The translations under genes were made by a program, and so were the position numbers. From assembly GCA_019744845.1 (NCBI GenBank), contig JAIETW010000001.1, positions 177,999 through 241,998 of the forward strand: a stretch of DNA of 64,000 nucleotides, in the 5' to 3' direction. The notes below the pieces were generated by a model. It was given only the letters and a program-made list of their open reading frames with translations, did not search any database and was not told the origin of the DNA. How positions within the stretch are numbered: the stretch's first letter is position 1; each line of letters opens with the position of its first letter. Shown here piece by piece: positions 1 to 64,000 of the stretch. Source of the stretch: Patescibacteria group bacterium (GTDB lineage Bacteria; Patescibacteriota; Minisyncoccia; Phycocordibacterales; Phycocordibacteraceae).

Positions 1-2506
1 CACGTTCGTACCACCAAGAAGAGTTTCAAGTTCTCCGATTGTATCTATCTCCGTCGCAAGAATGACATTCACTGAGCCGAGGAGTGTTTCAAGTTCACTG
101 GTGGAATCTATTTCTGTGGAGACGATAAGGTTCACGCCGGTGAGCGCCTCAAGTTCTGACACCGTATCAATTGAAGTCGTAGAAACTTTATTGTTGAACA
201 GACTCCAATCTGCAGACGCAAGGAATCCTGGCTGTGAACCGTTTGCCTTCTGACCATTTACGTAATCAAGAGAGACAAGTCCAGATGCTGCGTCAAAGTC
301 ATTTGCGGTAAAGGTGGCAGCGCCCTTAGTCGTACCGTCTGCTGCGGCGTTGTTGATTGAGACGGTGCCACCAGAGAACGAAAGCGGGGTAGCAAAAGTA
401 GTGCTTGCGGTCCACGTAGGAACGCCGTTAAGAAGTGCGAGCACCTGTCCGTTGGTTCCTGCTGTGGTGGTGGAAAGTGATCCTGTGCCATTTCCGTAGA
501 TGAGTGCGCCTGACTGAATGTTCGTCCATCCCGTACCTCCACGAGCAACCGTGAGTGTCCCTGTGGTGCCAGTGACAATCGGAAGTGCGCTTGCGTCTGA
601 AAGATCAAACGCAGGAGTTGCGTCTGATCCACCAAGTGAAAGCGTCACGCCACCAAATGAAATGCTGGAGTTCGTAAGTCCTGCATTGTTGAGCGTGCCC
701 GTGATGCTTGGTGAAAAGGTTTGCGTATTTCCTGATCCTACAATCGTCGTGCCGAGTGTAAGTCCATTGAAAGATCCTGTAGAAGTAGCGAAAGTAACGG
801 TTGGACCAGAAGAGGTTTGTCCTGTCGGACCAATTGCAGTTACACCGCCCGCTGAAAGTCCAAGCGAGGAAGTGGCGGTAAGCGTGTAGCCGCCGCTACT
901 GTTTCCCACAAGGAGCTGTCCGTAACTTGGTGCACTCGTCAGTCCTGTGCCGCCATAGAGCACTCCGATAGAAGACGTTGCAGACACTACCCCTGCGTTT
1001 GCCTGCAGTGGACCATTCAGACTTCCAACGGTGACTCCACCAGAGAATGTTTGTCCAGTAGTGAAGGTGTTTGCGGTGTACGTTTTTGGAATCGTTGAAG
1101 AACCGTGTATGAACGCCTGGACGGTACTTGCAAAGTCAGAGATCGTTGAGGCAAGCTGCGTTCCTGTTTGATTTGCACGAGCGAGGTAGTAGCTTCCCTC
1201 CTGTCCATCAAACGTTCCCGTCCAGTCTCCCGTCGTGTTGATGGTAAGAGCACCACCGACGTTTTGAAGTCCTGTACCGGTGAGGTCAGTGAAGGTTTCG
1301 CTGTTGAGGCCGAGTGCTGTGGTCGTTGCCTGCGTGAAGATACCAGTGGAGGGAGTGCTTGCACCGATTGGGGTGTTGTTGATCGTGCCACCAGAGATGG
1401 TGAGTGCGTCGGTCACTTGGCCGTCGGTGGCGGAGCCAGTGAGGTCCGTGAAGTTAAGCCCAAGAGAAGAAGTGGCGACCTGCGTCCATCCTGTACCACT
1501 TGAGTTACCTACCAAAAGTTGGTTTGCAGTGACTGAAGAGATTCCTGTACCTCCACGGCCGGACGCAAGTACTCCAGACCAGGTGGAGGTATACGTGTGA
1601 GTACTTCCGGAAGAGGTGATGGTAAGACCGATGTTCGTGTCCGAGGAGGTGGCGAAGGACTGAGACGTCGCGACAAGTCCGTTCAAAGAAGTGATTCCTG
1701 AACCACCGCCTCCGGTGAGACAGGAACCGTTGACGGAAATACAACCACCAGTGATTTCAATACCGTTGGCGAACGTAGAGGTGGCAGTGGTGCTGGTGAT
1801 AGTCAGTGCATTTGCTTCTACGTCTCCATCGGCATCTACCGTGAACACATCCGTGCCTGCAGAGTTCTGAATTCTAAAGAGCTTTGCAATCTGTCCAAGA
1901 ATGCCGCGAATGGAAATACCTGTACTTTGAGTTGAAGTTGCTTCTACTGAAACGACTGAGGTGCCAAAAGGACTCGTCGTACCAAACGAAGATGGAGTAG
2001 AGGATCCGCTCACCGATGCGGCCACACGTGCAAACGGTGTCGCGCTCACACGCTGACGTGGGGAGAGCGTTTGGAAGCTACTGTTGTCTGAAGATACTTC
2101 TACCTGAAGATAGACATCCGCATTGTTGGCGAAGTCGTAATCAAGCGCATGAGGGAATCCGTTTGCGGTGTCTCCGATCTGTGCGGTGAACACCCCAGCA
2201 CGAACAGTCACCGGAAATGAGGTTGGACCGCTCGCAGGCCATACCTGACTACCACTCCCAACCGTAGGGTTATTCCAAAGAGAAAACTTTACGTAGTACG
2301 TCGTACCAGTGCCACCCAAAAGGTTTCCACTCGCATCAGAGAGTCGGCCCTGGTATCCGATGATTGAGGGGACGGCGGCTGTTGCAGTCTGCGGCATGAA
2401 AAATCCCCCGAATACCGCGAGAAGGAGGAGCACCGCAACCTGCCGAGAAAGTGTGTGTGTGTTATAGAAAAAGGGTGCCCCCGCAAAAGCCTTCAAAACT
2501 CAGGAT
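1..2506 (-). CDS. Large secreted Thr/Ser/Gly-rich repetitive surface protein. It is partial: the C-terminus lies beyond the window start. The start is either TTG at 2506 or ATG at 2398.
   Basis: I translated the third minus-strand frame by hand from 2506 to position 1 without meeting a stop. The N-terminus reads as a signal peptide (K/A/F start, LLLLAVFGGFF hydrophobic core, ATAAVP cleavage-like site). The body is Thr/Ser/Gly-rich with recurring units such as LLVGNSSGTGWTQVATSSLGL, VARGGTGWTNIQSG and GQLLVGNSSGGYTLTATSSLGL. The last in-window residues carry three copies of EID(S/T)xxELE(T/A)LLGxxNVI. It is absent from the ORF track because no in-window stop exists. Confidence 0.55.
18..205. 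repeat. Three imperfect tandem copies of a ~63-bp unit inside the surface-protein gene, encoding the EIDxxxELExLLG repeat
   Basis: Direct reading: the unit tttcaagttc..g..g.atctat.tc....... recurs at about 22-84, 85-147 and 148-205, with conserved blocks caagttc and atctat. Confidence 0.55.
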
Positions 2507-2689
2507 CTGCCCTATCTATAATTATATATGGCTTTCTCGTATAAGCCTGGTGATATTTTCCTCAACTGGGGATACCGAAAGGGTGAATATGGCGTAACTA
2601 GGGGCTGTATTTCAGTTTCGTACAGAATATTTCATACTTTTTAAGACGCACTTGCTATTTTATGGTTTACGTTTCGTAATCTATTTACT

Positions 2690-3250
2690 TTATTCAGATA
2701 TGAGTTGTAAACGAAGTGCCTCTATGAGTTCCGGAAATTCCGTTTGTGGAAAAGTGCCATGTCCGAAGTGCGCGCGGTCAGTGTGTTCGTGGTAGACAGA
2801 TCCAAGCATGTCACGAATGTGTCGTGGCTCTTCAATCGGAATGAACGGATCGTCAGTAGATGCAAAAAGTATCGTCCATTGTTGATTCTTTTTTATTGCG
2901 TTCCAATTCCATGGGGTATCAAAGTACTGACTCGCCTTCTCCTCTTCGTAATTCATGTGCGTGTAGTACGCACCGACAAGTACTGATCCGAGAATTACAT
3001 TCTCTTCTGCATACCGCATCGCCGCGATTGCACCAGAAGAGTGCCCTATGAGAATCGTGTCTTCGTCTGCACCAAGTTCCTTTATGAAAGGAAGCCAGAA
3101 TTCTTTTCGCGCAAGTAGTGCATCTGGAAACTGCGTGTTAATCACCGAAATTCCAAGTTGAAGCGGTATTTCTTTTTCTAGGTACGGAGACCAGTTATCG
3201 GTCGGTGACCCCCCTCCATTTCCAGGAATAAGAATTACTTTTGTATTCAT
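2690..3250 (-). CDS. Alpha/beta-fold serine hydrolase of the YdeN/RBBP9-like family
   Basis: 186 aa. GHSSG nucleophile elbow, plus downstream D and H positions. Paralogous to the adjacent gene. Confidence 0.6.
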   Translation of the reverse strand: MNTKVILIPGNGGGSPTDNWSPYLEKEIPLQLGISVINTQFPDALLARKEFWLPFIKELGADEDTILIGHSSGAIAAMRYAEENVILGSVLVGAYYTHMNYEEEKASQYFDTPWNWNAIKKNQQWTILFASTDDPFIPIEEPRHIRDMLGSVYHEHTDRAHFGHGTFPQTEFPELIEALRLQLISE

Positions 3251-3792
3251 ACTCCCATCTGCTCTAGCGCCTCAAGTGCCTGCGGGAGTTCTGTCCACCC
3301 GTCATGTGAGCCAAGGTGTCCACCTTCATGAATCACCGTCAGTGTGCCGCTCAGTTCTTTCTCTAACATCTTTGCATCCTCAAGCGGTACAAGGTGATCA
3401 TTGTCGCTGTGAATGATTGCTACTTTTTCTACACGCTGCCGTATGGTGGCGTAGTTAAAGGGTATTATGAAGAAGTTATCTATCTTCGTATTCCCTGTTG
3501 CGTTGCAGGGACCAGATACCAACACCACTCCAGCTATCTTTACTGATGCTGTTTCCAAATATCTGAGAATCGCCGTCACACCAAGACTGTGTCCCACGAG
3601 ATATATCTCATCTCCTTCTGTGATATGTCGTGCAATCTCGTCTACCCATTCATGTTCAATAGGTTGATCTGGAGTTGGCATGACGAGTGCTGCCGCGTAC
3701 ACATCTCTTAGATCAAGCTCAGTCATGAGCCACGGACGCCATCCACCGTTCGGGGAGCCCTCAAGTCCATGGATAAGAAATACTTTCTTCAT
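3247..3792 (-). CDS. Alpha/beta-fold serine hydrolase (YdeN/RBBP9-like), a tandem paralogue
   Basis: 181 aa. GHSLG nucleophile elbow. Four-nucleotide overlap with the downstream paralogue. Confidence 0.6.
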   Translation of the reverse strand: MKKVFLIHGLEGSPNGGWRPWLMTELDLRDVYAAALVMPTPDQPIEHEWVDEIARHITEGDEIYLVGHSLGVTAILRYLETASVKIAGVVLVSGPCNATGNTKIDNFFIIPFNYATIRQRVEKVAIIHSDNDHLVPLEDAKMLEKELSGTLTVIHEGGHLGSHDGWTELPQALEALEQMGV

Positions 3793-3797
3793 GCCTC

Positions 3798-6491
3798 TTA
3801 TTCTACACGTACCGTAAAGCGAGGGTTAATTACCTTCCCTTCGTGGAAGAATTCGCCGAAGACCGTGTAAAGACCAGGACTTGGAAAGAGCACGTGCGCT
3901 TCTACCACGGGACCGAAGGTTGGTGGAGGCGGTAGGTGCGTGTGTGCGGTCGTAGAAGATACTTGAGTGACTGGTGCACCAAGTGGATGCACTTCTCCAT
4001 GGGTGTGTATGAACTCAGAGAGATCGTTCTTCACCACCGCAAGGTGCATCGCAGCAGCCAAGTATGGCTCCATGTTCAGTACATCCTCTCCGTCTTTAGT
4101 AATGCGGTAGGTGAGTGTGGTGTAGGAGTTTGCGAGCGGCAGCGGGGAGCGGAGAGTGACATCGTATCCATCAAAGCTTCCTTCCGAAGGATAGGTGGCA
4201 ATGTCATTCATCGCTGCATTCCCTTTTACGGTAATCGTGTACGTACGACTCTCCTGCTTCAGTCCATGCGCATAATCAATCGCAAGGATGTAGGTACCGG
4301 CACGTGGAAAGGTGAAGCTCCGTTCAAAGCGAGGAGCATTTGATTCATCATCAGGGTGCACGTGGAAGAATTCTTTCATATCTGCACTCACAATCACCAT
4401 ATGCACGAGCTTCTCGTGTATGACTGAGAGCACGGCAGGCTCTCCATCTGCGTCATTAATCGTGTATTCAAAGGTCACGGGAACTCCTGCAGTGATATTC
4501 GTGAGGTCGTTTGCGAATGCAATCTCTGATCCTGTCTGGGACTTCAGATACCGATACTCTCTCGCATCAGAGATGTGGAAGGAACCACCGAGCGCCATAC
4601 ACCCTTCCTCTGCGACTGAGGACACCGGAATGCCGTTACGTGCAGGAAGCATGACGTGCCAGCCATTCCCGTCTGCCAGACATTCCTTCTTGAATGAGTT
4701 CCCAAAGAGGTACTGGAGTGCCCCGATTATTTGGCTCAGGATTAACAGAGTGACAATGAATGCAATTCCATACCTGAAGACTGAATTACGCTCCTGTAGC
4801 GGCGGATATGGGCCTCTAACGAGCCTTGCAAGGTATATAGCGGCAATGATGCTAAGAATTGCGAGCGCCATCATCACCAGGGTGAAGAGATCTATGTCTC
4901 TTCCCTCGTCTTTAATGAAATCTGCCTTGGTGACGGTAAATGTTGCCCGTGCATCGTAGCCACTTTCCTGGGGCTGGATAACGGAGAGTGTGTGCGTGCC
5001 ATTGGTGATGAGAGCAAGAGGGAATACGTATCCCCCATCATATCTGCGCTCAAGCTCTAGAAGCGTTCCCTCTTCGCTTCCACCGTCTAGAGAGACGGTC
5101 GGCATGACCTTCCCTTCACTTGTAAGGAGTACCTTCTCATCCTCATGTGGTGCAGGCGCGACCGCGATCTCTATTCCCTGGTCGCGTACCGAGTATGCTG
5201 GCTGCATGCCATGCAGTGGTGGTGAGGTGATGATCATGAGTGAGGAGAAGAAGATCACCAGCACTCCTGAAGCGAACTCTGCGGGCAAGGTGTAAGACAG
5301 GAACTTACTGAACCACTGCGGACGGTATCGGTGCGCGATGAGGTGATACGCAAGAAGTGCAATTGCGACTATGAGGGATGCAGCAAGCGGAAGGAATCGC
5401 TCTCCCCAGAGAGTCGTGGAGATATTGGCAAAGTCTTTCAAGTGAAGCCAGATGATGTAAGCGCCGGTAACTCCTGCAAGACCGAAGGAAAGCGCGAGGA
5501 GTGAGAACGCTCGTGGGAATACGTCTCGGAGCTTCTCTCTGAAGGTTCTCCAGAGATACGCGACGGAGAGAATGCCGATGATTCCCTCCCACAAATCTTT
5601 TCCAATGAGATGGAATACGTTTACGAGTACACCAAGATCAGGAAGGAAGCTGCTTGCGGTCGCGTGACTTACCTTTGCGCGGTAGTACGCAAAGACAAGA
5701 AGAAGTGCAAAAAGAATCCATTCAGAGGTCGTGAACTTCTCTGCAAGCTGTATCACCTTCTTCCGGAAGAAGAACACGACTCCAATCAATGCTCCTGCGA
5801 TCATTCTGATTACCGTTGCTGATCCTGAGACTATCGCGAAGTAGAGCGAAAGCGCTTCCGCAAATGGAATCTGATTTAGATCTGCCAGTTCACTCGTTTT
5901 TAGAATGATGTGTCCCCCGCCACCAATGAGAATGAGAAGGACGCCAAGTGCAATGAAGAACGCGTACCCCTTCCGTACCAGTGCATCCTCTCGGTACTTT
6001 CTGAATACAGAGGCAAAGAGCACAATCACTCCCCATAGAATGGAGTTCCCAAGAAGCTCCACGAATATCATGAACGCCTCTGGTACTGCAGAGATCTGCA
6101 CCACCTCAAAGGAAGAAGAGTTAGAGGAAGGAATGGCAATGCCTTCTCCTATCACATACGCATATCCTCCCTTGGTGAAGTGTCCGTCGTCAGAAGACAC
6201 CACACTCCACGAGACAAAGTACGCACCGTCTTCTGCCGATGCTACTGGCACACTGAGTACATAGGGATTCTCTTCTACGACTGCCTCTCCAGTCGTGATC
6301 TCTGTCCCTGCATCGTCTTTTACCTGTATACGACTTGCCCCTGGCTCTACTCGCTCACTGAAGCGAATAGATACTTCGGTGGGCGCTTCGATGAGTACCG
6401 CGGAAGACTCTGGCACATACTCCACGGGAGTGGCGTGTGCAGACACGCCAAGCGGGAGGAGAATGATGAGTGTGATAAGTAGTGTTTTCAT
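3798..6491 (-). CDS. Copper transport/resistance fusion protein CopC-CopD with a C-terminal YtkA-like domain (YcnJ-like architecture)
   Basis: 897 aa. Signal peptide, then a CopC-like beta-sandwich whose mature N-terminus is H (SAHATPVEY) and which carries the VSWSVVSSDDGHFTKGGYAYVIG motif. This is followed by about 8 transmembrane helices (CopD-like). The C-terminal soluble His-rich region carries FFHVHPDDE and EFIHTHGEVHP. Confidence 0.6.
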   Translation of the reverse strand: MKTLLITLIILLPLGVSAHATPVEYVPESSAVLIEAPTEVSIRFSERVEPGASRIQVKDDAGTEITTGEAVVEENPYVLSVPVASAEDGAYFVSWSVVSSDDGHFTKGGYAYVIGEGIAIPSSNSSSFEVVQISAVPEAFMIFVELLGNSILWGVIVLFASVFRKYREDALVRKGYAFFIALGVLLILIGGGGHIILKTSELADLNQIPFAEALSLYFAIVSGSATVIRMIAGALIGVVFFFRKKVIQLAEKFTTSEWILFALLLVFAYYRAKVSHATASSFLPDLGVLVNVFHLIGKDLWEGIIGILSVAYLWRTFREKLRDVFPRAFSLLALSFGLAGVTGAYIIWLHLKDFANISTTLWGERFLPLAASLIVAIALLAYHLIAHRYRPQWFSKFLSYTLPAEFASGVLVIFFSSLMIITSPPLHGMQPAYSVRDQGIEIAVAPAPHEDEKVLLTSEGKVMPTVSLDGGSEEGTLLELERRYDGGYVFPLALITNGTHTLSVIQPQESGYDARATFTVTKADFIKDEGRDIDLFTLVMMALAILSIIAAIYLARLVRGPYPPLQERNSVFRYGIAFIVTLLILSQIIGALQYLFGNSFKKECLADGNGWHVMLPARNGIPVSSVAEEGCMALGGSFHISDAREYRYLKSQTGSEIAFANDLTNITAGVPVTFEYTINDADGEPAVLSVIHEKLVHMVIVSADMKEFFHVHPDDESNAPRFERSFTFPRAGTYILAIDYAHGLKQESRTYTITVKGNAAMNDIATYPSEGSFDGYDVTLRSPLPLANSYTTLTYRITKDGEDVLNMEPYLAAAMHLAVVKNDLSEFIHTHGEVHPLGAPVTQVSSTTAHTHLPPPPTFGPVVEAHVLFPSPGLYTVFGEFFHEGKVINPRFTVRVE

Positions 6492-6544
6492 GGCAAGAGC
6501 TTGAGGAGGGATCCCACCTCTGTGAGATCCCCTACAAACCTTCG

Positions 6545-7201
6545 TTATTTCTTTCGTCCGACTGCGTATCCTGCGATAAGGAGTGCGAGCACGCTAATAG
6601 CGATTGCGGCAGGCCCTGACATGTCGTTGCTCAAGGACTCTACGGATGCAGACTCCTCTGGGAAGCCGAGTGCTTCCTTAGGAGCAGGACAGCCATAGCT
6701 TCCGGTCTTAGAGATACGGGTTACTCCTTCAGATATCTCTTCCTCTTCGTGTTCTTCCTCTGCCGTTGCATGCCCTGCAGGGCTACAGGTGAAGGTGAGA
6801 TCTATCTCTGTGTTGTTAAGCATACCGAAGACTCGGTATGAGAGTGTCGTGGCTACTGTTGGGTAGTACGTGGTTTTGTAGGAACCAGGACTGTTATAGA
6901 CCGGAGAAAGATCAAAGATCTTGGTCTTACTCCCCGCAATAAGCTCTACCTGTAGTGTCTCTTCAAGTCCTGATACAGGAGTGCCTGCGCCATGGTCATG
7001 GTCCGTGTGTGCATCTACCACCTCTGCAATACGGAGATCTACTCCTGTCTTATCGTCTACAGTAATTGGTTCGTTTAGAGACCCAATGGTGAACTGGTAG
7101 TACTTGCCTCCGATCTCAAATACATGGGTCTCGTGTGCACTGACGCTTAGCGGCATGAGTACAAACAATGCAGCGAGCGTAATAGAACTAATGATTTTCA
7201 T
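6545..7201 (-). CDS. YcnI-like (DUF1775-like) secreted copper-binding protein with a C-terminal membrane anchor
   Basis: 218 aa. The signal peptide ends ...SVSAHETHV, so the mature protein starts with His, as in His-brace YcnI proteins. It has an acidic/His region and a C-terminal transmembrane helix plus RKK. It lies next to the CopCD fusion, as in the Bacillus ycnJ-ycnI arrangement. Confidence 0.5.
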   Translation of the reverse strand: MKIISSITLAALFVLMPLSVSAHETHVFEIGGKYYQFTIGSLNEPITVDDKTGVDLRIAEVVDAHTDHDHGAGTPVSGLEETLQVELIAGSKTKIFDLSPVYNSPGSYKTTYYPTVATTLSYRVFGMLNNTEIDLTFTCSPAGHATAEEEHEEEEISEGVTRISKTGSYGCPAPKEALGFPEESASVESLSNDMSGPAAIAISVLALLIAGYAVGRKK

Positions 7202-7236
7202 TGTGTGTCGTTAAGGAGTAAAAGGATGTGTTCCTT

Positions 7237-7536
7237 TTATCCGAAACGACGATAGGCAAGTACACCTCTTCGTAAGGCGATATTGAGTGTGGCTCCTATA
7301 CGTACACCCTCCTGTGCAATGAATCTTCCTAGGGTAAGGAGTGGGAGCGCAAGAACGGCAACCAGGAGGAGTGCGGCTGCATCAAGTACGTCTAGGTGCT
7401 TCTGCTCTACATGGAGCGCAGTATGGAAAAGGTCTATGGTCCCGTCACTATGATTGTGGGGGACGAGTGCGTGTACCAGCGCGCCGAAGGAAAGCACGAG
7501 TACAAGGAGTATGGCGATGACTGTTCTGCCTGACAC
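7237..7536 (-). CDS. Small His-rich membrane protein, hypothetical
   Basis: 99 aa. Two to three predicted transmembrane helices. Contains HALVPHNHSDG and HTALHVEQKH. Adjacent to the copper module. Confidence 0.3.
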   Translation of the reverse strand: MSGRTVIAILLVLVLSFGALVHALVPHNHSDGTIDLFHTALHVEQKHLDVLDAAALLLVAVLALPLLTLGRFIAQEGVRIGATLNIALRRGVLAYRRFG

Positions 7537-7556
7537 TGGGATCTATGGTATCACGC

Positions 7557-8462
7557 TCAAGTTTTCTTCTTGGCGACGCGGTGTTTCCCTACGAACTTCC
7601 CTTTCTCCTTGCGTTCTTTGAAGGTCATGGTCACCTTATGCTTTGCCATCTCAGTCTCTACGATTGCTCGCTCCTTGTCTTTGTTCTTTACTCTCTGCTT
7701 TGCCTCTTTCACATACTGAGGAGAGATATCTATACCGAAGAAGTGGTGTCCGAGGAGTGCGGCCGCAACTGCAGTTGTACCGTGTCCAAGATATGGGTCT
7801 ACCACCAGCTTCCCTTTGGTGCTTCCGAGTATGGAGTAGATGCAGCGAGTTGGCAGAGTGAGTGGGAATGGGGCTGGGTGTGTGTTGTTTCGCTCTGGGG
7901 GCATGCGCCAGACAGAGGTCAGCAGTGCATGACGTGATTCAAGCTCTTCTCCGATCTTCTTGTCTCCCTTTGGCTTATAGAGCCAGTAGATGCGCTCCTC
8001 TACCTGCCAGAAGCGCCATCCTCTGATGTTTGCAGCAATGCCGCGATCCCAGATAATCTCCTGTCTGATGGTCCAGTCCGTCTTGGCGAGCCAGGAAATA
8101 GGATGAAGCATCACTCCCCGCTCCCAGCGGGTCTTGTGGTTATAAAAGAAGGAGCCACCTGCTTTGGTGGTACGGAAGAGTTCATTCAGTACCGCGATCT
8201 GATTCTCCTGGTATTCCTCTTCCGTCTTCGTATCTCGTGCGGTGTCGTACACCACATTCTTTACGAGCCATCCCTTCTTATTCTCCTGCTTGTTGTATGG
8301 CGGAGAGGTCACTCCCACATCAAAGGTATTGTCCGGCACCTTCTTGAGTGTGGTGAGAGTGTCGCCGACTAGGATGGAATCGTTAAGCTTTTGCATGGAG
8401 ATAGTCGTAGAGCGGTTTGCTGATGTAGGGCTTGTTCGCTTCAATATCGCTCTTTTGTGCAA
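7557..8462 (-). CDS. Beta-class amino-DNA methyltransferase (N4-cytosine or N6-adenine); the true start is probably the internal Met near 8396
   Basis: Motif IV SPPY (DVGVTSPPYN) precedes the C-terminal motif I (VVDPYLGHGTTAVAA), which is beta-class order. The SPPY variant favours m4C. The annotated N-terminus would overlap the upstream gene by 80 nt, so Met23 (MQKLNDSILVGD) is the more likely start. Confidence 0.7.
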   Translation of the reverse strand: MHKRAILKRTSPTSANRSTTISMQKLNDSILVGDTLTTLKKVPDNTFDVGVTSPPYNKQENKKGWLVKNVVYDTARDTKTEEEYQENQIAVLNELFRTTKAGGSFFYNHKTRWERGVMLHPISWLAKTDWTIRQEIIWDRGIAANIRGWRFWQVEERIYWLYKPKGDKKIGEELESRHALLTSVWRMPPERNNTHPAPFPLTLPTRCIYSILGSTKGKLVVDPYLGHGTTAVAAALLGHHFFGIDISPQYVKEAKQRVKNKDKERAIVETEMAKHKVTMTFKERKEKGKFVGKHRVAKKKT

Positions 8463-9066
8463 TAAATTCCACTTTTAGGGCTGCATCATCCTTGTAGTCC
8501 TTGAAACATACGCGGGCACCGCGTAGATACTGGCTTGGTGCAGCACCATTGGGGAATCGCTTGGTGAGCTGAGTTTCTAGAGACGTAATGATTCCTGGAC
8601 TATTGAATGGGATGGAGAGAATGAAGATGAGCTTTCCATCTACAAAGCCACTCATGAGCATGGTGGGATTCTCTCGCTTATCCTTCTCAAAGCGTGCGAG
8701 TGTGTAGTCGTTCACACTTCCTCCGGCGTCTAAAAGTGCGGGTTTGGTCTTTCGTGTTCCCTCCTTGTATGCCTTCACGTCAGCAGAGCGAATGTTTCGG
8801 GGCTTTGCTTCGCATTCCTTGGTTATTCCGTTCTCCGTCTTCACTCCGTCAAAACCGATCTTCCCATCGCTATGTGTGTATCCTGCGACTGATACGGTTA
8901 CGAACTCACGGATGGTGGAAGAGTTCCTATCGTTTGCGTATGCAGAGAGGAGGTCTTGTATGAGAAGCGCTGCCTCGGTGTTTGATAAGGAAGCCAGGTG
9001 TTTAGTGAGATCAGCAGTGTTCCCTGTGGAGAAGAGGGTGATGAGGGATGCGAGGGAGGGGTTCAT
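8383..9066 (-). CDS. Hypothetical protein; by position a candidate cognate restriction endonuclease of the adjacent amino-methyltransferase
   Basis: 227 aa. No recognisable catalytic motif by eye. Tightly linked upstream of the methyltransferase in the same orientation. Confidence 0.3.
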   Translation of the reverse strand: MNPSLASLITLFSTGNTADLTKHLASLSNTEAALLIQDLLSAYANDRNSSTIREFVTVSVAGYTHSDGKIGFDGVKTENGITKECEAKPRNIRSADVKAYKEGTRKTKPALLDAGGSVNDYTLARFEKDKRENPTMLMSGFVDGKLIFILSIPFNSPGIITSLETQLTKRFPNGAAPSQYLRGARVCFKDYKDDAALKVEFIAQKSDIEANKPYISKPLYDYLHAKA

Positions 9067-9148
9067 GATCTGAACAGTTTACTTTGTCATAATCTGTACT
9101 CCAAGCCAAAGATTAATTATCTGCTTTGAGGAAGTTACGACGCGCTGC

Positions 9149-10192
9149 TTATTTTTCGGAGTTTAATATTACTTGACCAAGCTGTTTAGCAAACAAGGGT
9201 GGAACGGCATTACCAATCATTCTGGCCACATTTTCAGTGGTGTTTGAATAAAATACATATTTTTTTGGAAAAGTTTGAAGTGTTGCCCCCTCTCTTAGTG
9301 AAATTGCTCTATTCTCAACTGGGTGAGCAAACCTCCCATTAGAGATGCTGAAAAATCTTGTTGTTATGGTTGGAGCAGGTTTATTCCAGGACATTCTTCC
9401 ATAATTATCCTTGAAGCCCTCTCCTCTATAAGTTTTCCTTTTAAGATTTTTATTCTTTGCCCAATCTAGCCATGATCCACCATTTTTTGGTGTTTGTTTT
9501 AATCTATTTAAATTTTTTTCACTCAGTCCTGCAACACTATGATTGAAAAAAGTTTTATCCTTGTGTCCAGGTTTTACTCTAGCAAAACCATTTTCAACAC
9601 CAATGACATCTTTAACTAGCCGTTTTTTAGCGACCTTCTTTTTGAGAGAAATTTTATTTTTTGAAACCCTTGTGGCTATGAGGGAAAATCGCTTTCTCGA
9701 TTGAGGCACGCCATAATCACTCATATTTACTATCTCGCAGTGAACTGCGTATCCTTTTTCTTCAAGACTTAAGACAAATTTATCCAGACCGCTTTTCTTC
9801 CTATTACTCAAGATACCAGGAACATTTTCAACTAAAACATAACCAGGTTTAAAATAATCAACGAATCTCTTAAATTCAATTAGAAGATTTTTTGATTTCT
9901 CAGATTTCTTTTTGTCAGTTCTTATAACTGACCAAAACTGACAAGGACTGCATCCAATCAATATAAGATTCTTATCATTCTTCTTTATTCCGATCTTCTT
10001 TTGTAAATCTTTTTCTTTTAACTTAAAAACGTCAGCGAGTATAAACCTTGATCCTGGATTATTTTTCTCGTATGTATCTTGACACGTTGGATCACTATCT
10101 ATACCAGCAATAACATTAATACCAGCCTGTCTAAGTCCGCATGTCATTCCACCGCCAGAACAAAAGAAGTCAACGGCTTGAATCTTAGCCAT
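9149..10192 (-). CDS. dcm: DNA (cytosine-5)-methyltransferase
   Basis: Motif I FCSGGGMTCG, catalytic motif IV GCSPCQ(F)WS, motif VI LVENVPG. AT-rich relative to flanking DNA. Confidence 0.8.
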   Translation of the reverse strand: MAKIQAVDFFCSGGGMTCGLRQAGINVIAGIDSDPTCQDTYEKNNPGSRFILADVFKLKEKDLQKKIGIKKNDKNLILIGCSPCQFWSVIRTDKKKSEKSKNLLIEFKRFVDYFKPGYVLVENVPGILSNRKKSGLDKFVLSLEEKGYAVHCEIVNMSDYGVPQSRKRFSLIATRVSKNKISLKKKVAKKRLVKDVIGVENGFARVKPGHKDKTFFNHSVAGLSEKNLNRLKQTPKNGGSWLDWAKNKNLKRKTYRGEGFKDNYGRMSWNKPAPTITTRFFSISNGRFAHPVENRAISLREGATLQTFPKKYVFYSNTTENVARMIGNAVPPLFAKQLGQVILNSEK

Positions 10193-10230
10193 AAGTTAGA
10201 TAACAAATTCTAACATAAGTAAACTGCAAC

Positions 10231-12252
10231 TTATGACTCATTCTCTTCTATACTAAACGATAGTACATAATTATTTCTGTCACTCTCTGGAAAACGGAGT
10301 TGCGGCCACCAAACTTCTTCGCCGTGCTTATTAGTTTGTCTATATAAGAATAAAGTAGGTTTATCAGAAGGTGCTAAATTTATTTCACCTCCAGATAAAA
10401 TACCGCTGTTCTCTCCACGACCTGGAGCAATCTCTCTTCCTCTGCGTACAACCAGGTACGCTTGATCTCCCATTAAACCCTCAATCATTTCCAAGGCTGT
10501 TCTTATGTTCTTAATATTCCACAGCAAAGAATCAGTCGCAGGTTCTATATGACATAGTTCCAGAATTGAAATCAAATCTTTGATTGTTGTAGCTACTGCT
10601 GCTTCATCATTGCCAATATGCTGTAATCGCTCATCAATAGTTTTCGTCACTTCTCTCATTTCTGGAGTTCTAAGTGGATACGATGGATTTATGCTTTTAC
10701 CCGCGACGTAAGCAACGAGAGACTCGGGATCTAATACGTTTCTTCTTGTGGCCTGTAAGGGGGAAGCTATGTAAAGAATCTCAAACTTCCCTTCAGGATA
10801 TTTTTCAACCACATCTCTAAGAGCACTTTCCATATTGTGAATAAGTGAAAAATGTCCAGCTAATTTTCTAGGCAAAAATAGACGCGTAACGCCAAGATCA
10901 TCTTGGCGATAGCCATACATACGAGCGTGCTGGAGAACTGTATCTGCGTTAGGTTTTTTTGGATTTCTCCCGTAGTAACTGACAAGTAAGTTTTTTATTG
11001 TGACGCCTCTACCTAGTTTATTTCCTCCTACAAAAATGTTATATGCTGCATCTAATTCCACTTCGTCACCTGAGACGGAGTTTATTAACTTCACTCTTGC
11101 ACCATGGAGATAGAACTTCATTCTCTCTAGAACCTCAGAAAATGGTGGCAGTCCAAACTGAGTTGTCTCTAAATCCTTATATGCTGCTTCAAGTTCTGAA
11201 ATAAAATTTACATACTGCTTTGACGTAGGGCTCTCAAGTATACGAAATACATCCTCCTTGAAAGATTCAATCAAAGAACATATGTGACTATGGTCAACTT
11301 TGCTGCTACTTACATGACATAGAAATGCATAGCCTTTCACAGGATTCTCAATTCTTTTACAAGTTGCACCGACTAAAAAGGTTACTAGTGCACTTCTTAA
11401 ACCTTTTGGTATTGATCCTGTGGGTGAAGGTTGATGCGATGAAGTAAGCTGTTCTACTTCTTCAATGTCTACAAAACGAAGAAGTTTATCGTCTTTATCG
11501 CCAAAAAATTTATCTCCACCAACATAACCGTTTCCTGGTTCACTAAGAATTGTAAAAGACGGACGATATCTATTATCTGGATTCTGCAAGAAAAGAGCTT
11601 GAGGAGTTGCAGTTACCTGCAGATAAGTTGTAGTTCTGAAAAAATTCCGGAAGTCACTTATAACTTGATTAATTGTACTAGGTAGTTTGCCAGTCTTTTT
11701 TGCTTTGGAAGTATTTGTATTAAGACTTGCCTGGTCTGCCTCGTCGTCAATAATCAAGGCCGAAAGACCTCTTGCGCCAGCTTTTTTGAACTCTTCCAAT
11801 AAACCACTCAATACTGTTCCATTTTTTGAGCAAACAAGAACTACCGGCGGATTACGTAAATCTCGTGCAAACCTCTTTGGATCAGCCCAGTCCGTCTTTC
11901 CAAGAACACTCAATCCTTGTAATACAGACTTCATTCGCTTAAGTGTTTGTCCGTAAAGTATTTCGTTGTCTGAAGTAAGAATTACTACACATTGAAATCC
12001 ATTATCTGCTGCCATTGCAGTAGTAACCTGTATGACACTTGTTTTTCCACTCTGAATAAGTCCATATACTAAGCCATCACTTGGATGCTCTGGAGCTTCA
12101 GCAATAGGATCAACACATCTTCGCAAGATCTGTGTTGCCTTCTCCGTGAGGGCAACAAGCGCTGCTCCTTCAATATCATTTGACAGAACATTCAAGACTT
12201 CTTTTGTATGCAGTCCATCTTGGATGATTTCTCTTGTGTTGCAGTTAATCAT
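10231..12252 (-). CDS. P-loop ATPase with a DEAD-type Walker B, Z1-domain-like (SF2-helicase-related); putative defence or restriction component
   Basis: 673 aa. Walker A GLIQSGKTSV, Walker B LIIDDEADQAS, and a later GGNKLGRGVT (helicase motif VI-like arginine finger). AT-rich. In an operon with the C5-methyltransferase and overlapping the upstream small ORF by 4 nt. Confidence 0.5.
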   Translation of the reverse strand: MINCNTREIIQDGLHTKEVLNVLSNDIEGAALVALTEKATQILRRCVDPIAEAPEHPSDGLVYGLIQSGKTSVIQVTTAMAADNGFQCVVILTSDNEILYGQTLKRMKSVLQGLSVLGKTDWADPKRFARDLRNPPVVLVCSKNGTVLSGLLEEFKKAGARGLSALIIDDEADQASLNTNTSKAKKTGKLPSTINQVISDFRNFFRTTTYLQVTATPQALFLQNPDNRYRPSFTILSEPGNGYVGGDKFFGDKDDKLLRFVDIEEVEQLTSSHQPSPTGSIPKGLRSALVTFLVGATCKRIENPVKGYAFLCHVSSSKVDHSHICSLIESFKEDVFRILESPTSKQYVNFISELEAAYKDLETTQFGLPPFSEVLERMKFYLHGARVKLINSVSGDEVELDAAYNIFVGGNKLGRGVTIKNLLVSYYGRNPKKPNADTVLQHARMYGYRQDDLGVTRLFLPRKLAGHFSLIHNMESALRDVVEKYPEGKFEILYIASPLQATRRNVLDPESLVAYVAGKSINPSYPLRTPEMREVTKTIDERLQHIGNDEAAVATTIKDLISILELCHIEPATDSLLWNIKNIRTALEMIEGLMGDQAYLVVRRGREIAPGRGENSGILSGGEINLAPSDKPTLFLYRQTNKHGEEVWWPQLRFPESDRNNYVLSFSIEENES

Positions 12253-12710
12253 ATTTTCAAATCAGAAATTATGGTTGCCCATCTTGAAACTGGAATTTTT
12301 CTTTTTAAATTCATAACTTGCCCGAAGACACCGTAACTTTCACCATGCTTTCTTCGCAAAGTAATACGTCCTGGTTTCAAATCAAGTAATTCACTAGCCT
12401 CTTTCCATGTAATCCAACATACTCCATCTCCTCCACAAATGAGGCCAACTATTACTCCCTCGTACTCTAAATTCATAGCAGAGCAACGCTCCACATCTTC
12501 CTGATCAAAAATAAAAATCCACGGAGTGCGTGGATTGGTTCTGTATTTAAAGAAGGCGAAAACTTTATTGTTTACAACGTAACCCAATAGACCTTTTCTT
12601 GTGAGTGAAAGGTTTTTGTCCTGAAGTAAAGACATTATTGCTGCACCATGATAGTACTGCGATTTATCTATCATAAATAGTTCAATATGCTCGTGCTTTA
12701 ATTTTATCAC
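12249..12710 (-). CDS. Hypothetical 153-aa protein, first gene of the AT-rich island operon
   Basis: Four-nucleotide overlap with the ATPase gene. No motif recognised. Confidence 0.3.
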   Translation of the reverse strand: MIKLKHEHIELFMIDKSQYYHGAAIMSLLQDKNLSLTRKGLLGYVVNNKVFAFFKYRTNPRTPWIFIFDQEDVERCSAMNLEYEGVIVGLICGGDGVCWITWKEASELLDLKPGRITLRRKHGESYGVFGQVMNLKRKIPVSRWATIISDLKI

Positions 12711-12755
12711 TTTTCTGTGATCTGACCCAGCTCACAGAAGATAGGTTTAGTTGGG

Positions 12756-12826
12756 CTGGGAGACTAGGAATCGAACCTAGATTCACGGCTTCAAAGGCCG
12801 CTGTCCTACCGTTAGACGATCTCCCA
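12756..12826 (-). tRNA. tRNA-Gln (anticodon UUG)
   Basis: Cloverleaf folded by hand. Acceptor UGGGAGA/UCUCCCA (U1-A72, as in bacterial tRNA-Gln). Anticodon stem GCGGC/GCCGU with loop CUUUGAA. T-arm CUAGG-UUCGAUU-CCUAG. Discriminator G. CCA is not encoded. Confidence 0.85.
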
Positions 12827-12855
12827 ATATCTACATCCTGCCCTGGAGGGGCCTG

Positions 12856-13746
12856 CTAATCAAGCTCACAGACCGTTCGGAGCTCTGCCAGATCTGCCTC
12901 CGAAAGCACTAACTCCTCCCCCACATTGTACGAATACATGATGGCGTCAGGGTCCTCCACGTGCCCAAACCCAAGCGCATGTCCAAGCTCATGGGCAAGT
13001 ACCCGACGAAGCTCTACCCCTTCCGTAAACTCACGGATGGTAATGCGCGTACCATTCTCATCTACCACATACCGACCTTGGTCAAAGTCAGTATGGGCAC
13101 GTGAATTATAGACATCCACCTGTACGTTGATCGCTTCTGCAAGCGTATTCAACCCATCCACCTGCCCATTCATCTGATCAATGATGGTATTCACCTGTGC
13201 CGCATACCCATTCAATGTTTCCTGCTGCTCATTCAATGCACGCTGGGTGCGTTGCAGCTCTGCATATTCCGCAGGAGGTGCACCACCTCGTTCATTCCAG
13301 TATGCGACATCTGCTTCATAGTCACTCACCCGCTTCTCAAAGGCGGCAGCGTATGACTCATACTGCCGCTTCGCTCCGGAAAGCTGAGAAGCCAGAGAAT
13401 CAAACTCAGCCTTCGCAGCATCGTATGCTGCCTGCTCCTCATCAATGACTTCTCCGAGCTGGGAAGTCCTTTGTTCCACCCCATACTCCAGATTCACCGT
13501 CATCTCTGCATCAGCGGCAAACACCACCACCTCTTTCCCTGCCGCCTCATTCCAGATCGCAGCAGCATCAGACAGTGCATCCTCAAACTCAGCCCGAGAT
13601 ATACCAAAGCGAGTATCAAACTCTCCTATGCGATATTCAACAGGAGAATCACACGAAGGTGCAAAGAGATCTAGCTGCGCGGCCCCGTACCCGAGCGACG
13701 TCACGCCCGCGATGAGAATGAGTGGCCAGGTGAAGCGAGTAAGCAT
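12856..13746 (-). CDS. Secreted zinc metalloprotease (matrixin/metzincin-like) with a central coiled-coil region
   Basis: Signal peptide. HELGHALGFGH zinc motif followed by a Met-turn (AIMY). A long coiled-coil-like segment rich in E/A/Q. Confidence 0.6.
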   Translation of the reverse strand: MLTRFTWPLILIAGVTSLGYGAAQLDLFAPSCDSPVEYRIGEFDTRFGISRAEFEDALSDAAAIWNEAAGKEVVVFAADAEMTVNLEYGVEQRTSQLGEVIDEEQAAYDAAKAEFDSLASQLSGAKRQYESYAAAFEKRVSDYEADVAYWNERGGAPPAEYAELQRTQRALNEQQETLNGYAAQVNTIIDQMNGQVDGLNTLAEAINVQVDVYNSRAHTDFDQGRYVVDENGTRITIREFTEGVELRRVLAHELGHALGFGHVEDPDAIMYSYNVGEELVLSEADLAELRTVCELD

Positions 13747-14774
13747 TAGGAATGAAGTTCTAGCACTGCAAGCTCAAGCGGAAGCGCAGGCACCGGTGCG
13801 TAGCGCACACGACCTGAGGCCTCCAAGAAGACACGAAGCGTATTGTGAGTGAGCTTTGACTCCTTGTCAGAAGCAATCTTCTCTATCTCTGAATATTCAT
13901 CATCTCCTACCTCATCTTTAATCTCCTTCCGAAGCTCAGGTGCATGTCGCACCAGAAGCACACTCCGCATGTACTCAAGCACCAGAGAAAGATACATACC
14001 CATATCTACGTTAGAGGTAGCAGCTGCACGAATAGCACCGAGCGCGTCATCAGCCTTTCCGGAAGAGAGCGCAGACACAAGAGAGGCAACGAGTGCACGC
14101 TTCGGTGCACCGGTGGCTGCCTCTGCTTCTTCACGGGTCACCTTCTTGTCAGTCGTAGAGGCAAACACACGCTCAAGTACTGAAAGCGCATCTCGGTATG
14201 AACCATCAGCAAGGAGCGCAATAAGATCTGCAGCAGAAGGCTCAATAGAATATCCCTCCTTCTTGGCGACAGAAGACACCATCTTCGCAAGACCTGCACG
14301 TGAAGGCTTCTTAAACTCAAAGACCTGACAGCGGGACTGCACAGTCTCTGGCACCTTATCTAGTTCAGTCGTCGCAAGCACAAAGATGGCATGCGCTGGT
14401 GGCTCTTCAAGAGTCTTTAGAAGCGCATTCCATGCCCCTTTAGAGAACATATGCACCTCATCAAGAATGTAGAGCTTGTACGGAGACTCAAAAGGATAGG
14501 TCGCAATGTTAGCCGCAAGCTCACGTACCCCATCTACGCTGTTATTACTTGCCGCATCTATCTCATACAGATCCTTATCAGAGACCTTAAGCTCAGATGC
14601 AAAGATGCGTGCGATGGTGGTCTTCCCAAGTCCACGAGAACCGGCAAACAAATAGGCATGCCCTACCTTTTCGGTCTTGATCTGCTCACTCAAAGGTCCT
14701 GTGACCTGCTCCTGCCCCAGCACCTCCTTAAAGGACTGCGGACGATATGCCCTATAGAGAGACTGGTGCGCCAT
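13746..14774 (-). CDS. dnaX: DNA polymerase III subunit gamma/tau (short form)
   Basis: GSRGLGKTT Walker A, DEVHM Walker B, SRC sensor motif (QSRCQ). 342 aa, lacking the tau-specific C-terminus. Confidence 0.8.
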   Translation of the reverse strand: MAHQSLYRAYRPQSFKEVLGQEQVTGPLSEQIKTEKVGHAYLFAGSRGLGKTTIARIFASELKVSDKDLYEIDAASNNSVDGVRELAANIATYPFESPYKLYILDEVHMFSKGAWNALLKTLEEPPAHAIFVLATTELDKVPETVQSRCQVFEFKKPSRAGLAKMVSSVAKKEGYSIEPSAADLIALLADGSYRDALSVLERVFASTTDKKVTREEAEAATGAPKRALVASLVSALSSGKADDALGAIRAAATSNVDMGMYLSLVLEYMRSVLLVRHAPELRKEIKDEVGDDEYSEIEKIASDKESKLTHNTLRVFLEASGRVRYAPVPALPLELAVLELHS

Positions 14775-14785
14775 AGTAGAAAAGA

Positions 14786-15772
14786 TTATACCAAGGGAAT
14801 TGCCTCTTTTAAGAGTGGCTCTAGTTCAGAGAGCTCAGTGGTATCCATAAGCTTCCCGCGGAGCTCTGCCGCTCCATCAAAGCCATTCACGAATGCCTTG
14901 AAGTGCTTCTTGAGAATAGCGAAGTGCTTCGGAGGCGTAAGAAGAGAGAAATACTGCACGAGCTTGAGAAGCGCCTCTAGCTTCTCTCGTGGAGACGCAT
15001 CAGTACGATCAGCAAACAACCACGGATTCCCAAAGATCCCTCGTCCAAGCATTACGCCATCAAGTCCAGTCGCAAGTGCCTTCTCGCGTGCCTCACTAAT
15101 ACTCTTCACATCCCCGTTCGCGAGAAGAAGCACCGAAGGATTCACCCGATCACGAATAGCGACAAGCTCTGGCACTAGTTCCCAGTGTGCAGGAACAAGA
15201 GACATTTCTTTACGAGTACGCAGATGTACGGTGAGCGCTGCAATATCTTCTTCAAGCACCTGAGGAAGCCACTCCTCATATTCAAAGCGATTGTATCCGA
15301 GTCGTGTCTTCACTGACACAGGAATCTTTCCCTGTACCCCTTTTATCGCCGCACGAATGACTTCCTTGGCACGAGCAGGATTCTTCATGTGGGCTGCTCC
15401 TGCCCCCTGCTTTTCAATGGAGCGATCAGGACATCCCATATTGATATCTACGCCATCAAACCCAAGCGAGAGCGCAAGGGAAGCGGCATACTCCATCATT
15501 TCTGGAGTAGAGGAAAAGAACTGGGCGACAATAGGACGCTCCGCTTCTGAATACTGCAGATCCCTTAGAAGAGGATTCTCCTCGTCCTTCATCCCCTTCT
15601 TCTCTCGGGTATGGAAAAGACCATCCGCAGACACAAACTCTGTCCACGACACATCTGGCTTCCCTGTCTCTGCAATCAAACGCCTATACGCAGGGTCCGT
15701 CACATCCGCCATAGGCGCAAGGACAAAGAAGGGCTTCTCTAACTTATTCCAAAAGGAATCCATATCCGCCAC
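14786..15772 (-). CDS. dus: tRNA-dihydrouridine synthase
   Basis: LAPMADVTD N-terminal motif, an FMN-binding TIM-barrel pattern, and a catalytic Cys in GCP. Confidence 0.8.
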   Translation of the reverse strand: MADMDSFWNKLEKPFFVLAPMADVTDPAYRRLIAETGKPDVSWTEFVSADGLFHTREKKGMKDEENPLLRDLQYSEAERPIVAQFFSSTPEMMEYAASLALSLGFDGVDINMGCPDRSIEKQGAGAAHMKNPARAKEVIRAAIKGVQGKIPVSVKTRLGYNRFEYEEWLPQVLEEDIAALTVHLRTRKEMSLVPAHWELVPELVAIRDRVNPSVLLLANGDVKSISEAREKALATGLDGVMLGRGIFGNPWLFADRTDASPREKLEALLKLVQYFSLLTPPKHFAILKKHFKAFVNGFDGAAELRGKLMDTTELSELEPLLKEAIPLV

Positions 15773-15778
15773 CCTACA

Positions 15779-16711
15779 CTATTCTCTCCGTTTGACGTAT
15801 GCCTTCCCTGAGAAGCGCAGATCTACATATTCAATAGAACCATCCACCAGATTCAAGGTAGGAAAGACTGAGGTGGCAAGCGCAGCTGCCGCTTCCTCGC
15901 GTCCTAGCACATACGTAATACGCGTACCGCGTCCTGAGCTTGGAATAAACAAATCTGCTTCATCCCCTCGTATTGCAATAGACACCGGAGAGACCCCAAG
16001 CGCCTTCATGGCTTTCACAAACCGGAGCGCATCAGGAATAGATTCCAGACTCTCCATACGTGCACGAAGCGGATACGCAGGAGTGTTGGTGGCATCTAGA
16101 AGATTGGCATAGATGCGGAGTGTAGATCCTGACGGTGTAGACGATGCATTCTCATACACGAGCGCAGGACGGAAGATGAGTCCCTCTGCATCTGCCTCAT
16201 AGCAGGTATCTATAGCAGCAGTCGCACTCTCTGGAGTGCCGCACCACCAGAACGCAACCGAGCGCTCAACTGCAGACAAAGAAAGGGAAGTCAGACCGCT
16301 ACGAGATACCGAGACTGCAGATACTTCTGCACGTGCCTCTAGCACTGCCTCACGTATATCGCGCTCTGGATAAAAGAAGATGGAGTCACGAGGAAGAATA
16401 TGCCAGTACGTTCCGGCAAGCTCTTCCTCTGCAATTACCTTCAAAGAATCTTCTGCCTCTACAACAGATATACGCACCTCTGGACGCCAGAGTCCGTAGA
16501 TCACTCCCCCAACGACAATGACAATGAGCGCCGTCCATATCCACATCATCCGAGTCCGCTCTTCACGGCGTCGCTGACGAAGCGTACTTTCACGCACGCG
16601 TGGTGCGGGCTTCTTTGGAGCGGCTTTCTTACGACGAGTAGGTGCAGGAGTGACTGCGACCTTCTTCGCCGGTGCCCTACGCGGGACGTCGAATGACTTC
16701 CTTGCCGACAT
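15779..16711 (-). CDS. ftsQ: Cell division protein FtsQ/DivIB-like. The start is uncertain; the track ORF extends to 16777, overlapping serS.
   Basis: K/R-rich cytoplasmic N-terminus, a single transmembrane helix (WIWTALIVIVVGGVIYGLW), a POTRA-like segment, then a beta domain. Confidence 0.45.
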   Translation of the reverse strand: MSARKSFDVPRRAPAKKVAVTPAPTRRKKAAPKKPAPRVRESTLRQRRREERTRMMWIWTALIVIVVGGVIYGLWRPEVRISVVEAEDSLKVIAEEELAGTYWHILPRDSIFFYPERDIREAVLEARAEVSAVSVSRSGLTSLSLSAVERSVAFWWCGTPESATAAIDTCYEADAEGLIFRPALVYENASSTPSGSTLRIYANLLDATNTPAYPLRARMESLESIPDALRFVKAMKALGVSPVSIAIRGDEADLFIPSSGRGTRITYVLGREEAAAALATSVFPTLNLVDGSIEYVDLRFSGKAYVKRRE

Positions 16712-17990
16712 ACGGGACAAGTACTTCTGGAATACGGATAGAGCCGTCTTCCTGCTGATAATTCTCCATGATGGCAATCAGAGTGCGGCCAATGGCAAAC
16801 GCAGTCGCATCATTCATGTGCACATGAGTGAGATCTCCTTCTACGCTTCGTACACGAGTATTCAAACGACGTGCCTGGTATCCACCCATATAGTCTGAGG
16901 TCTGCGTCTCACGATACGTATCCTGTCCTGGCATCCAGGTATTGATATCAAACTGACGATGGTCCGGCTTCCCCATGTCTCCCGTACAAATAAGCATGAC
17001 CTGATACGGAAGCTTCAGTGCCTGCATCAAGTGCTCCTGAATCGCGACAAAGAGTTCCTGCTCACGATATCCATCTTCAGGACGAGCGAATGATTCCATC
17101 TCAAGCTTATCAAACTGGTGCTGGCGCAAAATGCCGCGTGTATCCTTTCCTGCCGCACCCGCTTCACGACGGAAAGAGGTGGAGTAGCCGATGTAGCGGA
17201 TAGGAAGTGCTGCCTCATCAATCATCTCATTCATGTGGAGCGGACCCATAGTGTGTTCTGCGCTTCCGATAAACACCGCATCATCCTTTTCAAAGTAGTA
17301 GCGCTCATCAATAGGCTGAAGGCGTGCCATACGACCCATGACATCTGCACGCATGATCACTGGTGGCACCACCGGTACAAATGGCTTTGGATCTACATCA
17401 AGTCCTGCCTTCTCAATGATCTTTGAAAGCGTCTCACGAGAGGTGAGTGTCTTCATTACCAAATCTACAAGCGCAAACTGAAGCAACACCAAATCCCCCA
17501 TCAAATAGGCAAAGCGTGCACCAGAGACTTCTCCTGCCTTTTCGGTATTGATGATGCCAAGAGACTCTCCAAGCTCCCAGTGTGGCTTTGGAGTAAAGGA
17601 GAACTGTGGCTTCTCTCCCCATGAACGCACGACCACGTTCTCGTCTTCGTCCCTTCCTTCTGGTGTGTCAGGAGATGGAAGGTTCGGAACGGCAAGCATG
17701 AGCTTACTCCACTCAAGATCTAGCGCATCAAACTTCTCCTGAAGCTCCGACATGCCACCCTTCAGGTGTCGCATGGCTTCAAGCAGCTTGTCCTTCTCAT
17801 CTCCCTTGGCAAGCGCGATGGTCTTAGAGGCGCGGTTCTGTTCTGCGCGCTTCTCCTCTATCTGCTGCAGGTAGGTCTTACGCTCCTCGTCCACCACCAA
17901 GAGGCGGTCTATATCTATCTCTACGTTCTTCTTACGTGCACCCTCCTTTACTAGGTCGGCGTTCTCGCGGATGAAATGGATATCAAGCAT
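16677..17990 (-). CDS. serS: Seryl-tRNA synthetase
   Basis: N-terminal coiled-coil arm and class II motifs. Start taken at MLDIHFIREN (ATG 17988-17990). The longer track ORF (to 18182) is a spurious 5' extension that would overlap dprA. Confidence 0.85.
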   Translation of the reverse strand: MLDIHFIRENADLVKEGARKKNVEIDIDRLLVVDEERKTYLQQIEEKRAEQNRASKTIALAKGDEKDKLLEAMRHLKGGMSELQEKFDALDLEWSKLMLAVPNLPSPDTPEGRDEDENVVVRSWGEKPQFSFTPKPHWELGESLGIINTEKAGEVSGARFAYLMGDLVLLQFALVDLVMKTLTSRETLSKIIEKAGLDVDPKPFVPVVPPVIMRADVMGRMARLQPIDERYYFEKDDAVFIGSAEHTMGPLHMNEMIDEAALPIRYIGYSTSFRREAGAAGKDTRGILRQHQFDKLEMESFARPEDGYREQELFVAIQEHLMQALKLPYQVMLICTGDMGKPDHRQFDINTWMPGQDTYRETQTSDYMGGYQARRLNTRVRSVEGDLTHVHMNDATAFAIGRTLIAIMENYQQEDGSIRIPEVLVPYVGKEVIRRPA

Positions 17991-17997
17991 GTAGGAT

Positions 17998-18891
17998 TTG
18001 CCCCGCCGAAGACAGGTATACTTACAGAATAGTATGGCGATAGCGCTCCGACAACTCTCCCCGGACGAATATCCGCAGGGACTCCGAGAAATTCCAAAGC
18101 CACCAGAGAAACTCTGGATGCTTGGAGAGTGGGCGCCGAAGGGTACGAAGTACCTCACGGTGGTCGGTTCTCGTGCCGCCACACCCTATGGAAAAGAGAT
18201 GTGCACGAAACTTATTCAAGGATTGAAGGATTACCCCGTCTCCATTGTTTCCGGGCTCGCACTCGGTATAGACGCGATCGCACATAAGGCTGCACTGGAT
18301 GCCGGCATGCACACGATTGCCGTTCCCGGCTCAGGACTTTCAAGTAATGCGATCTATCCAAGGAGTAATGCAGAGCTTGCGAAAGATATTCTCACCAAGG
18401 GTGGTGCACTTCTCTCTGAACACGAGCCAGATCACAAAGCAGAGATCCGTGACTTCCCTTCACGTAACCGAATCATGGTCGGTATCTCTGATGCCGTGCT
18501 CATGATTGAAGCCGGAGAAAAGTCTGGCACCCTCATTACCGCGCGACTCGCAGGGGAATACAACAGAGATCTTCTCTGTGTCCCACATCGTGCAGGAGAC
18601 CCACATGGATTTGGTTCGCATCTTTTCATCCGCCTTGGTGCCGCACTAATAACTGAACCTAAACACATTCTTGAAGCACTCGGTATTCCTGAAGAGCGTA
18701 ATGGTCCACTAATGCTTCCGCTTCTAGACGGAATAGAAAAGGATATCTATGGCATGCTCCATGCCCCACTCACCAAAGCAGATCTCCTTCGCAGACTTGA
18801 AGGGAATGAAGATCAGGCAGAGTCCGCACTCGTGACTCTAGAACTCAAAGGCCTTATAAAGGAAGGTATGGGTATGTGGCAACGCGTATGA
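17998..18891 (+). CDS. dprA: DNA processing protein DprA/Smf
   Basis: Rossmann-like DprA core (VVGSRAATPYG...GLALGIDAIAHKAAL). Confidence 0.8.
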   Translation: MPRRRQVYLQNSMAIALRQLSPDEYPQGLREIPKPPEKLWMLGEWAPKGTKYLTVVGSRAATPYGKEMCTKLIQGLKDYPVSIVSGLALGIDAIAHKAALDAGMHTIAVPGSGLSSNAIYPRSNAELAKDILTKGGALLSEHEPDHKAEIRDFPSRNRIMVGISDAVLMIEAGEKSGTLITARLAGEYNRDLLCVPHRAGDPHGFGSHLFIRLGAALITEPKHILEALGIPEERNGPLMLPLLDGIEKDIYGMLHAPLTKADLLRRLEGNEDQAESALVTLELKGLIKEGMGMWQRV

Positions 18892-19394
18892 AATGGATAG
18901 GCATTAGCGGAAGCCAGAAGGTAAACGAGGAGATGGAACAGGATGTCCGAAAGGACGTTCAGAACATCCTCGCTGAGGGTAACGGCATATTGGTTGGAGG
19001 CGCCTTGGGCGTAGATTCCTTTGCCCTAGAGGAGGCGCTCTCCATAGACCCTGAAGCGCACTATATAAAGGTATATCTCCCTGCCACCCTAGAACGCTAT
19101 GCCGCCCACTACCGACGCCGTGCAGAGGAAGGAGTAATCTCCAAAGACCAGGCCGAAACCTTGATCGGACTCCTCACCAAAGCCAAGAATGACCATGCCG
19201 TTTCCTTTACGGAACACCCTGAAAACACGGAAATGAATCAAACCACCTACTACGAGCGAAACAGCGCAATCGTTTCCGCAGCTGATGAAATACACGCCTT
19301 CCAATCTAATAACAGCAAGGGCACACAAGACACCATAGATAAGGCGAAGACAAAGGGTATTCCAGTCATCGTGTACTCGTATTCAGTCTCCTAA
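18876..19394 (+). CDS. DprA/SLOG-like Rossmann-fold protein, hypothetical
   Basis: 172 aa. ILVGGALGVDSFALEEAL resembles the DprA/SLOG nucleotide-binding core. Confidence 0.35.
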   Translation: MATRMKWIGISGSQKVNEEMEQDVRKDVQNILAEGNGILVGGALGVDSFALEEALSIDPEAHYIKVYLPATLERYAAHYRRRAEEGVISKDQAETLIGLLTKAKNDHAVSFTEHPENTEMNQTTYYERNSAIVSAADEIHAFQSNNSKGTQDTIDKAKTKGIPVIVYSYSVS

Positions 19395-19446
19395 AGTGGC
19401 TTCACGGATTTGACAGCCTATCTATAGGTACGCTATGTGTTAGCGT

Positions 19447-21807
19447 GTGGCCAAGAAACTACTCATCGTAGAGTCTCCAGCGAAAGCGAAGACTGTACAG
19501 AAATATCTCGGAAGCGACTATGAGGTACTCGCCTCAGTCGGACACGTGCGTGATCTTCCGAAATCAAACAAGGACGCCGTAGATATAGAGGGCGGCTTTG
19601 TCCCCCGCTACGTCATTTCTGCTGGAAAGAAGGAGGTGATTGAGCGCATCAAGAAAGCGGCAGCCAAGGCTGACGAAGTCCTTCTTGCAACCGACCCCGA
19701 CCGTGAAGGAGAAGCAATCGCCTGGCATATCCAGGAAGCCATTGGTCTTAAGAAACCGAAGCGTGTGGTCTTCCATGAGATCACCAAGAGCGCAGTGGAA
19801 GAAGCAATGGAGGAGCCGAGAGAGATTGATCTCAACCTGAAGGAAGCACAGGAGGCACGCCGTGTGCTTGATCGCATTGTGGGCTACGACCTTTCGGGGC
19901 TTATCTGGAAGAAGGTTCGCTACGGTCTTTCTGCTGGTCGCGTGCAGTCTCCTGCTCTCCGCATCCTTGCGGAGCGTGAGCGTGAGATTAAAGCATTCAT
20001 CCCAGAAACCTTTTTTGTACTTGCTGCCCTTTTCAAAACCAAGAGCGGAGAATTCCCTGCAAGCTGTGTAGAGGAGCCAAAGACCAAGGAAGAGGCAGAT
20101 CGTATCGTCACGCTTGGCGAGAAAGCGAAGTGGGAAGTGGGAGATATTACGGAACGTGCTGAAGAGCGCTCCCCTCGCCCACCGTTTACGACGTCCACCA
20201 TGCAGCAGACGGCTTCTACTCGTCTTGGCTTCTCTCCTTCTCGCACCATGCGTGCAGCCCAGAAGCTCTATGAAGCGGGACATATCACCTACATGCGTAC
20301 GGACTCCGTCACGCTTTCAAAACAGGCAGTCGCGCAGATGTGCTCAATTGTAGAGAAGGACTTTGGAAAAGAGTACGTGCAGCCACGCGTGTACAAGACC
20401 AAGAGTAAGAACGCACAGGAAGCACACGAGGCAGTGCGCCCTACCGATCCTTCTCGTCTCCATGCAGGTGCGCCGGGAGACGAAGAGAAACTCTATGAGC
20501 TTATCCGTATTCGTGCCGTCGCTTCTCAAATGGCAAGTGCAAAAGTACAGCGCACCACCATCAAGGCAAAAGCAGATGCGGATATTCCTCTTTTCTCTTC
20601 TACTGGTTCTCGTGTGATGTTCCCAGGATGGCTCGCACTTGATACTCGTGCACGCGGTGAAGACGTAGAGCTTCCAAAGCTTGAAGTTGGTGACCCTCTC
20701 ACCCTTAAGGAACTCACCTCTACGGAGAAGCAGACCGAGCCACCAAACCGCTACACGGAAGCAGGTCTTATTAAGGAGCTTGAGAAGCGCGGTATTGGAC
20801 GACCTTCTACCTACGCATCCATTATGCAGACCATTCAGGTGCGTGGCTATGTAGAGAAGGAAGGTCGCACCCTTAAACCAACCGCAACCGGTATGGTGGT
20901 ATCGGGATGGCTTGAAGAACATTTCCCTGAGTACATCTCAGACTCCTTCACCGCAGAGATGGAGGATGAGCTGGATGAAATCTCCCGTGGTGAGCGTAAG
21001 TACCTTCCTACCCTCAAAGACTTCTATGGCCCCTTCCAGAAGGCAGTAAAGTCTAAGGAAGATCTTCCGAAGGCCACCTCGCTTGGAAAAGCACCAGAAG
21101 AATTCCCGTGTCCAAAGTGTGGCAGCGCCATGGAATACAAACTTGGTCGTGGTGGTATCTTCCTTTCCTGTACGAAATATCCTGAGTGTGATGGCGCACG
21201 TCAGGAAAACGGAAGTGAGCTTAAGGGAGATGAACCACTCGGCATTCACCCGGAGACTGGCTTCCCTATCTTTGTAAAAACAGGACGCTTTGGTCCGTAT
21301 GTAGAAATGCCCACAGGTGAAGAGGAGCCCTTAAAGAAAACCCGAAGCAAGAAACCTGCAAAGCCAAAGATTATTGCGAAGCGCGCCAGTATCCCTAAAG
21401 GGAAAGATCCTGCAGCAGTCACGCTTGATGAGGCGATTCAATATCTCGCACTTCCACGCGAACTTGGCGTCAATCCAAGTTCTGGTGAAAAGATCATGGC
21501 AAACACCGGACGCTTTGGTCCGTACATCTCACACAATGGAGAGTTCCGCTCACTTAAGAAGGGTGATGATCCCTACACCATTACCCTTGAACGCGCGGTA
21601 GAGATTCTCTCTACTCCGAAGCCTCTTCCAAAGGGCGTGGAGCGCTCACATGATATCGGTAAACACCCAACCACCGGCAAGATGCTTACCGCATACAAGA
21701 GCAAGAGTGGCTGGTTCTTGAAGAAAGGACTCCGTCGCATTACCCTTCCTGACTCTGCTGACCCAGAGGCTATGACTCCTGAGGAAGCGGGTGAATATTT
21801 GAAATAA
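19447..21807 (+). CDS. topA: DNA topoisomerase I
   Basis: GTG start. TOPRIM (LIVESPAKAKT, DPDREGE), catalytic Tyr region (GHITYMRTDS), a C4 zinc ribbon (CPKCGS...CTKYPEC) and GRFGPY C-terminal repeats. Confidence 0.9.
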   Translation: MAKKLLIVESPAKAKTVQKYLGSDYEVLASVGHVRDLPKSNKDAVDIEGGFVPRYVISAGKKEVIERIKKAAAKADEVLLATDPDREGEAIAWHIQEAIGLKKPKRVVFHEITKSAVEEAMEEPREIDLNLKEAQEARRVLDRIVGYDLSGLIWKKVRYGLSAGRVQSPALRILAEREREIKAFIPETFFVLAALFKTKSGEFPASCVEEPKTKEEADRIVTLGEKAKWEVGDITERAEERSPRPPFTTSTMQQTASTRLGFSPSRTMRAAQKLYEAGHITYMRTDSVTLSKQAVAQMCSIVEKDFGKEYVQPRVYKTKSKNAQEAHEAVRPTDPSRLHAGAPGDEEKLYELIRIRAVASQMASAKVQRTTIKAKADADIPLFSSTGSRVMFPGWLALDTRARGEDVELPKLEVGDPLTLKELTSTEKQTEPPNRYTEAGLIKELEKRGIGRPSTYASIMQTIQVRGYVEKEGRTLKPTATGMVVSGWLEEHFPEYISDSFTAEMEDELDEISRGERKYLPTLKDFYGPFQKAVKSKEDLPKATSLGKAPEEFPCPKCGSAMEYKLGRGGIFLSCTKYPECDGARQENGSELKGDEPLGIHPETGFPIFVKTGRFGPYVEMPTGEEEPLKKTRSKKPAKPKIIAKRASIPKGKDPAAVTLDEAIQYLALPRELGVNPSSGEKIMANTGRFGPYISHNGEFRSLKKGDDPYTITLERAVEILSTPKPLPKGVERSHDIGKHPTTGKMLTAYKSKSGWFLKKGLRRITLPDSADPEAMTPEEAGEYLK

Positions 21808-21833
21808 GAGCTCTACCAGGTATTCTGGGAAGA

Positions 21834-23447
21834 ATGACTCCCGTCAAAGAGATTCTGGCGGAAATGCAAAACCCCTCTGCGGAGGATATTAAGCTCATAG
21901 AAAAAGCCTATGCCTTTTCCCAGAAGGCGCATGAGGGCGTGACCCGGTACTCAGGTGAGCCCTATTTCATACACCCTGCCGCAGTCGCCAAGATCCTTGC
22001 CCAGATGGGTATGGACGCAGCAACAGTCGCTGCAGGACTTCTCCATGACGCTATTGAAGACGCCAAGGCAACCGAAGAAGAAGTACAAAAGGAATTCGGA
22101 GACGAAGTCCTCTTCCTCGTAGACGGCGTCACCAAACTTGGAAAGCACAAGTACCGCGGAGCAGAACGGCACGCCGAATCGCTTCGTCGTTTGCTTGTGG
22201 CTACCTCCGCAGACATTCGCGTACTCATTGTGAAGCTCGCGGATCGTTTCCATAACATGACGACCTTGGCACACGTGCCAGAACATAAGCAAAAGCGCAT
22301 TGCACTGGAGACGCTGGAGATCTATGCCCCGATTGCGGACCGTCTTGGTATGGGTCGTATTCGTCGTGAGCTTGAGGATCTTGCCTTCCCGGCAATTGAT
22401 CCAGACGCATACCAGCACGCGCTTGAGGTACGTAAGTTAAAGACCAAGGAAACTGAGGTTGGTCTTAAGAAAGTGCAGCGTGAAATTCAGGAAGCACTCG
22501 CCAAGCAAGGTATTAAAGACTTCCGTACGGACGTCCGCATGAAAGGACTTTGGAGTCTGCACCAGAAGCTGAAGCGTAAGGGAGATGACATCACTCTTAT
22601 CTACGACATGGCAGCGCTCCGTATCATCGTGCCCACAGTCGCTGACTGTTACGCCGCCCTCGGTCTCATCCACTCACTCCACAAACCACTTCCGGGAGGA
22701 TTTAAGGACTACATCTCTGTACCGAAGCCTTCAAGCGGTTACCAGTCCCTTCACACCACCGTGGTGACTGATGGTGCAGGCATCGTGGAGATTCAGATCC
22801 GCACTAAAGAAATGCATCAGCAGGCAGAGTTCGGTATTGCCTCACACGGTTCCTACAAACTCCTTGGCCCTGCGGCAACGCAAGGTGCCGTTCGCAACAT
22901 GTCACTCCCCTGGATTCAGAATCTTATTCCGAACCTCCTTAACTTCACGAAGAAGGCACCAGGAAAAGAAGCACCTGCGAACGTACCTCGCTGGATCACT
23001 GAACTCGCTGAAGCGCATGCGGGTAACACCGGCTCTACTGAGTTTGTAGAAGGACTAAAATCTGACTTCTTCTCACACCGTATCTTCGTCTTCACGCCTC
23101 GTGGAGACGTGATTGACCTTCCTATCGGTTCTACGCCTATAGACTTCGCCTATGCGATCCACAGCGACCTAGGAGACCATATGAATGGTGCCAAGGTGAA
23201 TGGAAAGCTTGTCTCATTTGATACGACCATTGAAAACGGTGACGTGGTAGAAATCATCACCCGAGAATCCGCACGCCCAACGGCAAAGTGGCTTGATGTC
23301 GCCGTCACCTCTATGGCACGCAGACACATTCGTGGCGCACTAGAACTCTCTGAACGCAGACTTCCTTCCGCCCCAATGAAAGTAGATACTCGTGTGCTCC
23401 GCAAGAAAGCGAGCAAAGAAGGAAAGAAAAAGAAAGGAAAAGGTTAA
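21834..23447 (+). CDS. rel: RelA/SpoT-family (p)ppGpp synthetase/hydrolase lacking the C-terminal ACT/RRM region
   Basis: HD domain (HDAIED), synthetase domain (RIIVPTVADCYAALGLIHS, GYQSLHTTV), TGS domain, then a short K-rich tail. 537 aa. Confidence 0.8.
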   Translation: MTPVKEILAEMQNPSAEDIKLIEKAYAFSQKAHEGVTRYSGEPYFIHPAAVAKILAQMGMDAATVAAGLLHDAIEDAKATEEEVQKEFGDEVLFLVDGVTKLGKHKYRGAERHAESLRRLLVATSADIRVLIVKLADRFHNMTTLAHVPEHKQKRIALETLEIYAPIADRLGMGRIRRELEDLAFPAIDPDAYQHALEVRKLKTKETEVGLKKVQREIQEALAKQGIKDFRTDVRMKGLWSLHQKLKRKGDDITLIYDMAALRIIVPTVADCYAALGLIHSLHKPLPGGFKDYISVPKPSSGYQSLHTTVVTDGAGIVEIQIRTKEMHQQAEFGIASHGSYKLLGPAATQGAVRNMSLPWIQNLIPNLLNFTKKAPGKEAPANVPRWITELAEAHAGNTGSTEFVEGLKSDFFSHRIFVFTPRGDVIDLPIGSTPIDFAYAIHSDLGDHMNGAKVNGKLVSFDTTIENGDVVEIITRESARPTAKWLDVAVTSMARRHIRGALELSERRLPSAPMKVDTRVLRKKASKEGKKKKGKG

Positions 23448-24397
23448 ACCGTAAAGTTACGGATGACCCCAAGCTCTGCGTCAGGTGTGGTCTGCGTCGT
23501 GTTTGGTGCGAGCTCAGGAGTTGGCTCAAGCTCTACTGACTCTGCATCTTCTAGCTTCTGTCCCTGCTCTGCGGCAAGTGCAGCCACAATGTGTGACAGG
23601 TCTTCTGGAGAGAAGAACTCAATCAAGACGCGTCCACCGTTTGGACGGTTCTCAATAAACACACGAGTACCGAGGGTCTCCGTAAGGGACTTCTCTATCT
23701 CCATCATCTCTGGAGTCTTGTCGTGTTTGCGGATCTTATCGGTCGCAATACGACGCACCATCTGCTCAGTCATACGTACTGAGGTTTTCTTCAGAACGAT
23801 TTCCTTAAACAAAGTGTCCTGTTCCTCCTTACGATCTGAAAGCATCAAAAGGGCACGAGCATGTCCTTCGGTAAGCTCCTTGTTCACCACCGCCTGCTGA
23901 ATGTGTTCAGGAAGGGCAAGAAGACGAATGGAGTTACTAACGAACTCGCGACTGCGGCCTACCTTCGCACCAATCTCAGAGTGTGAAAGACCGAACTCCT
24001 CGGCAAGCTGTGCAAGGGCTTTGGCGCGATCAATAGCATTCAAATCCTCACGCTGGAGGTTCTCAATGATGGCAATCTCAAGCTTCATTCGGTCATCCTG
24101 CTCTTCGCGGATCACGACAGGAATTTCGCGAAGCCCGACTAGCTTAGAGGCACGGAGACGACGCTCCCCCGCGATAAGTTCGTAACGGGTCTCAAGGCCT
24201 CCTCCGAACTTCTCTATTTCCTTTCGGGTAACGACAAGCGGCTGAAGCACGCCGTACTGGCGAATAGATTCTGCGAGCGCCTTCAAGCGGGCCTCATCAA
24301 ACTCCTTTCGAGGCTGGAAAGGATTGGGTTCAATGCGATCAACCTCCACCCAAAAGACGGAGTCAAACCTTGTCGGCTCATATGCTGCCCCACTCAT
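23444..24397 (-). CDS. parB: Chromosome partitioning protein ParB/Spo0J
   Basis: ParB box (IEPNPFQPRKEFD), GERRLRA motif and a helix-turn-helix. Confidence 0.8.
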   Translation of the reverse strand: MSGAAYEPTRFDSVFWVEVDRIEPNPFQPRKEFDEARLKALAESIRQYGVLQPLVVTRKEIEKFGGGLETRYELIAGERRLRASKLVGLREIPVVIREEQDDRMKLEIAIIENLQREDLNAIDRAKALAQLAEEFGLSHSEIGAKVGRSREFVSNSIRLLALPEHIQQAVVNKELTEGHARALLMLSDRKEEQDTLFKEIVLKKTSVRMTEQMVRRIATDKIRKHDKTPEMMEIEKSLTETLGTRVFIENRPNGGRVLIEFFSPEDLSHIVAALAAEQGQKLEDAESVELEPTPELAPNTTQTTPDAELGVIRNFTV

Positions 24398-24447
24398 GCA
24401 TAAAATATATCACGCGCGTTGCCAGATTTTGAGAAGCCGCGTAGGAT

Positions 24448-24529
24448 AAAACGCATTGCCGGGGTGGCGGAATTGGTATACGCGACGGATTCAAAACCCG
24501 TTCCCGTGAGGGTTGAGGGTTCGACTCCC
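24448..24529 (+). tRNA. tRNA-Leu (anticodon CAA), type II
   Basis: Acceptor GCCGGGG/CUCCGGC. D-arm identical in style to bacterial tRNA-Leu. Anticodon loop UUCAAAA. Long variable arm. T-arm GAGGG-UUCGACU-CCCUC. Discriminator A. The track ORF 24419..24634 is spurious. Confidence 0.75.
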
Positions 24530-24545
24530 TCCTCCGGCACTTGTA

Positions 24546-25703
24546 TTAGAAATCTCTCTGTCCTTCAGTCACCTGCATCTTTTCCGCTGCAGTGTGCGCT
24601 TTCTTTCGTGCCTCATCAGTGTCGTCTCCTATAGCGAGCGCAACTGCCATACGACGGCGTACATGCGCCGTTGGTTTCCCAAACACACGCACAAGAGTTC
24701 CGGGTTCTGTGAGAGCCTCTACCACTCCCGTCACGACGGGATGATCGCTCACAATAGACGAGAGTACGGGGACTGATGCGCCAGGACGCACGACTATCTC
24801 AGGAATAGGAAGTCCAATGATTGCGCGTACATGGAGTTCAAACTCACTCATGTTCTGGCTCACCATGGTCACCATACCGGTATCGTGCGGACGAGGAGAT
24901 ACTTCTGAGAAAATTACTTCATCCCCTTTGACAAACAACTCAACGCCAAAGAGTCCCCGTCCGCCAAGTGCGTCCGTAATCTTCTGTGCGACTTCCTCCG
25001 CGTTCTTGAGTGCTGTCTCTGACATTTTATGCGGCTGCCAACTCTCTCTGTAGTCTCCATCTATCTGCACATGCCCAATCGGTGCACAGAAACTGGTGCC
25101 TCCCGCATGACGAACGGTGAGAAGGGTAATCTCGTAGTCAAAATCAATAAATCCCTCCACAATCACTTTCCCCGTCTTCCCTCGTCCCGCCTCCATCGCA
25201 TATTCCCAAGCATGTGGAAGATCCTCAGTACCGCGTACGACACTCTGTCCTTTTCCTGAAGAAGACATCGTTGGCTTTATGACACAAGGGAAGCCAATCT
25301 CAGAGGCTGACGCTTCAAGCTCTTCAAAACTTTCGGCAAACCGGTATGGACTCGTCGGAAGCTTGAGCTCCTCTGCAGCGAGTCGTCGTATGCCCTCACG
25401 ATCCATGGTGAGACGAGCAGCACGTGCGGTTGGAATCACGGTGTGCCCTTCCTGTTCTAGCTCTACCAGCGTCGCAGTCGCAATTGCTTCAATCTCAGGA
25501 ACGATAAAATCCGGTTTCTCTTCTTCCACTGCCTTTCGTATCTCAGCGCCATCAAGCATGGAAAAGACGCGTGCGGTATGCGCTACCTGCATGGCAGGTG
25601 CATTCGCATATCTATCGCAGGCAACGACTGTATGACCGAGGCGCATCGCCTCAATCGCCACTTCCTTTCCTAGTTCCCCACTTCCGAGCAACAAGAGCTT
25701 CAT
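24546..25703 (-). CDS. purT: Formate-dependent phosphoribosylglycinamide formyltransferase (GAR transformylase 2)
   Basis: N-terminus [19 protein letters not shown] and ATP-grasp core. Confidence 0.75.
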
Positions 25704-25718
25704 GGGGTATGTGTGACC

Positions 25719-26384
25719 TTAGATCTTTCCTACGAGATCCATTCCTGGCTCAAGGGTGTCATCTCCTGGTTCCCAAGATGCAGGACAGACTTTGTCGCCG
25801 TGCGTATCTACGAACTGTGCAGCCTGAAGCTTGCGAAGCGTTTCCTTTGCAGAGCGACCAATAGAGTTGTGGTGTATCTCCATGGTGCGGAGTACTCCTG
25901 CGGGATCAATGATGAAGGTGCCGCGCATAGAGAGTCCTTCGTCTGGCGTAAGGGTAGTGTCGTAGCCCTGAATAAGTACACCAAATGCATCACTGATCTT
26001 TCCTGCAGGATCTGCACCCATTGGGAAGTTTATGTTCTTAATTGCAGGAGAGGTGTCGTGCCATGCCTTGTGGGTAAAGACGGTGTCGGTTGAGAATGAG
26101 ACGACATCTGCGTTCATTTCCTGAATCTTTGGATAGATCTTGGCGAGATCCTCAAGCTCCGTCGGACAGACGAAGGTGAAGTCTGCAGGATAGAACATAA
26201 CCACGAGCCACTTCCCATGGAAGTCGCTAAATTTCATCCGTGCAGTGTCTCCCTTGTGATACACCTCAAACTCGTAATCAGGCACATTCTCACCAACACG
26301 TACTGAAGACACGTACTCACGCATCGGATCGTGGAAGTCTCCGCAGTGATCACAGTAGTTGCTCTTTTGTCCGTTTTTATCCAT
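25719..26384 (-). CDS. Peroxiredoxin (AhpC/TSA family)
   Basis: FTFVCPTE peroxidatic Cys motif and a resolving-Cys region (VCPASW). The N-terminal 20 aa carrying CDHCGD may or may not be translated. Confidence 0.8.
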   Translation of the reverse strand: MDKNGQKSNYCDHCGDFHDPMREYVSSVRVGENVPDYEFEVYHKGDTARMKFSDFHGKWLVVMFYPADFTFVCPTELEDLAKIYPKIQEMNADVVSFSTDTVFTHKAWHDTSPAIKNINFPMGADPAGKISDAFGVLIQGYDTTLTPDEGLSMRGTFIIDPAGVLRTMEIHHNSIGRSAKETLRKLQAAQFVDTHGDKVCPASWEPGDDTLEPGMDLVGKI

Positions 26385-26421
26385 ATGTGTAGTATCTTAC
26401 GCTGCCAAAAATGATGGAGGC

Positions 26422-27279
26422 ATGATAGCATCCGAGCTCATGAGCAGCAAAACACGCATTATCTGCGTCATTGGCCCCACCGCATCAGGAAAGACTGCAA
26501 AGGCCGTCGCACTCGCTAAAGAGCGTGACGGAGAGGTTATTTCCGTCGACTCACGTCAGGTATATAGAATGCTTGATATTGGTACTGAGAAAGCCACAAA
26601 AGAGGAGATGGATGGTATCCCACACTATCTAATAGACGCGGTTGATCCTCGCGAGATTTATAGCGCAGGAGATTTCGTTACTGATGCGAACTCCCGCATC
26701 GCGGACATAGCCGCCCGAGGTAAGACTCCGATCCTAGCTGGTGGTACCCACTTCTATTTTGATGCGCTCTTGAATGGACTTCCCAAGGAAACTCCCGCTG
26801 ATCCTGAATTCCGAAAGACACTTGAAGCCCTTTCTGATGAAGAGCTCTTTGCCCGCATACAGGCACAAGATCCGCGCCGTGCAGAAAAGATTGATCCACA
26901 CAATCGCCGTCGTCTTACTCGCGCACTTGAAGTGATTCAAAAGCACGGACAGGTACCTGAACGTACACCCTCAGACACATATGAAGTGGAATGGGTGGTG
27001 CTTATGCCTGAACGAGAAGAACTGCGCGCGCGTCTTGAGAAACGACTCAAGGATGCCTTTGCGAAAGGGCTGATAGAAGAAGTGCGTCAGGTACGCGAGT
27101 ACGTCGGTGATGAGCGTCTTAATGAGCTAGGTCTTGAATACAAAGTGATCGGAGAATACCTCCGCGAGGAAAGGACCGAAGAGTCACTCATTCCTGCACT
27201 GACTGCCAAACTCTGGCAGTACGCAAAGCACCAGATGAAGTGGATGCGGAAACTACGCTTACCAACCAATACAGCCTGA
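26422..27279 (+). CDS. miaA: tRNA dimethylallyltransferase. The start is probably an internal Met; the track ORF begins at 26359.
   Basis: P-loop GPTASGKT, then DSRQVYRMLDIGTEK. Confidence 0.8.
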   Translation: MIASELMSSKTRIICVIGPTASGKTAKAVALAKERDGEVISVDSRQVYRMLDIGTEKATKEEMDGIPHYLIDAVDPREIYSAGDFVTDANSRIADIAARGKTPILAGGTHFYFDALLNGLPKETPADPEFRKTLEALSDEELFARIQAQDPRRAEKIDPHNRRRLTRALEVIQKHGQVPERTPSDTYEVEWVVLMPEREELRARLEKRLKDAFAKGLIEEVRQVREYVGDERLNELGLEYKVIGEYLREERTEESLIPALTAKLWQYAKHQMKWMRKLRLPTNTA

Positions 27280-28416
27280 TCCGTCGCGCTGATGTTCAGA
27301 AAGGTATACGGAGAAGTGTCCCTGCGTTCCATACTTGAGCACTTTTACCTGTGCACCGTAATTTGGAACTCCGTCAAGAATCTGCTGGCATTGTGATGAG
27401 GAAAGAGATCCATTTTCGTACACCACGTATAGACCTTGGTTTTTCAGCCGGATAGCCATTTCACTAATTTGTGACGTAGAAGGACTGCCGCTCGTACGGG
27501 CAATATCTACACACGTACCATCGCTGTGACACGACGCAGAGTGGTTGGTAGTTGGTGGCCACATTTCTGTAATTCGCCAACCACTATTAGTTCCTACCGC
27601 TACCTGCACTTTTGAAAGGAGAGATGCGTTTACGTAGCAGTAATCAAGTGGTGGTGAAAAGGACTGCACGCCATCTTGCCCTCCCGAGAGACGACAGCCG
27701 TTCTGTGCGGGAGTCTTGTGTGACACGTTCGCATTCACTTTATTACAGTTTGAACAGCCAGCCGGTGACCCAGTCGCAGTGGGCGCTTCACACGCATCGC
27801 CCGTATCATCATTGTCCGCATCAGCCTGATTTGCATTGGCAGTCGTTGGGCAGTTGTCTTCGGTATCAAGAATGCCATCGCTATCGTCATCCGTATTTGC
27901 AGGATCGGCTGGAGTGGCAGGTGTTGCCGGCTCCACCCCTCCGGATGACTGAGCCTGTCCTGACTGCTGCTGATTTGGCTGGATACAGTAATCCTTTTCC
28001 TCATCAGCAATGAGAATGTCTTCCCATGGGCCAAACTGTCCATTTCCTGGGTTATAGATTGCTTTCATGAGGTAGTCTACGAAGAGCCAGGCGGAAAGCA
28101 CAATCGCCAAACCAACCACCGCATTCAAAAGCATCGTGCGTCCCTTCTCACGATTCCCTGGATTGAGCGGAGAAAGCATCCAGATCGCACCTGCGTATGC
28201 GATCACCAAGGTCGCAATCACAATACCAAACGCAATGGCGAGATTCATTGCATTCTGGAGGGTCTCAAGTCCACATCCCCAGTCAGGAGCACTGTCTTCG
28301 CACTGACACTTCTCGCTAATGAGCGGCTCAAACATCCCATCGGCCAATACCGTGCCTGGCATGATGAAAACAACAGAGAGTATAAGCACAGGGAGCAGCA
28401 CCCAGAGCTTCTTCAT
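27259..28416 (-). CDS. Secreted/membrane protein with thrombospondin type-3-like calcium-binding repeats, hypothetical. The start is trimmed to MKKLWVLL because the longer track ORF runs through tRNA-Trp.
   Basis: Signal peptide plus two transmembrane helices. DDDSDGILDTEDNCPTTANANQADADNDDTGDACE matches the DxDxDGxxDxxDNCPxxxNxxQxDxDxDxxGDxC repeat. Cys-rich C-terminal domain. Confidence 0.45.
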   Translation of the reverse strand: MKKLWVLLPVLILSVVFIMPGTVLADGMFEPLISEKCQCEDSAPDWGCGLETLQNAMNLAIAFGIVIATLVIAYAGAIWMLSPLNPGNREKGRTMLLNAVVGLAIVLSAWLFVDYLMKAIYNPGNGQFGPWEDILIADEEKDYCIQPNQQQSGQAQSSGGVEPATPATPADPANTDDDSDGILDTEDNCPTTANANQADADNDDTGDACEAPTATGSPAGCSNCNKVNANVSHKTPAQNGCRLSGGQDGVQSFSPPLDYCYVNASLLSKVQVAVGTNSGWRITEMWPPTTNHSASCHSDGTCVDIARTSGSPSTSQISEMAIRLKNQGLYVVYENGSLSSSQCQQILDGVPNYGAQVKVLKYGTQGHFSVYLSEHQRDGSGCIGW

Positions 28417-28483
28417 ATGTTCGTAGTATACGGTATGCCACAGGGCTAAATGGCTTTGCCCACAGGCAGGATTACTGCTATCG

Positions 28484-28554
28484 TAGCCCCACTGGGCCCA
28501 TAGTTTAGTGGTAGAACAACGGTCTCCAAAACCGTTAGTCGAGGTTCGATTCCT
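28484..28554 (+). tRNA. tRNA-Trp (anticodon CCA)
   Basis: Acceptor GGGCCCA/UGGGCCC. Anticodon stem ACGGU/ACCGU with loop CUCCAAA. T-arm CGAGG-UUCGAUU-CCUCG. Discriminator G. Confidence 0.85.
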
Positions 28555-28588
28555 CGTGGGCCCGCTGATGAGCTCGTGGTGTACGATC

Positions 28589-29200
28589 ATGACTTTAAAC
28601 CCATTAGAAACACTTCTTCTTGTAATAGATGTGCAGGTAGACTTCTGCTCACCAGAAGGCCTTTCCGCAACCCGCGGAAGAGGCATGCATCAGATCACGG
28701 AGATGCTTCCCCGTCTTCTTACGTTTATTCCTATGGTGAAAGAAAAAGGAGTGTCAGTCGTATACACCCAAATGATAACGACCGAACACCCACCAGAAAA
28801 CTACATACTCGCAAGAAAGGTGAAAGGATTTGAAGATATCGCACGTGTCGGCACTCATGGTGCCGAGCTCTACATGGTCATTCCTGAGCAGGATGATGTC
28901 GTGATAGTTAAGGAGCGTTTTGATGCATTTGCGGGCACTACACTCGCCACTCTGTGTGCAGAACGAAAGATCCGCAACATCCTTATTACGGGTGTACGAA
29001 GTGACATATGCGTGGACGCGACCGCAAAACGCGCATTTGCAGAGGGATATAACGTGTTTGTCGTAAAAGACTTAGTCGCAACTTCTGATGAACGTCTTAA
29101 GCAACACGAAGTTATCCTTGAAACGTTCGGAACATACTCAGGCTTTGTTATATCAAGTAAAGAAGCTGAACAGAGCTTGAGTTCCACAGATAGCCAATAG
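28589..29200 (+). CDS. Isochorismatase-family cysteine hydrolase
   Basis: LLVIDVQVDF, and a catalytic Cys in ITGVRSDICV. Start set after tRNA-Trp. Confidence 0.7.
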   Translation: MTLNPLETLLLVIDVQVDFCSPEGLSATRGRGMHQITEMLPRLLTFIPMVKEKGVSVVYTQMITTEHPPENYILARKVKGFEDIARVGTHGAELYMVIPEQDDVVIVKERFDAFAGTTLATLCAERKIRNILITGVRSDICVDATAKRAFAEGYNVFVVKDLVATSDERLKQHEVILETFGTYSGFVISSKEAEQSLSSTDSQ

Positions 29201-29232
29201 TAGTATCCACCCAAGTGGTATCATAAACACAT

Positions 29233-29634
29233 ATGGCAAATTGGATTGATAGATGGAAAAACCCAGCGCACAAACAAGAACACCCTCCCGCACCGCTTGG
29301 AACAGAAGAATACATTGAGTTGTCCGATCTTTCGCTTGCGGATGTATATACCCGTTTGAAAGAAAAAGGTGTTCAGTTTGCAGGACGAGATGATTTGAGA
29401 TGGATCAAGGCAAATCCCGATAAGGCAGAGGCGCAAGGCTACAAAAGAGGAGGTGAATTCTATTTCTTTGCAGCAGGCAACGGACACTACGTAGAGCAGC
29501 TCAGGTGGGATAGAGAAAAAGGAGAATTTAAGGAAGAGACTATCTACATCACGGGCATGACTGCACCCATCATCTGGGGTGACAATCGTGACAAGGCAAA
29601 TGCGATCCCCCGTCGCGTTGTCATCAAGCGATAG
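29233..29634 (+). CDS. Hypothetical protein
   Basis: 133 aa. No motif recognised. Tightly packed between flanking genes. Confidence 0.3.
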   Translation: MANWIDRWKNPAHKQEHPPAPLGTEEYIELSDLSLADVYTRLKEKGVQFAGRDDLRWIKANPDKAEAQGYKRGGEFYFFAAGNGHYVEQLRWDREKGEFKEETIYITGMTAPIIWGDNRDKANAIPRRVVIKR

Positions 29635-29636
29635 CT

Positions 29637-30095
29637 ATGCACGCCACAGTGTCCTGGGAAGAGGTGCAGCAGGATGCAGCCCTTCTCGCTTCAAAAGTAC
29701 GTACTGCAGACTTCACTCCTGATGTATTGATTGGTATCGCCTCTGGCGGCCTCGTCCCCCTTGCGCTGCTCGCTAGAGAATTCCCTGGTGCAAAAGTGGC
29801 GACTATCGTTGCAAAGTCATACCAAGGCACCACACAAAAGGAGGTGGAGGTGGGAGGACTTCCTGATATGGATCTCTCGAATAAGAAGGTGCTTCTTATA
29901 GACGAGATTGCCGACCATGGCATCACCCTCATGAAAGTAACCGAGGCACTGAACGCTAAATATCAGATAGGAGAACTCAAGTCAGCAGTCTTAGTCAAGA
30001 ACAACGATCGCTGCATACACTGCCCCGACTTCTACGTACGAGAGACGAACGAATGGATTCAGTTCCCGTGGGAGAAAGAAGAAACCGCCTCGTAG
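29637..30095 (+). CDS. Purine phosphoribosyltransferase (XPRT/HGPRT-like)
   Basis: PRPP-binding motif VLLIDEIADHGITL. Confidence 0.65.
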   Translation: MHATVSWEEVQQDAALLASKVRTADFTPDVLIGIASGGLVPLALLAREFPGAKVATIVAKSYQGTTQKEVEVGGLPDMDLSNKKVLLIDEIADHGITLMKVTEALNAKYQIGELKSAVLVKNNDRCIHCPDFYVRETNEWIQFPWEKEETAS

Positions 30096-30102
30096 GGCGG
30101 TT
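30083..30102. terminator. Possible bidirectional hairpin between the convergent PRTase and rpmG
   Basis: aaccgcc-tcgtag-ggcggtt stem-loop followed by a T-rich run. Confidence 0.3.
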
Positions 30103-30107
30103 CGTTC

Positions 30108-30263
30108 TTATTTCTTTACTTCTTTGTACACTTCGCGCTTGCGGGTGTTTGGGTCGTATTTCTTAAGCTCAATCTTCCGAGCGACCTTCTTCTTGTTCTT
30201 GCGAGAGAAGCGGACGTGGTCGGACTTCGTGGACTTAAGCTTTACTAGGTGATCCTGTGACAT
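30108..30263 (-). CDS. rpmG: 50S ribosomal protein L33
   Basis: 51 aa, hand-translated: MSQDHLVKLKSTKSDHVRFSRKNKKKVARKIELKKYDPNTRKREVYKEVKK. Too short to appear in the ORF track. Confidence 0.8.
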   Translation of the reverse strand: MSQDHLVKLKSTKSDHVRFSRKNKKKVARKIELKKYDPNTRKREVYKEVKK

Positions 30264-30290
30264 GGGGGCAATTTACCAGACAAGCGCCGT

Positions 30291-32960
30291 TTAGGCAACG
30301 CTCGTGGCCTTCTTCCTACGGGCAGTCTTCGCGACCTCAAAGTGTGGCTCCCCTGCCTTCAGGGTCACCTTGACCGAGCCACCTTCCATAACTCCCTGGC
30401 CCACCATGAGGGTTGCAATCGGGGTAAGGATCTTATCCTGGATCACACGCTTAAGCGGACGGGCACCGTACTGAGGGCTATACCCTTTCTCGGCAAGCCA
30501 TGCCTTCACCTCAGGAGAGAGATCAAGGGTGATGCGCTTTGCGGCAAGTCGCTTCAGCACATCTTCTACCTGGTTATCCACGATGCTCACGAGTGCATCC
30601 TTAGAAAGCACATCAAACATCACAATGTCATCAAGGCGGTTCAGGAACTCAGGACGGAAGTGATTCTTCAAAGACTCCATCACCTTGTCTTTCATCTTCT
30701 CGTACTCGGCAGACTCATCATGATCACTTGCAGAGAATCCAATGCCGGCAAGGCGGTCCATGAACTCAGCTCCGATGTTGGAGGTGAGAATTACAATCGT
30801 ATTCTTGAAGTTCACCTTGCGTCCCTTTCCATCCGTGAGGTGTCCTGAATCAAGCACCTGAAGAAGAATGTTGAATACTTCTGGGTGTGCCTTCTCAATC
30901 TCGTCAAAGAGCACGACCGCGTATGGTCGGTGGCGAATGCGCTCAGTCAGTGATCCTGCTTCCTCGTACCCGACATAACCTGGAGGCGCACCGATCAGTT
31001 TTGCGATGGAGTGCTTCTCCATAAACTCAGACATATCTACGCGGACTAGTGCCTCTGTGTCGTTAAACATAAACTCTGCAAGGCGGCGAGAGAGTTCCGT
31101 CTTTCCGACTCCAGTAGGGCCAAGGAAGATAAAGGAACCGATAGGACGATTCGGATCACTGATACCCACACGAGAGCGCTTCACGGCGTCTGAGATGGCT
31201 TTGACGGCGCGATCCTGACCAATGACGGCACCGGTGAGTGCCTCTTCCATACGGCCAAGTTTTGCGGCTTCCTCCTCAAGCATCTTCACCACAGGAATAC
31301 CGGTCCAGCGAGAGACGACGGACGCAATCTCATGCTCCGTCACTTCCTCATGGAGCACACGACGAGATTTCTGAAGGGTTTTAAGGCGCTTCATTTTCAC
31401 CTCAAGTTCCTTCTGGATGGTAGGGATCTTTCCGTAGCGAATCTCAGCGGCTGTTCCAAGGTCTGCAATCGCTTCCGCGTTATCTGCCTGTACCTTGAGC
31501 TTCTCAAGCTCCTTCTTCATGGTCTTGATGAATTCAAGAACCTCCTTCTCGTTCTTCCACTTAAGCTCAAGCTCCTCGGTCTTCTCCTTAAGATCCGCGA
31601 TCTCCTTATCAATCTCCTTGATACGATCCTTAATCTCCTTTGCCTGGGTGGTGCCCTCGTCCTTCTTCAACGCCTCGCGCTCAATGGTGAGCCGGCGAAT
31701 ACGGCGATCGGTCTCTTCAAGAAGAGGCGGTTTGTTCTCAAGCGCAATACGAAGACCAGAGGCCGCTTCGTCAATCAAATCAATTGCCTTGTCAGGAAGG
31801 TAGCGGTCGGTGATGTAGCGAGAAGACAATTCAACCGCAGACACGATCGCACCATCCGTAATACGGACTCCGTGATAAAGCTCATACTTCTCGCGTAGTC
31901 CACGAAGAATCGCGGTCGCATCTTCCACCGATGGTTCATTTACATACACGGGCTGGAAGCGGCGGGTAAGCGCTCCATCCTTTTCAATGTGCTGCTGGTA
32001 CTCCTTAAGGGTCGTGGCACCAATGATGCGGATCTCTCCACGAGAGAGTGCGGGCTTCAGCATGTTGGACGCATCCATCGCGCCTTCTGCAGCCCCTGCA
32101 CCCACAAGGGTGTGGAGCTCATCAATAAACAAAAGAACTTTCCCTTCTGCACGCTCCACTTCCTTCATCACATTCTTCATTCGCTCCTCAAACTCTCCGC
32201 GGTATTTCGTGCCCGCAATCATGAGTCCAAGATCCAAAGAAAGAAGTTCCTTGTTCTTAAGCGACTCCGGCACATCGCCTGTAGCAATACGTGCAGCAAG
32301 TCCTTCGGCAATGGCGGTCTTTCCCACACCTGGCTCTCCGATAAGCACTGGATTGTTCTTTGTACGACGAGAGAGAATCTGAATCACGCGATGAATCTCC
32401 TGATCGCGTCCAATCACGGGATCAAGCGCATTCTCTGAGGCGAGCTTGGTCAAGTTACGGGTGTACTTCGCAAGGGTACGAAACTTCTTTGGCTCTACGA
32501 CCTGTCCATCCTTTGCGCTCTTCACTTCCTTAAGAACTGCAAGTACAGTCTCTGCATCAATCTTAAAGCGACTGACGATGTCTCCTGCAGGTCCTGGGAA
32601 TTCAAGTACCGCAACAAAGAGATGCTCAGTCCCCACAAACGGATCATTCAAACGGGCTGCTGCCTTTCCAGACGCTTCAAGCGCAGAGGCAAGGTCTGGG
32701 GTCAAATACAGCTGATACGAAGGAGAAAGCGTGGCGGAGGTCTCAGGAGACTCAAGGGTCTCAAGCAAGCTGTCGGAGAGGAGCATGGTGTCCACATCCA
32801 AACGATCAAGCACGGACAACACCAGGCTTTCATCCTGGTGAATAAGGGCGGTCAGAAGGTGCAGCGGCGAGACATGATTCTGTCCGCGTTCTATCGCAAG
32901 CTCATGCGCCTTCCGAATCGCTTCTTTTGCTTTAGTAGTGAAGTTTTTGAATGGCGGCAT
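30291..32960 (-). CDS. clpB: ATP-dependent chaperone ClpB
   Basis: Clp N-domain, two AAA+ modules ([16 protein letters not shown]), and a middle coiled-coil. Confidence 0.9.
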
Positions 32961-32990
32961 AATGTTCTAGACGTATTCTACCAAAAACAC

Positions 32991-33710
32991 TTACGGACTC
33001 CCAGTAAGTAACGCCATGATGCTGTCAGCCGTTACAAATGCACCTGGTACTCCGGTACTAATACCCATGAGTCCCCCGCCAAGTAACACTGCGGCGGTAC
33101 CTGCAGGAATGACAGGAAGAGAGGTGTAGATCGTATTTCCTTCTATCTTAGAGATGATTCCCGTGACGGCGTTTCCTCCTGCGGTCATAGAGATAACCGT
33201 CTGACCCTGAAGAAGAGTTGCGAGCTCTGCAGGAGACGCTGCTGGAGCGTCAGGAAGGAAGGCCGTGTCAGAGAATCCGTAGATCGTTACTTCGTCATTG
33301 CTACTTGTGAGGGAGGCTTCTGCAAAAGATCCATCAGGGAAGGCAACCACTACTTCTTTTGGAAGTCCGTCTACACGTGCGGTCGCAACGGCGCGAGAGA
33401 TAGGGAGATAGGTTGCGCTCGCAATTGCAGGAGTTGAGGTGCTGCGGTGAATGGCGGTACTACGTGCGGCACTCGCGCTGATTGCTGAGGTGAGAAGTTC
33501 CTCTTCACGACTTGGTCCCCCGCCCACAGGTACTTGGGTGGTCACGGTCTCAATGGTGTTCTCCACGATGCGGTTCACGGTCTGCGTCACCGTTGTCGGT
33601 GCCTCATCAAGAAGCGAGACGGTAAGGACGGCAGTTGCAATCGCCGTCACGAAGTTCACAAGCACGGTAAGCAGCAAGAGCTGGGATTTAGAGAGGTCCT
33701 CAATATTCAT
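32991..33710 (-). CDS. N-terminally membrane-anchored hypothetical protein
   Basis: One transmembrane helix, then a Thr/Ala/Ser-rich soluble domain. Confidence 0.3.
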   Translation of the reverse strand: MNIEDLSKSQLLLLTVLVNFVTAIATAVLTVSLLDEAPTTVTQTVNRIVENTIETVTTQVPVGGGPSREEELLTSAISASAARSTAIHRSTSTPAIASATYLPISRAVATARVDGLPKEVVVAFPDGSFAEASLTSSNDEVTIYGFSDTAFLPDAPAASPAELATLLQGQTVISMTAGGNAVTGIISKIEGNTIYTSLPVIPAGTAAVLLGGGLMGISTGVPGAFVTADSIMALLTGSP

Positions 33711-33734
33711 AGGGACAGTATACTCTGCCCCTTT

Positions 33735-34874
33735 TTACTCTGCACGTGAGGATACTGAGAGGAATGCCAGGTTCCGTACCAGGGCCTTCTGAAGCATCAT
33801 AAGATCACGCTCCGTGGTCGCCACTCCAAGAGAGATACGCAGGGTAGATCGTGCACGTGCTTCGTCTCCCGTAAGCGCAAAGACCGCACGTGATTTCCCG
33901 CTATCCGTCTCGCACGCACTCCGGGTCGCAACCGCAATACCCCCTTCATCAAGAAGCGCGGAGAGATACTCAGTATCTACTCCTGGGAATGACAGGTTGA
34001 TGATGTGCGGTGCCTGATTTTTCCCGTTCACCACTGCACCTTCAATACGTGCAAGAAACTTCTCACGCATCTTCTCTGTACGAGTACGAAACGCGTCACG
34101 ATTCGCATGTGCTTCAACCATGGCCGCGGCAAAGGAAGCAGCAAGCGCAGGAGTCTGAGTGCCTGAGCGAATGTCGCGCTCCTGTCCTCCTCCTTCAATC
34201 ACTGGAAGAAGCGGTACAGACACGGGAGCAACCAATACTCCGACTCCACGAACTCCTCCGATCTTTGCGGCGTCTAGTGTAATCATGTCTGCAGCAAGGC
34301 GCGTGCGCTCTACTGATTCCACGAGTGGCGCCTGACTCGCGTCTACAAGCATGCGCACAGAGGATCCAATCACCTGACGGAGTCCGCGAGTATCAAAGCG
34401 TGTACCTGTCTCGCCACATACTGCTTCCACGACGACGAGCGCGGTCGTATCCTTTAATTGCTTCTTTACTGCATTCAAATCTATCCCTCCATCACGAAGC
34501 ACGAGCGGTTCTACATCTATCCCTTCACTCTTTAATGCTTCCATCGCTTCTACGGTAGAGGCGTGTGCGCTCGGAAGATATAGAAGGTGTATGTCAGACG
34601 GTTTCTTCCCCTCCTTAAGGAGCGCCTTCACATGCCCGCGTATGGCAATGCCGTTTGCTTCAGTTGCCCCTGCGGTAAATAGAATGGCCTCAGGTTTTGC
34701 GCCTACTTCCGCCGCAACCACTCTGCGCGCCTCCTCTAATATGGAGCGAGCCTTGCGTCCCTCCTCATGGGGAGAGGATGGATTCCCGAATATGCGTGCT
34801 GCGCGGGTATACGCAGCCACCGCCTTCTTGCTTGGGATCGCAGCACTGGCTGAGTCTAGATAGATGCGCTTCAT
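33735..34874 (-). CDS. Cysteine desulfurase (class V aminotransferase, IscS/NifS-like)
   Basis: MKRIYLDSASAAIP N-terminus and a PLP-lysine region. Confidence 0.8.
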   Translation of the reverse strand: MKRIYLDSASAAIPSKKAVAAYTRAARIFGNPSSPHEEGRKARSILEEARRVVAAEVGAKPEAILFTAGATEANGIAIRGHVKALLKEGKKPSDIHLLYLPSAHASTVEAMEALKSEGIDVEPLVLRDGGIDLNAVKKQLKDTTALVVVEAVCGETGTRFDTRGLRQVIGSSVRMLVDASQAPLVESVERTRLAADMITLDAAKIGGVRGVGVLVAPVSVPLLPVIEGGGQERDIRSGTQTPALAASFAAAMVEAHANRDAFRTRTEKMREKFLARIEGAVVNGKNQAPHIINLSFPGVDTEYLSALLDEGGIAVATRSACETDSGKSRAVFALTGDEARARSTLRISLGVATTERDLMMLQKALVRNLAFLSVSSRAE

Positions 34875-34933
34875 ACAGAGAGCATAGACGCTCGTTTGAG
34901 TTTAGTGAAGTGTTGTGGTGTAATCGGGTTCAT

Positions 34934-36412
34934 ATGGCAGCTACTCCTCGTCCCCCTATTGTCGCCGTCATGGGCCACATTGACCACGGCAAGTCCTCCT
35001 TGCTGGACTACATCCGTAAGGCCAACGTCACCGCCGGAGAGGCCGGTGGTATCACCCAGCACGTCTCTGCCTATGAGGCGGAGCATGAGCACGAGGGCAA
35101 GAAGCGTACGATCACCTTCCTTGATACCCCAGGACACGAAGCATTCCGCGCTATCCGCTCCCGCGGAGCTGCAACGGCAGATGTGGCGATTCTTGTAGTC
35201 GCTGCCGATGAGGGTGTGAAGCCTCAGACCAAGGAAGCATATGACGCGATCATGGAAGCAAACGTTCCGTTCGTGGTTGCTTTCACCAAGATTGATAAGA
35301 ATGGTGCCGATCTAGATCGCGTAAAGGGCTCAGTGCTTGAACATGGTATTTATCTTGAAGGACTTGGGGGTTCTATTCCATACGCACCGGTTTCCTCAAA
35401 ATCAGGAGCAGGTATTGATGACCTTCTAGATCTTGTGCTTTTGACTGCGGATCTCGCAGAGCTCACGGGTGACGCTACCCTGCCTGCCACTGGTTTCGTA
35501 CTTGAATCCTCTCAGGATCCAAAGCAAGGAGTCTCTGCCACACTTATTCTCAAGGACGGCATGCTCTCTACGGGAAGCTTTGTCGTTGCTGGTTCCGCAA
35601 TTGCGCCAGTGCGCTTTATTGAAAACTTTGCAGGAGCCCGCATCAAGGAGGCAAATGCATCACAGCCAGTGTCTATTTCAGGTTGGAGTGAGCTTCCCCC
35701 ATCCGGTACTCCCTTTGTAACCGCTGAGAGTAAGAAAGAAGCAGAGAAGCTTGCGAAAGAGCCCGTACGTCCTACGACTGCACGTGTCGCTCCTGAGACT
35801 GAAGACGGCAAGTTTATTCTTCCCTTTATCGTGAAAGCTGATGTGACTGGAAGTATTGAAGCAATCGCACACGAGCTTGCAAAGGTCACACATGAAAATG
35901 CAGCAATTCGTATCCTTTCCTCAGGCGTCGGTGCAGTCTCGGAAGGTGATGTAAAAAGTGCACAGGCCTCAGGCGGTATTGTGATTGCCTTCCATGTGGG
36001 CACGGATAGCGCCGCTCGTGATCTTTCAGAGCGCACGGGCATCATGATTGAGACCTTTGACATCATCTACGATCTTGGTAAGCGTGCAGAAGAACTCCTT
36101 AAGGAGCGTGCACCTCGTGTGACGAAGGAAGTAGAGCACGGCAATGCAAAGATCCTTAAGATCTTCAGCACCTCAGGATCTAAACAGGTGATGGGTGCGA
36201 ATCTTCTTTCCGGTACTCTTTCCGTAGGAGATCCGATCAAGGTGCTTCGTCGTGACATTGAGATTGGTCGCGGAAAGATCTTGAATCTCCAGCAGGCACG
36301 CTCTGACGTGAAGGAACTTCGCACAGAAGGAGAGTTTGGTCTTCAGATTGAATCTCGTGCAGAAGCGGCACCGGGAGACACCTTTGTTGCCTTCCGCTTT
36401 ATTGAGTCATGA
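34934..36412 (+). CDS. infB: Translation initiation factor IF-2 (short form without N-terminal domains)
   Basis: G-domain [25 protein letters not shown]. Start at [10 protein letters not shown]; the track ORF start at 34697 is a spurious extension. Confidence 0.85.
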
Positions 36413-36732
36413 GTTTTCGCGACGACAAGGCCTCTTCCATTCTGCTTCATATCGCAGCAACATATATTGCACGTGAAGCAGGACGAGGCACCCTTATCAC
36501 TCCGACCCGTGCATTCATCTCAAGTGATCGTAAGAACGCTATCGTGTACGTGAGCGTCTTCCCTGATGATCAGAAAGACTTTGCCGTTGCCTTCTTGAAC
36601 CGTCATCGTGATGATTTCCGTAACTACCTCAAAAGTGAATCACGCTTCTCTAGCCTTCCTCGCGTGACCTTTGAATTTGATGCAGGAGAGCAGAACCGCC
36701 AGCATCTGGACGACATTTCTCGCGACATCTAG
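36409..36732 (+). CDS. rbfA: Ribosome-binding factor A
   Basis: Four-nucleotide overlap with infB (conserved infB-rbfA order). NAIVYVSV, and a C-terminal LPRVTFEFD motif. Confidence 0.6.
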   Translation: MSFRDDKASSILLHIAATYIAREAGRGTLITPTRAFISSDRKNAIVYVSVFPDDQKDFAVAFLNRHRDDFRNYLKSESRFSSLPRVTFEFDAGEQNRQHLDDISRDI

Positions 36733-36759
36733 CGACAAGCGCGCTTCCGCGCTATCATC

Positions 36760-36831
36760 CGAAAACACCGGCCCGGTGGCGAAGTGGTAACGCTGGAGTC
36801 TGCAAAACTCCCATGCGCGGGTTCAATTCCC
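36760..36831 (+). tRNA. tRNA-Cys (anticodon GCA)
   Basis: Acceptor GGCCCGG/CCGGGCC. Anticodon stem GGAGU/ACUCC with loop CUGCAAA. Discriminator U. Confidence 0.85.
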
Positions 36832-36858
36832 GCCCGGGCCTCAAAATGTGGTATCGTC

Positions 36859-36951
36859 TCCGACAGATGCCGAGGTGATGGAATTGGTAGACATACAGGG
36901 CTTAAAACCCTGAGAAGGAATAAATCCCTTCGTGTGGGTTCGATTCCCACC
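36859..36951 (+). tRNA. tRNA-Leu (anticodon UAA), type II, with encoded CCA
   Basis: Acceptor GCCGAGG/CCUCGGC. Anticodon stem CAGGG/CCCUG with loop CUUAAAA. 21-nt variable arm. A-CCA at the 3' end. Confidence 0.8.
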
Positions 36952-37006
36952 CTCGGCACCAAAAACGGTTGAATAAATAGGAGAGGTCATATACTATTTA
37001 GCCCAA

Positions 37007-37079
37007 GCGCCCATAGCTCAGTTGGTAGAGCAGATCCCTCTTAAGGATAAGGTCCCAGGTTCGAGCCCTGGTGGGCGCA
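37007..37079 (+). tRNA. tRNA-Lys (anticodon CUU)
   Basis: Acceptor GCGCCCA/UGGGCGC. D-arm UAGCUCAGUUGGUAGAGC. Anticodon loop CUCUUAA. T-arm CCAGG-UUCGAGC-CCUGG. Confidence 0.8.
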
Positions 37080-37127
37080 CAGAAGTGTGCGGACAAATGA
37101 GAACAAATAGTGTACTCTCTTAGTCAC

Positions 37128-37209
37128 GCCGGGGTGGTGAAATTGGTATACACGCCTGCCTTAGGAGCAGGTACCGCAAGGTGTGGAGGTTCGAGTCCTC
37201 TCCCCGGCA
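37128..37209 (+). tRNA. tRNA-Leu (anticodon UAG), type II
   Basis: Acceptor GCCGGGG/CCCCGGC. Anticodon stem CCUGC/GCAGG with loop CUUAGGA. Long variable arm. Confidence 0.8.
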
Positions 37210-37671
37210 CTAAAAATCAGCAATGACGAGCTTCGTCATTCCCATCATTTTCTTGAAGGCTCCCGGCTTCTTGATAAGCGCTTCCCAGTTCTCTGGCACT
37301 ACCTGCCAGCTGAGTCCGTACTTGTCCTTAAGCCAGCCACAGACACTTTCCTGACCACCGTTAGACGTCAGTGTATTCCAGTAGTAATCAATCTCTTCCT
37401 GATCTTTACAGGAAATCATAAGTGAGATTGCTTCGTTAAATTTGAACTCCGGCCCTGCGTTAATCGCAATGTAGCGCATGCCCAAAATCTCAAACTCAAT
37501 CGTGAGCACCTCCCCTGCCAAATCCTTTTGAAAATCTGCAAGACCTTCCTCTTCACTGTTGGGGTAATAGTACGTTGAAATTATCTTCCCTCCTGGAAAG
37601 ACACTGAGATAGTAATCCACCGCGTCTTTGGCGTTTCCATCAAACCACAAATTGGGAATGATCCTTTGCAT
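37210..37671 (-). CDS. VOC-superfamily (glyoxalase/PhnB-like) protein
   Basis: IIPNLWFDGNAKDAVDYY N-terminus, typical of PhnB-like VOC proteins. Confidence 0.55.
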   Translation of the reverse strand: MQRIIPNLWFDGNAKDAVDYYLSVFPGGKIISTYYYPNSEEEGLADFQKDLAGEVLTIEFEILGMRYIAINAGPEFKFNEAISLMISCKDQEEIDYYWNTLTSNGGQESVCGWLKDKYGLSWQVVPENWEALIKKPGAFKKMMGMTKLVIADF

Positions 37672-37910
37672 TAGACTCCGTTTACCGTTGCGCTAATGAT
37701 GCCTACGATGGCCCGTGCACCAAAGATAATCACGAGACCAATGAGTCCCCAGATGATGTGCTTCTTTCCTTTCTCTCGCTTCTCAGAGTCACCAGCGCCG
37801 CCAATAAACTCCACGACACCCCAAATAAAGACCACGAAGGCCGCAAGAGCGAGAAGAGTAATAATCGGATCAATAATCGCGACCTGCACACGCATGATGA
37901 AGTCATCCAT
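37671..37910 (-). CDS. Small two-helix pilin-like membrane protein (TrbC/VirB2-like T4SS-pilin family), paralogue 1 of 6
   Basis: 79 aa. FVVFIWGVVEFIGGAG..EKREKGKK..IWGLIGLVII shared motif. Confidence 0.5.
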   Translation of the reverse strand: MDDFIMRVQVAIIDPIITLLALAAFVVFIWGVVEFIGGAGDSEKREKGKKHIIWGLIGLVIIFGARAIVGIISATVNGV

Positions 37911-37925
37911 ATAGGCTCAAGTATA

Positions 37926-38192
37926 TCACCGGCAAATCGCACTCCCGATACCTACCGCACCATATATCCACTCCACAATGCCCCAGACCACGATCATGAA
38001 GATAAAGGCAAAGATTGCCCAGAGCATGAGACCTTTTGCCATCTCTCGCGCAAACTCGTCATACTCGCCTGCAATTGCATAGTAGAAAATCGCCCAGATA
38101 AATGCGATGAAAGAGGCACTGAAGAGCGCGGGAATAAGAAAGCCGTGGAGTGCAGGATCTATAAGTCCACAGAAGATACCGTTTGGAAACAT
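37926..38192 (-). CDS. Small two-helix pilin-like membrane protein, paralogue 2 of 6 (the most divergent)
   Basis: 88 aa. FIAFIWAIFYYAIAGEYD..REMAKG..LWAIFAFIFMIVVWGIV. Confidence 0.4.
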   Translation of the reverse strand: MFPNGIFCGLIDPALHGFLIPALFSASFIAFIWAIFYYAIAGEYDEFAREMAKGLMLWAIFAFIFMIVVWGIVEWIYGAVGIGSAICR

Positions 38193-38252
38193 CTCTCTAT
38201 ACTAACAAGAAACCCCGCATGTGCGGGGTTTCTGTTGGTGGAGGTGGGGAGA

Positions 38253-38606
38253 CTAACGACCTGGGGTCGGAGTATCCGGGAAGTTTGGCACCGTGGTGTT
38301 GAAGTCCAAGGTGTTGGTTACAAGGTTGATGAGACCCCAGACGGACACCATCACAACGAAGCCGATAATACCCCAGAACATGAGGGACTTACCCTGCTCG
38401 CGACTCTCATTGTCCTGCTTTCCTGCGATGAAGAAGCGGAACACTCCCCAAATAAACACGATGAAGGCAAGAGCAAAGACAATCGGTACGAGCACGTCAT
38501 TAATAATGGTCAAAATAAGACCGGCAAGATCGTAGATGCTGTCTACCGCTGCAAATGAGACAAGCGGTGTAAGCAAGAGTGCACTAGTGAATGCGAATAT
38601 TTTCAT
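38253..38606 (-). CDS. Small two-helix pilin-like membrane protein with signal peptide, paralogue 3 of 6
   Basis: 117 aa. VPIVFALAFIVFIWGVFRFFIAGKQDNESREQGKSLMFWGIIGFVVMVSVWGLINLV. Confidence 0.55.
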   Translation of the reverse strand: MKIFAFTSALLLTPLVSFAAVDSIYDLAGLILTIINDVLVPIVFALAFIVFIWGVFRFFIAGKQDNESREQGKSLMFWGIIGFVVMVSVWGLINLVTNTLDFNTTVPNFPDTPTPGR

Positions 38607-38683
38607 GAGGTATATGGTTACGTATCTAAGAATATGCTGGAACGGGTGGGAGTCAATAGAGCTTGTAGGCGCGTGTGGAAAAG

Positions 38684-39172
38684 CTAATCGTCGTCAAAGT
38701 TCACACACATCTTAGGATCTCGGTTCGTATCACAGTCATATCCGTGCGGACAGCGGTTAAACATGCTGCTACAGGCCGGCCCCACTGAGCCACGAGGAAT
38801 TGGGTTCTGATTGGTCACCACCGTTCTTCCTCCTCCGCCCTGCTGGGCCGGACTCCCAAAGAGACCCCCTTGCTGATATCCTGCCTGCCCACCAAAAAGT
38901 GGAAGCATCGGCTTGTGTTGCGTATCAAACCCAAGAGAGTTGATGATCAGGTTTACGATGCCCCAGAGAGAGAACATAAGCACAAAGCCAATAACGCCCC
39001 AGAGAACAAATTTCTTTCCCTCTTCGCGCTTCTCTTTATCCTCTCCTCCTGCGATGAAGAAGCGGAACACTCCCCACAGGAAGATAATGAAGGCAACAGA
39101 GAATATGAGCGGAACAAGGACCGAATCAATAAACCGGATGATCTCGTAGAAAAAGAGGGCGAGGTTCTGCAT
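38684..39172 (-). CDS. Pilin-like membrane protein with a Gly/Gln-rich, Cys-containing C-terminal extension, paralogue 4 of 6
   Basis: 162 aa. VPLIFSVAFIIFLWGVFRFFIAGGEDKEKREEGKKFVLWGVIGFVLMFSLWGIVNLI, followed by GGQAGYQQGGLFG...CSSMFNRCPHGYDCD. Confidence 0.55.
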   Translation of the reverse strand: MQNLALFFYEIIRFIDSVLVPLIFSVAFIIFLWGVFRFFIAGGEDKEKREEGKKFVLWGVIGFVLMFSLWGIVNLIINSLGFDTQHKPMLPLFGGQAGYQQGGLFGSPAQQGGGGRTVVTNQNPIPRGSVGPACSSMFNRCPHGYDCDTNRDPKMCVNFDDD

Positions 39173-39211
39173 ATATCAGTATGGTAGCAGATGCGGGAAT
39201 GAGACTATGGG

Positions 39212-39547
39212 TTATACACCCCCAGTAAGCACGGAGAGAAGAAGCTTCACAAGCCCCCAGACGGAGAAGAGGACGACAAAGCCAATGATGCCCCAGAAGA
39301 TAAACTTCTTACCCTCATTACGTTTCTCATCCTCCATTGAGAAGAGGAAACGCACCACGCCAATCAGGAACAAAAGGAACGCAATTGCATAGAGGAGAGG
39401 GACAACCACAAAGTCTACAAAGGGCACAATCTCCTGATTAACGATATATGCAAAGGTCATCTTGTTATTCGTGGGGATAGCTGGCTGCGCCGCTCCCGCC
39501 ACAAACGGAAGGACTGAGGCAGCGAAGAGATAAAAGAATCGTTGCAT
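39212..39547 (-). CDS. Pilin-like membrane protein with signal peptide, paralogue 5 of 6
   Basis: 111 aa. VPLLYAIAFLLFLIGVVRFLFSMEDEKRNEGKKFIFWGIIGFVVLFSVWGLVKLL. Confidence 0.55.
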   Translation of the reverse strand: MQRFFYLFAASVLPFVAGAAQPAIPTNNKMTFAYIVNQEIVPFVDFVVVPLLYAIAFLLFLIGVVRFLFSMEDEKRNEGKKFIFWGIIGFVVLFSVWGLVKLLLSVLTGGV

Positions 39548-39550
39548 GGT

Positions 39551-39895
39551 CTATGCCTGGAGAGAACCAACCGTAGACTGAATCACGAGTGAGATCGCTT
39601 GTGCACCAAGAAGCACCAAGCCTCCGATGACAGTCCACATAAGGGCTTTCTTTGCTTCAGAAATCTTCTCCTCGTTCCCCTGTCCGACGACAAAGAGGAA
39701 ACCGACGTACACGAGCATGAGGATCAAGACGATGGTGCCGATGTTAACCACTGCCTTGAGTACGAGTGCGAGTAGCTCTTCAATCGTTCCAACCTTAAGC
39801 GGATTCACGAGTCCTTCGCTCGCAAATACCATCATTGGCAGGAAAAGATAGGCAGAGAGGGAGAACGCAGATACTTTTTTGATCATTGAGGTCAT
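39551..39895 (-). CDS. Pilin-like membrane protein with signal peptide, paralogue 6 of 6 (divergent)
   Basis: 114 aa. LVYVGFLFVVGQGNEEKISEAKKALMWTVIGGLVLLGAQAI. Confidence 0.45.
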   Translation of the reverse strand: MTSMIKKVSAFSLSAYLFLPMMVFASEGLVNPLKVGTIEELLALVLKAVVNIGTIVLILMLVYVGFLFVVGQGNEEKISEAKKALMWTVIGGLVLLGAQAISLVIQSTVGSLQA

Positions 39896-41181
39896 CGTAG
39901 TGCAGCAGTTAGTGATTGATGCGCAGAAATAAGCGCAGAGGCGGCATCTCGTCGTCCTGTGGTTATGTTATCAATCATAGCAGAGAAGATAGAGTCGGTA
40001 GTTTGTGGCGCTGGGGAGAGCCATCCAGATGCAATGAGTGCCGCAGGATAGTAGACCTCTGCGAAGCGATCATCGGTCGTCGCGAGTAATTCGCGACGTG
40101 CAGGAGCCATGCCTGCCGCCGCAGCCGTTACTTCCATCGGCGCAGCAAAAGTGAGCGCGACCGCCGTACGGAATGCACCCTGAAAGTTTGCGCTCGCGCG
40201 CGGAATCGCAAGCGCGTACCCAAGTCCATAGGTCTTTGGGGCAACCGTAGTTGCCGGCTGTGGCACTGGTGCCATATCAAAGTCTAGATTGGGGTTAGAG
40301 GAAGAGAGCGTTTCCTGCTCAGACGCATAGCCGACATAGAAGGCCAAATCCCCTGCCAAGAATGCCTGACGTGAGGATGGGAGTGAACGATTCCAGGAGT
40401 AGACCGTCTTCACTGGGTTTGCAAACTGCGTATAGAAGTTAAGGGCAGAAACAGCAGGTGCGTTCCCTGTTGATTCAAGCGTGCCGCCAAGAGTAGAGAC
40501 TGCACGCTCTACATTTCCTTCGCTAATCGTCGTGCCCGCCTGCATAAGCAGGAGTGAAAGAATGCCGCGTGCATTCTGCACGTTTCCATATTCTCCAAAG
40601 GCAATCGCGCTCTTCACAATGCTCTGATCTGGCTGACGAGTGGTGAGGCGCTCTGCCATCGCGGTCACTGCCTCCCAATTGGTCGGTGGTGTCGGGATAC
40701 CCTGTGCAGAGAGCATGGTGCGGTTGTAGTAGAGCACGAGCGGGTCAACCGCAATTGGCATGCCGTAGAATCCTTCCGTTGCGAGGAAGTACTCATGAAT
40801 CGGTGTGTAGGTCGTCCTAAACGTACGCTCAGAAATACTGGTGTATGGAATGAGAGAAAGCTTTGCGACCTGAGAGAGGAGCTGTTCCTGCGTAATGACG
40901 ATGAGGTCAGGGCCATAGCCGGACGCAAGTGCTTCTGCGAGATTAGAATCAATCGCCTCTGCACTCATCTCTACATAGGACACCTCGTTATACTCCTTGT
41001 TGGTGCGTGAAAGGTTTTCAATACCCGCATCAACGGCGCTCTGTGGGAGTGATCCCCAGATTGTCACTGGTCCGACTGGTCCCCCACCGGTCGTACTGCC
41101 ATTAAAGGTGGCAAACAGGAAGAGCCCCATAAGCGCGGCAAGTCCAAACACGACAAGTACGATTATCTGAAAGGGCTTCAT
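39892..41181 (-). CDS. Extracellular solute-binding-protein-like protein (family 1 type), orphan: no permease or ATPase gene adjacent
   Basis: N-terminal anchor, then VTIWGSLPQ...EVSYVEMSAEA, typical of a sugar-type SBP N-lobe. 429 aa. Four-nucleotide overlap with the last pilin-like gene. Confidence 0.5.
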   Translation of the reverse strand: MKPFQIIVLVVFGLAALMGLFLFATFNGSTTGGGPVGPVTIWGSLPQSAVDAGIENLSRTNKEYNEVSYVEMSAEAIDSNLAEALASGYGPDLIVITQEQLLSQVAKLSLIPYTSISERTFRTTYTPIHEYFLATEGFYGMPIAVDPLVLYYNRTMLSAQGIPTPPTNWEAVTAMAERLTTRQPDQSIVKSAIAFGEYGNVQNARGILSLLLMQAGTTISEGNVERAVSTLGGTLESTGNAPAVSALNFYTQFANPVKTVYSWNRSLPSSRQAFLAGDLAFYVGYASEQETLSSSNPNLDFDMAPVPQPATTVAPKTYGLGYALAIPRASANFQGAFRTAVALTFAAPMEVTAAAAGMAPARRELLATTDDRFAEVYYPAALIASGWLSPAPQTTDSIFSAMIDNITTGRRDAASALISAHQSLTAALR

Positions 41182-41708
41182 GGTGCAGTAAAGAGTAAGG
41201 AATAATGATGCGGACCACCGCGGAATGCTTTTACTTTATGAAAGCCGTGATGAATGAACAGTTGTTCAGCATCGTGTTCTGAAATCACATGATCTTTGTG
41301 AGGACCTATGCCGCCATAGGCACCTGCCCAATCAACAACGAGAAGCTTCCCGCCTGACACAAGAATGCGCTTAATCTCCCCTATCGCATCATCCTTCTCA
41401 TTAAGCTGAAAGAGGGTGTTAGAGAGCACCACCGCATCAATGGAGAGGTCCTTAAGCTGAGTACCTCCTGCCTTTTCTACATCTCCCCACACCGTTTCTA
41501 TGTTCTTAAGACCCTTCTCCTCTGCACGGTCACGAATGCACTTCAGAACATCTTCTTGAACGTCTATGGCGTACACACGTCCCTTAGAGCCGACAATGTT
41601 TGCGGCAGCCAATGCGTAGTGTCCACTACCTGCACCAAGATCAGCGACCTTCATGCCATCACGAAGGCCCATCTGAAGAATGTTTGCGACGGGGTCAGCG
41701 AAACTCAT
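41178..41708 (-). CDS. Class I SAM-dependent methyltransferase
   Basis: Motif I VADLGAGSGHYAL, motif post-I VYAIDVQ. Confidence 0.65.
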   Translation of the reverse strand: MSFADPVANILQMGLRDGMKVADLGAGSGHYALAAANIVGSKGRVYAIDVQEDVLKCIRDRAEEKGLKNIETVWGDVEKAGGTQLKDLSIDAVVLSNTLFQLNEKDDAIGEIKRILVSGGKLLVVDWAGAYGGIGPHKDHVISEHDAEQLFIHHGFHKVKAFRGGPHHYSLLFTAP

Positions 41709-41759
41709 TCCTTATAAAATAGCACGCTGTGCCACTTCAGGACGCATAATCAACATTAG

Positions 41760-42254
41760 TCATTCAGATTCATACTTCGCCTGTAGTTTTCGTAACTTTT
41801 CCGTCAACCTATGACGGAACTCTCGCATCTCTGTTGAAGAAAGCTTCAGCTGAAGATCTGCAAGGCGTGCAAGGTTGTATCCCTTCGGTGGGTTAAATAC
41901 ATACAGTGCCTCTGTGCCAGGAATGTGTCGCCATTTTCTTCGCTGATACATTCCCTGTGCTCGCCCCGATTCTTCCCCGATACCGTCTTCTACCACGCCC
42001 ATCTTTCCATGTGCAGTAAGCATGTTCTCAAGCCCATTCATAATCCGACTGGCATGTCCTTTTCCCCGCTGTGCGCTCTCAAAAACATCAAGTCGTAGAA
42101 TGTAATACAGAGGTACGGGTGTACCGTAGTACATAACTTCTGCTGCTCCCAATTCTGTTCCGTTCTCAACGACCGAAAAACGGTGATATCGTCCCTGTTC
42201 GGGACCATCCATTTCTTCTGGGCGAATGTGGGTAAAGGTTCCTTTTTCTTTCAT
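41760..42254 (-). CDS. GNAT-family N-acetyltransferase (probable)
   Basis: QRGKGHASRIMNGLE resembles the acetyl-CoA-binding motif A (Q/RxxGxG/A). Confidence 0.45.
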   Translation of the reverse strand: MKEKGTFTHIRPEEMDGPEQGRYHRFSVVENGTELGAAEVMYYGTPVPLYYILRLDVFESAQRGKGHASRIMNGLENMLTAHGKMGVVEDGIGEESGRAQGMYQRRKWRHIPGTEALYVFNPPKGYNLARLADLQLKLSSTEMREFRHRLTEKLRKLQAKYESE

Positions 42255-42278
42255 AGTGTGTAAGAACCCTTGTTTCCA

Positions 42279-44747
42279 CTAGAGAGCGACCATTGAGGCA
42301 ATGGAGTCGCCTTCACGCATTTTCATAATGCGTACACCCTGCGTCGCGCGTGAGAGAGAAGGAATCTCTCCGGCAGATACACGGATCACCTGACCCTTCT
42401 TAGAGATGACCACAATTTCTTCAGTGGCATCTTCAGATCCCACAAGCACCTTGGCACCAATGATCTCTCCGGTCTTCGGGGTGACGTCTGCAGTCTTGAT
42501 ACCGGACCCACCACGACCCTGCACCTTATATTCATCCATTGAAGTCTTCTTACCGTATCCCTTGGCCATGATGATGAGGAGAGACGCATCCTTTGCGGCA
42601 CCAGACACCACTTCAGCAGAGACAACTTCATCCCCCTTCTTCACCGTCATACCGCGCACTCCTGCAGCCGTGCGACCCATGGCACGCACATCTGCTTCAT
42701 CAAAACGAATGCTCTGACCCTTTGAGGTCACAATTGAAATGCTGTCACCGTCTCCTGCGAGGTGCGCAGAAACCAGCTTGTCAGAACCCTTGAGGTTAAT
42801 CGCAATGATGCCGGAGCGACGTACATCGGCGAAGTTCTTTGCCTCTACTTTCTTCACGACTCCTGCTTCGGTCACCAAAAATACTGAGAGCGCATCACGT
42901 GCGGCACCCTTTGGTACGGCAAGCACGGAGGTCACCTTCTCATCCCCTGCAAGCGGAAGGAAGTTCATGATGCTCTTTCCCTTCGTGGCACGACGTCCTT
43001 CGGGAATGTCATACATCTTAGTCTGATATGCCTTTCCGTAGTCGGTAAAGAAGAGGAGCTCTGCATGCGCCGAGGCACTCAAGAAGTGCGTCACCACATC
43101 CTCTTCCTTGGTAGACATATCAATCACGCCAACACCTCCACGCTTCTGCGCCTTATACTCGCTTGGATTGGTGCGCTTCACATAGCCACCCTGCGTAATC
43201 ACGAGGACGGACTCTTCGTCTGGTACCAAATCTTCTACTGAAATATTCTTCACCCCACCCTTTACGATCTTGGTGCGACGATCATCTCCGTACTTATCCT
43301 TGACCGCAATAAGCTCAGTCTTCACCACATCAAGAATGTTCTTTGCAGAAGAGAGAATCTTCTTAAGCTTCTTGATGAGCTCCTGAATCTCAGTGAGCTC
43401 ATCCTCAATCTTCTGACGCTCAAGACCCGCAAGCGTCTGAAGACGCATCGCGAGAATCGCAGCTGTCTGACGCTCAGAGAATCCAAACTTCTTACGGAGC
43501 TGGAGATCTGCGTCAGGCACATCCTTAGACTTCTTGATGATCGCAATGACTTCATCAATGTGATCAAGTGCCTTGGAAAGACCAAGAAGAATGTGTTCAC
43601 GCTCTTCTGCTTTGCGAAGTTCGTATTCTGTACGACGCTTCACGATCACGCGACGATGCTCAACAAAGTTCTCAAGAATGCTCTTCAATGAAAGGGTCTG
43701 CGGCACGCCGTCCACCAGTGCGAGCATGTTGTAGTGGAAAGTCGTCTCAAGCTCCGTGTACTTGAAAAGATTGTTCAATACTGCCTGAGGATGTGCGGTT
43801 CCCTTCAATTCCACGACGACACGAATATCTTCTGCAGACTCATCACGAAGATCCTTAATACCTTCAAGCTTCTTATCACGCACCAAATCAGCAATGCGAG
43901 TGATCAAGTCCGCCTTGTTCACGCGGAATGGAATGGAGGTGATGATGATAGAAGTGTTCTTCTTATCCTCTACAATTTCTGCGACACCACGACAGACCAC
44001 CGGCCCCTTACCTGAGGCATAGGCATGCTTGATGTCTGTCTGATTGAAGGCAATACCGCCGAGTGGGAAGTCAGGGCCCTGAATGAATTTCAAAAGATCG
44101 TCGGTCGTCGCTTCTGGATCCTCAATAAGATGAATAGAGGCATCGCACACCTCACGCAAATTGTGCGGAGGAATGTTCGTCGCCATACCCACCGCAATAC
44201 CCAGCGTACCGTTCAATAGAAGGTTTGGTGCGGCTGCAGGAAGCACGGTGGGCTCCTTCAAGGTGCCATCGTAGTTTGGATTCCACTCCACCGTATCCTT
44301 ATCAAGATCGGCAAGCATTTCTCCACCCACCTTAGACATCTTTGCTTCGGTGTAACGATAGGCCGCAGGTGGATCTCCATCAATAGAGCCGAAGTTTCCC
44401 TGACCAATCACGAGTGGGTAGCGGGTAGAGAAATCCTGCGCGAGTTTTACCATCGCGTCATACACCGCCACGTCACCGTGCGGGTGATACTTTGCAATCA
44501 CGTCTCCCACCACTGCCGCAGACTTCTTGGTCTTTGCAGTAGGCCCCAGTCCGTTCTCCTGCATGGAGTACAAAATGCGACGATGCACGGGCTTCATGCC
44601 GTCGCGCACGTCAGGAAGTGCACGTGCCGTAATCACTGACATCGCGTAGTCCAGGTATGAGGACCGCATCTCTGCGGTGATTGATTGGTCTATGACGTTG
44701 ACGCGTTCCTCCGGAAGCGGCACCTCTTCTGTCTTCTTCTTCGCCAT
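42279..44747 (-). CDS. gyrA: DNA gyrase subunit A
   Basis: [26 protein letters not shown] and [20 protein letters not shown] (QRDR region). C-terminal beta-pinwheel repeats. Confidence 0.9.
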
Positions 44748-45086
44748 TTAGAAAGGAATTACGGTTGCCTCAGGCGCGTTTGCATCACTCCGATCAAGCG
44801 TAGAAGAATTCTCTTCTTCAACTATAGAAATAGAGGCACCATTCTGCGTATTCTGGTACATCGCTCCTGCAGCACCCGCAAGATCATCGTATCGGCCAAA
44901 TCCTTCTGCAAAGGAGGCTTCTACTGCTGCAGATTCAGGAGAAGAAATAGAAAGCGCACCGGAAGTAGTGAGCGCAATCATCCATCCCACCGCAACCACT
45001 GCGGTGAAGCCTGCAGCCGCACCAAGTGCGATGCGACGACGAACCTGTTCTGGCTTACTGCGGAGGGTTTCCAAGTAGTCTTTCAT
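44748..45086 (-). CDS. Hypothetical membrane protein
   Basis: 112 aa. One transmembrane helix. Immediately downstream of gyrA. Confidence 0.3.
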   Translation of the reverse strand: MKDYLETLRSKPEQVRRRIALGAAAGFTAVVAVGWMIALTTSGALSISSPESAAVEASFAEGFGRYDDLAGAAGAMYQNTQNGASISIVEEENSSTLDRSDANAPEATVIPF

Positions 45087-45090
45087 AGGC

Positions 45091-45732
45091 TTATGGTGTT
45101 ATCACAATTATATCACCGTCTTTGTCAAGCGCATCCTTTTTCTTGAGGGTAAGCTTGTCGGTCTTTTCTCCTGCCTCCCCTTCCTCTTTAAGGTACGTTT
45201 CAAGCGACTTGGGCTTGCCCATTCCACTCCAGTGAATCGGCACAATGATACGAGGCTCAAGCATCGTAGAAAGCTTTGCGGCATCAGCAGCATCAAGCAC
45301 TCCATCGCCACCGACAGGAACAAAAAGCACATCAATCTCATCAATCCCTTCCTTAGCTTCTGAGGAAAGCGCAGGGTCGGCGAGTGCACCAAGATGTACC
45401 AAGGTCATGCCTTCAAGCTTTACTGCATACACCGTGTTCATTGCTTCGGTCTGTCCCTTTCCAAGTCCGTAACGACTCTTACTCAAAAAGCCCTGCACGG
45501 TCACACCTTTATATTCATATTCACCGGGACCGGTAATCGCAAACGGCTTCTTCTCGCCGTAGGTCACTTCGTCTACTCCGTTCATATCATTATGATTGCG
45601 GGAGACGAGCGCGATGTCTGCACCAAAGCGCACAGAAGGAAGCGTGCCTCCTTTGGAGATTGGATCAAATACAAGAGTCAGGTCACCGAAGGTGACCTTT
45701 ACGCACTGTCCGCCGTGGTGGGTGATGACCAT
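45091..45732 (-). CDS. MBL-fold metallo-hydrolase
   Basis: MVITHHGGQCVKV (H.H.DH-like motif region) and beta-lactamase-fold spacing. Confidence 0.6.
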   Translation of the reverse strand: MVITHHGGQCVKVTFGDLTLVFDPISKGGTLPSVRFGADIALVSRNHNDMNGVDEVTYGEKKPFAITGPGEYEYKGVTVQGFLSKSRYGLGKGQTEAMNTVYAVKLEGMTLVHLGALADPALSSEAKEGIDEIDVLFVPVGGDGVLDAADAAKLSTMLEPRIIVPIHWSGMGKPKSLETYLKEEGEAGEKTDKLTLKKKDALDKDGDIIVITP

Positions 45733-45798
45733 ATTTCCCTATATTATACCGCATTTAATGCGTTTCGTCTCCTGTCTCTACACGATGCTGGAACTTTG

Positions 45799-46035
45799 TT
45801 AACCAAAAGGCGGAACCTGCTCCCAAAAATCGGAAAGTAATCTTTGAAAGCCGGGATTCTTTTTCATCACTAGAGAATAGATAGAAACGATACTAATGGC
45901 CAAGAGCACTACTAATACATAGAATAGATTTGGATCAAATATAAAAGAGAGTATGCCAATTGGGATGGTGGCAATTGAGAGATAAAAAAGACAGGCCGCC
46001 AAAACCAAAAGAAAGCTGTATATCTGTGTCTTCAT
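45799..46035 (-). CDS. Small two-transmembrane-helix membrane protein, hypothetical
   Basis: 78 aa, strongly hydrophobic. Confidence 0.3.
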   Translation of the reverse strand: MKTQIYSFLLVLAACLFYLSIATIPIGILSFIFDPNLFYVLVVLLAISIVSIYSLVMKKNPGFQRLLSDFWEQVPPFG

Positions 46036-46103
46036 TAGATTAGATACTATCGTTTCTTACGCAATCTTACTAGCTGGCTGTCTGGGACGATGTTGGAACC
46101 TTT

Positions 46104-47108
46104 CTAGCCCCTGCAAACCTGGTGAAGCTGATTCTCTAACTCCTGATCAACTAGCGTCTTTTCTACCGTGAGGCCGTATTGAGCGCTTGAGTCACGAACA
46201 ACCTTAGGTGCCAGGTAAAAGCCTTCCACGTTCTCGCAAAGATTGAATTCTTCAATGAAACCCTTAATAGCCGCTCTGAGCTCCTCTGGTGGTTTGCTAA
46301 GTAAACCTACTGCCGCCCCATGTCCAGACCCTATGGTAATTGCAGTGAGTTCTCGAGCATCCGCGTTCATCATTTGGGTCTTGAGTGCCATAACTGCGTT
46401 GCGCAATACTGCGTTCAACAAATACTCTAGATCTTCTGAGTATTCAGCGTGTCGTTCCATAGTACGAATCGCTTCTACAATTTGTTCCTCCGTCATCTGC
46501 CGTGAAGCGGCGATAGCCGGAGCCTCTCTATCTTTGCGAGAAGCAACCGTCGCATCGGTAGGAACTTTGCTTAAAATACCGACCGCTGAAAGAACACCCG
46601 CAATAGCTACTCCACCCGCCGCTCTATTAAAAAATCGGCGAGTCATTGTTCCAGGCTTGCTCAGTTTTTCACCGGCAGTACCTATTCCCACTGCGCCTAT
46701 TCCCCCAAGAATCATAGACGCCATAGAGAGCAGGAGCGCATTAGTCATTCTTTTATCCGGGTGTGGCCGATATATTCGTGTGTTATAGGGAACATCTATG
46801 AGATAGAAGCTTTTTATTTTCTCCATCATTTGCAAATCTTCAAAGCCGTACCCGAAAATCTTGTTGATATTGACTTCACCAGTTCGGAAATCGAGAGAGT
46901 ACGAGAGATCAATATTTCTATAGTCTTCAATCGTTATACCTGTTTCAAGCCCCACTACACGTGCATCTCCAATTTCTTCAGGGAGGTACTGGCGATCATG
47001 CTCAGAGAGAATGACTCTGGTTTGATGACCATTAACGTCTTCAACTGTTCTGACATTTGCCAAACGCAGTATTTCTTGAGGCGTAGAGCGCTGTTCTTCA
47101 AGACCCAT
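46104..47108 (-). CDS. Hypothetical protein with a central Gly/Ala-rich hydrophobic segment
   Basis: 334 aa. No recognisable catalytic motif. Confidence 0.35.
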   Translation of the reverse strand: MGLEEQRSTPQEILRLANVRTVEDVNGHQTRVILSEHDRQYLPEEIGDARVVGLETGITIEDYRNIDLSYSLDFRTGEVNINKIFGYGFEDLQMMEKIKSFYLIDVPYNTRIYRPHPDKRMTNALLLSMASMILGGIGAVGIGTAGEKLSKPGTMTRRFFNRAAGGVAIAGVLSAVGILSKVPTDATVASRKDREAPAIAASRQMTEEQIVEAIRTMERHAEYSEDLEYLLNAVLRNAVMALKTQMMNADARELTAITIGSGHGAAVGLLSKPPEELRAAIKGFIEEFNLCENVEGFYLAPKVVRDSSAQYGLTVEKTLVDQELENQLHQVCRG

Positions 47109-47267
47109 ATGCGGTTAGCAACAGTATACCAATCTGCTGGCCGTCCAGGACTCGAACCCTGGCATCCCTCCTGCCCGCATGCTATAGTCGCCCCCAGTGC
47201 GAGCGTGTGGCCTATGAGCCGCTCCCGGAATAACCCTTAGAGGGAAACCTCTAATACCCGGAAGCGC

Positions 47268-48419
47268 ATGGCGCTGCTTGTCATAAATAGTATGGATGAA
47301 AAGAAAGCGGCAATTCCTGTTGCCACCCTCACCGTAGACCCGGGCCACCCAATGGCAGCGTTTGCTGACCGCATTGAGACCCCGCCTAAGGCAGGAGATT
47401 TGGTAGAAGGCACGATCATCGCTCTTGTGCGCGGTCGCCTCTATGTGGATCTCCCTCCCTTTGGTTCAGGCATCATCTACGGACGTGAATACCTAAACGC
47501 CGCTGATGTGCTTCGTAAGGCAAACCCAGGTGATACCATCACCGCAAAAGTCGTAGACCCATCTGGAAAGGATGGCTACATTGAGCTTTCTCTTAAGGAA
47601 GCACGACAGGCAGCTATCTGGAGCGAGGCTGAGCAGGCTATTGCCTCACAGGCCATTTACAACCTTGAGGTTGAAGAGGCAAACAAGGGCGGTCTTATCC
47701 TTTCATGGCAGGGTATCAAGGGCTTCCTCCCTGCGTCCCAGCTTAATAAGGATCACTACCCTCGCGTACCAGAAGGCGACAAGGAAAAGATCTTTGGTGA
47801 GCTTATGAAGCTTACCGGCAAGACGCTTGCCGTGCGCATCATCACTGCGGATCCTAAGGAAGCAAAGCTTATCTTCTCCGAGCGTGTCGGTGAGGAAGAA
47901 GCAGAGAAGGCAAACCTCGTTGATAAGTACCAGGTAGGCGATGTCGTTGACGGAGAAGTCACCGGCGCCGTTGACTTCGGTGTCTTCGTAAAGGTAGAGC
48001 AGGGTCTTGAAGGACTCGTGCACATCTCTGAGCTTGATTGGGGCCTCGTGGAAGATCCTCGTGTCCTCTTCAAGGTGGGAGACGCCGTACGCGTCAAGGT
48101 GATTGAGATCAAGGACGGAAAGATCTCCCTTTCTATCAAGGCACTTAAGGAGAACCCTTGGAAGACCGCCGCAGAGAAGTACAAGAAGGGTATGGAAATC
48201 TCTGGCGTGATCATCAAGTACAACAAGCACGGCGCACTCGCCTCTATTGAAGAAGGCGTGGCTGGTCTTGTGCACATGAGTGAGTTCGCGTCCCCTGCTG
48301 AGCTTCGCGAGACGCTTGAGCTTGGAAAGAGCTACCCATTTGCGATCAAGCTCTTTGAGCCAAAGGACCAGCGCATGACGCTTGCCTACACTGGCCCAAA
48401 GAAAGCCGCAAAGAAATAA
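47268..48419 (+). CDS. rpsA: S1 RNA-binding-domain protein (ribosomal protein S1-like, four S1 repeats). The true start is possibly the Met near 47352.
   Basis: Four repeated S1 motifs (GDxV.G.V......G.FV). The upstream 240 nt contain a tRNA-like T-arm motif on the opposite strand. Confidence 0.7.
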   Translation: MALLVINSMDEKKAAIPVATLTVDPGHPMAAFADRIETPPKAGDLVEGTIIALVRGRLYVDLPPFGSGIIYGREYLNAADVLRKANPGDTITAKVVDPSGKDGYIELSLKEARQAAIWSEAEQAIASQAIYNLEVEEANKGGLILSWQGIKGFLPASQLNKDHYPRVPEGDKEKIFGELMKLTGKTLAVRIITADPKEAKLIFSERVGEEEAEKANLVDKYQVGDVVDGEVTGAVDFGVFVKVEQGLEGLVHISELDWGLVEDPRVLFKVGDAVRVKVIEIKDGKISLSIKALKENPWKTAAEKYKKGMEISGVIIKYNKHGALASIEEGVAGLVHMSEFASPAELRETLELGKSYPFAIKLFEPKDQRMTLAYTGPKKAAKK

Positions 48420-48433
48420 TCTGTTCTAAAGAA

Positions 48434-48463
48434 AACACCTCGGAGCTCCCGAGGTGTTTTTGT
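48434..48463. terminator. Bidirectional rho-independent terminator between the convergent S1 gene and pth
   Basis: AACACCTCGG-agctc-CCGAGGTGTT perfect 10-bp stem, followed by TTTTTGTT on the + strand and TTTTCTTT on the - strand. Confidence 0.55.
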
Positions 48464-49065
48464 TATCGCGTATTGGCGTGCATCGTTGCCCTCTCAAGTC
48501 CGTCAGTGACAAAAAGCGTTGCGGCTTCTACTCCTTTCTTGAGTGCTTTTTTGAGTGTCGCTTCTTCTGCGGGCGCAAACTTCCCAATCACGAGCTTCAC
48601 CACCCCGTCGTCACTTCCTGGCTTCTTGGCTTGATTCTTCTTCCCTGCCTTAGAGACTCCGATCTTAAGCTGCGCGAATTCCTTGGTCCCAATCGCACGC
48701 ATCACGGACTCTACGCCATGGTGTCCACCTGCACCGCGCCCGAAGGTCATCTTGATCACTCCTAACGGAAGATCAATGTCATCACGCACGACGAGAAGCT
48801 CCGCTGCTGCTTTCTTTGACTTCACAAACGTCTTTGCCGCTTTTCCAGAAGTGTTCATGTATATCTCGGGAAGTGCGAGGAGTGCTTTTTGCTTTCCGAG
48901 CTTTCCTTCAGACACTAGAGAAGGCACGCCTCCTGCTTTGCGGAGGGTGAATTCGGGAAAGTCTTCCTTCTTTGCAAGGAGCTCTACGAGCATGCGGCCT
49001 GCATTGTGACGGGTCTTTTCATATTCTTTACCAGGATTCCCAAGACCGAGGATGACGTAGGACAT
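48463..49065 (-). CDS. pth: Peptidyl-tRNA hydrolase
   Basis: MSYVILGLGNPG...TRHNAG N-terminus. The longer track ORF (to 49224) is a spurious extension. Confidence 0.8.
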   Translation of the reverse strand: MSYVILGLGNPGKEYEKTRHNAGRMLVELLAKKEDFPEFTLRKAGGVPSLVSEGKLGKQKALLALPEIYMNTSGKAAKTFVKSKKAAAELLVVRDDIDLPLGVIKMTFGRGAGGHHGVESVMRAIGTKEFAQLKIGVSKAGKKNQAKKPGSDDGVVKLVIGKFAPAEEATLKKALKKGVEAATLFVTDGLERATMHANTR

Positions 49066-49105
49066 GCGGAGAAGTATATCGTGCTTCAGGGGTATACTGA
49101 TAGTA

Positions 49106-49456
49106 ATGCCTTCAGGAGAACCGTGGAGACCAGGTGTGGAAACCCTCCGCACCAGAGAAAAACAAAAAGAAGACCGGCTGTGGACCACGCTTGAGGGGCT
49201 GGGTATCACCCGCGACGACATCACCCCCGGTCAGAAGAACAGTCAGCCACTCTCACGCATCCTTGAGATAGCGGATCTCCTGCTTCAAGGGAAGTTTCCA
49301 AAAGATATTGCACCGCAGTTTAATCTTGCCGCGACCACCATTCACCACATACGAAACACTCGTTTTAGCTCTCGTCTCCAAAGCCTGATTTATAGGAGAC
49401 AACGAGAAGTACAAGCATCTACGCGGCAAAACGAATCAAAAAGAGCAAAAAGTTGA
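49106..49456 (+). CDS. Possible small HTH-containing protein; weakly supported
   Basis: DIAPQFNLAATTIHHIRN resembles a helix-turn-helix. Start adjusted so it does not overlap the pth start. Confidence 0.2.
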   Translation: MPSGEPWRPGVETLRTREKQKEDRLWTTLEGLGITRDDITPGQKNSQPLSRILEIADLLLQGKFPKDIAPQFNLAATTIHHIRNTRFSSRLQSLIYRRQREVQASTRQNESKRAKS

Positions 49457-49478
49457 CGCGGAAAAAGCGACGCGTACA

Positions 49479-50060
49479 ATGCTCCCAATGTCCTTCTTTG
49501 CTCGCGTGAAAGATTTCACTGGAAACGTGTCAAAAGAAGTTATTCTCCTCGTGCTGCTCGTCGTGTTGATTGTGCTCCCCATTCGCTTTTTTGTTGCGCA
49601 GCCCTTTGTCGTGCGTGGTGAGTCTATGTTCCCTACCTTTGATAACGGGGACTATTTGATTGTGGACGAGATTTCATATCGTCTCAGCGACCCTAAGCGT
49701 GGTGAGGTGGTGGTGTTTAAGTATCCAAACGATCCTTCCGTCTTTTATATTAAGCGTGTGATTGGTCTTCCTGGAGAGACCGTACGTATCAGCCGAGGTG
49801 AAGTGACCGTAGAGAAAGTAGATGGAAGTGAGATTGTGATTCCAGAACCCTACGTGGTCACTGAAGACGCGACCTACACCCTTGAACGCACTCTTGGCAC
49901 CGGTCAGTACTTTGTCATGGGTGACAATCGCCCGAAGAGTTCTGACTCTCGCGTCTGGGGTCCGCTTCCTGAAGAGAACATCATGGGTCGCGCTTTCTTG
50001 CGCCTTCTCCCGTTTGAAGATGCAGAGATCTTCCCGGGTGCAATTCAACAACTGCAATGA
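49479..50060 (+). CDS. lepB: Signal peptidase I
   Basis: Catalytic box VRGESMFPT, YIKRVIGLPGE, and C-terminal GDNRPKSSDSR. Confidence 0.8.
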   Translation: MLPMSFFARVKDFTGNVSKEVILLVLLVVLIVLPIRFFVAQPFVVRGESMFPTFDNGDYLIVDEISYRLSDPKRGEVVVFKYPNDPSVFYIKRVIGLPGETVRISRGEVTVEKVDGSEIVIPEPYVVTEDATYTLERTLGTGQYFVMGDNRPKSSDSRVWGPLPEENIMGRAFLRLLPFEDAEIFPGAIQQLQ

Positions 50061-51196
50061 GTACTACCCTTGAACCGATTGATATCGTAAAGCGCGCGCA
50101 CGCGATTGGTACCTACTATGGCTTCACACCGTTTAAGCATGTCGCCAAGCGCGGACTTAAAGCACCTGCGGGATACCCTGACTCACTTCAGCTTGACGCA
50201 CTAGATCCAGTTGCTCGTGAAGTTGCTGGCTTTCTGAAGCAGGTACGTGACTCAGGTGCCGCACCCGCACCGGGTCGTCCTCTCTTCCTCTGGCACACGA
50301 ATGCGGCGGCAGGACGCACCGCACCAAAGCAGATCATCATTCAGTTCCATGCCATTGGTGCAGATCGTGCGATTGCGGATGTTGTCCTTATTCGTGCCGT
50401 ACGCTCTCTCATTGCTGATCTTTCAAAAGAAGAAGGAGTACTTCGTATCAACTCTATGGGAGACAAGGAGACTCGTGGACGTCTTGCACGTGAACTTACC
50501 TCCTTCTTTCGGAAGAATGGCCCCACACTCCCTGCAGACTGTGTCGCCTGCGCAAAGAATGACGTGTTTAAGGCAGCAGAACTTCTTGAAGGAGAAGAGG
50601 AGCGCGGCAGCCTTCCCTCTCCTACTGATCACTTGTCTGAAGCGAGTCGCAAACACTTTGAATCGGTTCTTGAATATCTTGAATCAACCGAGACTCCCTA
50701 TGAGCTTGCACCGTCTATGCTCTCTCGCGGCAATGCATGGACTGAAACCTGCTTCTCTATTGAGACCCCTGATGGCCGTGTGAAGGCATGGGGCTCTCGC
50801 TACCATGATCTTGCAAAGCCGTTCTTTAAGGGCACGGGGCCTTCCGTTGGTGCCGTCGTGCGTATCAACACCGATGCACGTGCGGTGATCCCTCCTCATA
50901 AGGAGCGTGCGAACCCCCGCTTTGTCTTCGTGCACATTGGCGACGAAGCGAAGCGTGAATGTATGAAAATGGCTGACCATCTTCGTCGTGCCCGCATTCC
51001 TATGATGCAGTCCATTGGCGTAGAATCGCTCACGGAGCAGATGCGCCTTGCGGAAGACACCAACCCCCGCTACCTCATCATCATGGGCCGTAAGGAGGCA
51101 CTGGAGCGCTCCGTGATCCTCCGCGAGCGTTCTACCCACTCCGAAACCTCCATTTCCTTTGATTCTTTGGTGGACCAGCTCCGGGCAGTTGCCTAA
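50057..51196 (+). CDS. Histidyl-tRNA synthetase-like paralogue (HisZ-like) with degenerate motif 2 and a retained class IIa anticodon-binding-like domain
   Basis: GRTAPKQIIIQFHAIGADRA aligns with the HisRS motif-2 end (kGRyRqFhQfGvEviG), but the FRYERP portion is replaced by LWHTNAA. It has the HisRS-type LRINSMGD block (l.iNslG) and a C-terminal PRYLIIMGRKEALERSVILRER domain (anticodon-binding fold). The N-terminal ~50 aa, including motif 1, are absent. Confidence 0.5.
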   Translation: MSTTLEPIDIVKRAHAIGTYYGFTPFKHVAKRGLKAPAGYPDSLQLDALDPVAREVAGFLKQVRDSGAAPAPGRPLFLWHTNAAAGRTAPKQIIIQFHAIGADRAIADVVLIRAVRSLIADLSKEEGVLRINSMGDKETRGRLARELTSFFRKNGPTLPADCVACAKNDVFKAAELLEGEEERGSLPSPTDHLSEASRKHFESVLEYLESTETPYELAPSMLSRGNAWTETCFSIETPDGRVKAWGSRYHDLAKPFFKGTGPSVGAVVRINTDARAVIPPHKERANPRFVFVHIGDEAKRECMKMADHLRRARIPMMQSIGVESLTEQMRLAEDTNPRYLIIMGRKEALERSVILRERSTHSETSISFDSLVDQLRAVA

Positions 51197-51227
51197 GTAG
51201 AGGCCTACGTGCTAGTATCCTCGGACT

Positions 51228-51488
51228 ATGGTTAACGCAGTACGTGTAGAAGTGAAGCGCGGAAAGAATGAGAGCTCAGCCTCTCTTATTCGCCGTTTCT
51301 CTCGCCGGGCCCAGGGCCTTGGCCTTGTGCGTGCCCTTCGTAAGCGCCGCTACTATGCTCGCCAGAAGTCCAAGAACGTAGATCATGCGCGTGCCCTCGT
51401 GAAGAGCGCCCGCCGCGTGCAGTACAACGAGGATGTGAAGCAGGGCAAGATTGATCCGGCAGCCCAGTCTCGCGGTCGCAGGAAGTAA
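51228..51488 (+). CDS. rpsU: 30S ribosomal protein S21
   Basis: VEVKRGKNES..LIRRFSRRAQ..LRKRRYYARQKSKN pattern, typical of S21. Confidence 0.7.
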   Translation: MVNAVRVEVKRGKNESSASLIRRFSRRAQGLGLVRALRKRRYYARQKSKNVDHARALVKSARRVQYNEDVKQGKIDPAAQSRGRRK

Positions 51489-51496
51489 CTAGTCCG

Positions 51497-51937
51497 ATGA
51501 AGGGCCTCTCTACACGAAATCTCACCCGGCGCTCTGTGCCGGGTGTTCCTTTTACGAAGATCGCCAAAGCGGTGCTTCCTACCTGGGAGCTCTCGCTCGT
51601 CTTTGTGACTCCTGAAGAAGCGAAGCGTCTTAATAAGACACTCAGAAAGAAAACCTACACACCGAATGTTCTTTCATATGAGTCCGCCCCGAAGAGTGGT
51701 GAGGTGATTATTTGTCTTTCGGTTGCGAAAGAACAAGCACCTGAATACGGCCTTCCCTATGCCGCATTTGTCGGATTATTGTTTATCCACGCATTACTGC
51801 ATTTGAAAGGAGAGCGACACGGCACTACAATGGAGAAACGAGAGCGGGCACTCCTTGCCCGGTTCGTATCTATTCCCACATGGCCCGACGAATCTCAACA
51901 GGCATTGACATCGGCACGTACCAAACGAAGGTCGTGA
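51497..51937 (+). CDS. ybeY: rRNA maturation endoribonuclease YbeY
   Basis: HALLHLKGERH metal-binding motif (H..H.....H). Confidence 0.7.
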   Translation: MKGLSTRNLTRRSVPGVPFTKIAKAVLPTWELSLVFVTPEEAKRLNKTLRKKTYTPNVLSYESAPKSGEVIICLSVAKEQAPEYGLPYAAFVGLLFIHALLHLKGERHGTTMEKRERALLARFVSIPTWPDESQQALTSARTKRRS

Positions 51938-53052
51938 TGGTAGAGGAGGTGCAGGGTACTGACGGCCCTGGACTTCGCGTCATTGGTACTGGGGTCTCTG
52001 ATACCGCCGGCATGCGCCAGGGCTACGTCGTTGATGTAGACGATGTCGCGGAGAGCGTACGCAAAGCAAAGCGTCAGGCTGAGCAGATGGCCCGTGTGAA
52101 CATACGTTCCGGCTTCCTCGCGATTGGTGGCATCTCTCTTGATGAGACCCGTGCAAGCGGCACCGCTATTATTTCTCGCGCCGACGCAGAGGTGACTGAG
52201 CTTGATATAGAGAAGGCACAGGATTCTGCACGTCAGGCTGCCTCCCCTGCATTTTTGAATCGTCGCATCCTTCACGAGATTCCTCTTGGCTACAGCGTAG
52301 ACGGCGTGAAGTCTCTTGGTGAGCCAGTCGGAATGAAAGGTACACGTCTTGAAGCAGAGTTTCTTTTTGTGACTTGTCTTGAAAGTCATGTAGATGCACT
52401 TACGAATGCGGTAGAGAACGCAGACATTGAAGTCGTGGATTGCATGGCCTCTCCTCTTGCCGGCTCCTATGTCACGCTTGCCAAGGATCAGAAGATGAAA
52501 GGCTGCGTGCTTGCGAACATTGGAGCCGAGACTACCTCTATTGTGGTCTATGACGAGGGCGTCCCAGTGTCAGTGAAAGTGTTCCCTGTGGGTTCAAGCA
52601 ATATTACGGATGAACTTGCGCTTGCCTTCCGTGTGTCTCTTGAAGATGCAGAGCGTATTAAGCTCGGACGCCTCTCCGGTGCTATGTATCCAAAGAAGAA
52701 AGTGGATGACATTGCACTCTCAAAGAGCAAGATGATGTTTGATTACATTGATAAGCATTTGAAGGCCATCGGGAAACGCGGTGCACTTCCTGCCGGCGTT
52801 ATTTTGTCAGGCGGAGGCGCGGGACAAAGTTCTATGGTTGATATTGCAAAGGCGCAGCTTGCACTGCCCGCGCGCGTCGCCGACATTCGTGTCGCTGCCG
52901 ATGCAAAGATGAAAGATGCCACCTGGGCCATTGCGTACGGACTCTCCCTCTGGGGCCTCACCGGCGAGACTCGTGTTGGTTCTTCTCAGAAAGCATCTTT
53001 CAAGGAGATGAAGGGCTCACTCTCCCGCTTTTTCCGTCAGTTTCTTCCATAA
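51880..53052 (+). CDS. ftsA: Cell division protein FtsA
   Basis: Actin-fold phosphate-1 motif GIDIGTYQTKVV at the N-terminus. Overlaps the ybeY 3' end by 58 nt in another frame. Confidence 0.85.
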   Translation: MARRISTGIDIGTYQTKVVMVEEVQGTDGPGLRVIGTGVSDTAGMRQGYVVDVDDVAESVRKAKRQAEQMARVNIRSGFLAIGGISLDETRASGTAIISRADAEVTELDIEKAQDSARQAASPAFLNRRILHEIPLGYSVDGVKSLGEPVGMKGTRLEAEFLFVTCLESHVDALTNAVENADIEVVDCMASPLAGSYVTLAKDQKMKGCVLANIGAETTSIVVYDEGVPVSVKVFPVGSSNITDELALAFRVSLEDAERIKLGRLSGAMYPKKKVDDIALSKSKMMFDYIDKHLKAIGKRGALPAGVILSGGGAGQSSMVDIAKAQLALPARVADIRVAADAKMKDATWAIAYGLSLWGLTGETRVGSSQKASFKEMKGSLSRFFRQFLP

Positions 53053-53095
53053 TATTACGGAACAGTATTGACAAAGGGTCAACCTTTGCAAACCG

Positions 53096-53130
53096 TTCTA
53101 CCCTGTTATGATGATGCCTAGTTTACGGGG
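53096..53130 (+). promoter_or_regulatory. Putative sigma70-like promoter for ftsZ
   Basis: TTGCAA, a 16-nt spacer, then TATGAT, about 30 nt upstream of the ftsZ start. Confidence 0.25.
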
Positions 53131-53160
53131 GTAAGCTGTTAGTAGTTACAAATATTCATT

Positions 53161-54387
53161 ATGTCTAAGCGCGTTGTGCCGGAAATTGAGACCTTCGCCC
53201 GCATTCGGGTCGTCGGTGTCGGCGGTTCAGGATTGAACGCCGTGAATCACATGATCAACTCCAAGGTGAAGGGGGTTGAGTTTATTGCCATTAACACGGA
53301 TGCTCAGGACCTTCACCGCTCTCTTGCCAAGCGCAAGATCCACATCGGCAAGAACCTCACTCGTGGTCTTGGTGCGGGAATGAACCCAGACCTGGGTCGC
53401 CGTGCCGCAGAAGAGACTCGTCAGGAAATCCAGGAAGCACTTCAGGGTTCTGATATGGTCTTCATCACCTGTGGTATGGGTGGTGGAACGGGAACGGGTG
53501 CCTCAGCGGTGATCGCGAAGATTGCAAAAGAGATGGGCTCACTCACGGTCGCCGTCGTCACTCGTCCATTCTCTTTTGAAGGTGCACAGCGCAAAGACAT
53601 TGCGGACCGCGGTCTCTCTGAACTCAAGAAGGAAGTAGACGCCTTCATCATCATCCCCAACGACAAACTCCTTGCGATTGTGGAGCCAAACACCACTGCC
53701 AAGAGCGCCTTTGCGCTTTGTGACGAGATCCTTCGTCAGGCAGTAGAAGGTGTCTCTGACATCATCACCACCCCCGGTGAAATCAACACTGACTTCAACG
53801 ACATTAAGGCGATCATGGAAGGCGCCGGCCCTGCCCTTATGGGTATCGGTATTGCCGATGGTGACAAGCGTGCAGAGACGGCAGCAATGCAGGCAGTTAA
53901 CTCTCCCCTTCTTGATGTCTCTATTGCAGGCGCAAAGGGTGTGCTCTTTGTTGTCGCAGGAAACGAAGACCTGGGTATTCTTGAAGTGCAGGAGGCTGCC
54001 AAGGTGGTCTCTGAATCCGTTGATAAGAGCGCGAAAGTTATCTTCGGTATCATGCGCGACGAGAAGCTTAAGAAGGGTCAGATCCGCATCATCGTCATCG
54101 CAACCGGTTTCCCTGAAGGCGCTGGGGAGTCAGGCGGCATGGGCATGGCAGAGCGCTCTCTCTTCTCGTTGACTCCAAAGGAGCAGACCGATACTCGTGG
54201 AAAGATCTACAATGACGTCGTGAAGCGCGAGGAGGAGGTAGTAGAAGAAGCTCCAAAGAAGAAAGAGGAGCCAATTGTGACTGCGACTCCACAGAAGCGC
54301 GAGGAGACACGCCCGGTTACTCCCGTCGTAGAAGAGGACGATGGCTTCGGTGTCATTCCTTCTTTCCTTCGTCGGAATAAGAAATAA
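53161..54387 (+). CDS. ftsZ: Cell division GTPase FtsZ
   Basis: GVGGSGLNAVN, tubulin signature GGGTGTG, and a T7 loop. Confidence 0.9.
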   Translation: MSKRVVPEIETFARIRVVGVGGSGLNAVNHMINSKVKGVEFIAINTDAQDLHRSLAKRKIHIGKNLTRGLGAGMNPDLGRRAAEETRQEIQEALQGSDMVFITCGMGGGTGTGASAVIAKIAKEMGSLTVAVVTRPFSFEGAQRKDIADRGLSELKKEVDAFIIIPNDKLLAIVEPNTTAKSAFALCDEILRQAVEGVSDIITTPGEINTDFNDIKAIMEGAGPALMGIGIADGDKRAETAAMQAVNSPLLDVSIAGAKGVLFVVAGNEDLGILEVQEAAKVVSESVDKSAKVIFGIMRDEKLKKGQIRIIVIATGFPEGAGESGGMGMAERSLFSLTPKEQTDTRGKIYNDVVKREEEVVEEAPKKKEEPIVTATPQKREETRPVTPVVEEDDGFGVIPSFLRRNKK

Positions 54388-54403
54388 CGAGTGACTATGA
54401 ACA

Positions 54404-54428
54404 CCCCGCTCACCGCGGGGTTTTCTGT
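54404..54428 (+). terminator. Rho-independent terminator after ftsZ
   Basis: CCCCGC-tcacc-GCGGGG followed by TTTTCTGTT. Confidence 0.5.
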
Positions 54429-54443
54429 TATAATCCCTCAACT

Positions 54444-55367
54444 ATGAAAGACCTCATCATCATTGGCGGTGGTCCTGCAGGAGTCGCTGCAGGAGTCTAC
54501 GCCGCTCGTAAGCAGCTCACCACGACCGTAATTGCCGCTGAGTTCGGTGGACAGTCCACCGTCTCTGAGGGTATTGAAAACTGGATCGGTACCATCCGTA
54601 TTCCGGGTGCTGAACTCGCCAAGTCCCTTAAGGAACATCTCTTTGCGTATAAGGGAGAATTTGTAGAGATCGTAGAAGGAGCGCATGTCACGAAGCTTGA
54701 GAAGAGCGGTGAGGGCTTCAAGGCAACGACTGATGAGGGAAAGAGTTACGAAGCACGTGCCGTGCTTGTTGCTTCTGGTGCAGGGCGGAGAAAGCTTGAT
54801 ATTCCTGGTGCGGCGCAGTTTGAGAACAAAGGAGTGGTGTACTGTGCCTCGTGTGATGGCCCCCTCTTCTCTGATCAGGATGTGCTTGTGGTTGGTGGAG
54901 GAAACGCAGGGGTTGAGACTGCAGCACAGCTTCTTGCATACGCAAAGTCCGTGACGCTCGTGCATCGTAGCAAGGACTTCGGTGCTGATGCGATTACGGT
55001 CAACAAGGTGCTCGCGCACCCGAACATGACAGGCATCCCAAATACCCAGCCAGTAGAAGTACTTGGAGAGAAGTTTGTGTCAGGGGTGGTGGTTGAACAT
55101 GTAGAGACGAAAGAGCGCACGACCCTTCCAGTCACCGGTGTATTCGTAGAGATCGGTGTGATTCCAAACACGGACTTTGCAAAGGAGTTCCTCCCTATGG
55201 ATAAGTTTGGTCGTATTGTTGCTGACCCTCGTAATCAACAGACGTCGGTGGAAGGAGTATGGGCGGCAGGAGATTGTACCGACGAGCTCTACCATCAGAA
55301 CAACATTGCGGCAGGTGATGCAGTAAAAGCACTGGAAGACATCTACATGTGGCTTAAGACTCGCTAA
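54444..55367 (+). CDS. trxB: Thioredoxin-disulfide reductase (FAD/NAD(P)-dependent)
   Basis: FAD motif IIGGGPAGVAAGVYAAR, redox-active CASCDG, and an NADPH GGG motif. Confidence 0.8.
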   Translation: MKDLIIIGGGPAGVAAGVYAARKQLTTTVIAAEFGGQSTVSEGIENWIGTIRIPGAELAKSLKEHLFAYKGEFVEIVEGAHVTKLEKSGEGFKATTDEGKSYEARAVLVASGAGRRKLDIPGAAQFENKGVVYCASCDGPLFSDQDVLVVGGGNAGVETAAQLLAYAKSVTLVHRSKDFGADAITVNKVLAHPNMTGIPNTQPVEVLGEKFVSGVVVEHVETKERTTLPVTGVFVEIGVIPNTDFAKEFLPMDKFGRIVADPRNQQTSVEGVWAAGDCTDELYHQNNIAAGDAVKALEDIYMWLKTR

Positions 55368-55370
55368 TTA

Positions 55371-55400
55371 AAAAACCGCTCGTGATGAGCGGTTTTTTAA
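55371..55400. terminator. Bidirectional rho-independent terminator after trxB
   Basis: AAAAAA-AACCGCTC-gtgat-GAGCGGTT-TTTTTAATT. Confidence 0.55.
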
Positions 55401-55786
55401 TTAGCTTACACTACTGGCTCCTCGGCAGCGGGAGTTTCGGTCTCCTCTACCGTCTCCTCCATAGGAGCATCCTGCTTCACGTCGTCCCCTGCTGGGGCCA
55501 TCATGTTGTCATCCATAGTATGTTGTGGGCGGCTTTACTGAGTAACAATAAAGCCACCTGTTTAGTGGCTGGCAATGGGTTTCGACCGGTACCGTAAGTA
55601 TACCAAAAAAGGCAGCGCTCACACACCTTTTTAAGGATATCCACTTCATTTTTTCTTAGGCACTTTCAGAAGGTGTACACTATGAGTGTTGATCCTAACC
55701 TGTATAAACCTATGATCGGTGGAGGACACTAGTTTTCTCTGAAGAGGCCTCGCAAGGGGCCTTTTCTCTTTGTATACTCTTCCGAC

Positions 55787-56971
55787 ATGCCCTCCTTCTC
55801 CATGAAGCCTTGTGCCGCCTGTGGTGGTGCCACTGTAAGCCATGCGGCGATCTGGGTCTCTAACTCAGGTGACATGGTTGCGCTCGGATTTGCCGGGCTC
55901 CGTACTACGTGGATTGTGCGGACTCTGTCAGGAATTGGAGAATGGGCATTGTCGCTTCTTGGTCATCTCGCCTTTCATATCGCACGCATCGTGGGTGCCG
56001 TATCACTGAGCGATGACTTTTCAAAAGTACGGAGTGATCGCGCCCGCGTTATGTGGGAAGATGCGCTCCGTCGTGGAATCCCCATGGAACAACTCTTTCT
56101 ATTTGGAGCCCCTGCAGATACGTACCGTATTCGTATACACGGAAAGACCTATTTCGTTGACAGCATTCCTACCCCACCGAAGAAACAAAAAGAAGCACTC
56201 CACATAGACGATAAGATTTCGTTTAAGGCGATATTGAGGAAGGCAGGTATCGCCACTCCACGTAGCATCGGCACTACCTCTCTCAGCACCGCGAAGAAGA
56301 CTCTGAAGGAGTTTGGGACTGTGTGTGTAAAGCCACGATATGGCTCTAACGGATATCACACGTATCCTTTTGTGAAGACCGAGAAAGAGCTTGAAGATGC
56401 GTTCAAAAGCGCAAAGGAGCTCTGCTACATGGTGAGTGTGGAGGAGCATCTGGAAGGAAATGTATGTCGCGCTACCTGTATTGATGGGAAACTTGTAGGA
56501 TTTCTAGAATCACAGTACCCAACTGTCGTCGGCGATGGGGTGCATACCGTTGCAGAACTCATACAGAAGAATAACGAGGCTCGTCGTGACGGCGTGGCGG
56601 AAATTGTGGTGAACTATATGCACGAAGGCTATATCGGTCGTCGTGGCTATACACTTGAGAGCGTGCTCCCTGAAGGAGTATCTCTTCCTCTCACCTATCG
56701 TGCAGGGAGCAGCTCAGGCGGGAGTAACCGAGAATACGGCCGGAATATTCATCCGTCATTCATTCCGATCATTGAGCACGCAGCCGCACTTACCGAACTT
56801 CCTATCGTTGGGTTTGATTTGATCATCAAAGATCCACTCGCCTCCGCAGATTCACAAGCCTGGGGCTTTATTGAAGCCAACTCACTTCCCTGGATTAATC
56901 TCCATCACACACCATTTGAAGGTGAGCCAGTCAATGTCGCCACACACGTCTGGGATCTCTGGAAGGATTAA
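55787..56971 (+). CDS. ATP-grasp-fold ligase (cyanophycin-synthetase/RimK/Ddl-like). The N-terminal start is uncertain; it is possibly the internal Met near 56058.
   Basis: VCVKPRYGSNGYHTYPFVKTEKELE, followed by a Gly-rich SSSGGS loop and IVGFDLIIKD, typical of the ATP-grasp central and C-terminal domains. Confidence 0.5.
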   Translation: MPSFSMKPCAACGGATVSHAAIWVSNSGDMVALGFAGLRTTWIVRTLSGIGEWALSLLGHLAFHIARIVGAVSLSDDFSKVRSDRARVMWEDALRRGIPMEQLFLFGAPADTYRIRIHGKTYFVDSIPTPPKKQKEALHIDDKISFKAILRKAGIATPRSIGTTSLSTAKKTLKEFGTVCVKPRYGSNGYHTYPFVKTEKELEDAFKSAKELCYMVSVEEHLEGNVCRATCIDGKLVGFLESQYPTVVGDGVHTVAELIQKNNEARRDGVAEIVVNYMHEGYIGRRGYTLESVLPEGVSLPLTYRAGSSSGGSNREYGRNIHPSFIPIIEHAAALTELPIVGFDLIIKDPLASADSQAWGFIEANSLPWINLHHTPFEGEPVNVATHVWDLWKD

Positions 56972-57831
56972 CCGAAGAAGTACGAGAGCACGACTACTCC
57001 CACTGATACCAGTGTAATTCCTACGACTTGGTGTCGCTTCACCTTTTCGCGGTTTATGAAAATACCAAGCAACACTGCAAGCGCGACGTAGCCACCACTG
57101 ATCGTGGTGGCGACTGAAATAGGTACCATCGTTGCCGCAGTCGCAAATGCAATCCATGCTGCGTTATCGGCAATACTGTGTGCACCAATGGTGAATGGAT
57201 GCTTCTTTAGATCCTTGAGAATGGTCTTAGATTTACCGGTAAATATCACGACGCCTCCGGACACAATCGCGAGTGCGCCATGAGAAAACCACACGGCAGT
57301 CAAAGGAGACACCTCCTGACTTGAGACACCGACCAATACTGAGGTAAGTGCGGTACCAATGGCGGCAAGAAATGCGAGCAATACGCCTTTTTCAAGAAGA
57401 CGCAACGACGCATGATGGAAGCTTCGCATTACCACCAGGAGTGTCCCTATGAACACCAGAAGCATGAAAAAGAACTGGAGTGGGGAAAGGCTCTCTCCAA
57501 TGAACACGACACTAATCGCCACTGCCATGGGGAGCTCGAGGCCCACCACTGGCTCCACAACCGCTATTTTGCCCTGTCGGAGAGCTTCAAAGTCAAAGGC
57601 AGCACCGAGCATCACGATCAATGACAGGAGCGAGAGAAGAAGAATGTCTCCCACGGAGAGATGCGGGAGTTCTGGAACTACAAATGGAGAGAGGGCGATA
57701 AAGCCCACAATACCTATAAAGAAGAGTGCCTTTGCACTCCCCACCAAGCGAGTAGTGCGCTGAATAAGGAAGTCACCAATACCCCAAGCGATAAGCGCAA
57801 ACAAGGAAAGAGCGACCCCAAGGGCAATCAT
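56968..57831 (-). CDS. EamA/DMT-family transporter
   Basis: 10 transmembrane helices in two five-helix EamA repeats, with a WGIGDF-type motif. Confidence 0.7.
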   Translation of the reverse strand: MIALGVALSLFALIAWGIGDFLIQRTTRLVGSAKALFFIGIVGFIALSPFVVPELPHLSVGDILLLSLLSLIVMLGAAFDFEALRQGKIAVVEPVVGLELPMAVAISVVFIGESLSPLQFFFMLLVFIGTLLVVMRSFHHASLRLLEKGVLLAFLAAIGTALTSVLVGVSSQEVSPLTAVWFSHGALAIVSGGVVIFTGKSKTILKDLKKHPFTIGAHSIADNAAWIAFATAATMVPISVATTISGGYVALAVLLGIFINREKVKRHQVVGITLVSVGVVVLSYFFG

Positions 57832-59318
57832 GGTTTCGCGTAGCGCTCCAGGAATTGGTTCAAAAGATATGTGGTGTCTGATTCTGAATTATTGGATCCA
57901 AGAACAATAAATGCGAGCGGGCGTATTTCTCCTTCTACAGGCACTTCAAATACCGAAAGATCGGTTTCCTTCGCGGCAATGGTCTGCCCCACCTTTCCAC
58001 CGAAGAAGTACTTATGCGAGGTGAGGTGGTTAAGGTTGCGGAGATCAGTGAAGACACTTGCCCCATATGCGCTCCCCTTCAAGTTTCCTGAAGTGATGTT
58101 GAACACGAAGCTTCTATTGTTATAGACGTACTTCGCAAGCATAAAGAGGTCCTCTGCAGTAGAGACGTTTCCTGCATCGGCACCTGAGGGATCCACAAAC
58201 ACTGAGTCGGTCATGCCGATCGCCTTCGCCTTGTCGTTCATCCGCTGTATGAACAATGAGCGACCATAGTGTCGTGCGATCGTCTCTGCTGCTTCGTTTG
58301 AGGACTCGGTAAGGAGTGGAAAGAGCAGTTGGTAGATGCTAATCTCATCGCCTACCTTGAAGCGAGGAATAGACGTGTAGACGAGCGCCTCCTTTGGAAC
58401 CACCGCAACCGAATCAAGATTGAGATACTCCGTGGCGACAAGCGCAGTCATGAGCTTCGTAATAGAGGCAATGGGCACCACATTCCCTGCTTCCTCAGAA
58501 TAAAAGACTTGATTGTTCTTGAGGTCTGCGGTGAGGTAGCTTCCTGCAGAGAGCGGCGCAGAGAGACTAGAGTATGAGAAATTATCCGATGAGAAGTCTT
58601 CTTCAAACACCAAGACTGGCGTCCCGACATCTGCGAGATTGAACACCTTTTCTGCATCCTCCGTAGAAAGACGAATACAGCCTCCAGAGTATGTGCTTGC
58701 CACTGCTTCCCCTCCTGGATAATACGGCCAGCCATGAATAAAGAAATTTCCTTGGAAGGCCATGCTCCATGGCTGGTACACCTTTCCGAAGCTAGAGAAA
58801 TGCGACTCTGCTTTCGTCGTAATGGAGTAGAGTCCTGCGGGCGTCTCCCACCATGACCCTTCACGCCCCTTGGTCATAATAGGCACAGAAAGAGCGAGCT
58901 CTCCTGCCTTATAGACGTTCAGCGTCATTGCTGAAAGGTCCGCTTCAATGAGATCAGATTTCTTGTCTATAAAATCTTGCTTCACCGTTGCAAAGAACTC
59001 AGGATTTGAGAGTGCAGGCTCTTCACCGTGTGACAGTGGTGCGTGCGTCCAATCCGAAGGGATTGGGAGCTGCGCGCCTTGCTGTTGCATCGCGACCGTC
59101 ACCAAAAAGGTTCCCGCGGTCAAAATCACCACCCCAAGCACCGCCGCAACCATAGACGCGGGAGATAGGGGGGACCGAGCTGTGTAGGGACTCTGTTTCA
59201 ACGCAGCCGTAATGTCGGCCTGTTTCCATCCTGCCGCTTTCAGTTCTTTTTGAACTTCACGCTTACTCGCGCCGCCTATATAGCGGTCCTCAATGTACTG
59301 CGGAAGGTTGTCACTCAT
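57828..59318 (-). CDS. Bifunctional L,D-transpeptidase (YkuD) plus serine-type D-Ala-D-Ala carboxypeptidase (PBP5/S11-like) fusion, membrane-anchored
   Basis: N-terminal transmembrane helix. YkuD motif HGWPYYPGGEAVASTYSGGCIRL (HG...SxGC(I)R). C-terminal serine-peptidase motifs SITK (SxxK), SSNE (SxN) and KVGQT (KTG-like). Confidence 0.6.
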   Translation of the reverse strand: MSDNLPQYIEDRYIGGASKREVQKELKAAGWKQADITAALKQSPYTARSPLSPASMVAAVLGVVILTAGTFLVTVAMQQQGAQLPIPSDWTHAPLSHGEEPALSNPEFFATVKQDFIDKKSDLIEADLSAMTLNVYKAGELALSVPIMTKGREGSWWETPAGLYSITTKAESHFSSFGKVYQPWSMAFQGNFFIHGWPYYPGGEAVASTYSGGCIRLSTEDAEKVFNLADVGTPVLVFEEDFSSDNFSYSSLSAPLSAGSYLTADLKNNQVFYSEEAGNVVPIASITKLMTALVATEYLNLDSVAVVPKEALVYTSIPRFKVGDEISIYQLLFPLLTESSNEAAETIARHYGRSLFIQRMNDKAKAIGMTDSVFVDPSGADAGNVSTAEDLFMLAKYVYNNRSFVFNITSGNLKGSAYGASVFTDLRNLNHLTSHKYFFGGKVGQTIAAKETDLSVFEVPVEGEIRPLAFIVLGSNNSESDTTYLLNQFLERYAKP

Positions 59319-59401
59319 GCGGTTAATCTTACTACGCTATTGCGTAAATCGCCTCTGGAAAACTTCATAGGTGGCGTCCTCTGGACGCTATACTTCTGTA
59401 T

Positions 59402-60262
59402 ATGAGCGAGCCGGTGATTAATGAACGAGAGCGACAGGCAGCACTTTCGCTCACTAAAAATCAGGTACCTATTCGGGAGTGGTGGTTTAAGGATAATGCA
59501 CTTCTGACATTTGCGTTTAATACGAGCTCTGCCACCGTCCCTGAAGGGGAACGGTTCATCGTGCGTGCAGCCGCAGACGCAAAGAAACTGATTACGGATC
59601 CTGAACTCAAGAAACAAGCGGATATTCTCATTCATGAGGAAACGGCGCATGCACAGATGCATGACGCATATAACGGGTATCTAGACGCACAGGGCTTCCC
59701 CGCGACCAAACACGTACAAGAAACAAAGGTGCTACTTCTCTTCTTTGAGCGTGTCTTCTCTCTCAAAATGCGGTTGGTAACCTGCATGATTATTGAGCAC
59801 TTTACGAATACCTATTCAAAACAGGTGCTTGATATTGGTGTGCTTGAGGGTGAAGACACAGACGAGCGTATGGATCGGGTGTGGAGTTGGCACTGTATAG
59901 AAGAGATGGAACACCGCTCCACTGCCGTAGACCTGTATCGCGCGCTTGGGGGTGGATACTTTCTCCGCGTTTCTATTGGTGCCTTTGTGAGCGTGGCATT
60001 CTTCGTAGCGCACGTACGCTGTTTGGTAGATTTCATGACCGCTAAGAAACTATTCTGGAATGGCACTATCTGGAAGAAAGGGCTCCCCTATCTTCTTGGG
60101 AAGAAAGGAGTGTACTACTTAGTACTTAAGTACTGGCTCACCTACTTCAAGCCAGGATTTCATCCTACCGACATCCCTATTGAAAATAGGTTTAACAAAC
60201 AGCTCCACCACTACCACATTGAAGACGAGCTGGTAGGGTACTTTAACGTACCCGTACAGTAA
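59402..60262 (+). CDS. Predicted metal-dependent hydrolase, family uncertain
   Basis: His/Glu clusters HEETAHAQMH and EEMEHRS. Confidence 0.35.
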   Translation: MSEPVINERERQAALSLTKNQVPIREWWFKDNALLTFAFNTSSATVPEGERFIVRAAADAKKLITDPELKKQADILIHEETAHAQMHDAYNGYLDAQGFPATKHVQETKVLLLFFERVFSLKMRLVTCMIIEHFTNTYSKQVLDIGVLEGEDTDERMDRVWSWHCIEEMEHRSTAVDLYRALGGGYFLRVSIGAFVSVAFFVAHVRCLVDFMTAKKLFWNGTIWKKGLPYLLGKKGVYYLVLKYWLTYFKPGFHPTDIPIENRFNKQLHHYHIEDELVGYFNVPVQ

Positions 60263-60312
60263 AAAGCTGCGCTGCCCTCTCTTTTTGCACATGTGCTAAA
60301 ATCCGAACATTC

Positions 60313-61428
60313 ATGAGAACCCTTGGAATTGTCGGTGGCGGCCAGCTTGCGCGAATGCTCACAGATGCCGCACACGGCCTTGGCCTCCGAGTGGTAGTAC
60401 TTGACCCTACTCCCGAGTCCCCTGGAGGACAAGTTGCTGATATGCAAATCGTTGGCTCATTTACTGATCCAGATATGATCCGTGCGCTTGCCGCACAAAG
60501 TGACGTGATCACATTTGAAACTGAATCTGCAGATAATGAAACATTGCAGTCAGTTTCAGCGACAAAGCCAGTCCACCCCTCTCCTCAGATGCTTTCCGTT
60601 ATTAAAGACAAGTTCGCACAAAAACAATTTCTTGCGGCACACGGTATCCCTACTTCTGAGTTTTCGGAGATCACTACACCCGAAAGCGCGGAGGCGTTTG
60701 GTCGGTTGCACGGCTATCCATTTGTCCTTAAGGCAAAACGTGACTCCTATGACGGACGAGGTAATGCGCTTATTTCTGATGCGGACTCTATCCCAGCTGC
60801 GTTTGAAAAGCTTGGGAACCGTGCAGTCTATGCAGAACGATTTGTTCCATTCACCAAGGAACTTGCGGTAGTTGCGGTACGAAGTACGACCGGAGAGGTA
60901 GCGCTTTTCCCGATCGTAGAAACCGTACACAAAAACCACATCTGCGATACGGTCACCATGCCTGCACCAGTAGACTCATCTACTGTGGAAGAAGCAGAAG
61001 CGCTTGCACGAAAGACACTCAACGCACTTCCTGGTGTGGGGGTCTGTGCCATTGAAATGTTTCTTGCAGACCGTGTGTTAGTAAATGAGATAGCTCCCCG
61101 TGTGCACAATTCCGGACACCTCACCATTGAGGCCTGTGAGAGTTCTCAGTTTGAACAGCATGTCCGTGCGGTAATGGAAATGCCACTTGGCAGTACGAAG
61201 ATGAAAGTGCCCGCCGCAGTGATGCTTAATATTCTCGGTACACGAAACGGTCCTGCTGAACCAAAGGGGTTTGATGAATTGCAACATGAACCAGGCACGT
61301 ACGTGCACCTCTACGGAAAACACGAATCACGGATCGGTAGAAAGATGGCACACATTACCGTTACGGCAGACACCGTGGAAGAGGCGCGAGCAAAAGCAGA
61401 CGCATTGCGCGATCGTGTTAGCATATAG
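60313..61428 (+). CDS. purK: N5-carboxyaminoimidazole ribonucleotide synthase
   Basis: LGIVGGGQLARM N-terminus and ATP-grasp. Confidence 0.8.
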   Translation: MRTLGIVGGGQLARMLTDAAHGLGLRVVVLDPTPESPGGQVADMQIVGSFTDPDMIRALAAQSDVITFETESADNETLQSVSATKPVHPSPQMLSVIKDKFAQKQFLAAHGIPTSEFSEITTPESAEAFGRLHGYPFVLKAKRDSYDGRGNALISDADSIPAAFEKLGNRAVYAERFVPFTKELAVVAVRSTTGEVALFPIVETVHKNHICDTVTMPAPVDSSTVEEAEALARKTLNALPGVGVCAIEMFLADRVLVNEIAPRVHNSGHLTIEACESSQFEQHVRAVMEMPLGSTKMKVPAAVMLNILGTRNGPAEPKGFDELQHEPGTYVHLYGKHESRIGRKMAHITVTADTVEEARAKADALRDRVSI

Positions 61429-61431
61429 CGT

Positions 61432-61872
61432 ATGACGAAGGTGGGCATCATTATGGGCTCGGACTCAGATTTGCCAGTGATGCAAGAGGCGGCGACAGTA
61501 CTGAGCGACCTACAGATCCCTCACGAAGTGCTCATTGTGTCAGCACATCGCACCCCTGAAAAGCTCTATAGCTACGCGAAAGAGGCAGAGGGTCGCGGCA
61601 TTTCTGTCATCATTGCGGGTGCAGGAGGTGCTGCGCACTTACCAGGAATGGTGGCGTCACTCACTCCCCTTCCTGTGATTGGCGTTCCCATTGCCACAAA
61701 AACTGCAGCAGGCATTGATTCTCTTTTTTCTATAGCGCAAATGCCTCCAGGAGTACCTGTGGCGACTGTCGCCATCAACGGTGCACAGAGTGCAGGAATG
61801 ATGGCTGCGCGTATTCTGGGTATCGCTGATCAAGGAATACGAGAAAAGCTCACATCCAACAGAGGATCATAA
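61432..61872 (+). CDS. purE: N5-carboxyaminoimidazole ribonucleotide mutase
   Basis: [14 protein letters not shown] and SAHRTP motifs. Confidence 0.85.
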
Positions 61873-61876
61873 TCTG

Positions 61877-61963
61877 CGGAGAGGGTGGGATTTGAACCCA
61901 CGGTACCCTTTCGAGCACGCCTGATTTCGAGTCAGGTGCCTTCGACCACTCAGCCACCTCTCC
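61877..61963 (-). tRNA. tRNA-Ser (anticodon CGA), type II
   Basis: Reverse complement folds as: acceptor GGAGAGG/CCUCUCC, D-arm with GGCUGAGUGGUCGAAGGC, anticodon stem CCUGA/UCAGG with loop CUCGAAA, long variable arm, T-arm GUGGG-UUCAAAU-CCCAC, discriminator G. Confidence 0.8.
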
Positions 61964-61989
61964 GTACCGCGCATCCTACCAGCTTACCG

Positions 61990-62970
61990 CTACCCGCGCA
62001 TTACGAGATATATCACGTATATAACGTATGCAAGAATAAACAGAATTCCTTGCCAACGATCAATGTGATGTTTCTTGCCAACAAAGAGGACGAGAAGGAG
62101 CGCAAGGGTTGCCGCAATACCGACTGACGCATCTATAAGGAATCCGTTCGGAGACGGAAGCGGTGCAATGACTGCACTCACCCCAAGAATCCAAAATACG
62201 TTAAATATGTTGGATCCTACAATGTTTCCAATCGCGATATCCGCCTCTTTGCGGAGTGCCGCAATCACGGAGGTAGCAAGTTCTGGGAGTGAGGTTCCGA
62301 CAGCGACAATGGTAAGACCTATCACTGTTTCTGAAAGCCCGAAGAGAGAGGCAATGATTACCGCATTATCTACGAGTAACTTTCCGCCAAAAATAAGTGC
62401 GGCGAGACCCACCACAACGTATGCAATCACTTTGAGAGTAGGGAGCGATGCTTCATCCATTGCTTCCCCTTCGGTTTTTGATGTGTCACCTTCCTGACGC
62501 ACCAGCGCAAAGATATAGAACATAAAGATTATGAAGAATCCAAGAAGTGCAATACCGTCTGTACGGGTAATCACGTCTAGTGCTCCTCCATCCAGGATGC
62601 GATCTGCGCCGAAGACAAACAGGAAAATCATGGCAAGAAGCGCGAGTGGAATTTCCCATTTCACCGTACTTGAAGAAACGGCAAGCGGAACAATAGCAGC
62701 AGAAATACCGAGAATGAGAAGAATGTTCGCTATATTAGAACCAAGGACGTTTCCGACAGAGATCTCTGATGCACCTGTAAGTGCGGCATACACGCTCACC
62801 GTAAGTTCTGGCATGGATGTGCCGAACGCCACCACCGTAAGACCAATTACCAATGGTGAAATACCAAACTTACTCGCAATTGAGGACGCACCTTTCACTA
62901 ACCAGTCTGCACCGAACACGAGGATAATGAGACCAACAGCAAGTAACGCAAGAGTGATGAGTATTTCCAT
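61990..62970 (-). CDS. Ca2+/cation antiporter (CaCA/YrbG-like)
   Basis: Two alpha-repeat halves carrying GNVLGSNIANILLILG and GNIVGSNIFNVFWILG. Confidence 0.75.
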   Translation of the reverse strand: MEILITLALLAVGLIILVFGADWLVKGASSIASKFGISPLVIGLTVVAFGTSMPELTVSVYAALTGASEISVGNVLGSNIANILLILGISAAIVPLAVSSSTVKWEIPLALLAMIFLFVFGADRILDGGALDVITRTDGIALLGFFIIFMFYIFALVRQEGDTSKTEGEAMDEASLPTLKVIAYVVVGLAALIFGGKLLVDNAVIIASLFGLSETVIGLTIVAVGTSLPELATSVIAALRKEADIAIGNIVGSNIFNVFWILGVSAVIAPLPSPNGFLIDASVGIAATLALLLVLFVGKKHHIDRWQGILFILAYVIYVIYLVMRG

Positions 62971-63048
62971 CTGGAGAGTATAGGGGGTACAGCAGCGTTA
63001 TTTTTGAGTTTTCCCCGAAAAATGCTATCGTTTCGGGGTCTTATAGAC

Positions 63049-63123
63049 GGCCCCATCGTCTAACGGTTAGGACAGCGCCCTTTCACGGCGTAAATCGGGG
63101 TTCGATTCCCCGTGGGGTCACCA
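63049..63123 (+). tRNA. tRNA-Glu (anticodon UUC), with encoded CCA
   Basis: Acceptor GGCCCCA/UGGGGUC. Anticodon stem GCGCC/GGCGU with loop CUUUCAC. T-arm CGGGG-UUCGAUU-CCCCG. Confidence 0.85.
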
Positions 63124-63642
63124 GTGAAATATATAGTCGCCGATAAAGGTTCCGGCGAAAATAAAGACCGTTGCCCAAAGAAGACCACTGAGCACATTCC
63201 ATAGAAGGAACTGTTTTAGCGGCATATCGGCCACCCCCGCGGCAAAGGTGACAATTGAACTAAGTGGGCCAAGGAAGCGACCGATTAAGATACCAGCCCC
63301 TTCATACTGCTCAAGAAGATCGGCACCTTGAGAGAGGTGTTTTTCCTTGGGGAATCTCCTTTTAGATATGAACGATTTGTTCACAAGAAGCCCAAGATAG
63401 TAGCTCGCACATCCACCAAGTACTGCGCCAGTCGCTGCAAACAAAGTCATATCTCCTAAGTCGTAGACACCACGAGAAATAAGCGCACCTGCAAGGAGAA
63501 GGAAGATCAGGCCATTGGTGAATGTTCCGACAATGATCAACGAATCTGCAAGCGCGATAAGAAAGATAAGCCAGTACGCAAGCACTCCGAGATGCTCAAA
63601 GGTATAGAGAAGTGTAGAGAAGAGCTCTGAAAGGACCTCCAT
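63118..63642 (-). CDS. DedA/SNARE-associated family membrane protein
   Basis: DedA core with a Gly-rich re-entrant loop (LIIVGTFTNGLIFLLLAGAL). The stop codon abuts or overlaps the CCA end of tRNA-Glu. Confidence 0.7.
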   Translation of the reverse strand: MEVLSELFSTLLYTFEHLGVLAYWLIFLIALADSLIIVGTFTNGLIFLLLAGALISRGVYDLGDMTLFAATGAVLGGCASYYLGLLVNKSFISKRRFPKEKHLSQGADLLEQYEGAGILIGRFLGPLSSIVTFAAGVADMPLKQFLLWNVLSGLLWATVFIFAGTFIGDYIFHW

Positions 63643-63663
63643 CTCTACAGTATAGCGGATTGT

Positions 63664-64000
63664 TTATTCCACTGGTGCTTCGGGTGCAGCCTCCTCTTCT
63701 ACCGCCTCTTCCGTTACAGGCTCTTCAACCGGCTCCGCTACCACAGGAACCTCCTCTGTAGGCACATCTTCTTCCGCGGGAGTTCCCTCTTCTTCTGGCG
63801 CAGGCGTTTCTTCTTGTGTTGGCTCTGGATTCTCTTCCTCCTCAACTTCAGACTCCTCTCGCTCTGCATTAGCATCCCACGTCACGAGTGGTACCGGATT
63901 TTCTACGAAGAGTGGGTCATTTTCTAACGCAGGTACCGTATACTGCGGAATCTGCTCTACTTTCGGTTCTATAAACTTACCCACAAGACCCGAATACACC
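63664..64000 (-). CDS. Acidic low-complexity (E/P/V/T-rich) protein, probably partial with its N-terminus beyond the window end
   Basis: The track ORF begins with GTG at 63999, and the frame stays open to the window edge. EEEENPEPTQEETPAPEEEGTPAEE tail. Confidence 0.3.
   Translation of the reverse strand, partial: VYSGLVGKFIEPKVEQIPQYTVPALENDPLFVENPVPLVTWDANAEREESEVEEEENPEPTQEETPAPEEEGTPAEEDVPTEEVPVVAEPVEEPVTEEAVEEEAAPEAPVE

What the first reader, a model, noticed from the sequence alone, without database searches (positions are those of the whole stretch)
1..2506. Giant repetitive secreted surface protein with 63-bp in-frame tandem DNA repeats, truncated by the window edge
An uninterrupted minus-strand reading frame of more than 830 codons begins with a signal peptide and is dominated by Thr/Ser/Gly with recurring ~45-aa units (e.g. 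GGTG(I/W)..LLVGNSSG...TATSSLGL), reminiscent of beta-helical or fibre-like adhesins and tail-fibre-like proteins. The first ~200 bp of the window hold three near-identical 63-bp repeats coding EIDxxxELExLLGxxNVI. Such repeats are prone to slipped-strand copy-number variation, giving length or phase variation of a surface structure. The gene is invisible in the ORF track because it has no in-window stop.
Basis: seen in the sequence. Interest (0 to 1): 0.55.

Follow-up and report, generated by a model that had tools for sequence, protein, structure and literature searches.

The report
Secreted fibre protein of a Patescibacterium
This is the first 832 codons of a large secreted fibre protein from a common but uncharacterised family in ultrasmall Patescibacteria; its "63-bp repeats" are old, diverged structural repeats and not a slippage hot spot, although a short (AC)n tract at the start of the gene does differ in length between samples.

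Summary
The reading frame is real. It is an 832-codon open minus-strand frame (window 2496..1) that runs off the window. It has a Sec-type signal peptide and 43% Thr+Gly+Ser.

The repeat claim is overstated:
- Tandem Repeats Finder finds nothing.
- The three units (spacing 60 and 63 nt) are 44-67% identical in DNA, with a longest shared run of 11 nt.
- They are copies of a widespread 21-residue protein repeat, consensus EIDTxAELEALxGGVNIIxST.
- The closest relative with this region (L007) has the same three units in the same order, each closer to its counterpart than to its neighbours. The array is therefore old and its copy number is conserved.

The protein belongs to a large mosaic family confined to Patescibacteria. 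It has an N-terminal beta-sandwich domain followed by Thr/Ser/Gly-rich fibre modules. Some complete relatives (1,064-2,480 aa) carry a phage-tail-fibre-type Peptidase_S74 chaperone domain. In MAGs, 61 of 80 relatives are cut off downstream, nearly all by contig ends. Adhesion is inferred, not shown.

One unexpected observation: an (AC)6 tract at 2451-2462, unique in the 64 kb, lies between the called TTG start and the signal-peptide core. It is (AC)5 in an otherwise identical contig from another sample. This is a possible contingency switch, and its effect is unresolved.

The parts
1..2496 (-). Open reading frame of the fibre protein. It covers 832 codons from the TTG at 2496-2494 and its 3' part lies beyond base 1 of the window.
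   Evidence: Translation. The gene caller on identical Logan contigs L001 and L002 starts at the same TTG. P(open by chance) is about 1e-15.
2451..2462 (-). (AC)6 dinucleotide tract ((GT)6 on the + strand). It lies between the candidate TTG starts and the signal-peptide core and encodes N-T-H-T in the called frame. It differs in length between samples.
   Evidence: It is the only dinucleotide tract of 5 or more units in the 64 kb. Dinucleotide-preserving shuffles give 0.01 expected. L001 and L002 carry (AC)6; L003 carries (AC)5 and is otherwise 100% identical over 1.7 kb.
2377..2496 (-). Predicted Sec signal peptide, aa 1-40: n-region with K2 and R18, hydrophobic core aa 20-33, then ATA|A. Alternative starts are TTG 2486 (in frame only with (AC)5) and GTG 2433.
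   Evidence: Hydropathy. AF2 helix 13-30. Alignment with homologues' signal peptides. Start candidates.
2002..2376 (-). Conserved N-terminal beta-sandwich domain, aa 41-165 (VPSIIGYQGRL ... LSPRQRVSATPFA). It is the signature domain of this Patescibacteria family.
   Evidence: pLDDT 89-98 and all-beta. 21 close homologues. 292 relatives in GTDB genomes; the 80 kept are labelled as Patescibacteria lineages or only as 'bacterium'. Foldseek gives only weak matches to Ig-like sandwiches, none with E <= 1e-3.
1342..1668 (-). Fibre module copy 1, aa 277-385. It includes RGGTGISSVTANQLLVGNSSGTGWTQVATSSLGL.
   Evidence: Internal similarity to aa 474-589 at 42-48% identity. Motif positions.
730..1077 (-). 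Fibre module copy 2, aa 474-589. It includes YGGTGLTSAPSYGQLLVGNSSGGYTLTATSSLGL.
   Evidence: The same module recurs many times in homologues P0001, P0002, P0004 and P0008.
397..555 (-). Divergent third GGTG module, aa 648-700 (ARGGTGWTNIQSGALIYGNGTGSL...NGQVLALLNGVPTW).
   Evidence: 28-31% identity to copy 1. The same variant occurs in P0008 and P0017.
178..330 (-). Widespread module, aa 723-773 (GAATFTANDFDAASGLVSLDYVNG...PGFLASADWSLFNNK). It precedes the 21-aa repeats.
   Evidence: The last 110 aa (which include this module) give 1,663 representative proteins at E <= 1e-3, 567 at E <= 1e-10, and up to 24 matched stretches per protein. Most best-scoring stretches fall on this module.
115..174 (-). 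Repeat unit 1 (20 aa): SIDTVSELEALTGVNLIVST.
   Evidence: Its counterpart in L007 is 82% identical in protein.
52..114 (-). Repeat unit 2 (21 aa): EIDSTSELETLLGSVNVILAT.
   Evidence: Its counterpart in L007 is 94% identical in protein but only 61% in DNA.
1..51 (-). Repeat unit 3 (first 17 aa, cut by the window edge): EIDTIGELETLLGGTNV.
   Evidence: Its counterpart in L007 is 76% identical. In L007 it is followed by a degenerate fourth unit, DIDTSAEVAGIVGDETGSGALVFG, and then more fibre.

Best explanation
The feature is the 5' two-thirds or less of a gene for a large, Sec-exported, modular fibre protein of a Patescibacteria (CPR; probably Paceibacteria-type) bacterium.

**Architecture**
- A signal peptide directs export.
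- A conserved, family-specific beta-sandwich domain forms the mature N-terminus.
- The rest is a mosaic of Thr/Ser/Gly-rich modules (GGTG...SSLGL, DWTGTFDGQEGSYY, STIPKTYT..., FLSSADWxxFNNK) and a short array of 21-residue EIDTxxELExLxGxxNxIxxT repeats.
- These modules are shuffled among hundreds of related CPR proteins.

**Inferred from relatives, not shown here**
- The missing C-terminal part extends the protein to roughly 1,000-3,000 aa.
- It may end in a Peptidase_S74 intramolecular-chaperone domain. In phage tail fibres and spikes that domain drives trimerisation and then cleaves itself off.
- On this reading the protein is an extended, probably trimeric, cell-surface fibre that these host-dependent cells use to bind a partner cell or a surface.

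**The 21-aa repeats**
They are structural elements kept by purifying selection and are not a variable-number tract. Any rapid on/off or N-terminal variation would come from the (AC)n tract at the 5' end. Its effect is not established.
For: **Shown**
- Open frame and composition.
- Signal peptide conserved in position across about 50 homologues.
- 195 homologues, nearly all labelled Patescibacteria, Parcubacteria or Paceibacterota. 22 of the 120 listed carry PF13884.
- The N-domain model is confident at pLDDT 89-98.
- 292 relatives of the N-domain occur in GTDB genomes. None of the 80 kept is labelled as another phylum.
- Complete relatives with the same N-domain carry Peptidase_S74: P0017 (1,375 aa), P0037 (1,064 aa) and L052 (2,480 aa, closed chromosome).
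- The flank is chromosomal, not phage: two serine hydrolases, a CopC-domain protein, a methyltransferase island, dnaX and tRNAs.
- The window protein has no PHROG hit.
- The pattern-based IMG/VR search found no relative of the N-domain.
- The last 110 aa have no tblastn match in GenBank phages.
- The repeat units are old: counterpart units in L007 are more similar than neighbouring units in the window, and W2-L2 is 94% identical in protein at 61% DNA identity.
- The repeat consensus is shared by unrelated proteins with 3-16 units.

**Inferred**
- Trimeric fibre. This rests on the established role of Peptidase_S74 in endosialidase and tail-fibre assembly.
- Adhesive role. This rests on the episymbiotic lifestyle of cultivated Patescibacteria (abstract of PMC12206443, seen).
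Against: - The C-terminus is outside the window, so neither the Peptidase_S74 domain nor any anchor can be checked in this gene.
- Many complete relatives (L047, L070, L075) show no S74 hit or were not scanned.
- No Pfam, NCBIfam, PHROG or PDB sequence match exists for the in-window part.
- The AF2 monomer model is below pLDDT 50 over aa 250-830, so the fibre or beta-helix fold is unverified.
- No experiment links any member of this family to adhesion. It could equally be an envelope or S-layer-like structural protein.
- The start codon is uncertain. There is no ATG upstream of the signal-peptide core, and this genome shows no Shine-Dalgarno motifs to judge by.
Confidence: 0.7

Rival explanations
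1. The gene is a contingency locus. Slipped-strand changes in the length of the (AC)n tract at 2451-2462 switch or alter expression of the fibre. They would do this either by moving the signal-peptide region in and out of frame with the upstream start codon, or by changing the 5' leader. This rivals only the 'no rapid variation' part of the best explanation and is compatible with the rest.
For: - (AC)6 is the only dinucleotide tract of 5 or more units in the 64 kb. Shuffles give 0.01 expected.
- It sits inside the called coding region, 11 codons after the TTG at 2496 and before the hydrophobic core.
- Contig L003, from another run of the same series, carries (AC)5 and has no other difference over 1,718 nt. 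L001 and L002 carry (AC)6.
- In L003 the gene caller falls back to the ATG at 2397, which gives a protein without a signal peptide.
- In the third frame state, a TAA immediately before the tract closes the upstream frame.
Against: - Only one variant contig was seen, and no read-level data are available.
- With (AC)5 another TTG (2486) comes into frame and yields an equally plausible signal peptide (MRGHPFSITHTLSRQVAVLLLL...). Two of the three frame states may therefore be 'on'.
- The GTG at 2433, downstream of the tract, is in frame in every state. If it is the real start, the tract is merely 5' leader.
- Six units is short for a classical phase-variation tract.
- The tract is not a family trait. 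Among the 80 related loci, one has (AC)5, and it lies far from the gene.
- Homopolymers near relatives' starts occur in 17 of 80 loci against about 5.7 expected. This is plausibly a by-product of Lys/Phe codons in signal peptides.
Confidence: 0.3
2. One reading: the 63-bp units are near-identical tandem DNA repeats whose copy number changes by slipped-strand mispairing, giving length or phase variation of the surface structure.
For: - Three in-frame units with 60-63-nt spacing exist at the window edge.
- More units could lie beyond base 1.
- Arrays of 3 to 16 units in other proteins show that copy number has changed over long evolutionary times.
Against: - TRF finds no repeat.
- Units are 44-67% identical in DNA, with exact shared runs of 8-11 nt.
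- Unit-specific residues and the number and order of units are conserved in L007.
- By homology with L007, the array ends one degenerate unit after the window edge.
- 63 is a multiple of 3, so copy changes could not cause on/off phase variation in any case.
Confidence: 0.04
3. It is a phage or prophage tail-fibre gene and not a cellular surface protein.
For: - Family members carry Peptidase_S74, and some are named 'tail fiber domain-containing protein'.
- The 21-aa repeat also occurs in P0241, which has a Phage_cement_2 domain.
- The DNA on the far side of the gene is unseen.
Against: - The protein has an N-terminal Sec signal peptide, which virion fibres do not need.
- The visible flank is housekeeping or chromosomal.
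- There is no PHROG hit.
- The pattern-based IMG/VR search found no relative of the N-domain.
- There is no tblastn hit in 50,697 phage records.
- Relatives sit among core genes such as mreB, mreC, pbp2, topA and dprA.
Confidence: 0.05

Closest known systems
Patescibacteria 'tail fiber domain-containing protein' / hypothetical fibre proteins (for example P0008 from Candidatus Parcubacteria, P0017, P0003 from Candidatus Taylorbacteria, and the 2,480-aa gene in closed MAG chromosome OY970290.1)
   Same: They share the signal peptide, the N-terminal beta-sandwich domain (45-78% identity) and the pool of fibre modules (GGTG...SSLGL, STIPKTYT, DWTGTFDGQEGSYY). They come from the same phylum and are likewise truncated at contig ends.
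   Different: The order and number of modules differ in every member. Here the C-terminus is unseen, so the S74 domain is unknown. The three-unit 21-aa array is shared only with L007 among the 80 loci. No member has been studied experimentally, as far as the searched literature shows.
Phage tail fibres and spikes with a C-terminal Peptidase_S74 intramolecular chaperone (endosialidase type)
   Same: Both are Thr/Ser/Gly-rich modular stalks. The S74 domain is present in relatives that share this protein's N-domain. The likely working principle is a trimeric fibre with a distal binding part.
   Different: This protein has a Sec signal peptide and a chromosomal context. It has no PHROG or phage-database match. 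The N-terminus is a secreted beta-sandwich, not a virion-attachment domain. S74 is not observable in this gene.
Hypervariable PTD-repeat surface protein gene of a Gracilibacterium (PMC6851277)
   Same: Both are CPR extracellular repeat proteins whose genes fragment short-read assemblies. In both, DNA varies while the repeat's amino acids are conserved (compare W2-L2 at 94% aa and 61% nt).
   Different: That case is a perfect 9-nt/tripeptide microsatellite-like array with cell-to-cell heterogeneity. Here the repeats are 21-aa, diverged and few, and their number is conserved between species.
Simple-sequence contingency loci of host-adapted bacteria (established knowledge: homopolymer or short-unit tracts in the 5' coding region or promoter of surface-protein genes, as in Neisseria, Haemophilus and Campylobacter)
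   Same: A short tandem tract lies in the 5' end of a surface-protein gene, and its length differs between otherwise identical sequences.
   Different: There are only 5-6 units. The frame consequence is ambiguous because alternative TTG and GTG starts exist. The switch is not shown to alter expression. The searched literature holds no report of simple-sequence-repeat phase variation in CPR bacteria (four papers hold both terms; titles and abstracts seen, plus the term passages of PMC6851277).

Membership tests
Patescibacteria secreted fibre family (defined here by the N-terminal YQGRL beta-sandwich domain) | Signal peptide followed directly by the conserved domain (V/T)PxI(I/L)xYQGRLxDxxGNLLGG...YLQVEVS...LSPRQR | tested here: met
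   45-69% identity to 18 members in alignment A4, with 15 invariant columns. tblastn relatives in 292 genome stretches. pLDDT 89-98.
Patescibacteria secreted fibre family | Thr/Ser/Gly-rich stalk built from the shared module pool (GGTG...SSLGL and others) | tested here: met
   phmmer gives 363 domain matches to 141 family proteins, covering query aa 1-790. Modules are visible in P0001-P0017.
Peptidase_S74 (endosialidase-chaperone) tail-fibre/spike proteins | C-terminal PF13884 intramolecular chaperone domain | not testable with these tools
   The C-terminus lies beyond the window. The contig could not be extended: two exact-match scans found nothing, and the Logan contigs end inside the gene. 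The domain is present in relatives P0017, P0037, P0008 and L052.
Peptidase_S74 tail-fibre/spike proteins | Homotrimeric fibre or beta-helix fold | tested here: inconclusive
   The AF2 monomer model is below pLDDT 50 over aa 250-830. No multimer prediction was available. Foldseek against PDB and BFVD gives no hit with E <= 1e-3.
Pfam phage tail-fibre repeats and other curated repeat families (for example Phage_fiber_2, LRR, DUF5907) | A match to the family HMM | tested here: not met
   hmmscan of the 832 aa against Pfam-A at E <= 1 gives 0 families. NCBIfam and PHROGs also give 0. DUF5907 hits only relatives P0021 and P0142, below the cut-off.
Variable-number tandem repeat / slipped-strand locus (the 63-bp units) | Head-to-tail DNA copies similar enough to mispair (near-identical) | tested here: not met
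   TRF reports 0 rows. Identity is 44-67% and the longest shared run is 11 nt.
Variable-number tandem repeat / slipped-strand locus (the 63-bp units) | Copy number differs between close relatives or within a population | tested here: not met
   L007 has the same three units in the same order, with unit-specific residues. Within-population data are not available.
Simple-sequence contingency locus (the (AC)n tract) | Short-unit tract in the 5' coding region or promoter of a surface-protein gene, rarer than chance | tested here: met
   (AC)6 lies at 2451-2462. It is the only such tract in the 64 kb, and shuffles give 0.01 expected.
Simple-sequence contingency locus (the (AC)n tract) | Tract length polymorphic among otherwise identical genomes | tested here: met
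   L003 carries (AC)5. The window, L001 and L002 carry (AC)6. There are no other differences. Only one variant contig was seen, and reads were not examined.
Simple-sequence contingency locus (the (AC)n tract) | Length change switches expression or the reading frame | tested here: inconclusive
   The frame relative to TTG 2496 is lost in (AC)5, but TTG 2486 then comes into frame. GTG 2433 is unaffected in all states. The true start is unknown.

The most novel reading that the evidence does not exclude
The (AC)n tract is a working contingency switch. By slipping between 5, 6 and 7 units, a Patescibacteria population turns export of this host-contact fibre on and off, or swaps its signal-peptide N-terminus. 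This would be the first simple-sequence phase variation described in the CPR, acting on a candidate host-attachment structure.
Probability: 0.2. Interest if true: 0.65.

Novelty: new member of a known kind. Interest (0 to 1): 0.35.

Why it matters
As it stands, this is one more member of a very common, unstudied Patescibacteria fibre family, and the flagged repeats are not a variation mechanism. Three points have some wider use.

1. **Candidate host-contact structure.** The family is abundant, specific to Patescibacteria, secreted, and related to phage tail fibres. That makes it a reasonable candidate for the host-contact structures of these obligate symbionts, alongside the type IV pili studied so far. 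Because 61 of 80 genes are cut off downstream, nearly all by contig ends, it is systematically under-described in MAGs.
2. **An unmodelled repeat.** The 21-residue EIDTxAELEALxGGVNIIxST repeat and the preceding FLSSADWxxFNNK module are widespread: the last 110 aa, which span both, match 1,663 representative proteins. Neither is covered by any Pfam, NCBIfam or PHROG model.
3. **A testable variation lead.** The (AC)5/(AC)6 difference between otherwise identical contigs is a cheap lead for population-level variation of a CPR surface protein. It can be tested at read level.

Tried and rejected
**Extending the contig**
- Exact 60-mer scans of genome contigs and metagenome contigs found nothing.
- The look-up of encoding contigs with two neighbouring proteins returned only Logan contigs that stop inside the gene, at window 1396 or 2127. 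A 20-50-kb contig on record was never shown.

**Searches that found nothing or failed**
- Pfam, NCBIfam, PHROGs and PDB sequence searches of the protein gave no hits.
- The search for related loci with the 91-sequence alignment failed because it had no conserved stretch. It was redone with the N-domain alignment.
- The family-wide Pfam scan of A3 exceeded the size limit.
- The afdb50 fold library was unavailable.

**Structure**
- The full-length AF2 model is informative only for the N-domain.
- The single-sequence model of the 16-unit repeat protein P0182 has pLDDT 44. It shows only an alternating helix and short-strand pattern and no reliable fold.
- Foldseek against PDB and BFVD gave no hit with E <= 1e-3.

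**Ideas considered and dropped**
- LRR-like reading of the 21-aa unit (LxxLxGxxNxI): there is no HMM support and position 6 is Gly, so it remains only a resemblance.
- An internal repeat as the cause of the assembly break at 1396: no shared k-mer of 14 nt or more exists within the window.
- Simple-sequence tracts near the start as a family trait: the only signal is A8/T8 runs in 17 of 80 loci, plausibly from Lys/Phe codons.
- Ranking start codons by Shine-Dalgarno: this genome shows none at 34 of 34 starts.
- P0121 and P0124, short complete proteins of 276 and 230 aa with the N-domain: examined, and they gave no help with the start or the repeats.
Full report
**1. The observation**

Translation of the minus strand shows one frame open from the stop just upstream of window 2496 to base 1. 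That is 832 codons from the TTG at 2496. For this base composition the chance of such an open frame is about 1e-15. The ORF listing does not show it because it runs off the window. Composition is Thr 16.3%, Gly 14.1% and Ser 12.7%.

The N-terminus is MKAFAGAPFFYNTHTLSRQVAVLLLLAVFGGFFMPQTATAA|VPSIIGYQGRL. It has a hydrophobic core (mean hydropathy 2.8) and an AxA site. It aligns with the signal peptides of about 50 homologues, which all end just before the conserved (V/T)PxI(I/L)xYQGRL motif. These parts of the finding are confirmed.

**2. The '63-bp repeats'**

- Tandem Repeats Finder at its lowest threshold reports nothing in 1-4000.
- The three units start at window 174, 114 and 51, so the spacing is 60 and 63 nt.
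- In register they are 44%, 49% and 67% identical in DNA. The longest exact shared runs are 8-11 nt. The repeat finder sees only 21-23-nt cores at 74-81%.
- They are therefore not near-identical and are poor substrates for slipped-strand mispairing. Because 63 is a multiple of three, copy changes could not switch the frame anyway.

At the protein level the units are real. A full HMMER scan with the last 110 aa found 1,663 representative proteins at E <= 1e-3. Several have 3-16 tandem units (P0159, P0182, P0179, P0241, P0218, P0270). Thirty-three units give the consensus EIDTEAELEALMGGVNIIVST, and the window units fit it at every conserved position.

Locus L007 has an N-domain 74% identical to this one. 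It carries the same three units in the same order with the same unit-specific residues:
- Counterpart pairs are 82%, 94% and 76% identical in protein.
- Neighbouring units within the window are 47-71% identical.
- The W2-L2 pair is 94% identical in protein but only 61% in DNA.

The array therefore predates the split of the two species, is under purifying selection, and has kept its copy number. In L007 it ends with a degenerate fourth unit (DIDTSAEVAGIVGDETGSGALVFG), after which the stalk continues. That is the best guess for what lies just beyond base 1.

**3. Other internal repeats**

The GGTG...LLVGNSSG...SSLGL motif occurs twice in good form, at aa 315-348 and 515-548. These lie inside a duplicated segment, aa 277-385 against 474-589, at 42-48% identity. 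A divergent third copy lies near aa 653. These are dispersed modules and not a 45-aa periodic array.

**4. What the protein is**

No Pfam, NCBIfam, PHROG or PDB sequence match exists for the 832 aa.

A search of 5.8 billion proteins gave 195 homologues. Nearly all named ones are from Patescibacteria, Parcubacteria, Paceibacterota or their candidate phyla, and most are marked 'partial'. Precomputed Pfam hits among the 120 listed are:
- 22 with PF13884 (Peptidase_S74, 'chaperone of endosialidase'), some named 'tail fiber domain-containing protein'
- 8 with an N-terminal HTH_17 domain
- 4 with Gly_rich_2
- 4 with a bacterial surface Ig-like domain

The sequences show a mosaic of the same modules in different orders and numbers.

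The N-terminal domain (aa 41-165) has 21 close homologues. It also has 292 tblastn-confirmed relatives in the GTDB species genomes. The 80 kept are from MAGs labelled Paceibacteria, Taylor-, Nomura-, Zambryski-, Giovannoni-, Niyogi-, Harrison- or Lloydbacteria and similar lineages, or only 'bacterium'.

AF2 with a 91-sequence alignment models the signal-peptide helix and this domain confidently (pLDDT 89-98, all-beta), plus a small beta element at aa 200-235. Everything after about aa 250 is below pLDDT 50. Foldseek finds only weak similarity to Ig-like sandwich domains in PDB, and nothing in BFVD with E <= 1e-3. The beta-helix or fibre fold is therefore untested. A low-confidence monomer model is what one would expect for an obligate trimer, but that is not evidence.

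**5. Size and the missing end**

Of the 80 related genes, 61 run off the fetched locus, almost always because the contig ends 1-2 kb after the N-domain. Several apparent stops are scaffold gaps. Complete genes from long contigs are 1,623 aa (L070), 2,012 (L075), 2,385 (L047) and 2,480 (L052, a closed chromosome). L042 and L077 exceed 2,850 aa.

L052, P0017 (1,375 aa) and P0037 (1,064 aa) share this N-domain and carry Peptidase_S74 near the C-terminus. L070 does not. The protein here is therefore large but not giant, and whether it has an S74 domain cannot be decided.

**6. Cellular or viral?**

- The visible flank holds two serine hydrolases, a 897-aa CopC-domain protein, a low-GC methyltransferase/Z1 island, a metalloprotease, dnaX and nine tRNAs.
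- Relatives lie next to mreB-mreC-pbp2 or topA-dprA.
- The pattern-based scan of IMG/VR found no relative of the N-domain.
- The last 110 aa have no tblastn hit in 50,697 phage records.
- The protein has a signal peptide.

It is a cellular, exported protein that shares building blocks with phage fibres. One bearer of the 21-aa repeat, P0241, has a Phage_cement_2 domain.

**7. An unexpected site of variation**

Three Logan contigs from runs SRR15085116, SRR15085126 and SRR15085122 carry the neighbouring hydrolase gene.

L001 and L002 are identical to the window and both end at window 1396, inside the gene. No repeat of 14 nt or more within the window explains this break.

L003 is identical to the window from 3846 to 2127 except for a 2-nt deletion in a dinucleotide tract: TATA(AC)6TTTC in the window, L001 and L002, against TATA(AC)5TTTC in L003. 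This tract (window 2451-2462) is the only dinucleotide run of 5 or more units in the 64 kb. Dinucleotide-preserving shuffles give 0.01 per window. It lies 11 codons after the called TTG start and just before the hydrophobic core.

The consequence is ambiguous:
- With (AC)6, TTG 2496 is in frame.
- With (AC)5, a second TTG (2486) comes into frame and gives MRGHPFSITHTLSRQVAVLLLL..., an equally plausible signal peptide.
- In the third frame state, a TAA directly before the tract closes the upstream frame.
- GTG 2433, downstream of the tract, is in frame in all states.
- In L003 the gene caller chose the ATG at 2397, which would remove the signal peptide.

This genome gives no Shine-Dalgarno guidance. 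None of 34 gene starts has an SD core, against 2.6 expected. Seventeen of the 34 have a -10-like hexamer within 25 nt upstream, against 6.9 +/- 2.1 expected, which suggests short or absent leaders.

The tract is not a family trait. I rate a real polymorphism as likely and a functional switch as possible, at about 0.2-0.3.

**8. Comparison with known systems**

- The closest relatives are uncharacterised Patescibacteria fibre proteins. I found no paper on them in the searchable library.
- In working principle, the nearest characterised systems are phage tail fibres and spikes with the S74 intramolecular chaperone. Membership of that group cannot be tested here.
- The closest precedent inside the CPR is the Gracilibacteria PTD-repeat surface protein, whose gene fragments assemblies and varies in DNA but not in protein (PMC6851277). 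That is a perfect microsatellite-like array, unlike this one.
- Cultivated Patescibacteria are obligate episymbionts whose known attachment devices are type IV pili (abstract of PMC12206443, seen). An adhesive role for this fibre is an inference from lifestyle and architecture only.

**9. Verdict**

The finding is a real gene, and it was correctly sensed as a secreted, repetitive, tail-fibre-like surface protein. The headline feature, near-identical 63-bp repeats driving slippage, is not there. It is an ordinary new member of a widespread, poorly annotated family. The lead worth following is the (AC)n length difference at the 5' end. Interest is 0.35.

Noticed in passing
window 2451-2462 (minus strand (AC)6); L003:1385-1394: This is the only dinucleotide tract in the window. 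It lies between the called TTG start and the signal-peptide core of the fibre gene. It is (AC)5 in one otherwise identical Logan contig from another run, and (AC)6 in two others.
   Followed up: partly
window 1396 and 2127: Independent Logan assemblies end inside the gene: L001 and L002 both end at 1396, and L003 ends at 2127. No repeat of 14 nt or more within the window explains the break at 1396. Possible causes are paralogous modules elsewhere in the genome or strain variants.
   Followed up: partly
window-wide: 25 nt upstream of 34 gene starts: No Shine-Dalgarno core occurs at any of 34 starts, against 2.6 expected. A -10-like TAN[AT]NT box lies within 25 nt upstream of 17 of the 34, against 6.9 expected. 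This suggests mostly leaderless or very short-leader mRNAs in this genome.
   Followed up: partly
window 7557-12252 (minus strand): A low-GC island (0.39-0.43, against about 0.51 elsewhere) holds an N6/N4 DNA methylase, an unassigned 227-aa ORF, a C-5 cytosine methylase and a 673-aa Z1-domain protein. It is probably a horizontally acquired restriction-modification or defence module, next to tRNA-Gln at 12752-12827.
   Followed up: no
window 3798-6491 (minus strand): A 897-aa protein has an N-terminal CopC domain and no other Pfam match. It lies two genes from the fibre gene and is followed by two tandem Ser_hydrolase paralogues (3247-3792 and 2690-3250).
   Followed up: no
proteins P0159, P0182, P0179, P0241, P0218, P0270; window 1-174: The 21-residue repeat EIDTxAELEALxGGVNIIxST occurs in arrays of 3-16 units in otherwise unrelated secreted proteins. 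One has a Phage_cement_2 domain. No Pfam model matches these proteins' arrays, and only weak PHROG hits touch them. The fold is unresolved: the single-sequence AF2 model has pLDDT 44 and shows an alternating helix and short-strand pattern.
   Followed up: partly
homologues P0012, P0025, P0035, P0042, P0057, P0064, P0091, P0099; P0012 checked: Some family members replace the signal peptide with an N-terminal HTH_17 DNA-binding domain, followed by a long linker and then the same fibre modules. This explains the PGAP name 'helix-turn-helix domain-containing protein'. It is an odd architecture for an extracellular fibre.
   Followed up: no
loci L006-L085: 61 of 80 related genes in GTDB MAGs run off the end of the fetched locus, almost always a contig end 1-2 kb after the N-domain. 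Long-read MAGs give 1,489 to over 2,900 aa. The family is systematically truncated in short-read assemblies.
   Followed up: yes
L004:6001-6693 and L005:6001-6831: Short complete proteins (230 and 276 aa) consist of the signal peptide, the N-domain and a short tail. They lie among core genes (topA/dprA; mreB/mreC/pbp2). They are either stand-alone versions of the domain or decayed fibre genes.
   Followed up: partly
window 36770-37210: A cluster of four tRNA genes (Cys, Leu-taa, Lys, Leu-tag) lies within 450 nt.
   Followed up: no

Follow-up and report, generated by a model that had tools for sequence, protein, structure and literature searches.

A probable Type IIP restriction–modification pair of Patescibacteria with a PvuII-like endonuclease fold and TCGA as predicted target

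Two overlapping genes in a 64-kb stretch of a Patescibacteria MAG (the window, by which we mean the whole stretch of DNA analysed) are likely to constitute an intact two-gene Type IIP restriction–modification system, with the palindrome TCGA as its probable target. The first gene (R; 8383–9066, minus strand) encodes a 227-residue protein that is predicted to be a restriction endonuclease of the PD-(D/E)xK type with the PvuII fold. The second gene (M; 7557–8396, minus strand) encodes a 279-residue β-class amino-methyltransferase with an SPPY motif, probably an N4-cytosine enzyme, which was assigned using Pfam, PADLOC, REBASE and solved structures and whose predicted target is TCGA. The evidence consists of the gene structure, the family and motif order of the methyltransferase, the fold of the predicted endonuclease model, the conserved linkage of the two genes across genomes and a pronounced depletion of TCGA in the surrounding DNA.

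Gene organization and conserved linkage

The ORF listing places both reading frames on the minus strand within 7557–9066 in the order R then M, in agreement with the preliminary description, which had put a 227-residue ORF and a methyltransferase at this position. For the methyltransferase, the mechanical ORF spans 7557–8462 and begins with a TTG at 8462. Alignments with 77 orthologues and with the REBASE relatives start at residues 21–30 of this ORF, and an ATG at 8396 (MQKLNDS...) falls where they begin; the methyltransferase therefore most likely starts at this ATG, giving a protein of 279 residues, rather than at the TTG. With the start placed there, the overlap with the R gene, which ends with a TAA at 8383–8385, amounts to 14 nt (8383–8396, minus strand; ATGCAAAAGCTTAA) and not to the 80 nt of the mechanical ORF. 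The genes had been described as overlapping or abutting: they do overlap, but by the shorter length, and the arrangement of stop and start suggests probable translational coupling. The N-terminus of the 227-residue protein (MN..L) matches the start of its homologues in the family alignment. A comparable R/M junction is kept in 73 related loci, where the median overlap is 4 nt. Both genes are real and are not chance ORFs. A gene for a controller (C) protein was considered and rejected, as there is no ORF in the 82-bp gap preceding the endonuclease gene. A promoter and terminator scan of 7400–9300 gave no matches above those in shuffled sequence, and a repeat search of 7000–13200 showed neither direct nor inverted repeats at the flanks that would mark insertion boundaries.

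In 77 of the 80 loci that were fetched, a methyltransferase orthologue comes directly after the endonuclease homologue, in the same orientation and with its start within a few bases of that gene's end; two of the 80 stop at a contig edge, leaving 77 of 78 informative loci. These are drawn from many bacterial and archaeal phyla, and the two genes usually overlap. The pair thus consists of separate, adjoining R and M genes that are inherited together, as in Type II systems. Across the loci the endonuclease is 38–48% identical and the methyltransferase 56–74%; in restriction–modification pairs the endonuclease usually diverges more than the methyltransferase. The one exception (locus L021, 5980–6702, in the Gammaproteobacteria MAG OZ242208.1) is a solitary 240-residue endonuclease homologue with no adjoining methyltransferase. 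It has Asp at the equivalent of position 73 (see below), an ORF resembling the metallo-β-lactamase fold lies downstream, and the locus contains 17 TCGA sites where 77 would be expected.

Relatives of the endonuclease also occur in phages. A 198-residue homologue (31% identity), in which the D and ExK residues are kept, is encoded by 48 cyanomyovirus genomes directly after a helicase gene; an example is Synechococcus phage ACG-2014d (L081; KJ019124.1, 29711–30307). At E ≤ 1e-30 the methyltransferase has no relative in any of these 48 genomes. Methyltransferase relatives were found in other cyanophages (P-TIM68, S-RIM12 and S-CAM22).

The methyltransferase

The methyltransferase matches PF01555 (N6_N4_Mtase) of Pfam at 1.6e-31 and, among the PADLOC models of Type II methyltransferases, MTase_II at 3.5e-37. 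The catalytic motif IV, S-P-P-Y (residues 31–34; 8295–8306, minus strand), aligns with the SPPY of N4CMT, the N4-cytosine methyltransferase of Adineta vaga, and the AdoMet-binding motif I, D-P-Y-L-G-H-G-T-T (residues 200–208 of 279; 7773–7799, minus strand), was located by sequence and by alignment with the same enzyme. SPPY thus lies upstream of VVDPYLGHGTTAVAA, and this order, with motif IV before motif I, is the permutation of the β class. The context of motif IV is TSPPYNK, which is of the S-P-P-Y/F and not the D/N-P-P-Y type. SPPY marks N4-cytosine enzymes and DPPY N6-adenine enzymes (PMC8885841).

Among solved structures, N4CMT (PDB 8s9n) is the top match by far (E = 2e-46), followed by a match at 1e-13 and by CcrM at 1e-11. 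The formation of 4mC by N4CMT has been demonstrated biochemically (PMC10406627, PMC8885841). N4CMT (PDB 8S9M/N/O) belongs to the same methyltransferase subfamily, shares the SPPY motif and is 38% identical (BLASTP); unlike the window enzyme, it is a eukaryotic, chromodomain-fused protein of relaxed specificity that acts in silencing and has no endonuclease partner. By this analogy and by the SPPY rule, N4 chemistry is likely for the window enzyme. The β-class assignment of the preliminary description has held up, and the m4C product that it suggested is the likely one.

A pair of the same architecture whose methyltransferase makes N6-methyladenine (TCG-m6A, as M.TaqI does) is rather unlikely. 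Such a product would agree with the best NCBIfam matches, which are adenine-specific (CcrM, 3.2e-17; PRK11524, 8e-16) and far under the cut-offs, with the 'N4N6' label that REBASE gives to the closest relatives, and with the familiarity of m6A systems at TCGA, TaqI among them. It is opposed by motif IV, which is SPPY and not DPPY or NPPY, by the verified 4mC enzyme that heads the structural matches with CcrM far behind, and by the existence of an m4C methyltransferase associated with TCGA, M.EsaBC3I. The TaqI system (T^CGA) has the recognition sequence that is predicted for the window pair. M.TaqI is a γ-class N6-adenine enzyme with an NPPY motif, in contrast to the β-class window methyltransferase with its SPPY, and the name TaqI is absent among the 65 homologues of the 227-residue protein.

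EsaBC3I, an environmental-DNA enzyme from New England Biolabs, resembles the system proposed here in combining the TCGA site with m4C; the comparison is one of descriptions and not of sequences. M.EsaBC3I makes m4C and served as the m4C positive control at New England Biolabs (PMC2582602), and EsaBC3I and TaqI have been treated together as cutters of the same sites (PMC11433625). It may be the characterized prototype behind the TCGA predictions of REBASE. A string search of the literature for m4C at TCGA gave no match; TCGA methylation is mentioned in the metaepigenome literature, where the modified base is not legible in plain text.

The nearest relatives with an assigned target are five putative REBASE enzymes labelled TCGA, M.PmaEXORF210P, M.Hwi430ORFCP, M.HciORF741P, M.Tru12173ORF8030P and M.TbaTF1ORF1101P, which were compared as reproduced in Supplementary Data 1 of PMC8885841. 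They are 55–66% identical to the window enzyme over essentially their full length (the five values are 66%, 62%, 61%, 55% and 55%), and their labels are predictions ('P', 'N4N6'). Identities to other enzymes are 47% for a cyanophage enzyme and 35% for M.NciI (CCSGG). The five share with the Patescibacteria enzyme the SPPYNK motif, a central segment and a basic C-terminal tail. The central segment is IAANIRGWRFWQVEERIYWL, a putative target-recognition segment that hardly varies, if at all, across the TCGA-labelled group and differs in N4CMT. The basic tail (KHKVTMTFKERKEKGKFVGKHRVAKKKT; at about 7557–7650 in the window) is conserved in the TCGA-labelled relatives (e.g. KHVVKKTFKERKEKGEFVGKYRKK) and absent from N4CMT and M.NciI, and may act as an extra DNA-binding element.

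The 227-residue endonuclease

The 227-residue protein belongs to a sizeable, structurally uncharacterized family. In a database clustered at 90% identity it has 65 homologues at E ≤ 1e-3 (best 1.7e-144), one of which carries the UniRef name 'Restriction endonuclease', and among clusters at 50% identity it has 336 representatives. Relatives are present in 190 species genomes with a patchy distribution over about 20 bacterial and archaeal phyla; no plasmid-borne homologue was found. Searches of Pfam, NCBIfam and PADLOC gave no match, nor did searches of PDB sequences with phmmer or with a profile of 33 sequences, and an hhalign comparison with PvuII gave a probability of 0.4%.

The fold emerges from the predicted structure (pLDDT 92). 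Foldseek returned PvuII as the clear top match (probability 1.0); the other fold matches include DpnI, NhoI and Eco15I, which are methylation-dependent enzymes on the same PvuII-like scaffold. The model contains the core α-β-β-β-α-β arrangement of the PvuII-like fold, and structure prediction has in this way located a PD-(D/E)xK core, one of the nuclease cores that the preliminary description had proposed to look for; its statement that the protein has no recognizable fold applies to sequence searches and not to the model. Kinship to PvuII is seen at the level of the modelled fold and does not extend to membership of the PvuII family in Pfam or in profile comparisons. The structural alignment with R.PvuII (CAG^CTG; EcoRV/PvuII branch) has an identity of only 13–16%; the window protein exceeds R.PvuII by 70 residues, and another target is predicted for it.

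An alignment with 33 homologues contains 22 invariant positions, all of which are kept in the window protein; they include Glu54, Lys69, Glu86-x-Lys88, Asp120, Thr122, Arg125 and Asp143. The predicted catalytic (D/E)xK motif is Glu86-Ala87-Lys88 (codons at 8803–8811, minus strand), which is invariant in the 33 homologues and located on β-strand 81–92. Asp73 (8848–8850, minus strand) directly precedes the preceding strand (74–78) of the model and is the candidate first metal-binding acid (the 'PD' Asp, like Asp58 of PvuII). Asp73 and Glu86-x-Lys88 would accordingly occupy the places of the canonical PD...(D/E)xK residues, as judged from the topology of the model and not from a superposition. 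Glu54 (8905–8907, minus strand), an invariant residue on the core helix 51–60, is a candidate for an additional active-site acid of the Hjc or BamHI type.

The assignment of Asp73 is uncertain because the equivalent of PvuII Asp58 is Asn in most members of the family: the window protein has Asp, 77 of the 79 related genome loci have Asn, and many distant relatives again have Asp (once Glu). Either the Asn serves as a ligand or the active site of these members is arranged otherwise.

The later elements of the model follow in the order known from PvuII. In our reading, which is not based on superposition, the GGxxxDYT loop may correspond to the His-rich recognition loop of PvuII and the hairpin 135–153 to its WIFAIYRGIAIEAIYRL hairpin, followed by a helix at 157–170; Asp120, Thr122 and Arg125 are therefore candidate specificity residues. 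Two homologues (P0117, 438 residues; P0153, 420 residues) contain a tandem duplication of the endonuclease domain in a single polypeptide, with GFDG...ExK in both halves. These proteins resemble natural 'single-chain dimers' and might recognize asymmetric sites.

Given the PvuII-like fold, the invariant ExK motif, the linkage to the methyltransferase in 77 of 78 loci and the avoidance of TCGA described below, the 227-residue protein is very likely to be the endonuclease partner of the methyltransferase, as the preliminary description had surmised. That it is another kind of nuclease travelling with the methyltransferase, either methylation-dependent like DpnI and NhoI or a repair enzyme like Vsr, is very improbable. 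The methylation-dependent enzymes among its fold matches share the scaffold, but PvuII is the clear top match, a methyl-dependent nuclease so consistently coupled to a methyltransferase would be self-destructive unless the two specificities differed, and avoidance of palindromes as unmethylated targets suits a classical restriction enzyme.

TCGA depletion and the proposed system

TCGA is the most strongly avoided tetranucleotide of the window. Outside a low-GC island, that is in about 59 kb, it was observed 21 times, compared with 173 occurrences expected from a maximal-order Markov model (O/E 0.12); its z of -14.8 is the lowest of the 256 tetranucleotides and the next lowest is -6.4. Eleven of the 21 leftover sites lie inside tRNA genes, leaving ten in about 59 kb. 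For the full 64 kb, 11 of 22 sites fall within eight of the nine tRNA genes (at 12771, 24521, 28539, 28546, 36940, 37061, 37191, 61911, 61927, 61942 and 63102); these are sites that are hard to mutate away, their sequence being constrained. No TCGA occurs inside the restriction–modification cassette itself. The most depleted hexamer palindromes of the window are TGCGCA (nine observed, 25.8 expected, z = -4.7) and AGCGCT (20 observed, 32.7 expected), which may point to a further restriction system that is or once was present.

The depletion extends to related genomes. In 63 related loci, each of at least 6 kb and all from genomes with an endonuclease relative, TCGA has a pooled O/E of 0.33, the lowest of the 16 four-base palindromes, and is observed less often than expected in 63 of 63.

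Because the methyltransferase is 55–66% identical to REBASE entries labelled TCGA and because TCGA is depleted, this tetranucleotide is most probably the target of the pair. The depletion could instead have been left by another TCGA-specific system that was present formerly or is encoded at a different place in the genome, and we consider it unlikely that the genes form a genuine Type II pair with another recognition sequence, the depletion then stemming from another system or from the history of the lineage. Specificity can differ among methyltransferases that are 55–66% identical, and the target labels in REBASE are predicted. Other palindromes, too, are depleted in the 63 related loci; counted locus by locus, GATC or GGCC ranks as the most depleted more often than TCGA does. 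Against this, the TCGA-labelled enzymes have an almost identical putative target-recognition segment, TCGA stands far apart from the other tetranucleotides of the window, and it is the lowest palindrome in the pooled loci and under expectation in every one of them.

The avoidance also bears on whether the endonuclease is functional. Orphan methyltransferases are common, and relatives of the present enzyme occur without an endonuclease in cyanophages and rotifers; decay or inactivity of the R gene, with the methyltransferase now a regulatory orphan, is nevertheless distinctly improbable. The endonuclease ORF is full length, it keeps all of the family invariants together with the canonical Asp at position 73, it still overlaps the methyltransferase gene, and the scarcity of TCGA implies cutting pressure, at least recently.

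An intact TCGA-specific pair would work as follows. R and M would be transcribed from the minus strand as a two-gene unit, with their translation coupled through the 14-nt overlap. The methyltransferase would use S-adenosylmethionine to methylate the palindrome TCGA on both strands, most probably to N4-methylcytosine (T-m4C-G-A), and thereby protect the host DNA. The 227-residue endonuclease, a Mg2+-dependent PD-(D/E)xK enzyme of PvuII architecture that is probably a homodimer, as would fit the natural tandem-duplicated versions, would cut unmethylated TCGA in incoming DNA. EsaBC3I cuts its site to leave blunt ends (TC^GA), as would suit a PvuII-branch enzyme, and by analogy with it and with enzymes of that branch the cut may likewise be blunt. 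The cassette would have resided in the Patescibacteria lineage long enough to match the GC content of its host, and selection would have removed almost every TCGA site that the genome can spare.

As an ordinary restriction–modification pair, the system in itself matters little, and REBASE already lists the methyltransferase family with TCGA as predicted target. Pfam, NCBIfam and PADLOC lack the endonuclease family, which current domain libraries and defence-system finders overlook; the present assignment would supply both a function and the likely target TCGA for a family of 'hypothetical proteins' in at least 190 species genomes. It also yields a testable prediction of specificity for the methylome binning of such MAGs, and it would portray an ultra-small Patescibacteria genome strongly shaped by a restriction–modification pair, with TCGA nearly purged outside the tRNA genes. 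For enzymologists, minor leads lie in the variation between Asp and Asn at the presumed metal ligand and in the single-chain fusions. Since the main clade of this PvuII-fold family, which at 50% identity forms about 340 clusters, has Asn in place of the first catalytic Asp and yet seemingly still avoids its target, a non-canonical metal-binding arrangement is conceivable, and we hold it to be doubtful. Should the fusions or the solitary cyanophage copies turn out to be active enzymes whose chemistry is altered or whose specificity is asymmetric, the evolution of PD-(D/E)xK enzymes would gain a useful new model in this family.

Follow-up and report, generated by a model that had tools for sequence, protein, structure and literature searches.

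We describe a cassette, found in considerably more than a hundred genomes of ultrasmall Patescibacteria, in which genes for a methyltransferase and a solute-binding-protein-like (SBP-like) protein precede an array of VirB2-like two-helix pilins. The copy studied here lies in a 64,000-nucleotide stretch of DNA from a Patescibacteria group bacterium (the window, from the first letter of which all positions are counted), and is most likely the local version of a lineage-wide, co-transcribed operon of the Paceibacteria (Parcubacteria/Kaiserbacteria-type Patescibacteria). VirB2-like pilin arrays have already been published from Patescibacteria (PMC12102498, PMC10633639), and as an array the present one is of this familiar kind. 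Unlike the published arrays, it stands in one operon with SBP-like and methyltransferase genes, which go unmentioned in those accounts, and we found no description of its fixed five-subunit composition with an attached binding protein in the literature searched. We give roughly even credence to the reading that the pilins make up a filament or conduit assembled by a type IV secretion system (T4SS) encoded elsewhere, with the SBP-like protein as a membrane-anchored ligand-binding accessory.

The gene string and its hairpin proteins

The features of the locus, from the head of the cassette onward, are as follows.

41178-41708, minus strand: methyltransferase, 176 aa, class I SAM-dependent (Pfam Methyltransf_31/11/25)
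39892-41181, minus strand: SBP-like protein, 429 aa; TM anchor, Gly-rich linker and MalE-like family-1 solute-binding fold
39551-39895, minus strand: putative pilin of class 1 (position 1), 114 aa; signal peptide and hairpin; PF18895 41.6 bits
39212-39547, minus strand: putative pilin of class 2 (position 2), 111 aa; signal peptide and hairpin; PF18895 41.6 bits
38684-39172, minus strand: putative pilin of class 3 (position 3), 162 aa; leaderless hairpin, Gly/Gln linker and four-cysteine knob; PF18895 43.1 bits
38253-38606, minus strand: putative pilin of class 4 (position 4), 117 aa; signal peptide, hairpin and ~18-aa tail; PF18895 44.0 bits
37926-38192, minus strand: extra class-4-like paralogue, 88 aa; PF18895 25.0 bits, under the 26.6-bit cutoff
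37671-37910, minus strand: putative pilin of class 5 (last position), 79 aa; hairpin without leader or tail; PF18895 46.6 bits
37210-37671, minus strand: PF06983 (PhnB/VOC-like) gene; Pfam 146.8 bits
37222-37240, minus strand: terminator-like hairpin, 8-bp stem then T run; consensus match only
27259-28686, minus strand: PF18895-domain gene, the seventh such protein in the window (Pfam matches, alignment)

The preliminary description had reported six paralogous two-helix ORFs of 79-162 aa on the minus strand and an ORF of 429 aa, all of which we recovered with the same coordinates and lengths. Small intergenic gaps run all along the gene string of the cassette, and the stop of the SBP gene overlaps the start of the first pilin gene (ATGA). 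This 4-nt overlap, together with the conserved linkage detailed below, sustains the earlier claim of an operon with the SBP gene, except that the latter is not its head: its own start is overlapped by the stop of the methyltransferase gene (again ATGA), which precedes it and heads the unit. At the opposite end, the stop of the last pilin gene (37671-37910) overlaps the start of the PF06983 gene by 1 nt (TAATG); this gene was not found at the corresponding place in the related loci L002 and L004, and is a passenger peculiar to this lineage. The string of co-oriented genes has the terminator-like hairpin (37222-37240) at its 3' end. Apart from the array, the long ORF at 27259-28686 carries a PF18895 hairpin at aa 141-206 as well as a thrombospondin type 3 repeat, and its C-terminal region of ~200 aa contains Cys. 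A tRNA-Trp gene (28494-28565) overlaps the 5' end of this ORF, translation of which probably begins further in, at MKKLWVLLPV near 28416.

Profile searches bore out the suspected resemblance of the six array proteins to T4SS pilins. Five of them exceed the 26.6-bit cutoff of PF18895 (T4SS_pilin), a computationally defined family, with 41.6-46.6 bits, and the sixth falls short by 1.6 bits. The NCBIfam NF045849 model ('pilin-like conjugal transfer protein'; cutoff 40 bits) matches all six at E 4e-11 to 1e-5, with the product of 38253-38606 passing at 42.4 bits and the other five reaching 25-38 bits. The similarity to TrbC/VirB2 asserted earlier holds by way of the PF18895 family, but not at the threshold of PF04956 (TrbC; 27.9 bits), which none of the six attains; the most TrbC-like of them, encoded by 39551-39895, scores 26.8 bits (E 6e-6, profile positions 6-94 of 98), and the other five have E-values of 0.05 or worse. 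Neither sequence-profile nor fold searches retrieved a solved VirB2 or TraA pilin. All six proteins display two or more hydrophobic segments by hydropathy, with a charged loop between the helices in the alignment, the consensus of which (VPL..AF..FIWGV...FI.G..D.EKRE.GKK...WG.IGFV) agrees with that given previously. Signal peptides, attributed beforehand to most of the proteins, are recognizable in just three (39551, 39212 and 38253), the other three beginning at the first helix. The AF2 model of the class 3 protein (38684-39172; named 'pilin' by NCBI, MBY0110604.1) has a two-helix hairpin (helices 2-42 and 46-79), and its Gly/Gln-rich tail with four cysteines, already remarked upon, is modeled as a disordered linker (94-121, pLDDT <50) leading to a small beta knob (123-160, pLDDT about 88-90). 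Of 24 close orthologues, about 17 retain the knob motif, C..CP..DC..C.N.DG. These comparisons support placing the six proteins in the VirB2/TrbC-like T4SS_pilin family, which is typical of CPR bacteria. To our knowledge, no pilus has been observed in any Patescibacterium.

Conservation of the cassette and the five pilin classes

Among 80 species-level genomes (L006-L085), between one and seven pilin ORFs directly follow the SBP gene in 75, with at least three in 74 and a mode of five; in the five loci without a pilin ORF the contig ends 9-358 nt after the SBP gene. The gap between the two is mostly -4 to +10 nt, and in 77 of the 80 loci the SBP gene is immediately preceded by a methyltransferase homologue. 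A reverse search starting from a pilin recovered the SBP gene directly upstream in 48 of the 49 metagenome contigs with room upstream. Homologues of the array genes are all from Patescibacteria MAGs, as are, at the level of the phylum, the best 120 database matches of the methyltransferase (176 aa, 65-95% identical, bearing generic names only); the SBP-like protein has more than 900 homologues, the best 120 of which are 51-100% identical to it.

The synteny extends further: gyrA precedes the cassette in 55 of 56 loci, and infB follows it in 58 of 59. Given that this entire neighborhood is conserved, the connection between the SBP-like protein and the pilins is one that we infer, and their conserved adjacency may be due to a gene order that is frozen and not to a function in common. 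Hence, it is possible, if less than probable, that the pilins are T4SS subunits while the SBP-like protein and the methyltransferase are unrelated to them, the former being the receptor of a distant ABC importer; the fact that some 20 genomes have no more than 100 nt between gyrA and the methyltransferase gene that follows it is in keeping with this. However, nearly all junctions within the cassette overlap or span fewer than 30 nt, whereas its flanks measure anything between 0 and 3.7 kb upstream and between 0.4 and 5 kb downstream, and in two loci (L050 and L069) one flank differs with the cassette still intact.

Orthologue clustering sorts the pilins into five groups, each with its own position in the array, and every group is represented in 70-77 of some 78 arrays. 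Class 1 (74 genomes) occupies position 1 in 74 of its 75 members and shows variable N-terminal extensions, with a median of 76 aa ahead of the hairpin, and class 2 (76 genomes) occupies position 2 in 71 of 76 members. The C-terminal tails of class 3 are variable, at least two cysteines being found in 49 of 92 members. Class 4 (74 genomes) is tightly kept in length (median 120 aa) with a fixed tail of about 18 aa, and class 5 (70 genomes; median identity 57%) closes the array in 68 of 70 cases. Between genomes, the median identity of the classes is 49-59%, as against 52% for the SBP-like protein and 58% for RbfA. The most diverged of the six local genes, 37926-38192, clusters with only three other loci, being shared with the nearest relatives alone, and elsewhere it is matched best by class 4 proteins (about 38-40% identity); by this comparison it is a lineage-specific extra copy nearest to class 4, and the only such copy in the array. 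That the classes are tied to position, have architectures of their own, and are conserved to the same degree as the SBP-like protein speaks against antigenic variation and favors a set of five non-redundant subunits, which would have diverged anciently.

The SBP-like protein and the secretion machinery

The assignment of the 429-aa protein as SBP-like was upheld by a match to PF13416 (62.2 bits), by a PDB profile search (E 1e-11), and by structure prediction, with Foldseek returning sugar SBPs (mannan-, maltose- and trehalose-binding) as best matches (E 4.5e-17 to 1e-14). Its identity to solved SBPs is only 13-19%, and the AF2 model has a mean pLDDT of 66.7, with aa 174-266 poorly predicted. 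It resembles the CUT1 (MalE-like) ABC substrate-binding proteins in family (PF13416/PF01547) and in its Foldseek matches, and this ordinary fold and family signature is what one would expect of a receptor for a distant importer. Orphan SBP genes are, moreover, common. Conversely, it differs from CUT1 proteins in its N-terminal TM anchor (aa 1-26, the single hydrophobic segment being at aa 1-19), which is unusually conserved (0.65, versus 0.62 for the domain), and in having no permease or ATPase within 10 kb of its gene in the loci examined. The absence of a nearby ABC partner, as first reported for the window, extends to 165 related loci, in none of which did we find an ORF with the ABC-ATPase motif (Walker A and LSGGQ); a 'dearth of transporters' has been reported for these genomes (PMC4508563). 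These observations count against the importer receptor. The preliminary description had suggested a tip or adhesin role; the conserved anchor suits an accessory tethered to the membrane better than it would a tip protein that is free. Against the structure proposed below, the SBP-like protein may serve an ABC permease encoded elsewhere.

A Pfam scan of window ORFs of at least 120 aa detected no VirB3, VirB4, VirB6, VirD4, or ABC permease/ATPase, so that the earlier statement on VirB4, VirB6 and VirD4 stands at this scope; the window ORFs without a Pfam match are not polytopic membrane proteins by hydropathy. Likewise, L002 and L004 contain no VirB3, VirB4 or VirB6 gene, and virB4 is not within 10 kb of the cassette there. 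In favor of a T4SS encoded elsewhere, Table S1 of PMC12102498 records VirB4 for two other carriers of the cassette, C7867-001 (L024) and C7867-004 (L012), and PF18895 genes occur near virB4 in 1135 assemblies. In S. epibionticum the pilin series within the T4SS cluster is essential (PMC10633639).

A proposed T4SS-built structure, its alternatives, and its relatives

Comparable arrays in Patescibacteria number 441, of 2-11 genes each (Quinonero-Coronel et al. 2025, PMC12102498). The present genes form an array as defined there, i.e., at least two VirB2/PF18895 genes of low identity in tandem or one gene apart. Like S. epibionticum ML1 (Wang et al. 2023, PMC10633639), our locus has six tandem PF18895/VirB2-like two-helix genes; the ML1 array, however, is inside a T4SS cluster, whereas this one occupies the gyrA-infB interval, and the 64-kb window contains no T4SS gene. 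With the VirB2/TrbC/TraA pilins (PF04956) of the T-pilus and F-pilus, the proteins share small size, two hydrophobic helices, a charged loop, and leaders that are cleavable in some; they differ in comprising five differentiated subunits instead of one major pilin, in the lack of a VirB5-type tip protein and of adjacent VirB3/4/6, and in their monoderm host. The 'Mbov_0395 family pilin-like conjugal transfer protein' (NF045849) of Mycoplasma ICEs similarly comes from wall-poor or monoderm hosts with reduced genomes, but is a single-copy gene of a mobile element rather than a chromosomal five-gene set in a housekeeping neighborhood. The T4SS of both host groups are of the MPF-FATA type (PMC12102498).

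In the T4SS-built structure that we propose, the hairpins would insert in the cytoplasmic membrane with the charged loop toward the cytoplasm, cleavable leaders being apparent on three of them, and, judging from homology, a T4SS machine encoded elsewhere would extract them for polymerization into a filament or conduit at the surface. The positional orthology of the classes and the architecture peculiar to each suggest that the bare, length-invariant classes 4 and 5 supply the bulk building blocks, and that classes 1 and 3 are the displayed parts by virtue of their variable extracellular extensions, including the Cys knob in this genome; such a subunit logic would be akin to one major pilin with several minor pilins. 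Type IV pili, the T2SS and Com pseudopili have about five differentiated pilins in fixed gene order, some bare and others with extra domains. The likeness to these sets is in design logic only, as neither the protein family nor the assembly machine is related. Through the overlap of stop and start codon, synthesis of the SBP-like protein would be coupled to that of the first pilin, and the methyltransferase is likely to be co-transcribed with both. Tethered by its conserved TM helix, the SBP-like protein would bind its ligand, which is probably a saccharide, on or next to the structure, as a receptor or capture element and not as part of a classical neighboring ABC importer.

Alternatively, the hairpins could form a hetero-oligomer that works with the SBP-like protein in the membrane with no filament and no need for a T4SS, either as a 'bindosome'-like surface assembly or as a new SBP-dependent uptake or sensing complex. 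The strict two-way linkage of the SBP gene with a fixed stoichiometric set of five hairpins, the conserved TM helix, and the distance of the cassette from virB4 in the annotated loci L002 and L004 are all compatible with this. SBP-dependent non-ABC transporters do exist, namely TRAP and TTT; we know of no transporter made of 2-TM subunits. There is also a precedent in the Sulfolobus Bas system, the bindosome, in which surface deployment of sugar-binding proteins needs co-encoded small pilin-like proteins that organize them (PMC3047682). Nevertheless, the Bas pilin-like proteins are of the type IV kind, with their own ATPase and membrane protein, whereas the small proteins here are VirB2-like, and the Bas SBPs bear class III signal peptides, which the present protein (MKPFQIIVLVV...) lacks, its putative -1 residue being P instead of G or A and its +5 residue not E. 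As the hairpins are homologous to PF18895, with members beside virB4 in more than 1000 assemblies, and to the Mycoplasma ICE pilin-like family, and as the cassette holds no energizing component, we regard such a membrane complex as unlikely.

The idea of interchangeable pilins diversified for antigenic, host-adhesion or host-range variation, favored in the preliminary description and also raised in PMC12102498 as variability for host adaptation, could appeal to the low within-array identity (20-58% here; 25% on average and at most 54% in the published arrays), the variable extensions of classes 1 and 3, and the virB2 paralogue families of Bartonella and Anaplasma, but is very improbable and largely refuted, since each paralogue has its positional orthologue in nearly every array with cross-species identity equal to that of the SBP-like protein and RbfA, gene number and order are fixed with only one recent duplicate here, and the DNA repeats in which the paralogy also shows (93-194 nt, ~626 nt apart) are old ones at 62-72% identity and not of the recombination type.

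Returning to the T4SS-built structure, a more far-reaching version, which we consider doubtful, would have the VirB2-like filament of the Paceibacteria as a component of a device for capturing nutrients or ligands, with the SBP-like protein stoichiometrically coupled to the five-subunit structure and binding a host-derived saccharide. It might then hand the saccharide to the filament or the T4SS channel, or ride the filament in the manner of a bindosome. If true, this would be the first genetic link of a T4SS-type pilus to SBP-mediated uptake, and this in bacteria that otherwise lack transporters.

Layout of the array and its genomic surroundings

The preliminary description correctly delimited six minus-strand ORFs and an ORF for a 429-aa solute-binding-protein-like protein (SBP), which together with an adjacent methyltransferase gene constitute a cassette:

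41178-41708 (-): gene for a 176-aa methyltransferase, upstream of the SBP gene
39892-41181 (-): SBP gene
39551-39895 (-): pilin-like hairpin, class 1
39212-39547 (-): pilin-like hairpin, class 2
38684-39172 (-): pilin-like hairpin, class 3
38253-38606 (-): pilin-like hairpin, class 4
37926-38192 (-): pilin-like hairpin, extra copy
37671-37910 (-): pilin-like hairpin, class 5
37240-37222 (-): terminator-like hairpin closing the co-oriented gene string

In agreement with the architecture described earlier, the six hairpins share an alignable core of some 75 residues, comprising a hydrophobic helix, a charged loop with the motif D.EKRE.GKK and a second hydrophobic helix, and hydropathy analysis finds at least two hydrophobic segments in each. 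Most had been credited with signal peptides; just three (39551, 39212 and 38253) begin with a signal-peptide-like segment. Pairwise protein identity among them is 20-58%, and paralogy is detectable at the DNA level as repeats of 93-194 nt with 62-72% identity, spaced by about 626 nt and far above chance. On this sequence evidence, the duplications behind the array are old.

The stop codon of the SBP gene overlaps the start codon of the first pilin gene within the tetranucleotide ATGA, bearing out the proposed operonic linkage through a 4-nt overlap, and the methyltransferase and SBP genes overlap by ATGA again. The cassette lies within a co-oriented string that opens with gyrA (42279-44747) and closes with a PF06983 gene (37210-37671), neighboring genes being separated by -4 to 77 nt. 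A scan for sigma-70-like promoters yielded 3 sites against 7.4 in shuffled sequence and hence no usable promoter call. The strand opposite the cassette carries, directly downstream of it, a cluster of four tRNA genes (Cys, Leu-TAA, Lys and Leu-TAG; 36770-37210, +), the last of which lies flush against the end of that PF06983 gene. A 266-aa antisense ORF (37758-38558, +) covers three of the pilin genes and is probably a by-product of opposite-strand codon composition.

In agreement with the first observation, a Pfam scan of ORFs of 120 aa or more detects no VirB4, VirD4 or VirB6 in the window, and the ORFs without a Pfam match are not polytopic; likewise, neither an ABC permease nor an ABC ATPase that could partner the SBP is encoded there. 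The rest of the window is an ordinary Patescibacterium chromosome, with genes for IF-2, RbfA, GyrA, ClpB, TopA, RelA/SpoT, SerRS, FtsA, FtsZ and nine tRNAs. Two other loci in it deserve mention. An 897-aa protein (3798-6491, -) combines an N-terminal CopC domain, the only part recognized by Pfam, with about nine hydrophobic segments, and resembles a fusion of the CopC-CopD type carrying a long additional stretch. Two consecutive overlapping ORFs (17998-18891 and 18876-19394, +) both match DNA_processg_A (DprA), meaning that dprA is split or frameshifted or that a complete copy is followed by a partial duplicate.

Affinities of the hairpin proteins, the SBP and the methyltransferase

The assignment of the hairpins to TrbC/VirB2-type pilins holds with regard to the T4SS_pilin family (PF18895), whose curated threshold of 26.6 bits is passed by five of the six at 41.6-46.6 bits, the sixth (37926-38192) scoring 25.0 bits. 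Membership in the TrbC/VirB2 family proper (PF04956) is narrowly missed, with a full-length match of 39551-39895 at 26.8 bits against a threshold of 27.9. All six also match NF045849, the NCBIfam model of the Mycoplasma ICE 'Mbov_0395 pilin-like conjugal transfer protein' (E 4e-11 to 1e-5), one of them exceeding its cutoff, and NCBI names the product of 38684-39172 'pilin' (MBY0110604.1). The AlphaFold model of the latter is a two-helix hairpin (helices 2-42 and 46-79), and its Gly/Gln-rich four-cysteine tail, which had been picked out from the sequence, is modeled as a disordered Gly/Gln linker followed by a small, confident beta knob holding the four cysteines. This hairpin is too simple for fold comparison to discriminate between families. 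A PDB sequence-profile search with the pilin alignment found no VirB2 or TraA; its best match, the FliL transmembrane segment (E 7.6e-4), was dismissed as a composition-type match.

The array belongs to the known class of Patescibacterial VirB2-like pilin arrays, and we infer that it works like VirB2/TrbC pilins. An essential series of predicted pilins lies within the T4SS cluster of Southlakia epibionticum (Wang et al. 2023, PMC10633639), and a 2025 review calls the six pilins of its strain ML1 'structurally conserved but sequence-divergent', speculating on an uptake conduit. When PF18895 and PF04956 were used to search 3,035 genomes of Patescibacteria, 441 arrays came to light, each holding 2-11 pilin genes that are about 25% identical to one another, and versatility towards host strains was suggested (Quinonero-Coronel et al. 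2025, PMC12102498). In itself, the pilin array is unremarkable for the phylum, and it is already annotated. The same study describes MPF-FATA systems as being without VirB2 homologues and leaves open the source of the Patescibacterial pilins (PMC12102498); the match to the NF045849 profile suggests that a VirB2-like gene exists in at least the Tenericutes branch of the MPF-FATA class.

A seventh PF18895 hairpin occurs 10 kb from the array in a far larger protein (27259-28686, -), whose true start is probably the internal MKKLWVLLPV near 28416. Besides its signal peptide and the hairpin, it carries a calcium-binding thrombospondin type 3 repeat and, at the C-terminus, some 200 residues that include cysteines. 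In appearance it is a pilin with a displayed domain attached. The pilin search also recovered homologues of 251-284 aa (P0168-P0171).

The 429-aa protein matches PF13416 at 62 bits, retrieves mannan, maltose and trehalose binders in Foldseek searches (E down to 4.5e-17) and gives E 1e-11 in a PDB profile search. As judged by sequence and predicted structure, in which aa 174-266 are of low confidence, it is a divergent MalE-like family-1 solute-binding protein. While it belongs to this family by sequence and fold, the partner genes that define the family are absent from its locus. It has one N-terminal transmembrane helix and no lipobox. Homologue searches with the methyltransferase returned only lineage-specific orthologues with generic names.

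Conservation of the cassette and the five pilin classes

We recovered more than 900 SBP homologues, the best 120 of which are 51-100% identical; the named hosts among these are almost without exception Patescibacteria, Paceibacterota or Parcubacteria MAGs, one bearing the depositor label Bacillota. Scanning one genome per species yielded at least 524 relatives, of which the best 80 were analyzed, pilin ORFs being called with an HMM derived from the six pilins of the window. Pilin ORFs directly follow the SBP on the same strand in 75 of these 80 loci, mostly with a gap of -4 to +10 nt, and the remaining five are contigs ending 9-358 nt past the SBP. Among these best 80 of at least 524 relatives, there are five pilins in 48 loci, six in 14, and one to seven overall. 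A methyltransferase homologue is found directly upstream of the SBP in 77 of the 80. At four related loci (L056, L071, L078 and L082), the first detected pilin lies 346-801 nt past the SBP stop, reflecting either a divergent class 1 gene missed by the HMM or an insertion.

In the reverse direction, a metagenome scan with the class 3 pilin alignment gave 80 contigs, 49 of which had at least 1350 nt upstream and were scored: the SBP precedes the array in 48. The single exception (L146) is a two-pilin pair without an SBP in an unrelated context (ROK, Band_7, EVE, MFS). The SBP and the five hairpin classes are thus linked in both directions across more than 120 genomes and contigs. Two related loci (L086 and L088) come from the Hainich wells, a groundwater site rich in these organisms. 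Some cassette-bearing genomes (L008-L011, L025, L039 and others), with SBPs 50-66% identical to that of the window, carry the depositor label 'Candidatus Saccharibacteria', and once 'Bacillota'; since sequence similarity and synteny group them with the Paceibacteria type, these labels are probably mistaken.

When all array members were clustered by reciprocal best hits, five large groups emerged; any one of them occurs in 70-77 of about 78 arrays and is tied to a single array position (1, 2, 3, 4 or last). The extra copy, 37926-38192, is common only to the closest relatives and is nearest to class 4.

Architectures of the five pilin classes
Class 1: leader and an N-terminal extension that varies between orthologues
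Class 2: short
Class 3: C-terminal tail variable and in many members cysteine-containing; four-Cys motif C..CP..DC..C.N.DG retained by about 17 of 24 close orthologues
Class 4: leader and fixed 18-aa tail; 114-164 aa, median 120
Class 5: bare hairpin of about 85 aa, no leader

Median identities between window proteins and their counterparts are 49-59% for the five pilin classes, 52% for the SBP, 58% for RbfA, 65% for the methyltransferase, 68% for IF-2 and 81% for GyrA, which indicates that the hairpins are under ordinary purifying selection. Positional orthology and class-specific architectures fit an assembly of hetero-subunits.

Interpretation of the SBP-pilin linkage

A coupled function, in which the hairpins form a T4SS-assembled structure with the SBP as its ligand-binding element, has in our estimate about an even chance of being correct. 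The hairpins would insert into the membrane and be assembled by a distant T4SS into a filament or conduit, in which bare subunits might form the bulk while classes 1 and 3 display their extensions; the SBP, tethered by its helix, would serve as a ligand-binding element at this structure. As VirB4 is listed for Parcubacteria C7867-001 and C7867-004 (Table S1, PMC12102498), both of which carry the cassette (L024 and L012, respectively), a T4SS is encoded elsewhere in cassette genomes; in Paceibacteria it has been placed near dnaA (PMC12102498). The original description of these two genomes reported a dearth of transporters (PMC4508563). Functional analogies, without any family match, are offered by the Sulfolobus bindosome, where small pilin-like proteins deploy SBPs (PMC3047682), by major/minor pilin sets and by the archaeal Ced system, where a VirB2-like CedA1 pilus serves import. 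A class III (prepilin-type) signal on the SBP, raised by the bindosome analogy, was ruled out on sequence.

It is unlikely, though to be taken seriously, that the SBP is an unrelated neighbor of the pilins: the gyrA-to-infB neighborhood is syntenic in nearly all loci, and the conserved adjacency is therefore weaker evidence than it would be elsewhere. Against this, junctions within the cassette are tight while its flanks vary by kilobases, the cassette is intact in both loci with one differing flank (L050 and L069), and no ABC-ATPase-like ORF occurs in 165 related loci.

The SBP anchor (aa 1-26) is conserved like the globular part (mean top-residue frequency 0.65 vs 0.62 in 83 orthologues), with a near-invariant (K/R)-P-F-Q preceding the helix and F12, G19, F23 and A24 conserved within it. 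A plain anchor would not usually be so conserved, which hints at a specific membrane partner; the segment may act as an interaction face within the membrane or as a site of processing. That the SBP and hairpins instead form a pilus-independent, membrane-embedded complex seems to us distinctly improbable. The original proposal of a set diversified for antigenic variation is the least credible: position-tied orthologues, purifying selection and class-specific architectures do not fit it, and throughout a large lineage the set keeps to five conserved subunits that differ from one another.

We did not find the fixed five-class composition and the obligate linkage to the SBP (and methyltransferase) described previously: neither gene is mentioned beside arrays in Wang et al. 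2023, Quinonero-Coronel et al. 2025, the 2025 review or a PNAS perspective, and a full-text literature search combining array and SBP/methyltransferase terms found nothing, an absence that is no proof of novelty. Were the linkage only frozen synteny, the finding would shrink to another annotated pilin array. The fixed five-subunit set shifts the focus from antigenic switching to stoichiometry and to major versus minor roles. Reviews speculate that the essential T4SS of Patescibacteria, with its pilin arrays, is a conduit for uptake from the host (PMC12857230, PMC11665869). A ligand-binding protein encoded together with the pilins in upwards of 120 independent genomes and contigs makes the idea of uptake or host recognition approachable, both by way of what the SBP binds and by way of any physical contact with the hairpins. 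The five-class composition and the SBP linkage bear on the question of pilus function in the Patescibacteria.

What the first reader, a model, noticed from the sequence alone, without database searches (positions are those of the whole stretch)
50057..51196. HisRS-like paralogue with degenerate catalytic motifs but an intact anticodon-binding-like domain
The 379-aa protein retains HisRS-specific blocks (QFHAIG...; LRINSMGD; a C-terminal class IIa anticodon-binding-like domain PRYLIIMGRKEALERSVILRER) but lacks the N-terminal motif-1 region, and the FRYERP part of motif 2 is replaced. It is unlikely to aminoacylate. It resembles HisZ (the ATP-phosphoribosyltransferase regulatory subunit), yet no hisG is nearby, and HisZ normally lacks the anticodon-binding domain. 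It sits between lepB and rpsU-ybeY-ftsAZ, a translation and cell-division neighbourhood, so it may be a tRNA- or RNA-binding regulator.
Basis: partly seen in the sequence, partly recalled or inferred. Interest (0 to 1): 0.5.

Follow-up and report, generated by a model that had tools for sequence, protein, structure and literature searches.

The report
Catalytically dead hisS orthologue in Paceibacteria
In this candidate-phyla-radiation bacterium and hundreds of related species, the gene in the normal histidyl-tRNA synthetase position has lost every residue needed to charge tRNA but keeps, under strong selection, the residues that read the tRNA-His anticodon, so it is a conserved "pseudo-synthetase" that databases mislabel as HisRS or HisZ.

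The parts
50057..51196 (+). Degenerate hisS orthologue (pseudo-HisRS), 379 aa
   Evidence: ORF. Colinear alignment to CPR canonical HisRS, E 1e-34. AF2 model pLDDT 90.3. Best structural matches are bacterial HisRS. dN/dS 0.032 against the L008 orthologue.
50057..50060 (+). ATGA overlap of the lepB stop codon and this gene's start codon (translational coupling)
   Evidence: Sequence. The same 4-nt overlap occurs in L001-L007.
50084..50134 (+). Motif-1 remnant (IVKRAHAIGTYYGFTPF); G22 and F23 are invariant across the family
50282..50359 (+). Motif-2 remnant (LFLWHTNAAAGRTAPKQIIIQFHAIG). The FRHERPQ core is deleted; R113, E115, F125, Q127 and E131 are lost
50441..50683 (+). Insertion-domain region that keeps the HisRS signature blocks LRINSMGD and LSEASRKHFESVLEYLE but lacks NPLRILDxK
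   Evidence: dN/dS 0.011.
50717..50761 (+). HisA remnant (MLSRGNAWTETCFSI). Catalytic R259 becomes S; Y263/Y264 become A/W
50789..50812 (+). HisB motif remnant (WGSRYHDL). G285 and R287 equivalents are 100% and 99% conserved in the family
50840..50872 (+). Motif-3 remnant (PSVGAVVRINT). GxGxGxER and R311 are lost
50915..51193 (+). Class IIa anticodon-binding domain (HGTP_anticodon)
   Evidence: Pfam PF03129, E 6e-8. Conservation 0.55 in the family against 0.47 in canonical HisRS.
51077..51145 (+). Anticodon-reading segment IIMGRKEALERSVILRERSTHSE. I342, G344, E347, R356 and E363 correspond to T. thermophilus F383, G385, E388, K397 and Q404
   Evidence: Residue roles from PMC4357726 and PMC11363354. 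Numbering checked against 1adj/4rdx. Frequencies in 327 family members.
49479..50060 (+). lepB (signal peptidase I), the conserved upstream neighbour of the hisS slot
   Evidence: Pfam PF10502, E 2e-47. Synteny.
51228..54387 (+). Conserved downstream part of the slot: rpsU (51228-51488), ybeY (51497-51937), ftsA (51880-53052), ftsZ (53161-54387)
48463..49221 (-). pth (peptidyl-tRNA hydrolase), a conserved upstream member of the cluster
   Evidence: ORF. Pfam annotation of the syntenic gene.

Best explanation
This is the vertically inherited hisS gene of a large Paceibacteria (Patescibacteria/CPR) clade that has become a non-catalytic pseudo-synthetase. It keeps the HisRS fold and, most strongly, the C-terminal anticodon-binding domain with the side chains that read the GUG anticodon of tRNA-His. 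It has lost the ATP site, the histidine site and the acceptor-end contacts. The most likely mechanism is that it binds tRNA-His (or an RNA with a GUG anticodon-like loop) through its ABD without charging it. It would then act as a tRNA-His-specific binder, sensor, escort or non-catalytic partner. Shown: loss of catalytic residues, retention of anticodon-reading residues, purifying selection, position in the hisS slot, monophyly. Inferred: RNA binding, and the existence of a separate functional HisRS elsewhere in these genomes. Not known: the physiological role.
For: (1) Position. Canonical hisS (PF13393, E 1e-38) lies between lepB and rpsU/yqeY/ybeY/ftsA/ftsZ in L095, L175-L178 and L181-L184, and in at least 11 further metagenome loci. 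The degenerate gene occupies the same place in the window, in 87 related loci, and in members only about 30% identical (P0197, P0143, P0459). (2) Descent. In an NJ tree the 71 degenerate sequences are monophyletic, and their sister group is the slot-type CPR HisRS. (3) Loss of catalysis. In 327 degenerate versus 135 canonical CPR sequences, R113 is 0% vs 100%, R259 0% vs 100%, R311 5% vs 100%, E83 20% vs 100%, T85 0% vs 100%, Q127 0% vs 99%, and Y263/Y264 15%/29% vs 100%. The motif-2 loop differs in sequence and length between subclades. Only 24 of 94 positions conserved in canonical HisRS are kept, and none is catalytic. (4) Shift of constraint. TxE, motif 2 and HisA conservation is 0.26-0.48 in the family against 0.65-0.73 in canonical enzymes, while the ABD is 0.55 against 0.47. 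(5) Anticodon readers are kept: E391 100%, K400 position R/K 100%, G388 99%, I386 97%, Q407 61% Q/39% E (residue roles from PMC4357726 and PMC11363354). Acceptor-end contacts (Tt E114, R115, K209) are lost. (6) Selection. dN/dS is 0.032 (core 0.05, insertion 0.011, ABD 0.026), equal to ftsA 0.029, pth 0.026 and lepB 0.042. (7) A confident HisRS fold and a basic pI of about 9.
Against: No RNA-binding evidence exists; that part is inference from conserved residues. I could not show that these genomes carry another HisRS. None was found in 1.55 Mb around the gene in 92 loci, but this is always the same neighbourhood. Contig-length fingerprints of 120+120+120 listed proteins gave no co-occurrence. 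Within the window's own subfamily the loop that replaces motif 2 is itself strongly conserved (F77, W79, H80, N82, G86, R87, P90), so the old active-site region may bind something. That subfamily also has E instead of Q at the U35-reading position. The class II motif-1 proline is lost, so dimerisation is uncertain. The tree is a simple NJ tree without support values, and the family sits on a long branch.
Confidence: 0.7

Rival explanations
1. It is still the cell's only histidyl-tRNA synthetase, working with a radically remodelled active site or together with an unidentified catalytic partner.
For: It sits in the hisS slot. No other HisRS was seen in any DNA I could read from this clade. It is as constrained as essential genes. 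The anticodon-reading residues are intact. The window subfamily has its own conserved loop in place of motif 2, including G86-R87, which may correspond to Ec G120-R121.
Against: All three arginines essential for class II/HisRS chemistry (R113, R259, R311) and the histidine-binding residues are absent. The positions are also variable across the clade, and the motif-2 loop varies in length. An active site under selection would be conserved clade-wide. The least-decayed members (P0197, P0229, P0150) look like stepwise decay after release from catalytic constraint. Only about ±10 kb per genome could be inspected, so the absence of another HisRS is untested.
Confidence: 0.1
2. It is a non-catalytic structural subunit whose conserved ABD is used mainly for protein-protein contacts, as in the mitochondrial DNA polymerase gamma accessory subunit. 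One example would be a heterodimer with the true HisRS or with another enzyme, with tRNA binding incidental or lost.
Against: The particular side chains that make base-specific contacts with G34, U35 and G36 are the most conserved in the protein, and the segment is nearly identical to that of canonical CPR HisRS (GQKEALExxVIVRNMxxRxQE). That is hard to explain without anticodon binding. No conserved partner gene is adjacent beyond the ancestral cluster.
Confidence: 0.15
3. It is a HisZ-type regulatory subunit of ATP phosphoribosyltransferase, as some public records annotate relatives.
Confidence: 0.02
4. It is a decaying pseudogene or a mis-called or frameshifted hisS.
For: Catalytic motifs are missing, and the protein is about 45-50 residues shorter than canonical HisRS.
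Against: Intact ORFs occur in at least 221 species. dN/dS is 0.03 in every domain. The alignment is colinear in a single frame with clean in-frame deletions. The structural model is confident.
Confidence: 0.01

Closest known systems
Bacterial histidyl-tRNA synthetase (HisRS, class IIa), specifically the CPR/Paceibacteria-type enzyme encoded between lepB and rpsU
   Different: Lacks R113, E115, R121/F125/Q127/E131, R259/Y263/Y264, R311, the TxE motif and the N-terminal RGxxD segment. Scores 58 bits against S. aureus HisRS, versus 328 bits for a canonical slot enzyme. Falls below the TIGR00442 cut-off. Cannot be expected to activate histidine.
HisZ (ATP phosphoribosyltransferase regulatory subunit)
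   Same: A bacterial HisRS-derived protein without aminoacylation activity. Weak sequence matches and a similar catalytic-domain fold.
   Different: HisZ works with short-form HisG in histidine biosynthesis and typically lacks the anticodon-binding domain. Here there is no hisG, there is a full ABD with anticodon-reading residues, the hisS locus is different, and the protein is closer to HisRS than to HisZ by both sequence and structure.
HisRS-like domain of the eukaryotic kinase GCN2
   Same: A HisRS-derived pseudoenzyme that keeps the catalytic-like and ABD domains. It keeps the HisB GGRYD motif while losing the HisA arginine and tyrosines and the ATP/His binding residues. It senses deacylated tRNA (PMC11363354). 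This is the best functional analogy.
Other aaRS-derived non-catalytic proteins, such as the Pol gamma accessory subunit (class IIa-like) and SLIMP (SerRS-like)
   Same: A class II synthetase scaffold retained under selection after loss of aminoacylation.
   Different: Different parent synthetase, eukaryotic/organellar, and arisen by duplication rather than by conversion of the gene in the ancestral locus.

Membership tests
Histidine--tRNA ligase (functional HisRS; NCBIfam TIGR00442 equivalog) | Score at or above the curated equivalog cut-off (286.75 bits) | tested here: not met
   The window protein scores 85.6 bits. All 53 diverse family members match TIGR00442 as their best model, but the best E-value is 4.6e-68, which I estimate at about 230 bits, below the cut-off.
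Histidine--tRNA ligase (functional HisRS) | Class II motif 2 with the invariant arginine (Ec R113) and the FRYERPQxGRxRQF loop | tested here: not met
   The core is deleted in frame. R113 is 0% in 327 family members against 100% in 135 canonical CPR HisRS.
Histidine--tRNA ligase (functional HisRS) | HisA motif RGLDYY with catalytic R259 and the histidine-binding tyrosines | tested here: not met
   R259 is G/S in the family (S in the window). Y263/Y264 are 15%/29%.
Histidine--tRNA ligase (functional HisRS) | Class II motif 3 GxGxGxER with R311 | tested here: not met
   R311 is 5% in the family against 100% in canonical enzymes. The window has VGAVVRINT.
Histidine--tRNA ligase (functional HisRS) | Histidine-binding TxE, Q127 and E131 | tested here: not met
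   E83 20%, T85 0%, Q127 0%, E131 20% (H 57%).
Histidine--tRNA ligase (functional HisRS) | C-terminal class IIa anticodon-binding domain with the GUG-reading residues (Tt E388, K397, Q404) | tested here: met
   PF03129, E 6e-8. E 100%, R/K 100%, Q 61%/E 39%. Numbering checked.
Histidine--tRNA ligase (functional HisRS) | Aminoacylation and ATP-PPi exchange activity | not testable with these tools
   Needs biochemistry.
hisS orthologous group of Paceibacteria (by descent) | Conserved position lepB-hisS-rpsU-(yqeY)-ybeY-ftsA-ftsZ, and sister relationship to the slot-type enzymes | tested here: met
HisZ (ATP-PRT regulatory subunit; TIGR00443) | Co-occurrence with short-form hisG and the histidine biosynthesis genes | tested here: inconclusive
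   No hisG or his genes among the ORFs scanned in the 64-kb window or in the Pfam-annotated flanks of related loci. Whole genomes could not be read.
HisZ (ATP-PRT regulatory subunit; TIGR00443) | Best match to HisZ models | tested here: not met
   The window protein's only HisZ-model hit is NF008942 at E 0.11, 11 bits against a cut-off of 643. Family members always match hisS better than hisZ.
HisZ (ATP-PRT regulatory subunit; TIGR00443) | Absence of a functional anticodon-binding domain (typical HisZ) | tested here: not met
   A full ABD with conserved anticodon-reading residues is present.
GCN2-type HisRS-like pseudoenzyme | Fusion to a protein kinase and CTD; eukaryotic | tested here: not met
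   A stand-alone 379-aa bacterial protein.
GCN2-type HisRS-like pseudoenzyme | HisB retained, HisA and the ATP/His residues lost (catalytic null) | tested here: met
   G285 100%, R287 99% and Y288 84% are kept, while R259, Y263 and Y264 are lost. The GCN2 description is in PMC11363354.
GCN2-type HisRS-like pseudoenzyme | Loss of anticodon-decoding side chains (non-specific tRNA binding) | tested here: not met
   The decoding side chains are retained here.

The most novel reading that the evidence does not exclude
The bacteria of this clade have no other histidyl-tRNA synthetase. In that case, a protein lacking all canonical class II catalytic residues, alone or with an unknown partner, would make His-tRNA-His by an unprecedented mechanism, or tRNA-His would be charged by a non-homologous route. 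My evidence does not exclude this, because I could inspect only about 20 kb per genome and found no second HisRS anywhere in that DNA.
Probability: 0.08. Interest if true: 0.95.

Novelty: new variant of a known kind. Interest (0 to 1): 0.62.

Why it matters
Three reasons.

1. **Annotation.** Automated annotation and metabolic reconstructions of many Patescibacteria count this gene as HisRS (K01892/COG0124) or as HisZ. Both appear to be wrong for a clade of hundreds of species. hisS is also, from general knowledge, a widely used phylogenetic marker.

2. **Evolution.** This is a rare case of a resident essential aaRS gene, rather than a duplicate at a new locus, being converted in place into a conserved pseudoenzyme. 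That requires functional replacement by another HisRS, still to be found, or something stranger.

3. **Biology.** It would be a bacterial, stand-alone, tRNA-His-specific counterpart of the GCN2 HisRS-like sensor. It is as strongly constrained as ftsA or pth, which suggests an important unknown tRNA-His-linked function in ultra-small symbiotic bacteria.

The hypothesis is directly testable with recombinant protein and tRNA-His.

Tried and rejected
- **Frameshift or wrong start.** Rejected: single-frame colinear alignment and an upstream in-frame stop.
- **Second HisRS in the window or flanks.** tblastn with E. coli, L095 and L101 HisRS found only the gene itself in the window and in 92 clade loci.
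- **Co-occurrence by contig-length fingerprint.** No shared contig between the degenerate and canonical protein lists.
- **Candidate relocated or replacement hisS genes.**
  - L101/L179 (rseP-frr-hisS, Moranbacteria-like): no frr in the window or clade loci.
  - L129/L188 (rel…hisS-spoU): its ClpB and Rel are no closer to the window's than those of canonical-slot lineages.
  - L110: a Gram-negative organism (lpxB, lpxK).
  - L106: does not group with the CPR-type enzymes.
- **tRNA-His identity elements.** No tRNA-His gene in 2.3 Mb of fetched loci.
- **"Intermediate" sequences.** These turned out to be canonical enzymes with FRHDxPQ/RGLSYY variants.
- **Known RNA elements.** Rfam found only tRNAs in the window.
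- **pI difference.** None: both groups have pI about 9.
- **AFDB search.** The library was not available.
- **Broad alignment A2.** Too diverse for the genome scan.
- **Literature.** Seven searches found no description of this family.

**Search devices that are not data.**
- Chimeric alignment A4: family backbones with canonical motif 2 and HisA grafted in. It was used only to make the scan patterns hit true HisRS genes.
- A hand-written Thermus-like ABD peptide, used only to make the PDB tool print 1adj/4rdx residue numbers.
It agrees with the PDB 1kmm residues printed.
Full report
**The observation.** The ORF at 50057-51196 (+) encodes 379 aa, and its ATG overlaps the stop codon of lepB (ATGA). 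Pfam recognises only the class IIa anticodon-binding domain (PF03129, residues 292-376, E 6e-8) and not the HisRS catalytic family. The NCBIfam hisS equivalog scores 85.6 bits against a cut-off of 286.75, matching only from profile position 125 onward. The best solved relative is S. aureus HisRS, at 58 bits. The window contains no second HisRS-like sequence. No hisG or histidine-pathway gene was found among the ORFs scanned (37-56 kb covered by synteny). The rest of the window is ordinary Patescibacteria chromosome: serS, topA, rel, clpB, infB, gyrA, purT/K/E, miaA and dus.

**Not an artefact.** The protein aligns colinearly, in one frame, with a canonical CPR HisRS over residues 26-423 of the latter (E 1e-34). 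An in-frame stop lies 14 codons upstream of the ATG. The differences are clean in-frame deletions: about 12 residues of the TDIVxKEMY loop and about 7 residues that excise FRHERPQ. A remnant with invariant G22 and F23 aligns with it. What is missing is the N-terminal RGxxD segment.

**A large, conserved family.** More than 1000 database proteins match. The top 120 are 65-96% identical proteins of about 380 aa from Patescibacteria/Paceibacteria MAGs. An exhaustive search of 50%-identity representatives found 202 clusters at E ≤ 1e-30, reaching down to about 25% identity. None of these 270 sequences carries a canonical motif 2, HisA or motif 3. Two subfamily-specific peptide patterns alone found the gene in 221 GTDB species genomes, all Patescibacteria. 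The distant half of the clade carries labels such as Kaiserbacteria, Wolfebacteria, "Pacebacteria" and Parcubacteria.

**The key result: it sits in the hisS slot.** I needed canonical HisRS genes from related organisms. To get them I built a search-only chimeric alignment: family backbones with canonical motif 2 and HisA grafted in, so that the scan patterns could match only true HisRS. I then scanned the metagenome collection. The canonical enzymes most similar to the window protein are about 427-aa CPR-type HisRS with all motifs. At least a dozen of them lie directly downstream of lepB and upstream of ftsA/ftsZ. Pfam annotation of L095 gives lepB, hisS (PF13393, E 1e-38), a small ORF, yqeY, ybeY, ftsA, ftsZ. 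Four further canonical hisS genes on contigs of 44-683 kb show pth, lytR, lepB, hisS, (HIT), rpsU, yqeY, ybeY, dgkA, ftsA, ftsZ. The degenerate gene occupies the same place in several settings:
- the window;
- 87 related loci;
- the partly decayed P0197;
- members only about 30% identical, which share the window's extended order gyrA…S1-pth-lepB-X-rpsU-ybeY-ftsA-ftsZ-trxB.

In an NJ tree the degenerate sequences are monophyletic and sister to the slot-type canonical enzymes. This tree has no support values and the family sits on a long branch. So the gene is the positional orthologue of hisS, inherited vertically within one organismal clade. It is not an added paralogue, and its neighbourhood carries no new functional message.

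**Catalysis is gone.** I compared 327 degenerate and 135 canonical CPR-type sequences, using E. coli numbering.

| Position | Degenerate | Canonical |
|---|---|---|
| R113 (motif 2) | 0% | 100% |
| R259 (HisA) | 0% | 100% |
| R311 (motif 3) | 5% | 100% |
| E83 | 20% | 100% |
| T85 | 0% | 100% |
| Q127 | 0% | 99% |
| Y263 / Y264 | 15% / 29% | 100% |

The acceptor-end contacts of the T. thermophilus complex (E114, R115, K209; PMC4357726) are also lost. The replaced positions vary across the clade, and the motif-2 loop differs in length between subclades. Only 24 of the 94 positions conserved in canonical HisRS survive, all of them structural. P0197, P0229 and P0150 keep fragments (LRPD, LER), consistent with stepwise decay.

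**What is kept.** Constraint has moved. The TxE, motif 2 and HisA regions are the most conserved parts of real HisRS (0.65-0.73) and the least conserved here (0.26-0.48). The ABD is at least as conserved as in real enzymes (0.55 against 0.47). The side chains that read the anticodon in the tRNA complex are E388 for G34, F383 and Q404 for U35, and K397 for G36 (PMC4357726, PMC11363354; numbering verified). In the family they are E 100%, I 97%, Q 61%/E 39% and R/K 100%. The segment GQKEALExxVIVRNMxxRxQE is almost identical between canonical CPR enzymes and the degenerate proteins. HisB (G285 and R287) is 100% and 99% conserved, as it also is in the GCN2 pseudoenzyme.

**It is under strong selection.** Against the 96%-identical orthologue in L008, dN/dS is 0.032 (core 0.05, insertion domain 0.011, ABD 0.026). 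This equals ftsA (0.029), pth (0.026) and lepB (0.042) in the same genome pair.

**Membership.** The protein fails every catalytic criterion of functional HisRS and the curated cut-off. It meets the descent criteria (locus and tree) and the ABD criterion. It is not HisZ, for four reasons: all 53 tested members match hisS better than hisZ, no hisG is nearby, it has a functional-looking ABD, and it is structurally closer to HisRS. It works most like the GCN2 HisRS-like pseudoenzyme, but it stands alone, is bacterial, arose independently and keeps anticodon specificity.

**Mechanism.** The best-supported reading is a non-catalytic protein that still binds tRNA-His through its anticodon, or an RNA with a GUG anticodon-like loop. 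It would act as a binder, sensor, escort or non-catalytic partner. RNA binding is inferred, not shown. The physiological role is unknown.

**The open point.** A clade cannot lose HisRS activity without a replacement, so another HisRS is expected in these genomes. I could not verify this, because the tools expose only ±10 kb per genome. No second HisRS lies in 1.55 Mb around the gene. No contig fingerprint links degenerate and canonical proteins. Canonical CPR-type hisS genes outside the slot do exist (L101/L179 next to frr; L129/L188 near rel), but I could not tie them to this clade. The alternative, that this is the sole HisRS working non-canonically, remains at about 8-10%.

**Novelty.** Seven literature searches found nothing on this family. 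A 2022 review lists HisZ as the only HisRS-derived paralogue (PMC9437257). Public annotations conflict: HisRS, HisZ, "C-terminal domain-containing protein" and hypothetical. I rate it a new variant of a known kind, an aaRS-derived pseudoenzyme, with moderately high interest.

Noticed in passing
[not shown]
   Followed up: partly
window 18034-19394: Two adjacent ORFs overlapping by 4 nt (285 aa and 168 aa) both match the DprA family (DNA_processg_A). This could be a tandem duplication or a fragmented dprA.
   Followed up: no
window 55787-56971: A 394-aa ORF with no Pfam match is only 72% identical to its orthologue in the close relative L008, while all neighbouring genes are 92-99% identical. 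It is a fast-evolving gene just downstream of trxB.
   Followed up: partly
L175, L177, L181, L183 (canonical-slot loci) versus window 51197-51940 and L001, L185, L186: Genomes with canonical hisS keep some or all of a HIT-family (HinT-like) gene, yqeY and dgkA in the hisS-ftsA cluster. The clade with the degenerate gene lacks all three there. Whether they were lost or moved, perhaps together with a functional hisS, is unknown.
   Followed up: partly
L101:306-1652, L179:10001-11338, L180: A Moranbacteria-like lineage carries a fully canonical CPR-type hisS outside the usual slot, in rseP-frr-hisS-amidohydrolase. This shows that hisS relocation or duplication has happened in this class.
   Followed up: partly
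L001-L004, about 13170-13556 in L001: A PemK/MazF-type toxin gene is inserted between ftsA and ftsZ in one lineage of the degenerate clade.
   Followed up: no
L093-L097 HisRS genes (for example L095:5926-7209): Canonical CPR-type HisRS carry a cysteine-rich pattern in the insertion domain (LCxDCxxR…NPLRILDCKxxKC…HLCxxC) that looks like a metal-binding site. It is mostly lost in the degenerate proteins; the window keeps only DCVAC.
   Followed up: no
window 21834-23447: The Rel/SpoT homologue is short (537 aa). It has HD, synthetase and TGS domains, and no C-terminal regulatory domains were detected.
   Followed up: no
protein database records P0013, P0111, P0143, P0409, P0458, P0496 and others: Public records name members of this family variously as histidine--tRNA ligase, ATP phosphoribosyltransferase regulatory subunit, His/Gly/Thr/Pro-type tRNA ligase C-terminal domain-containing protein, or hypothetical protein.
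   Followed up: yes
window 1-2397 (-) and 3798-6491 (-): Two very large ORFs. One of 799 aa or more runs off the window end and has no Pfam match. The other is 897 aa, with only an N-terminal CopC domain. They are probably surface proteins typical of CPR genomes.
   Followed up: no
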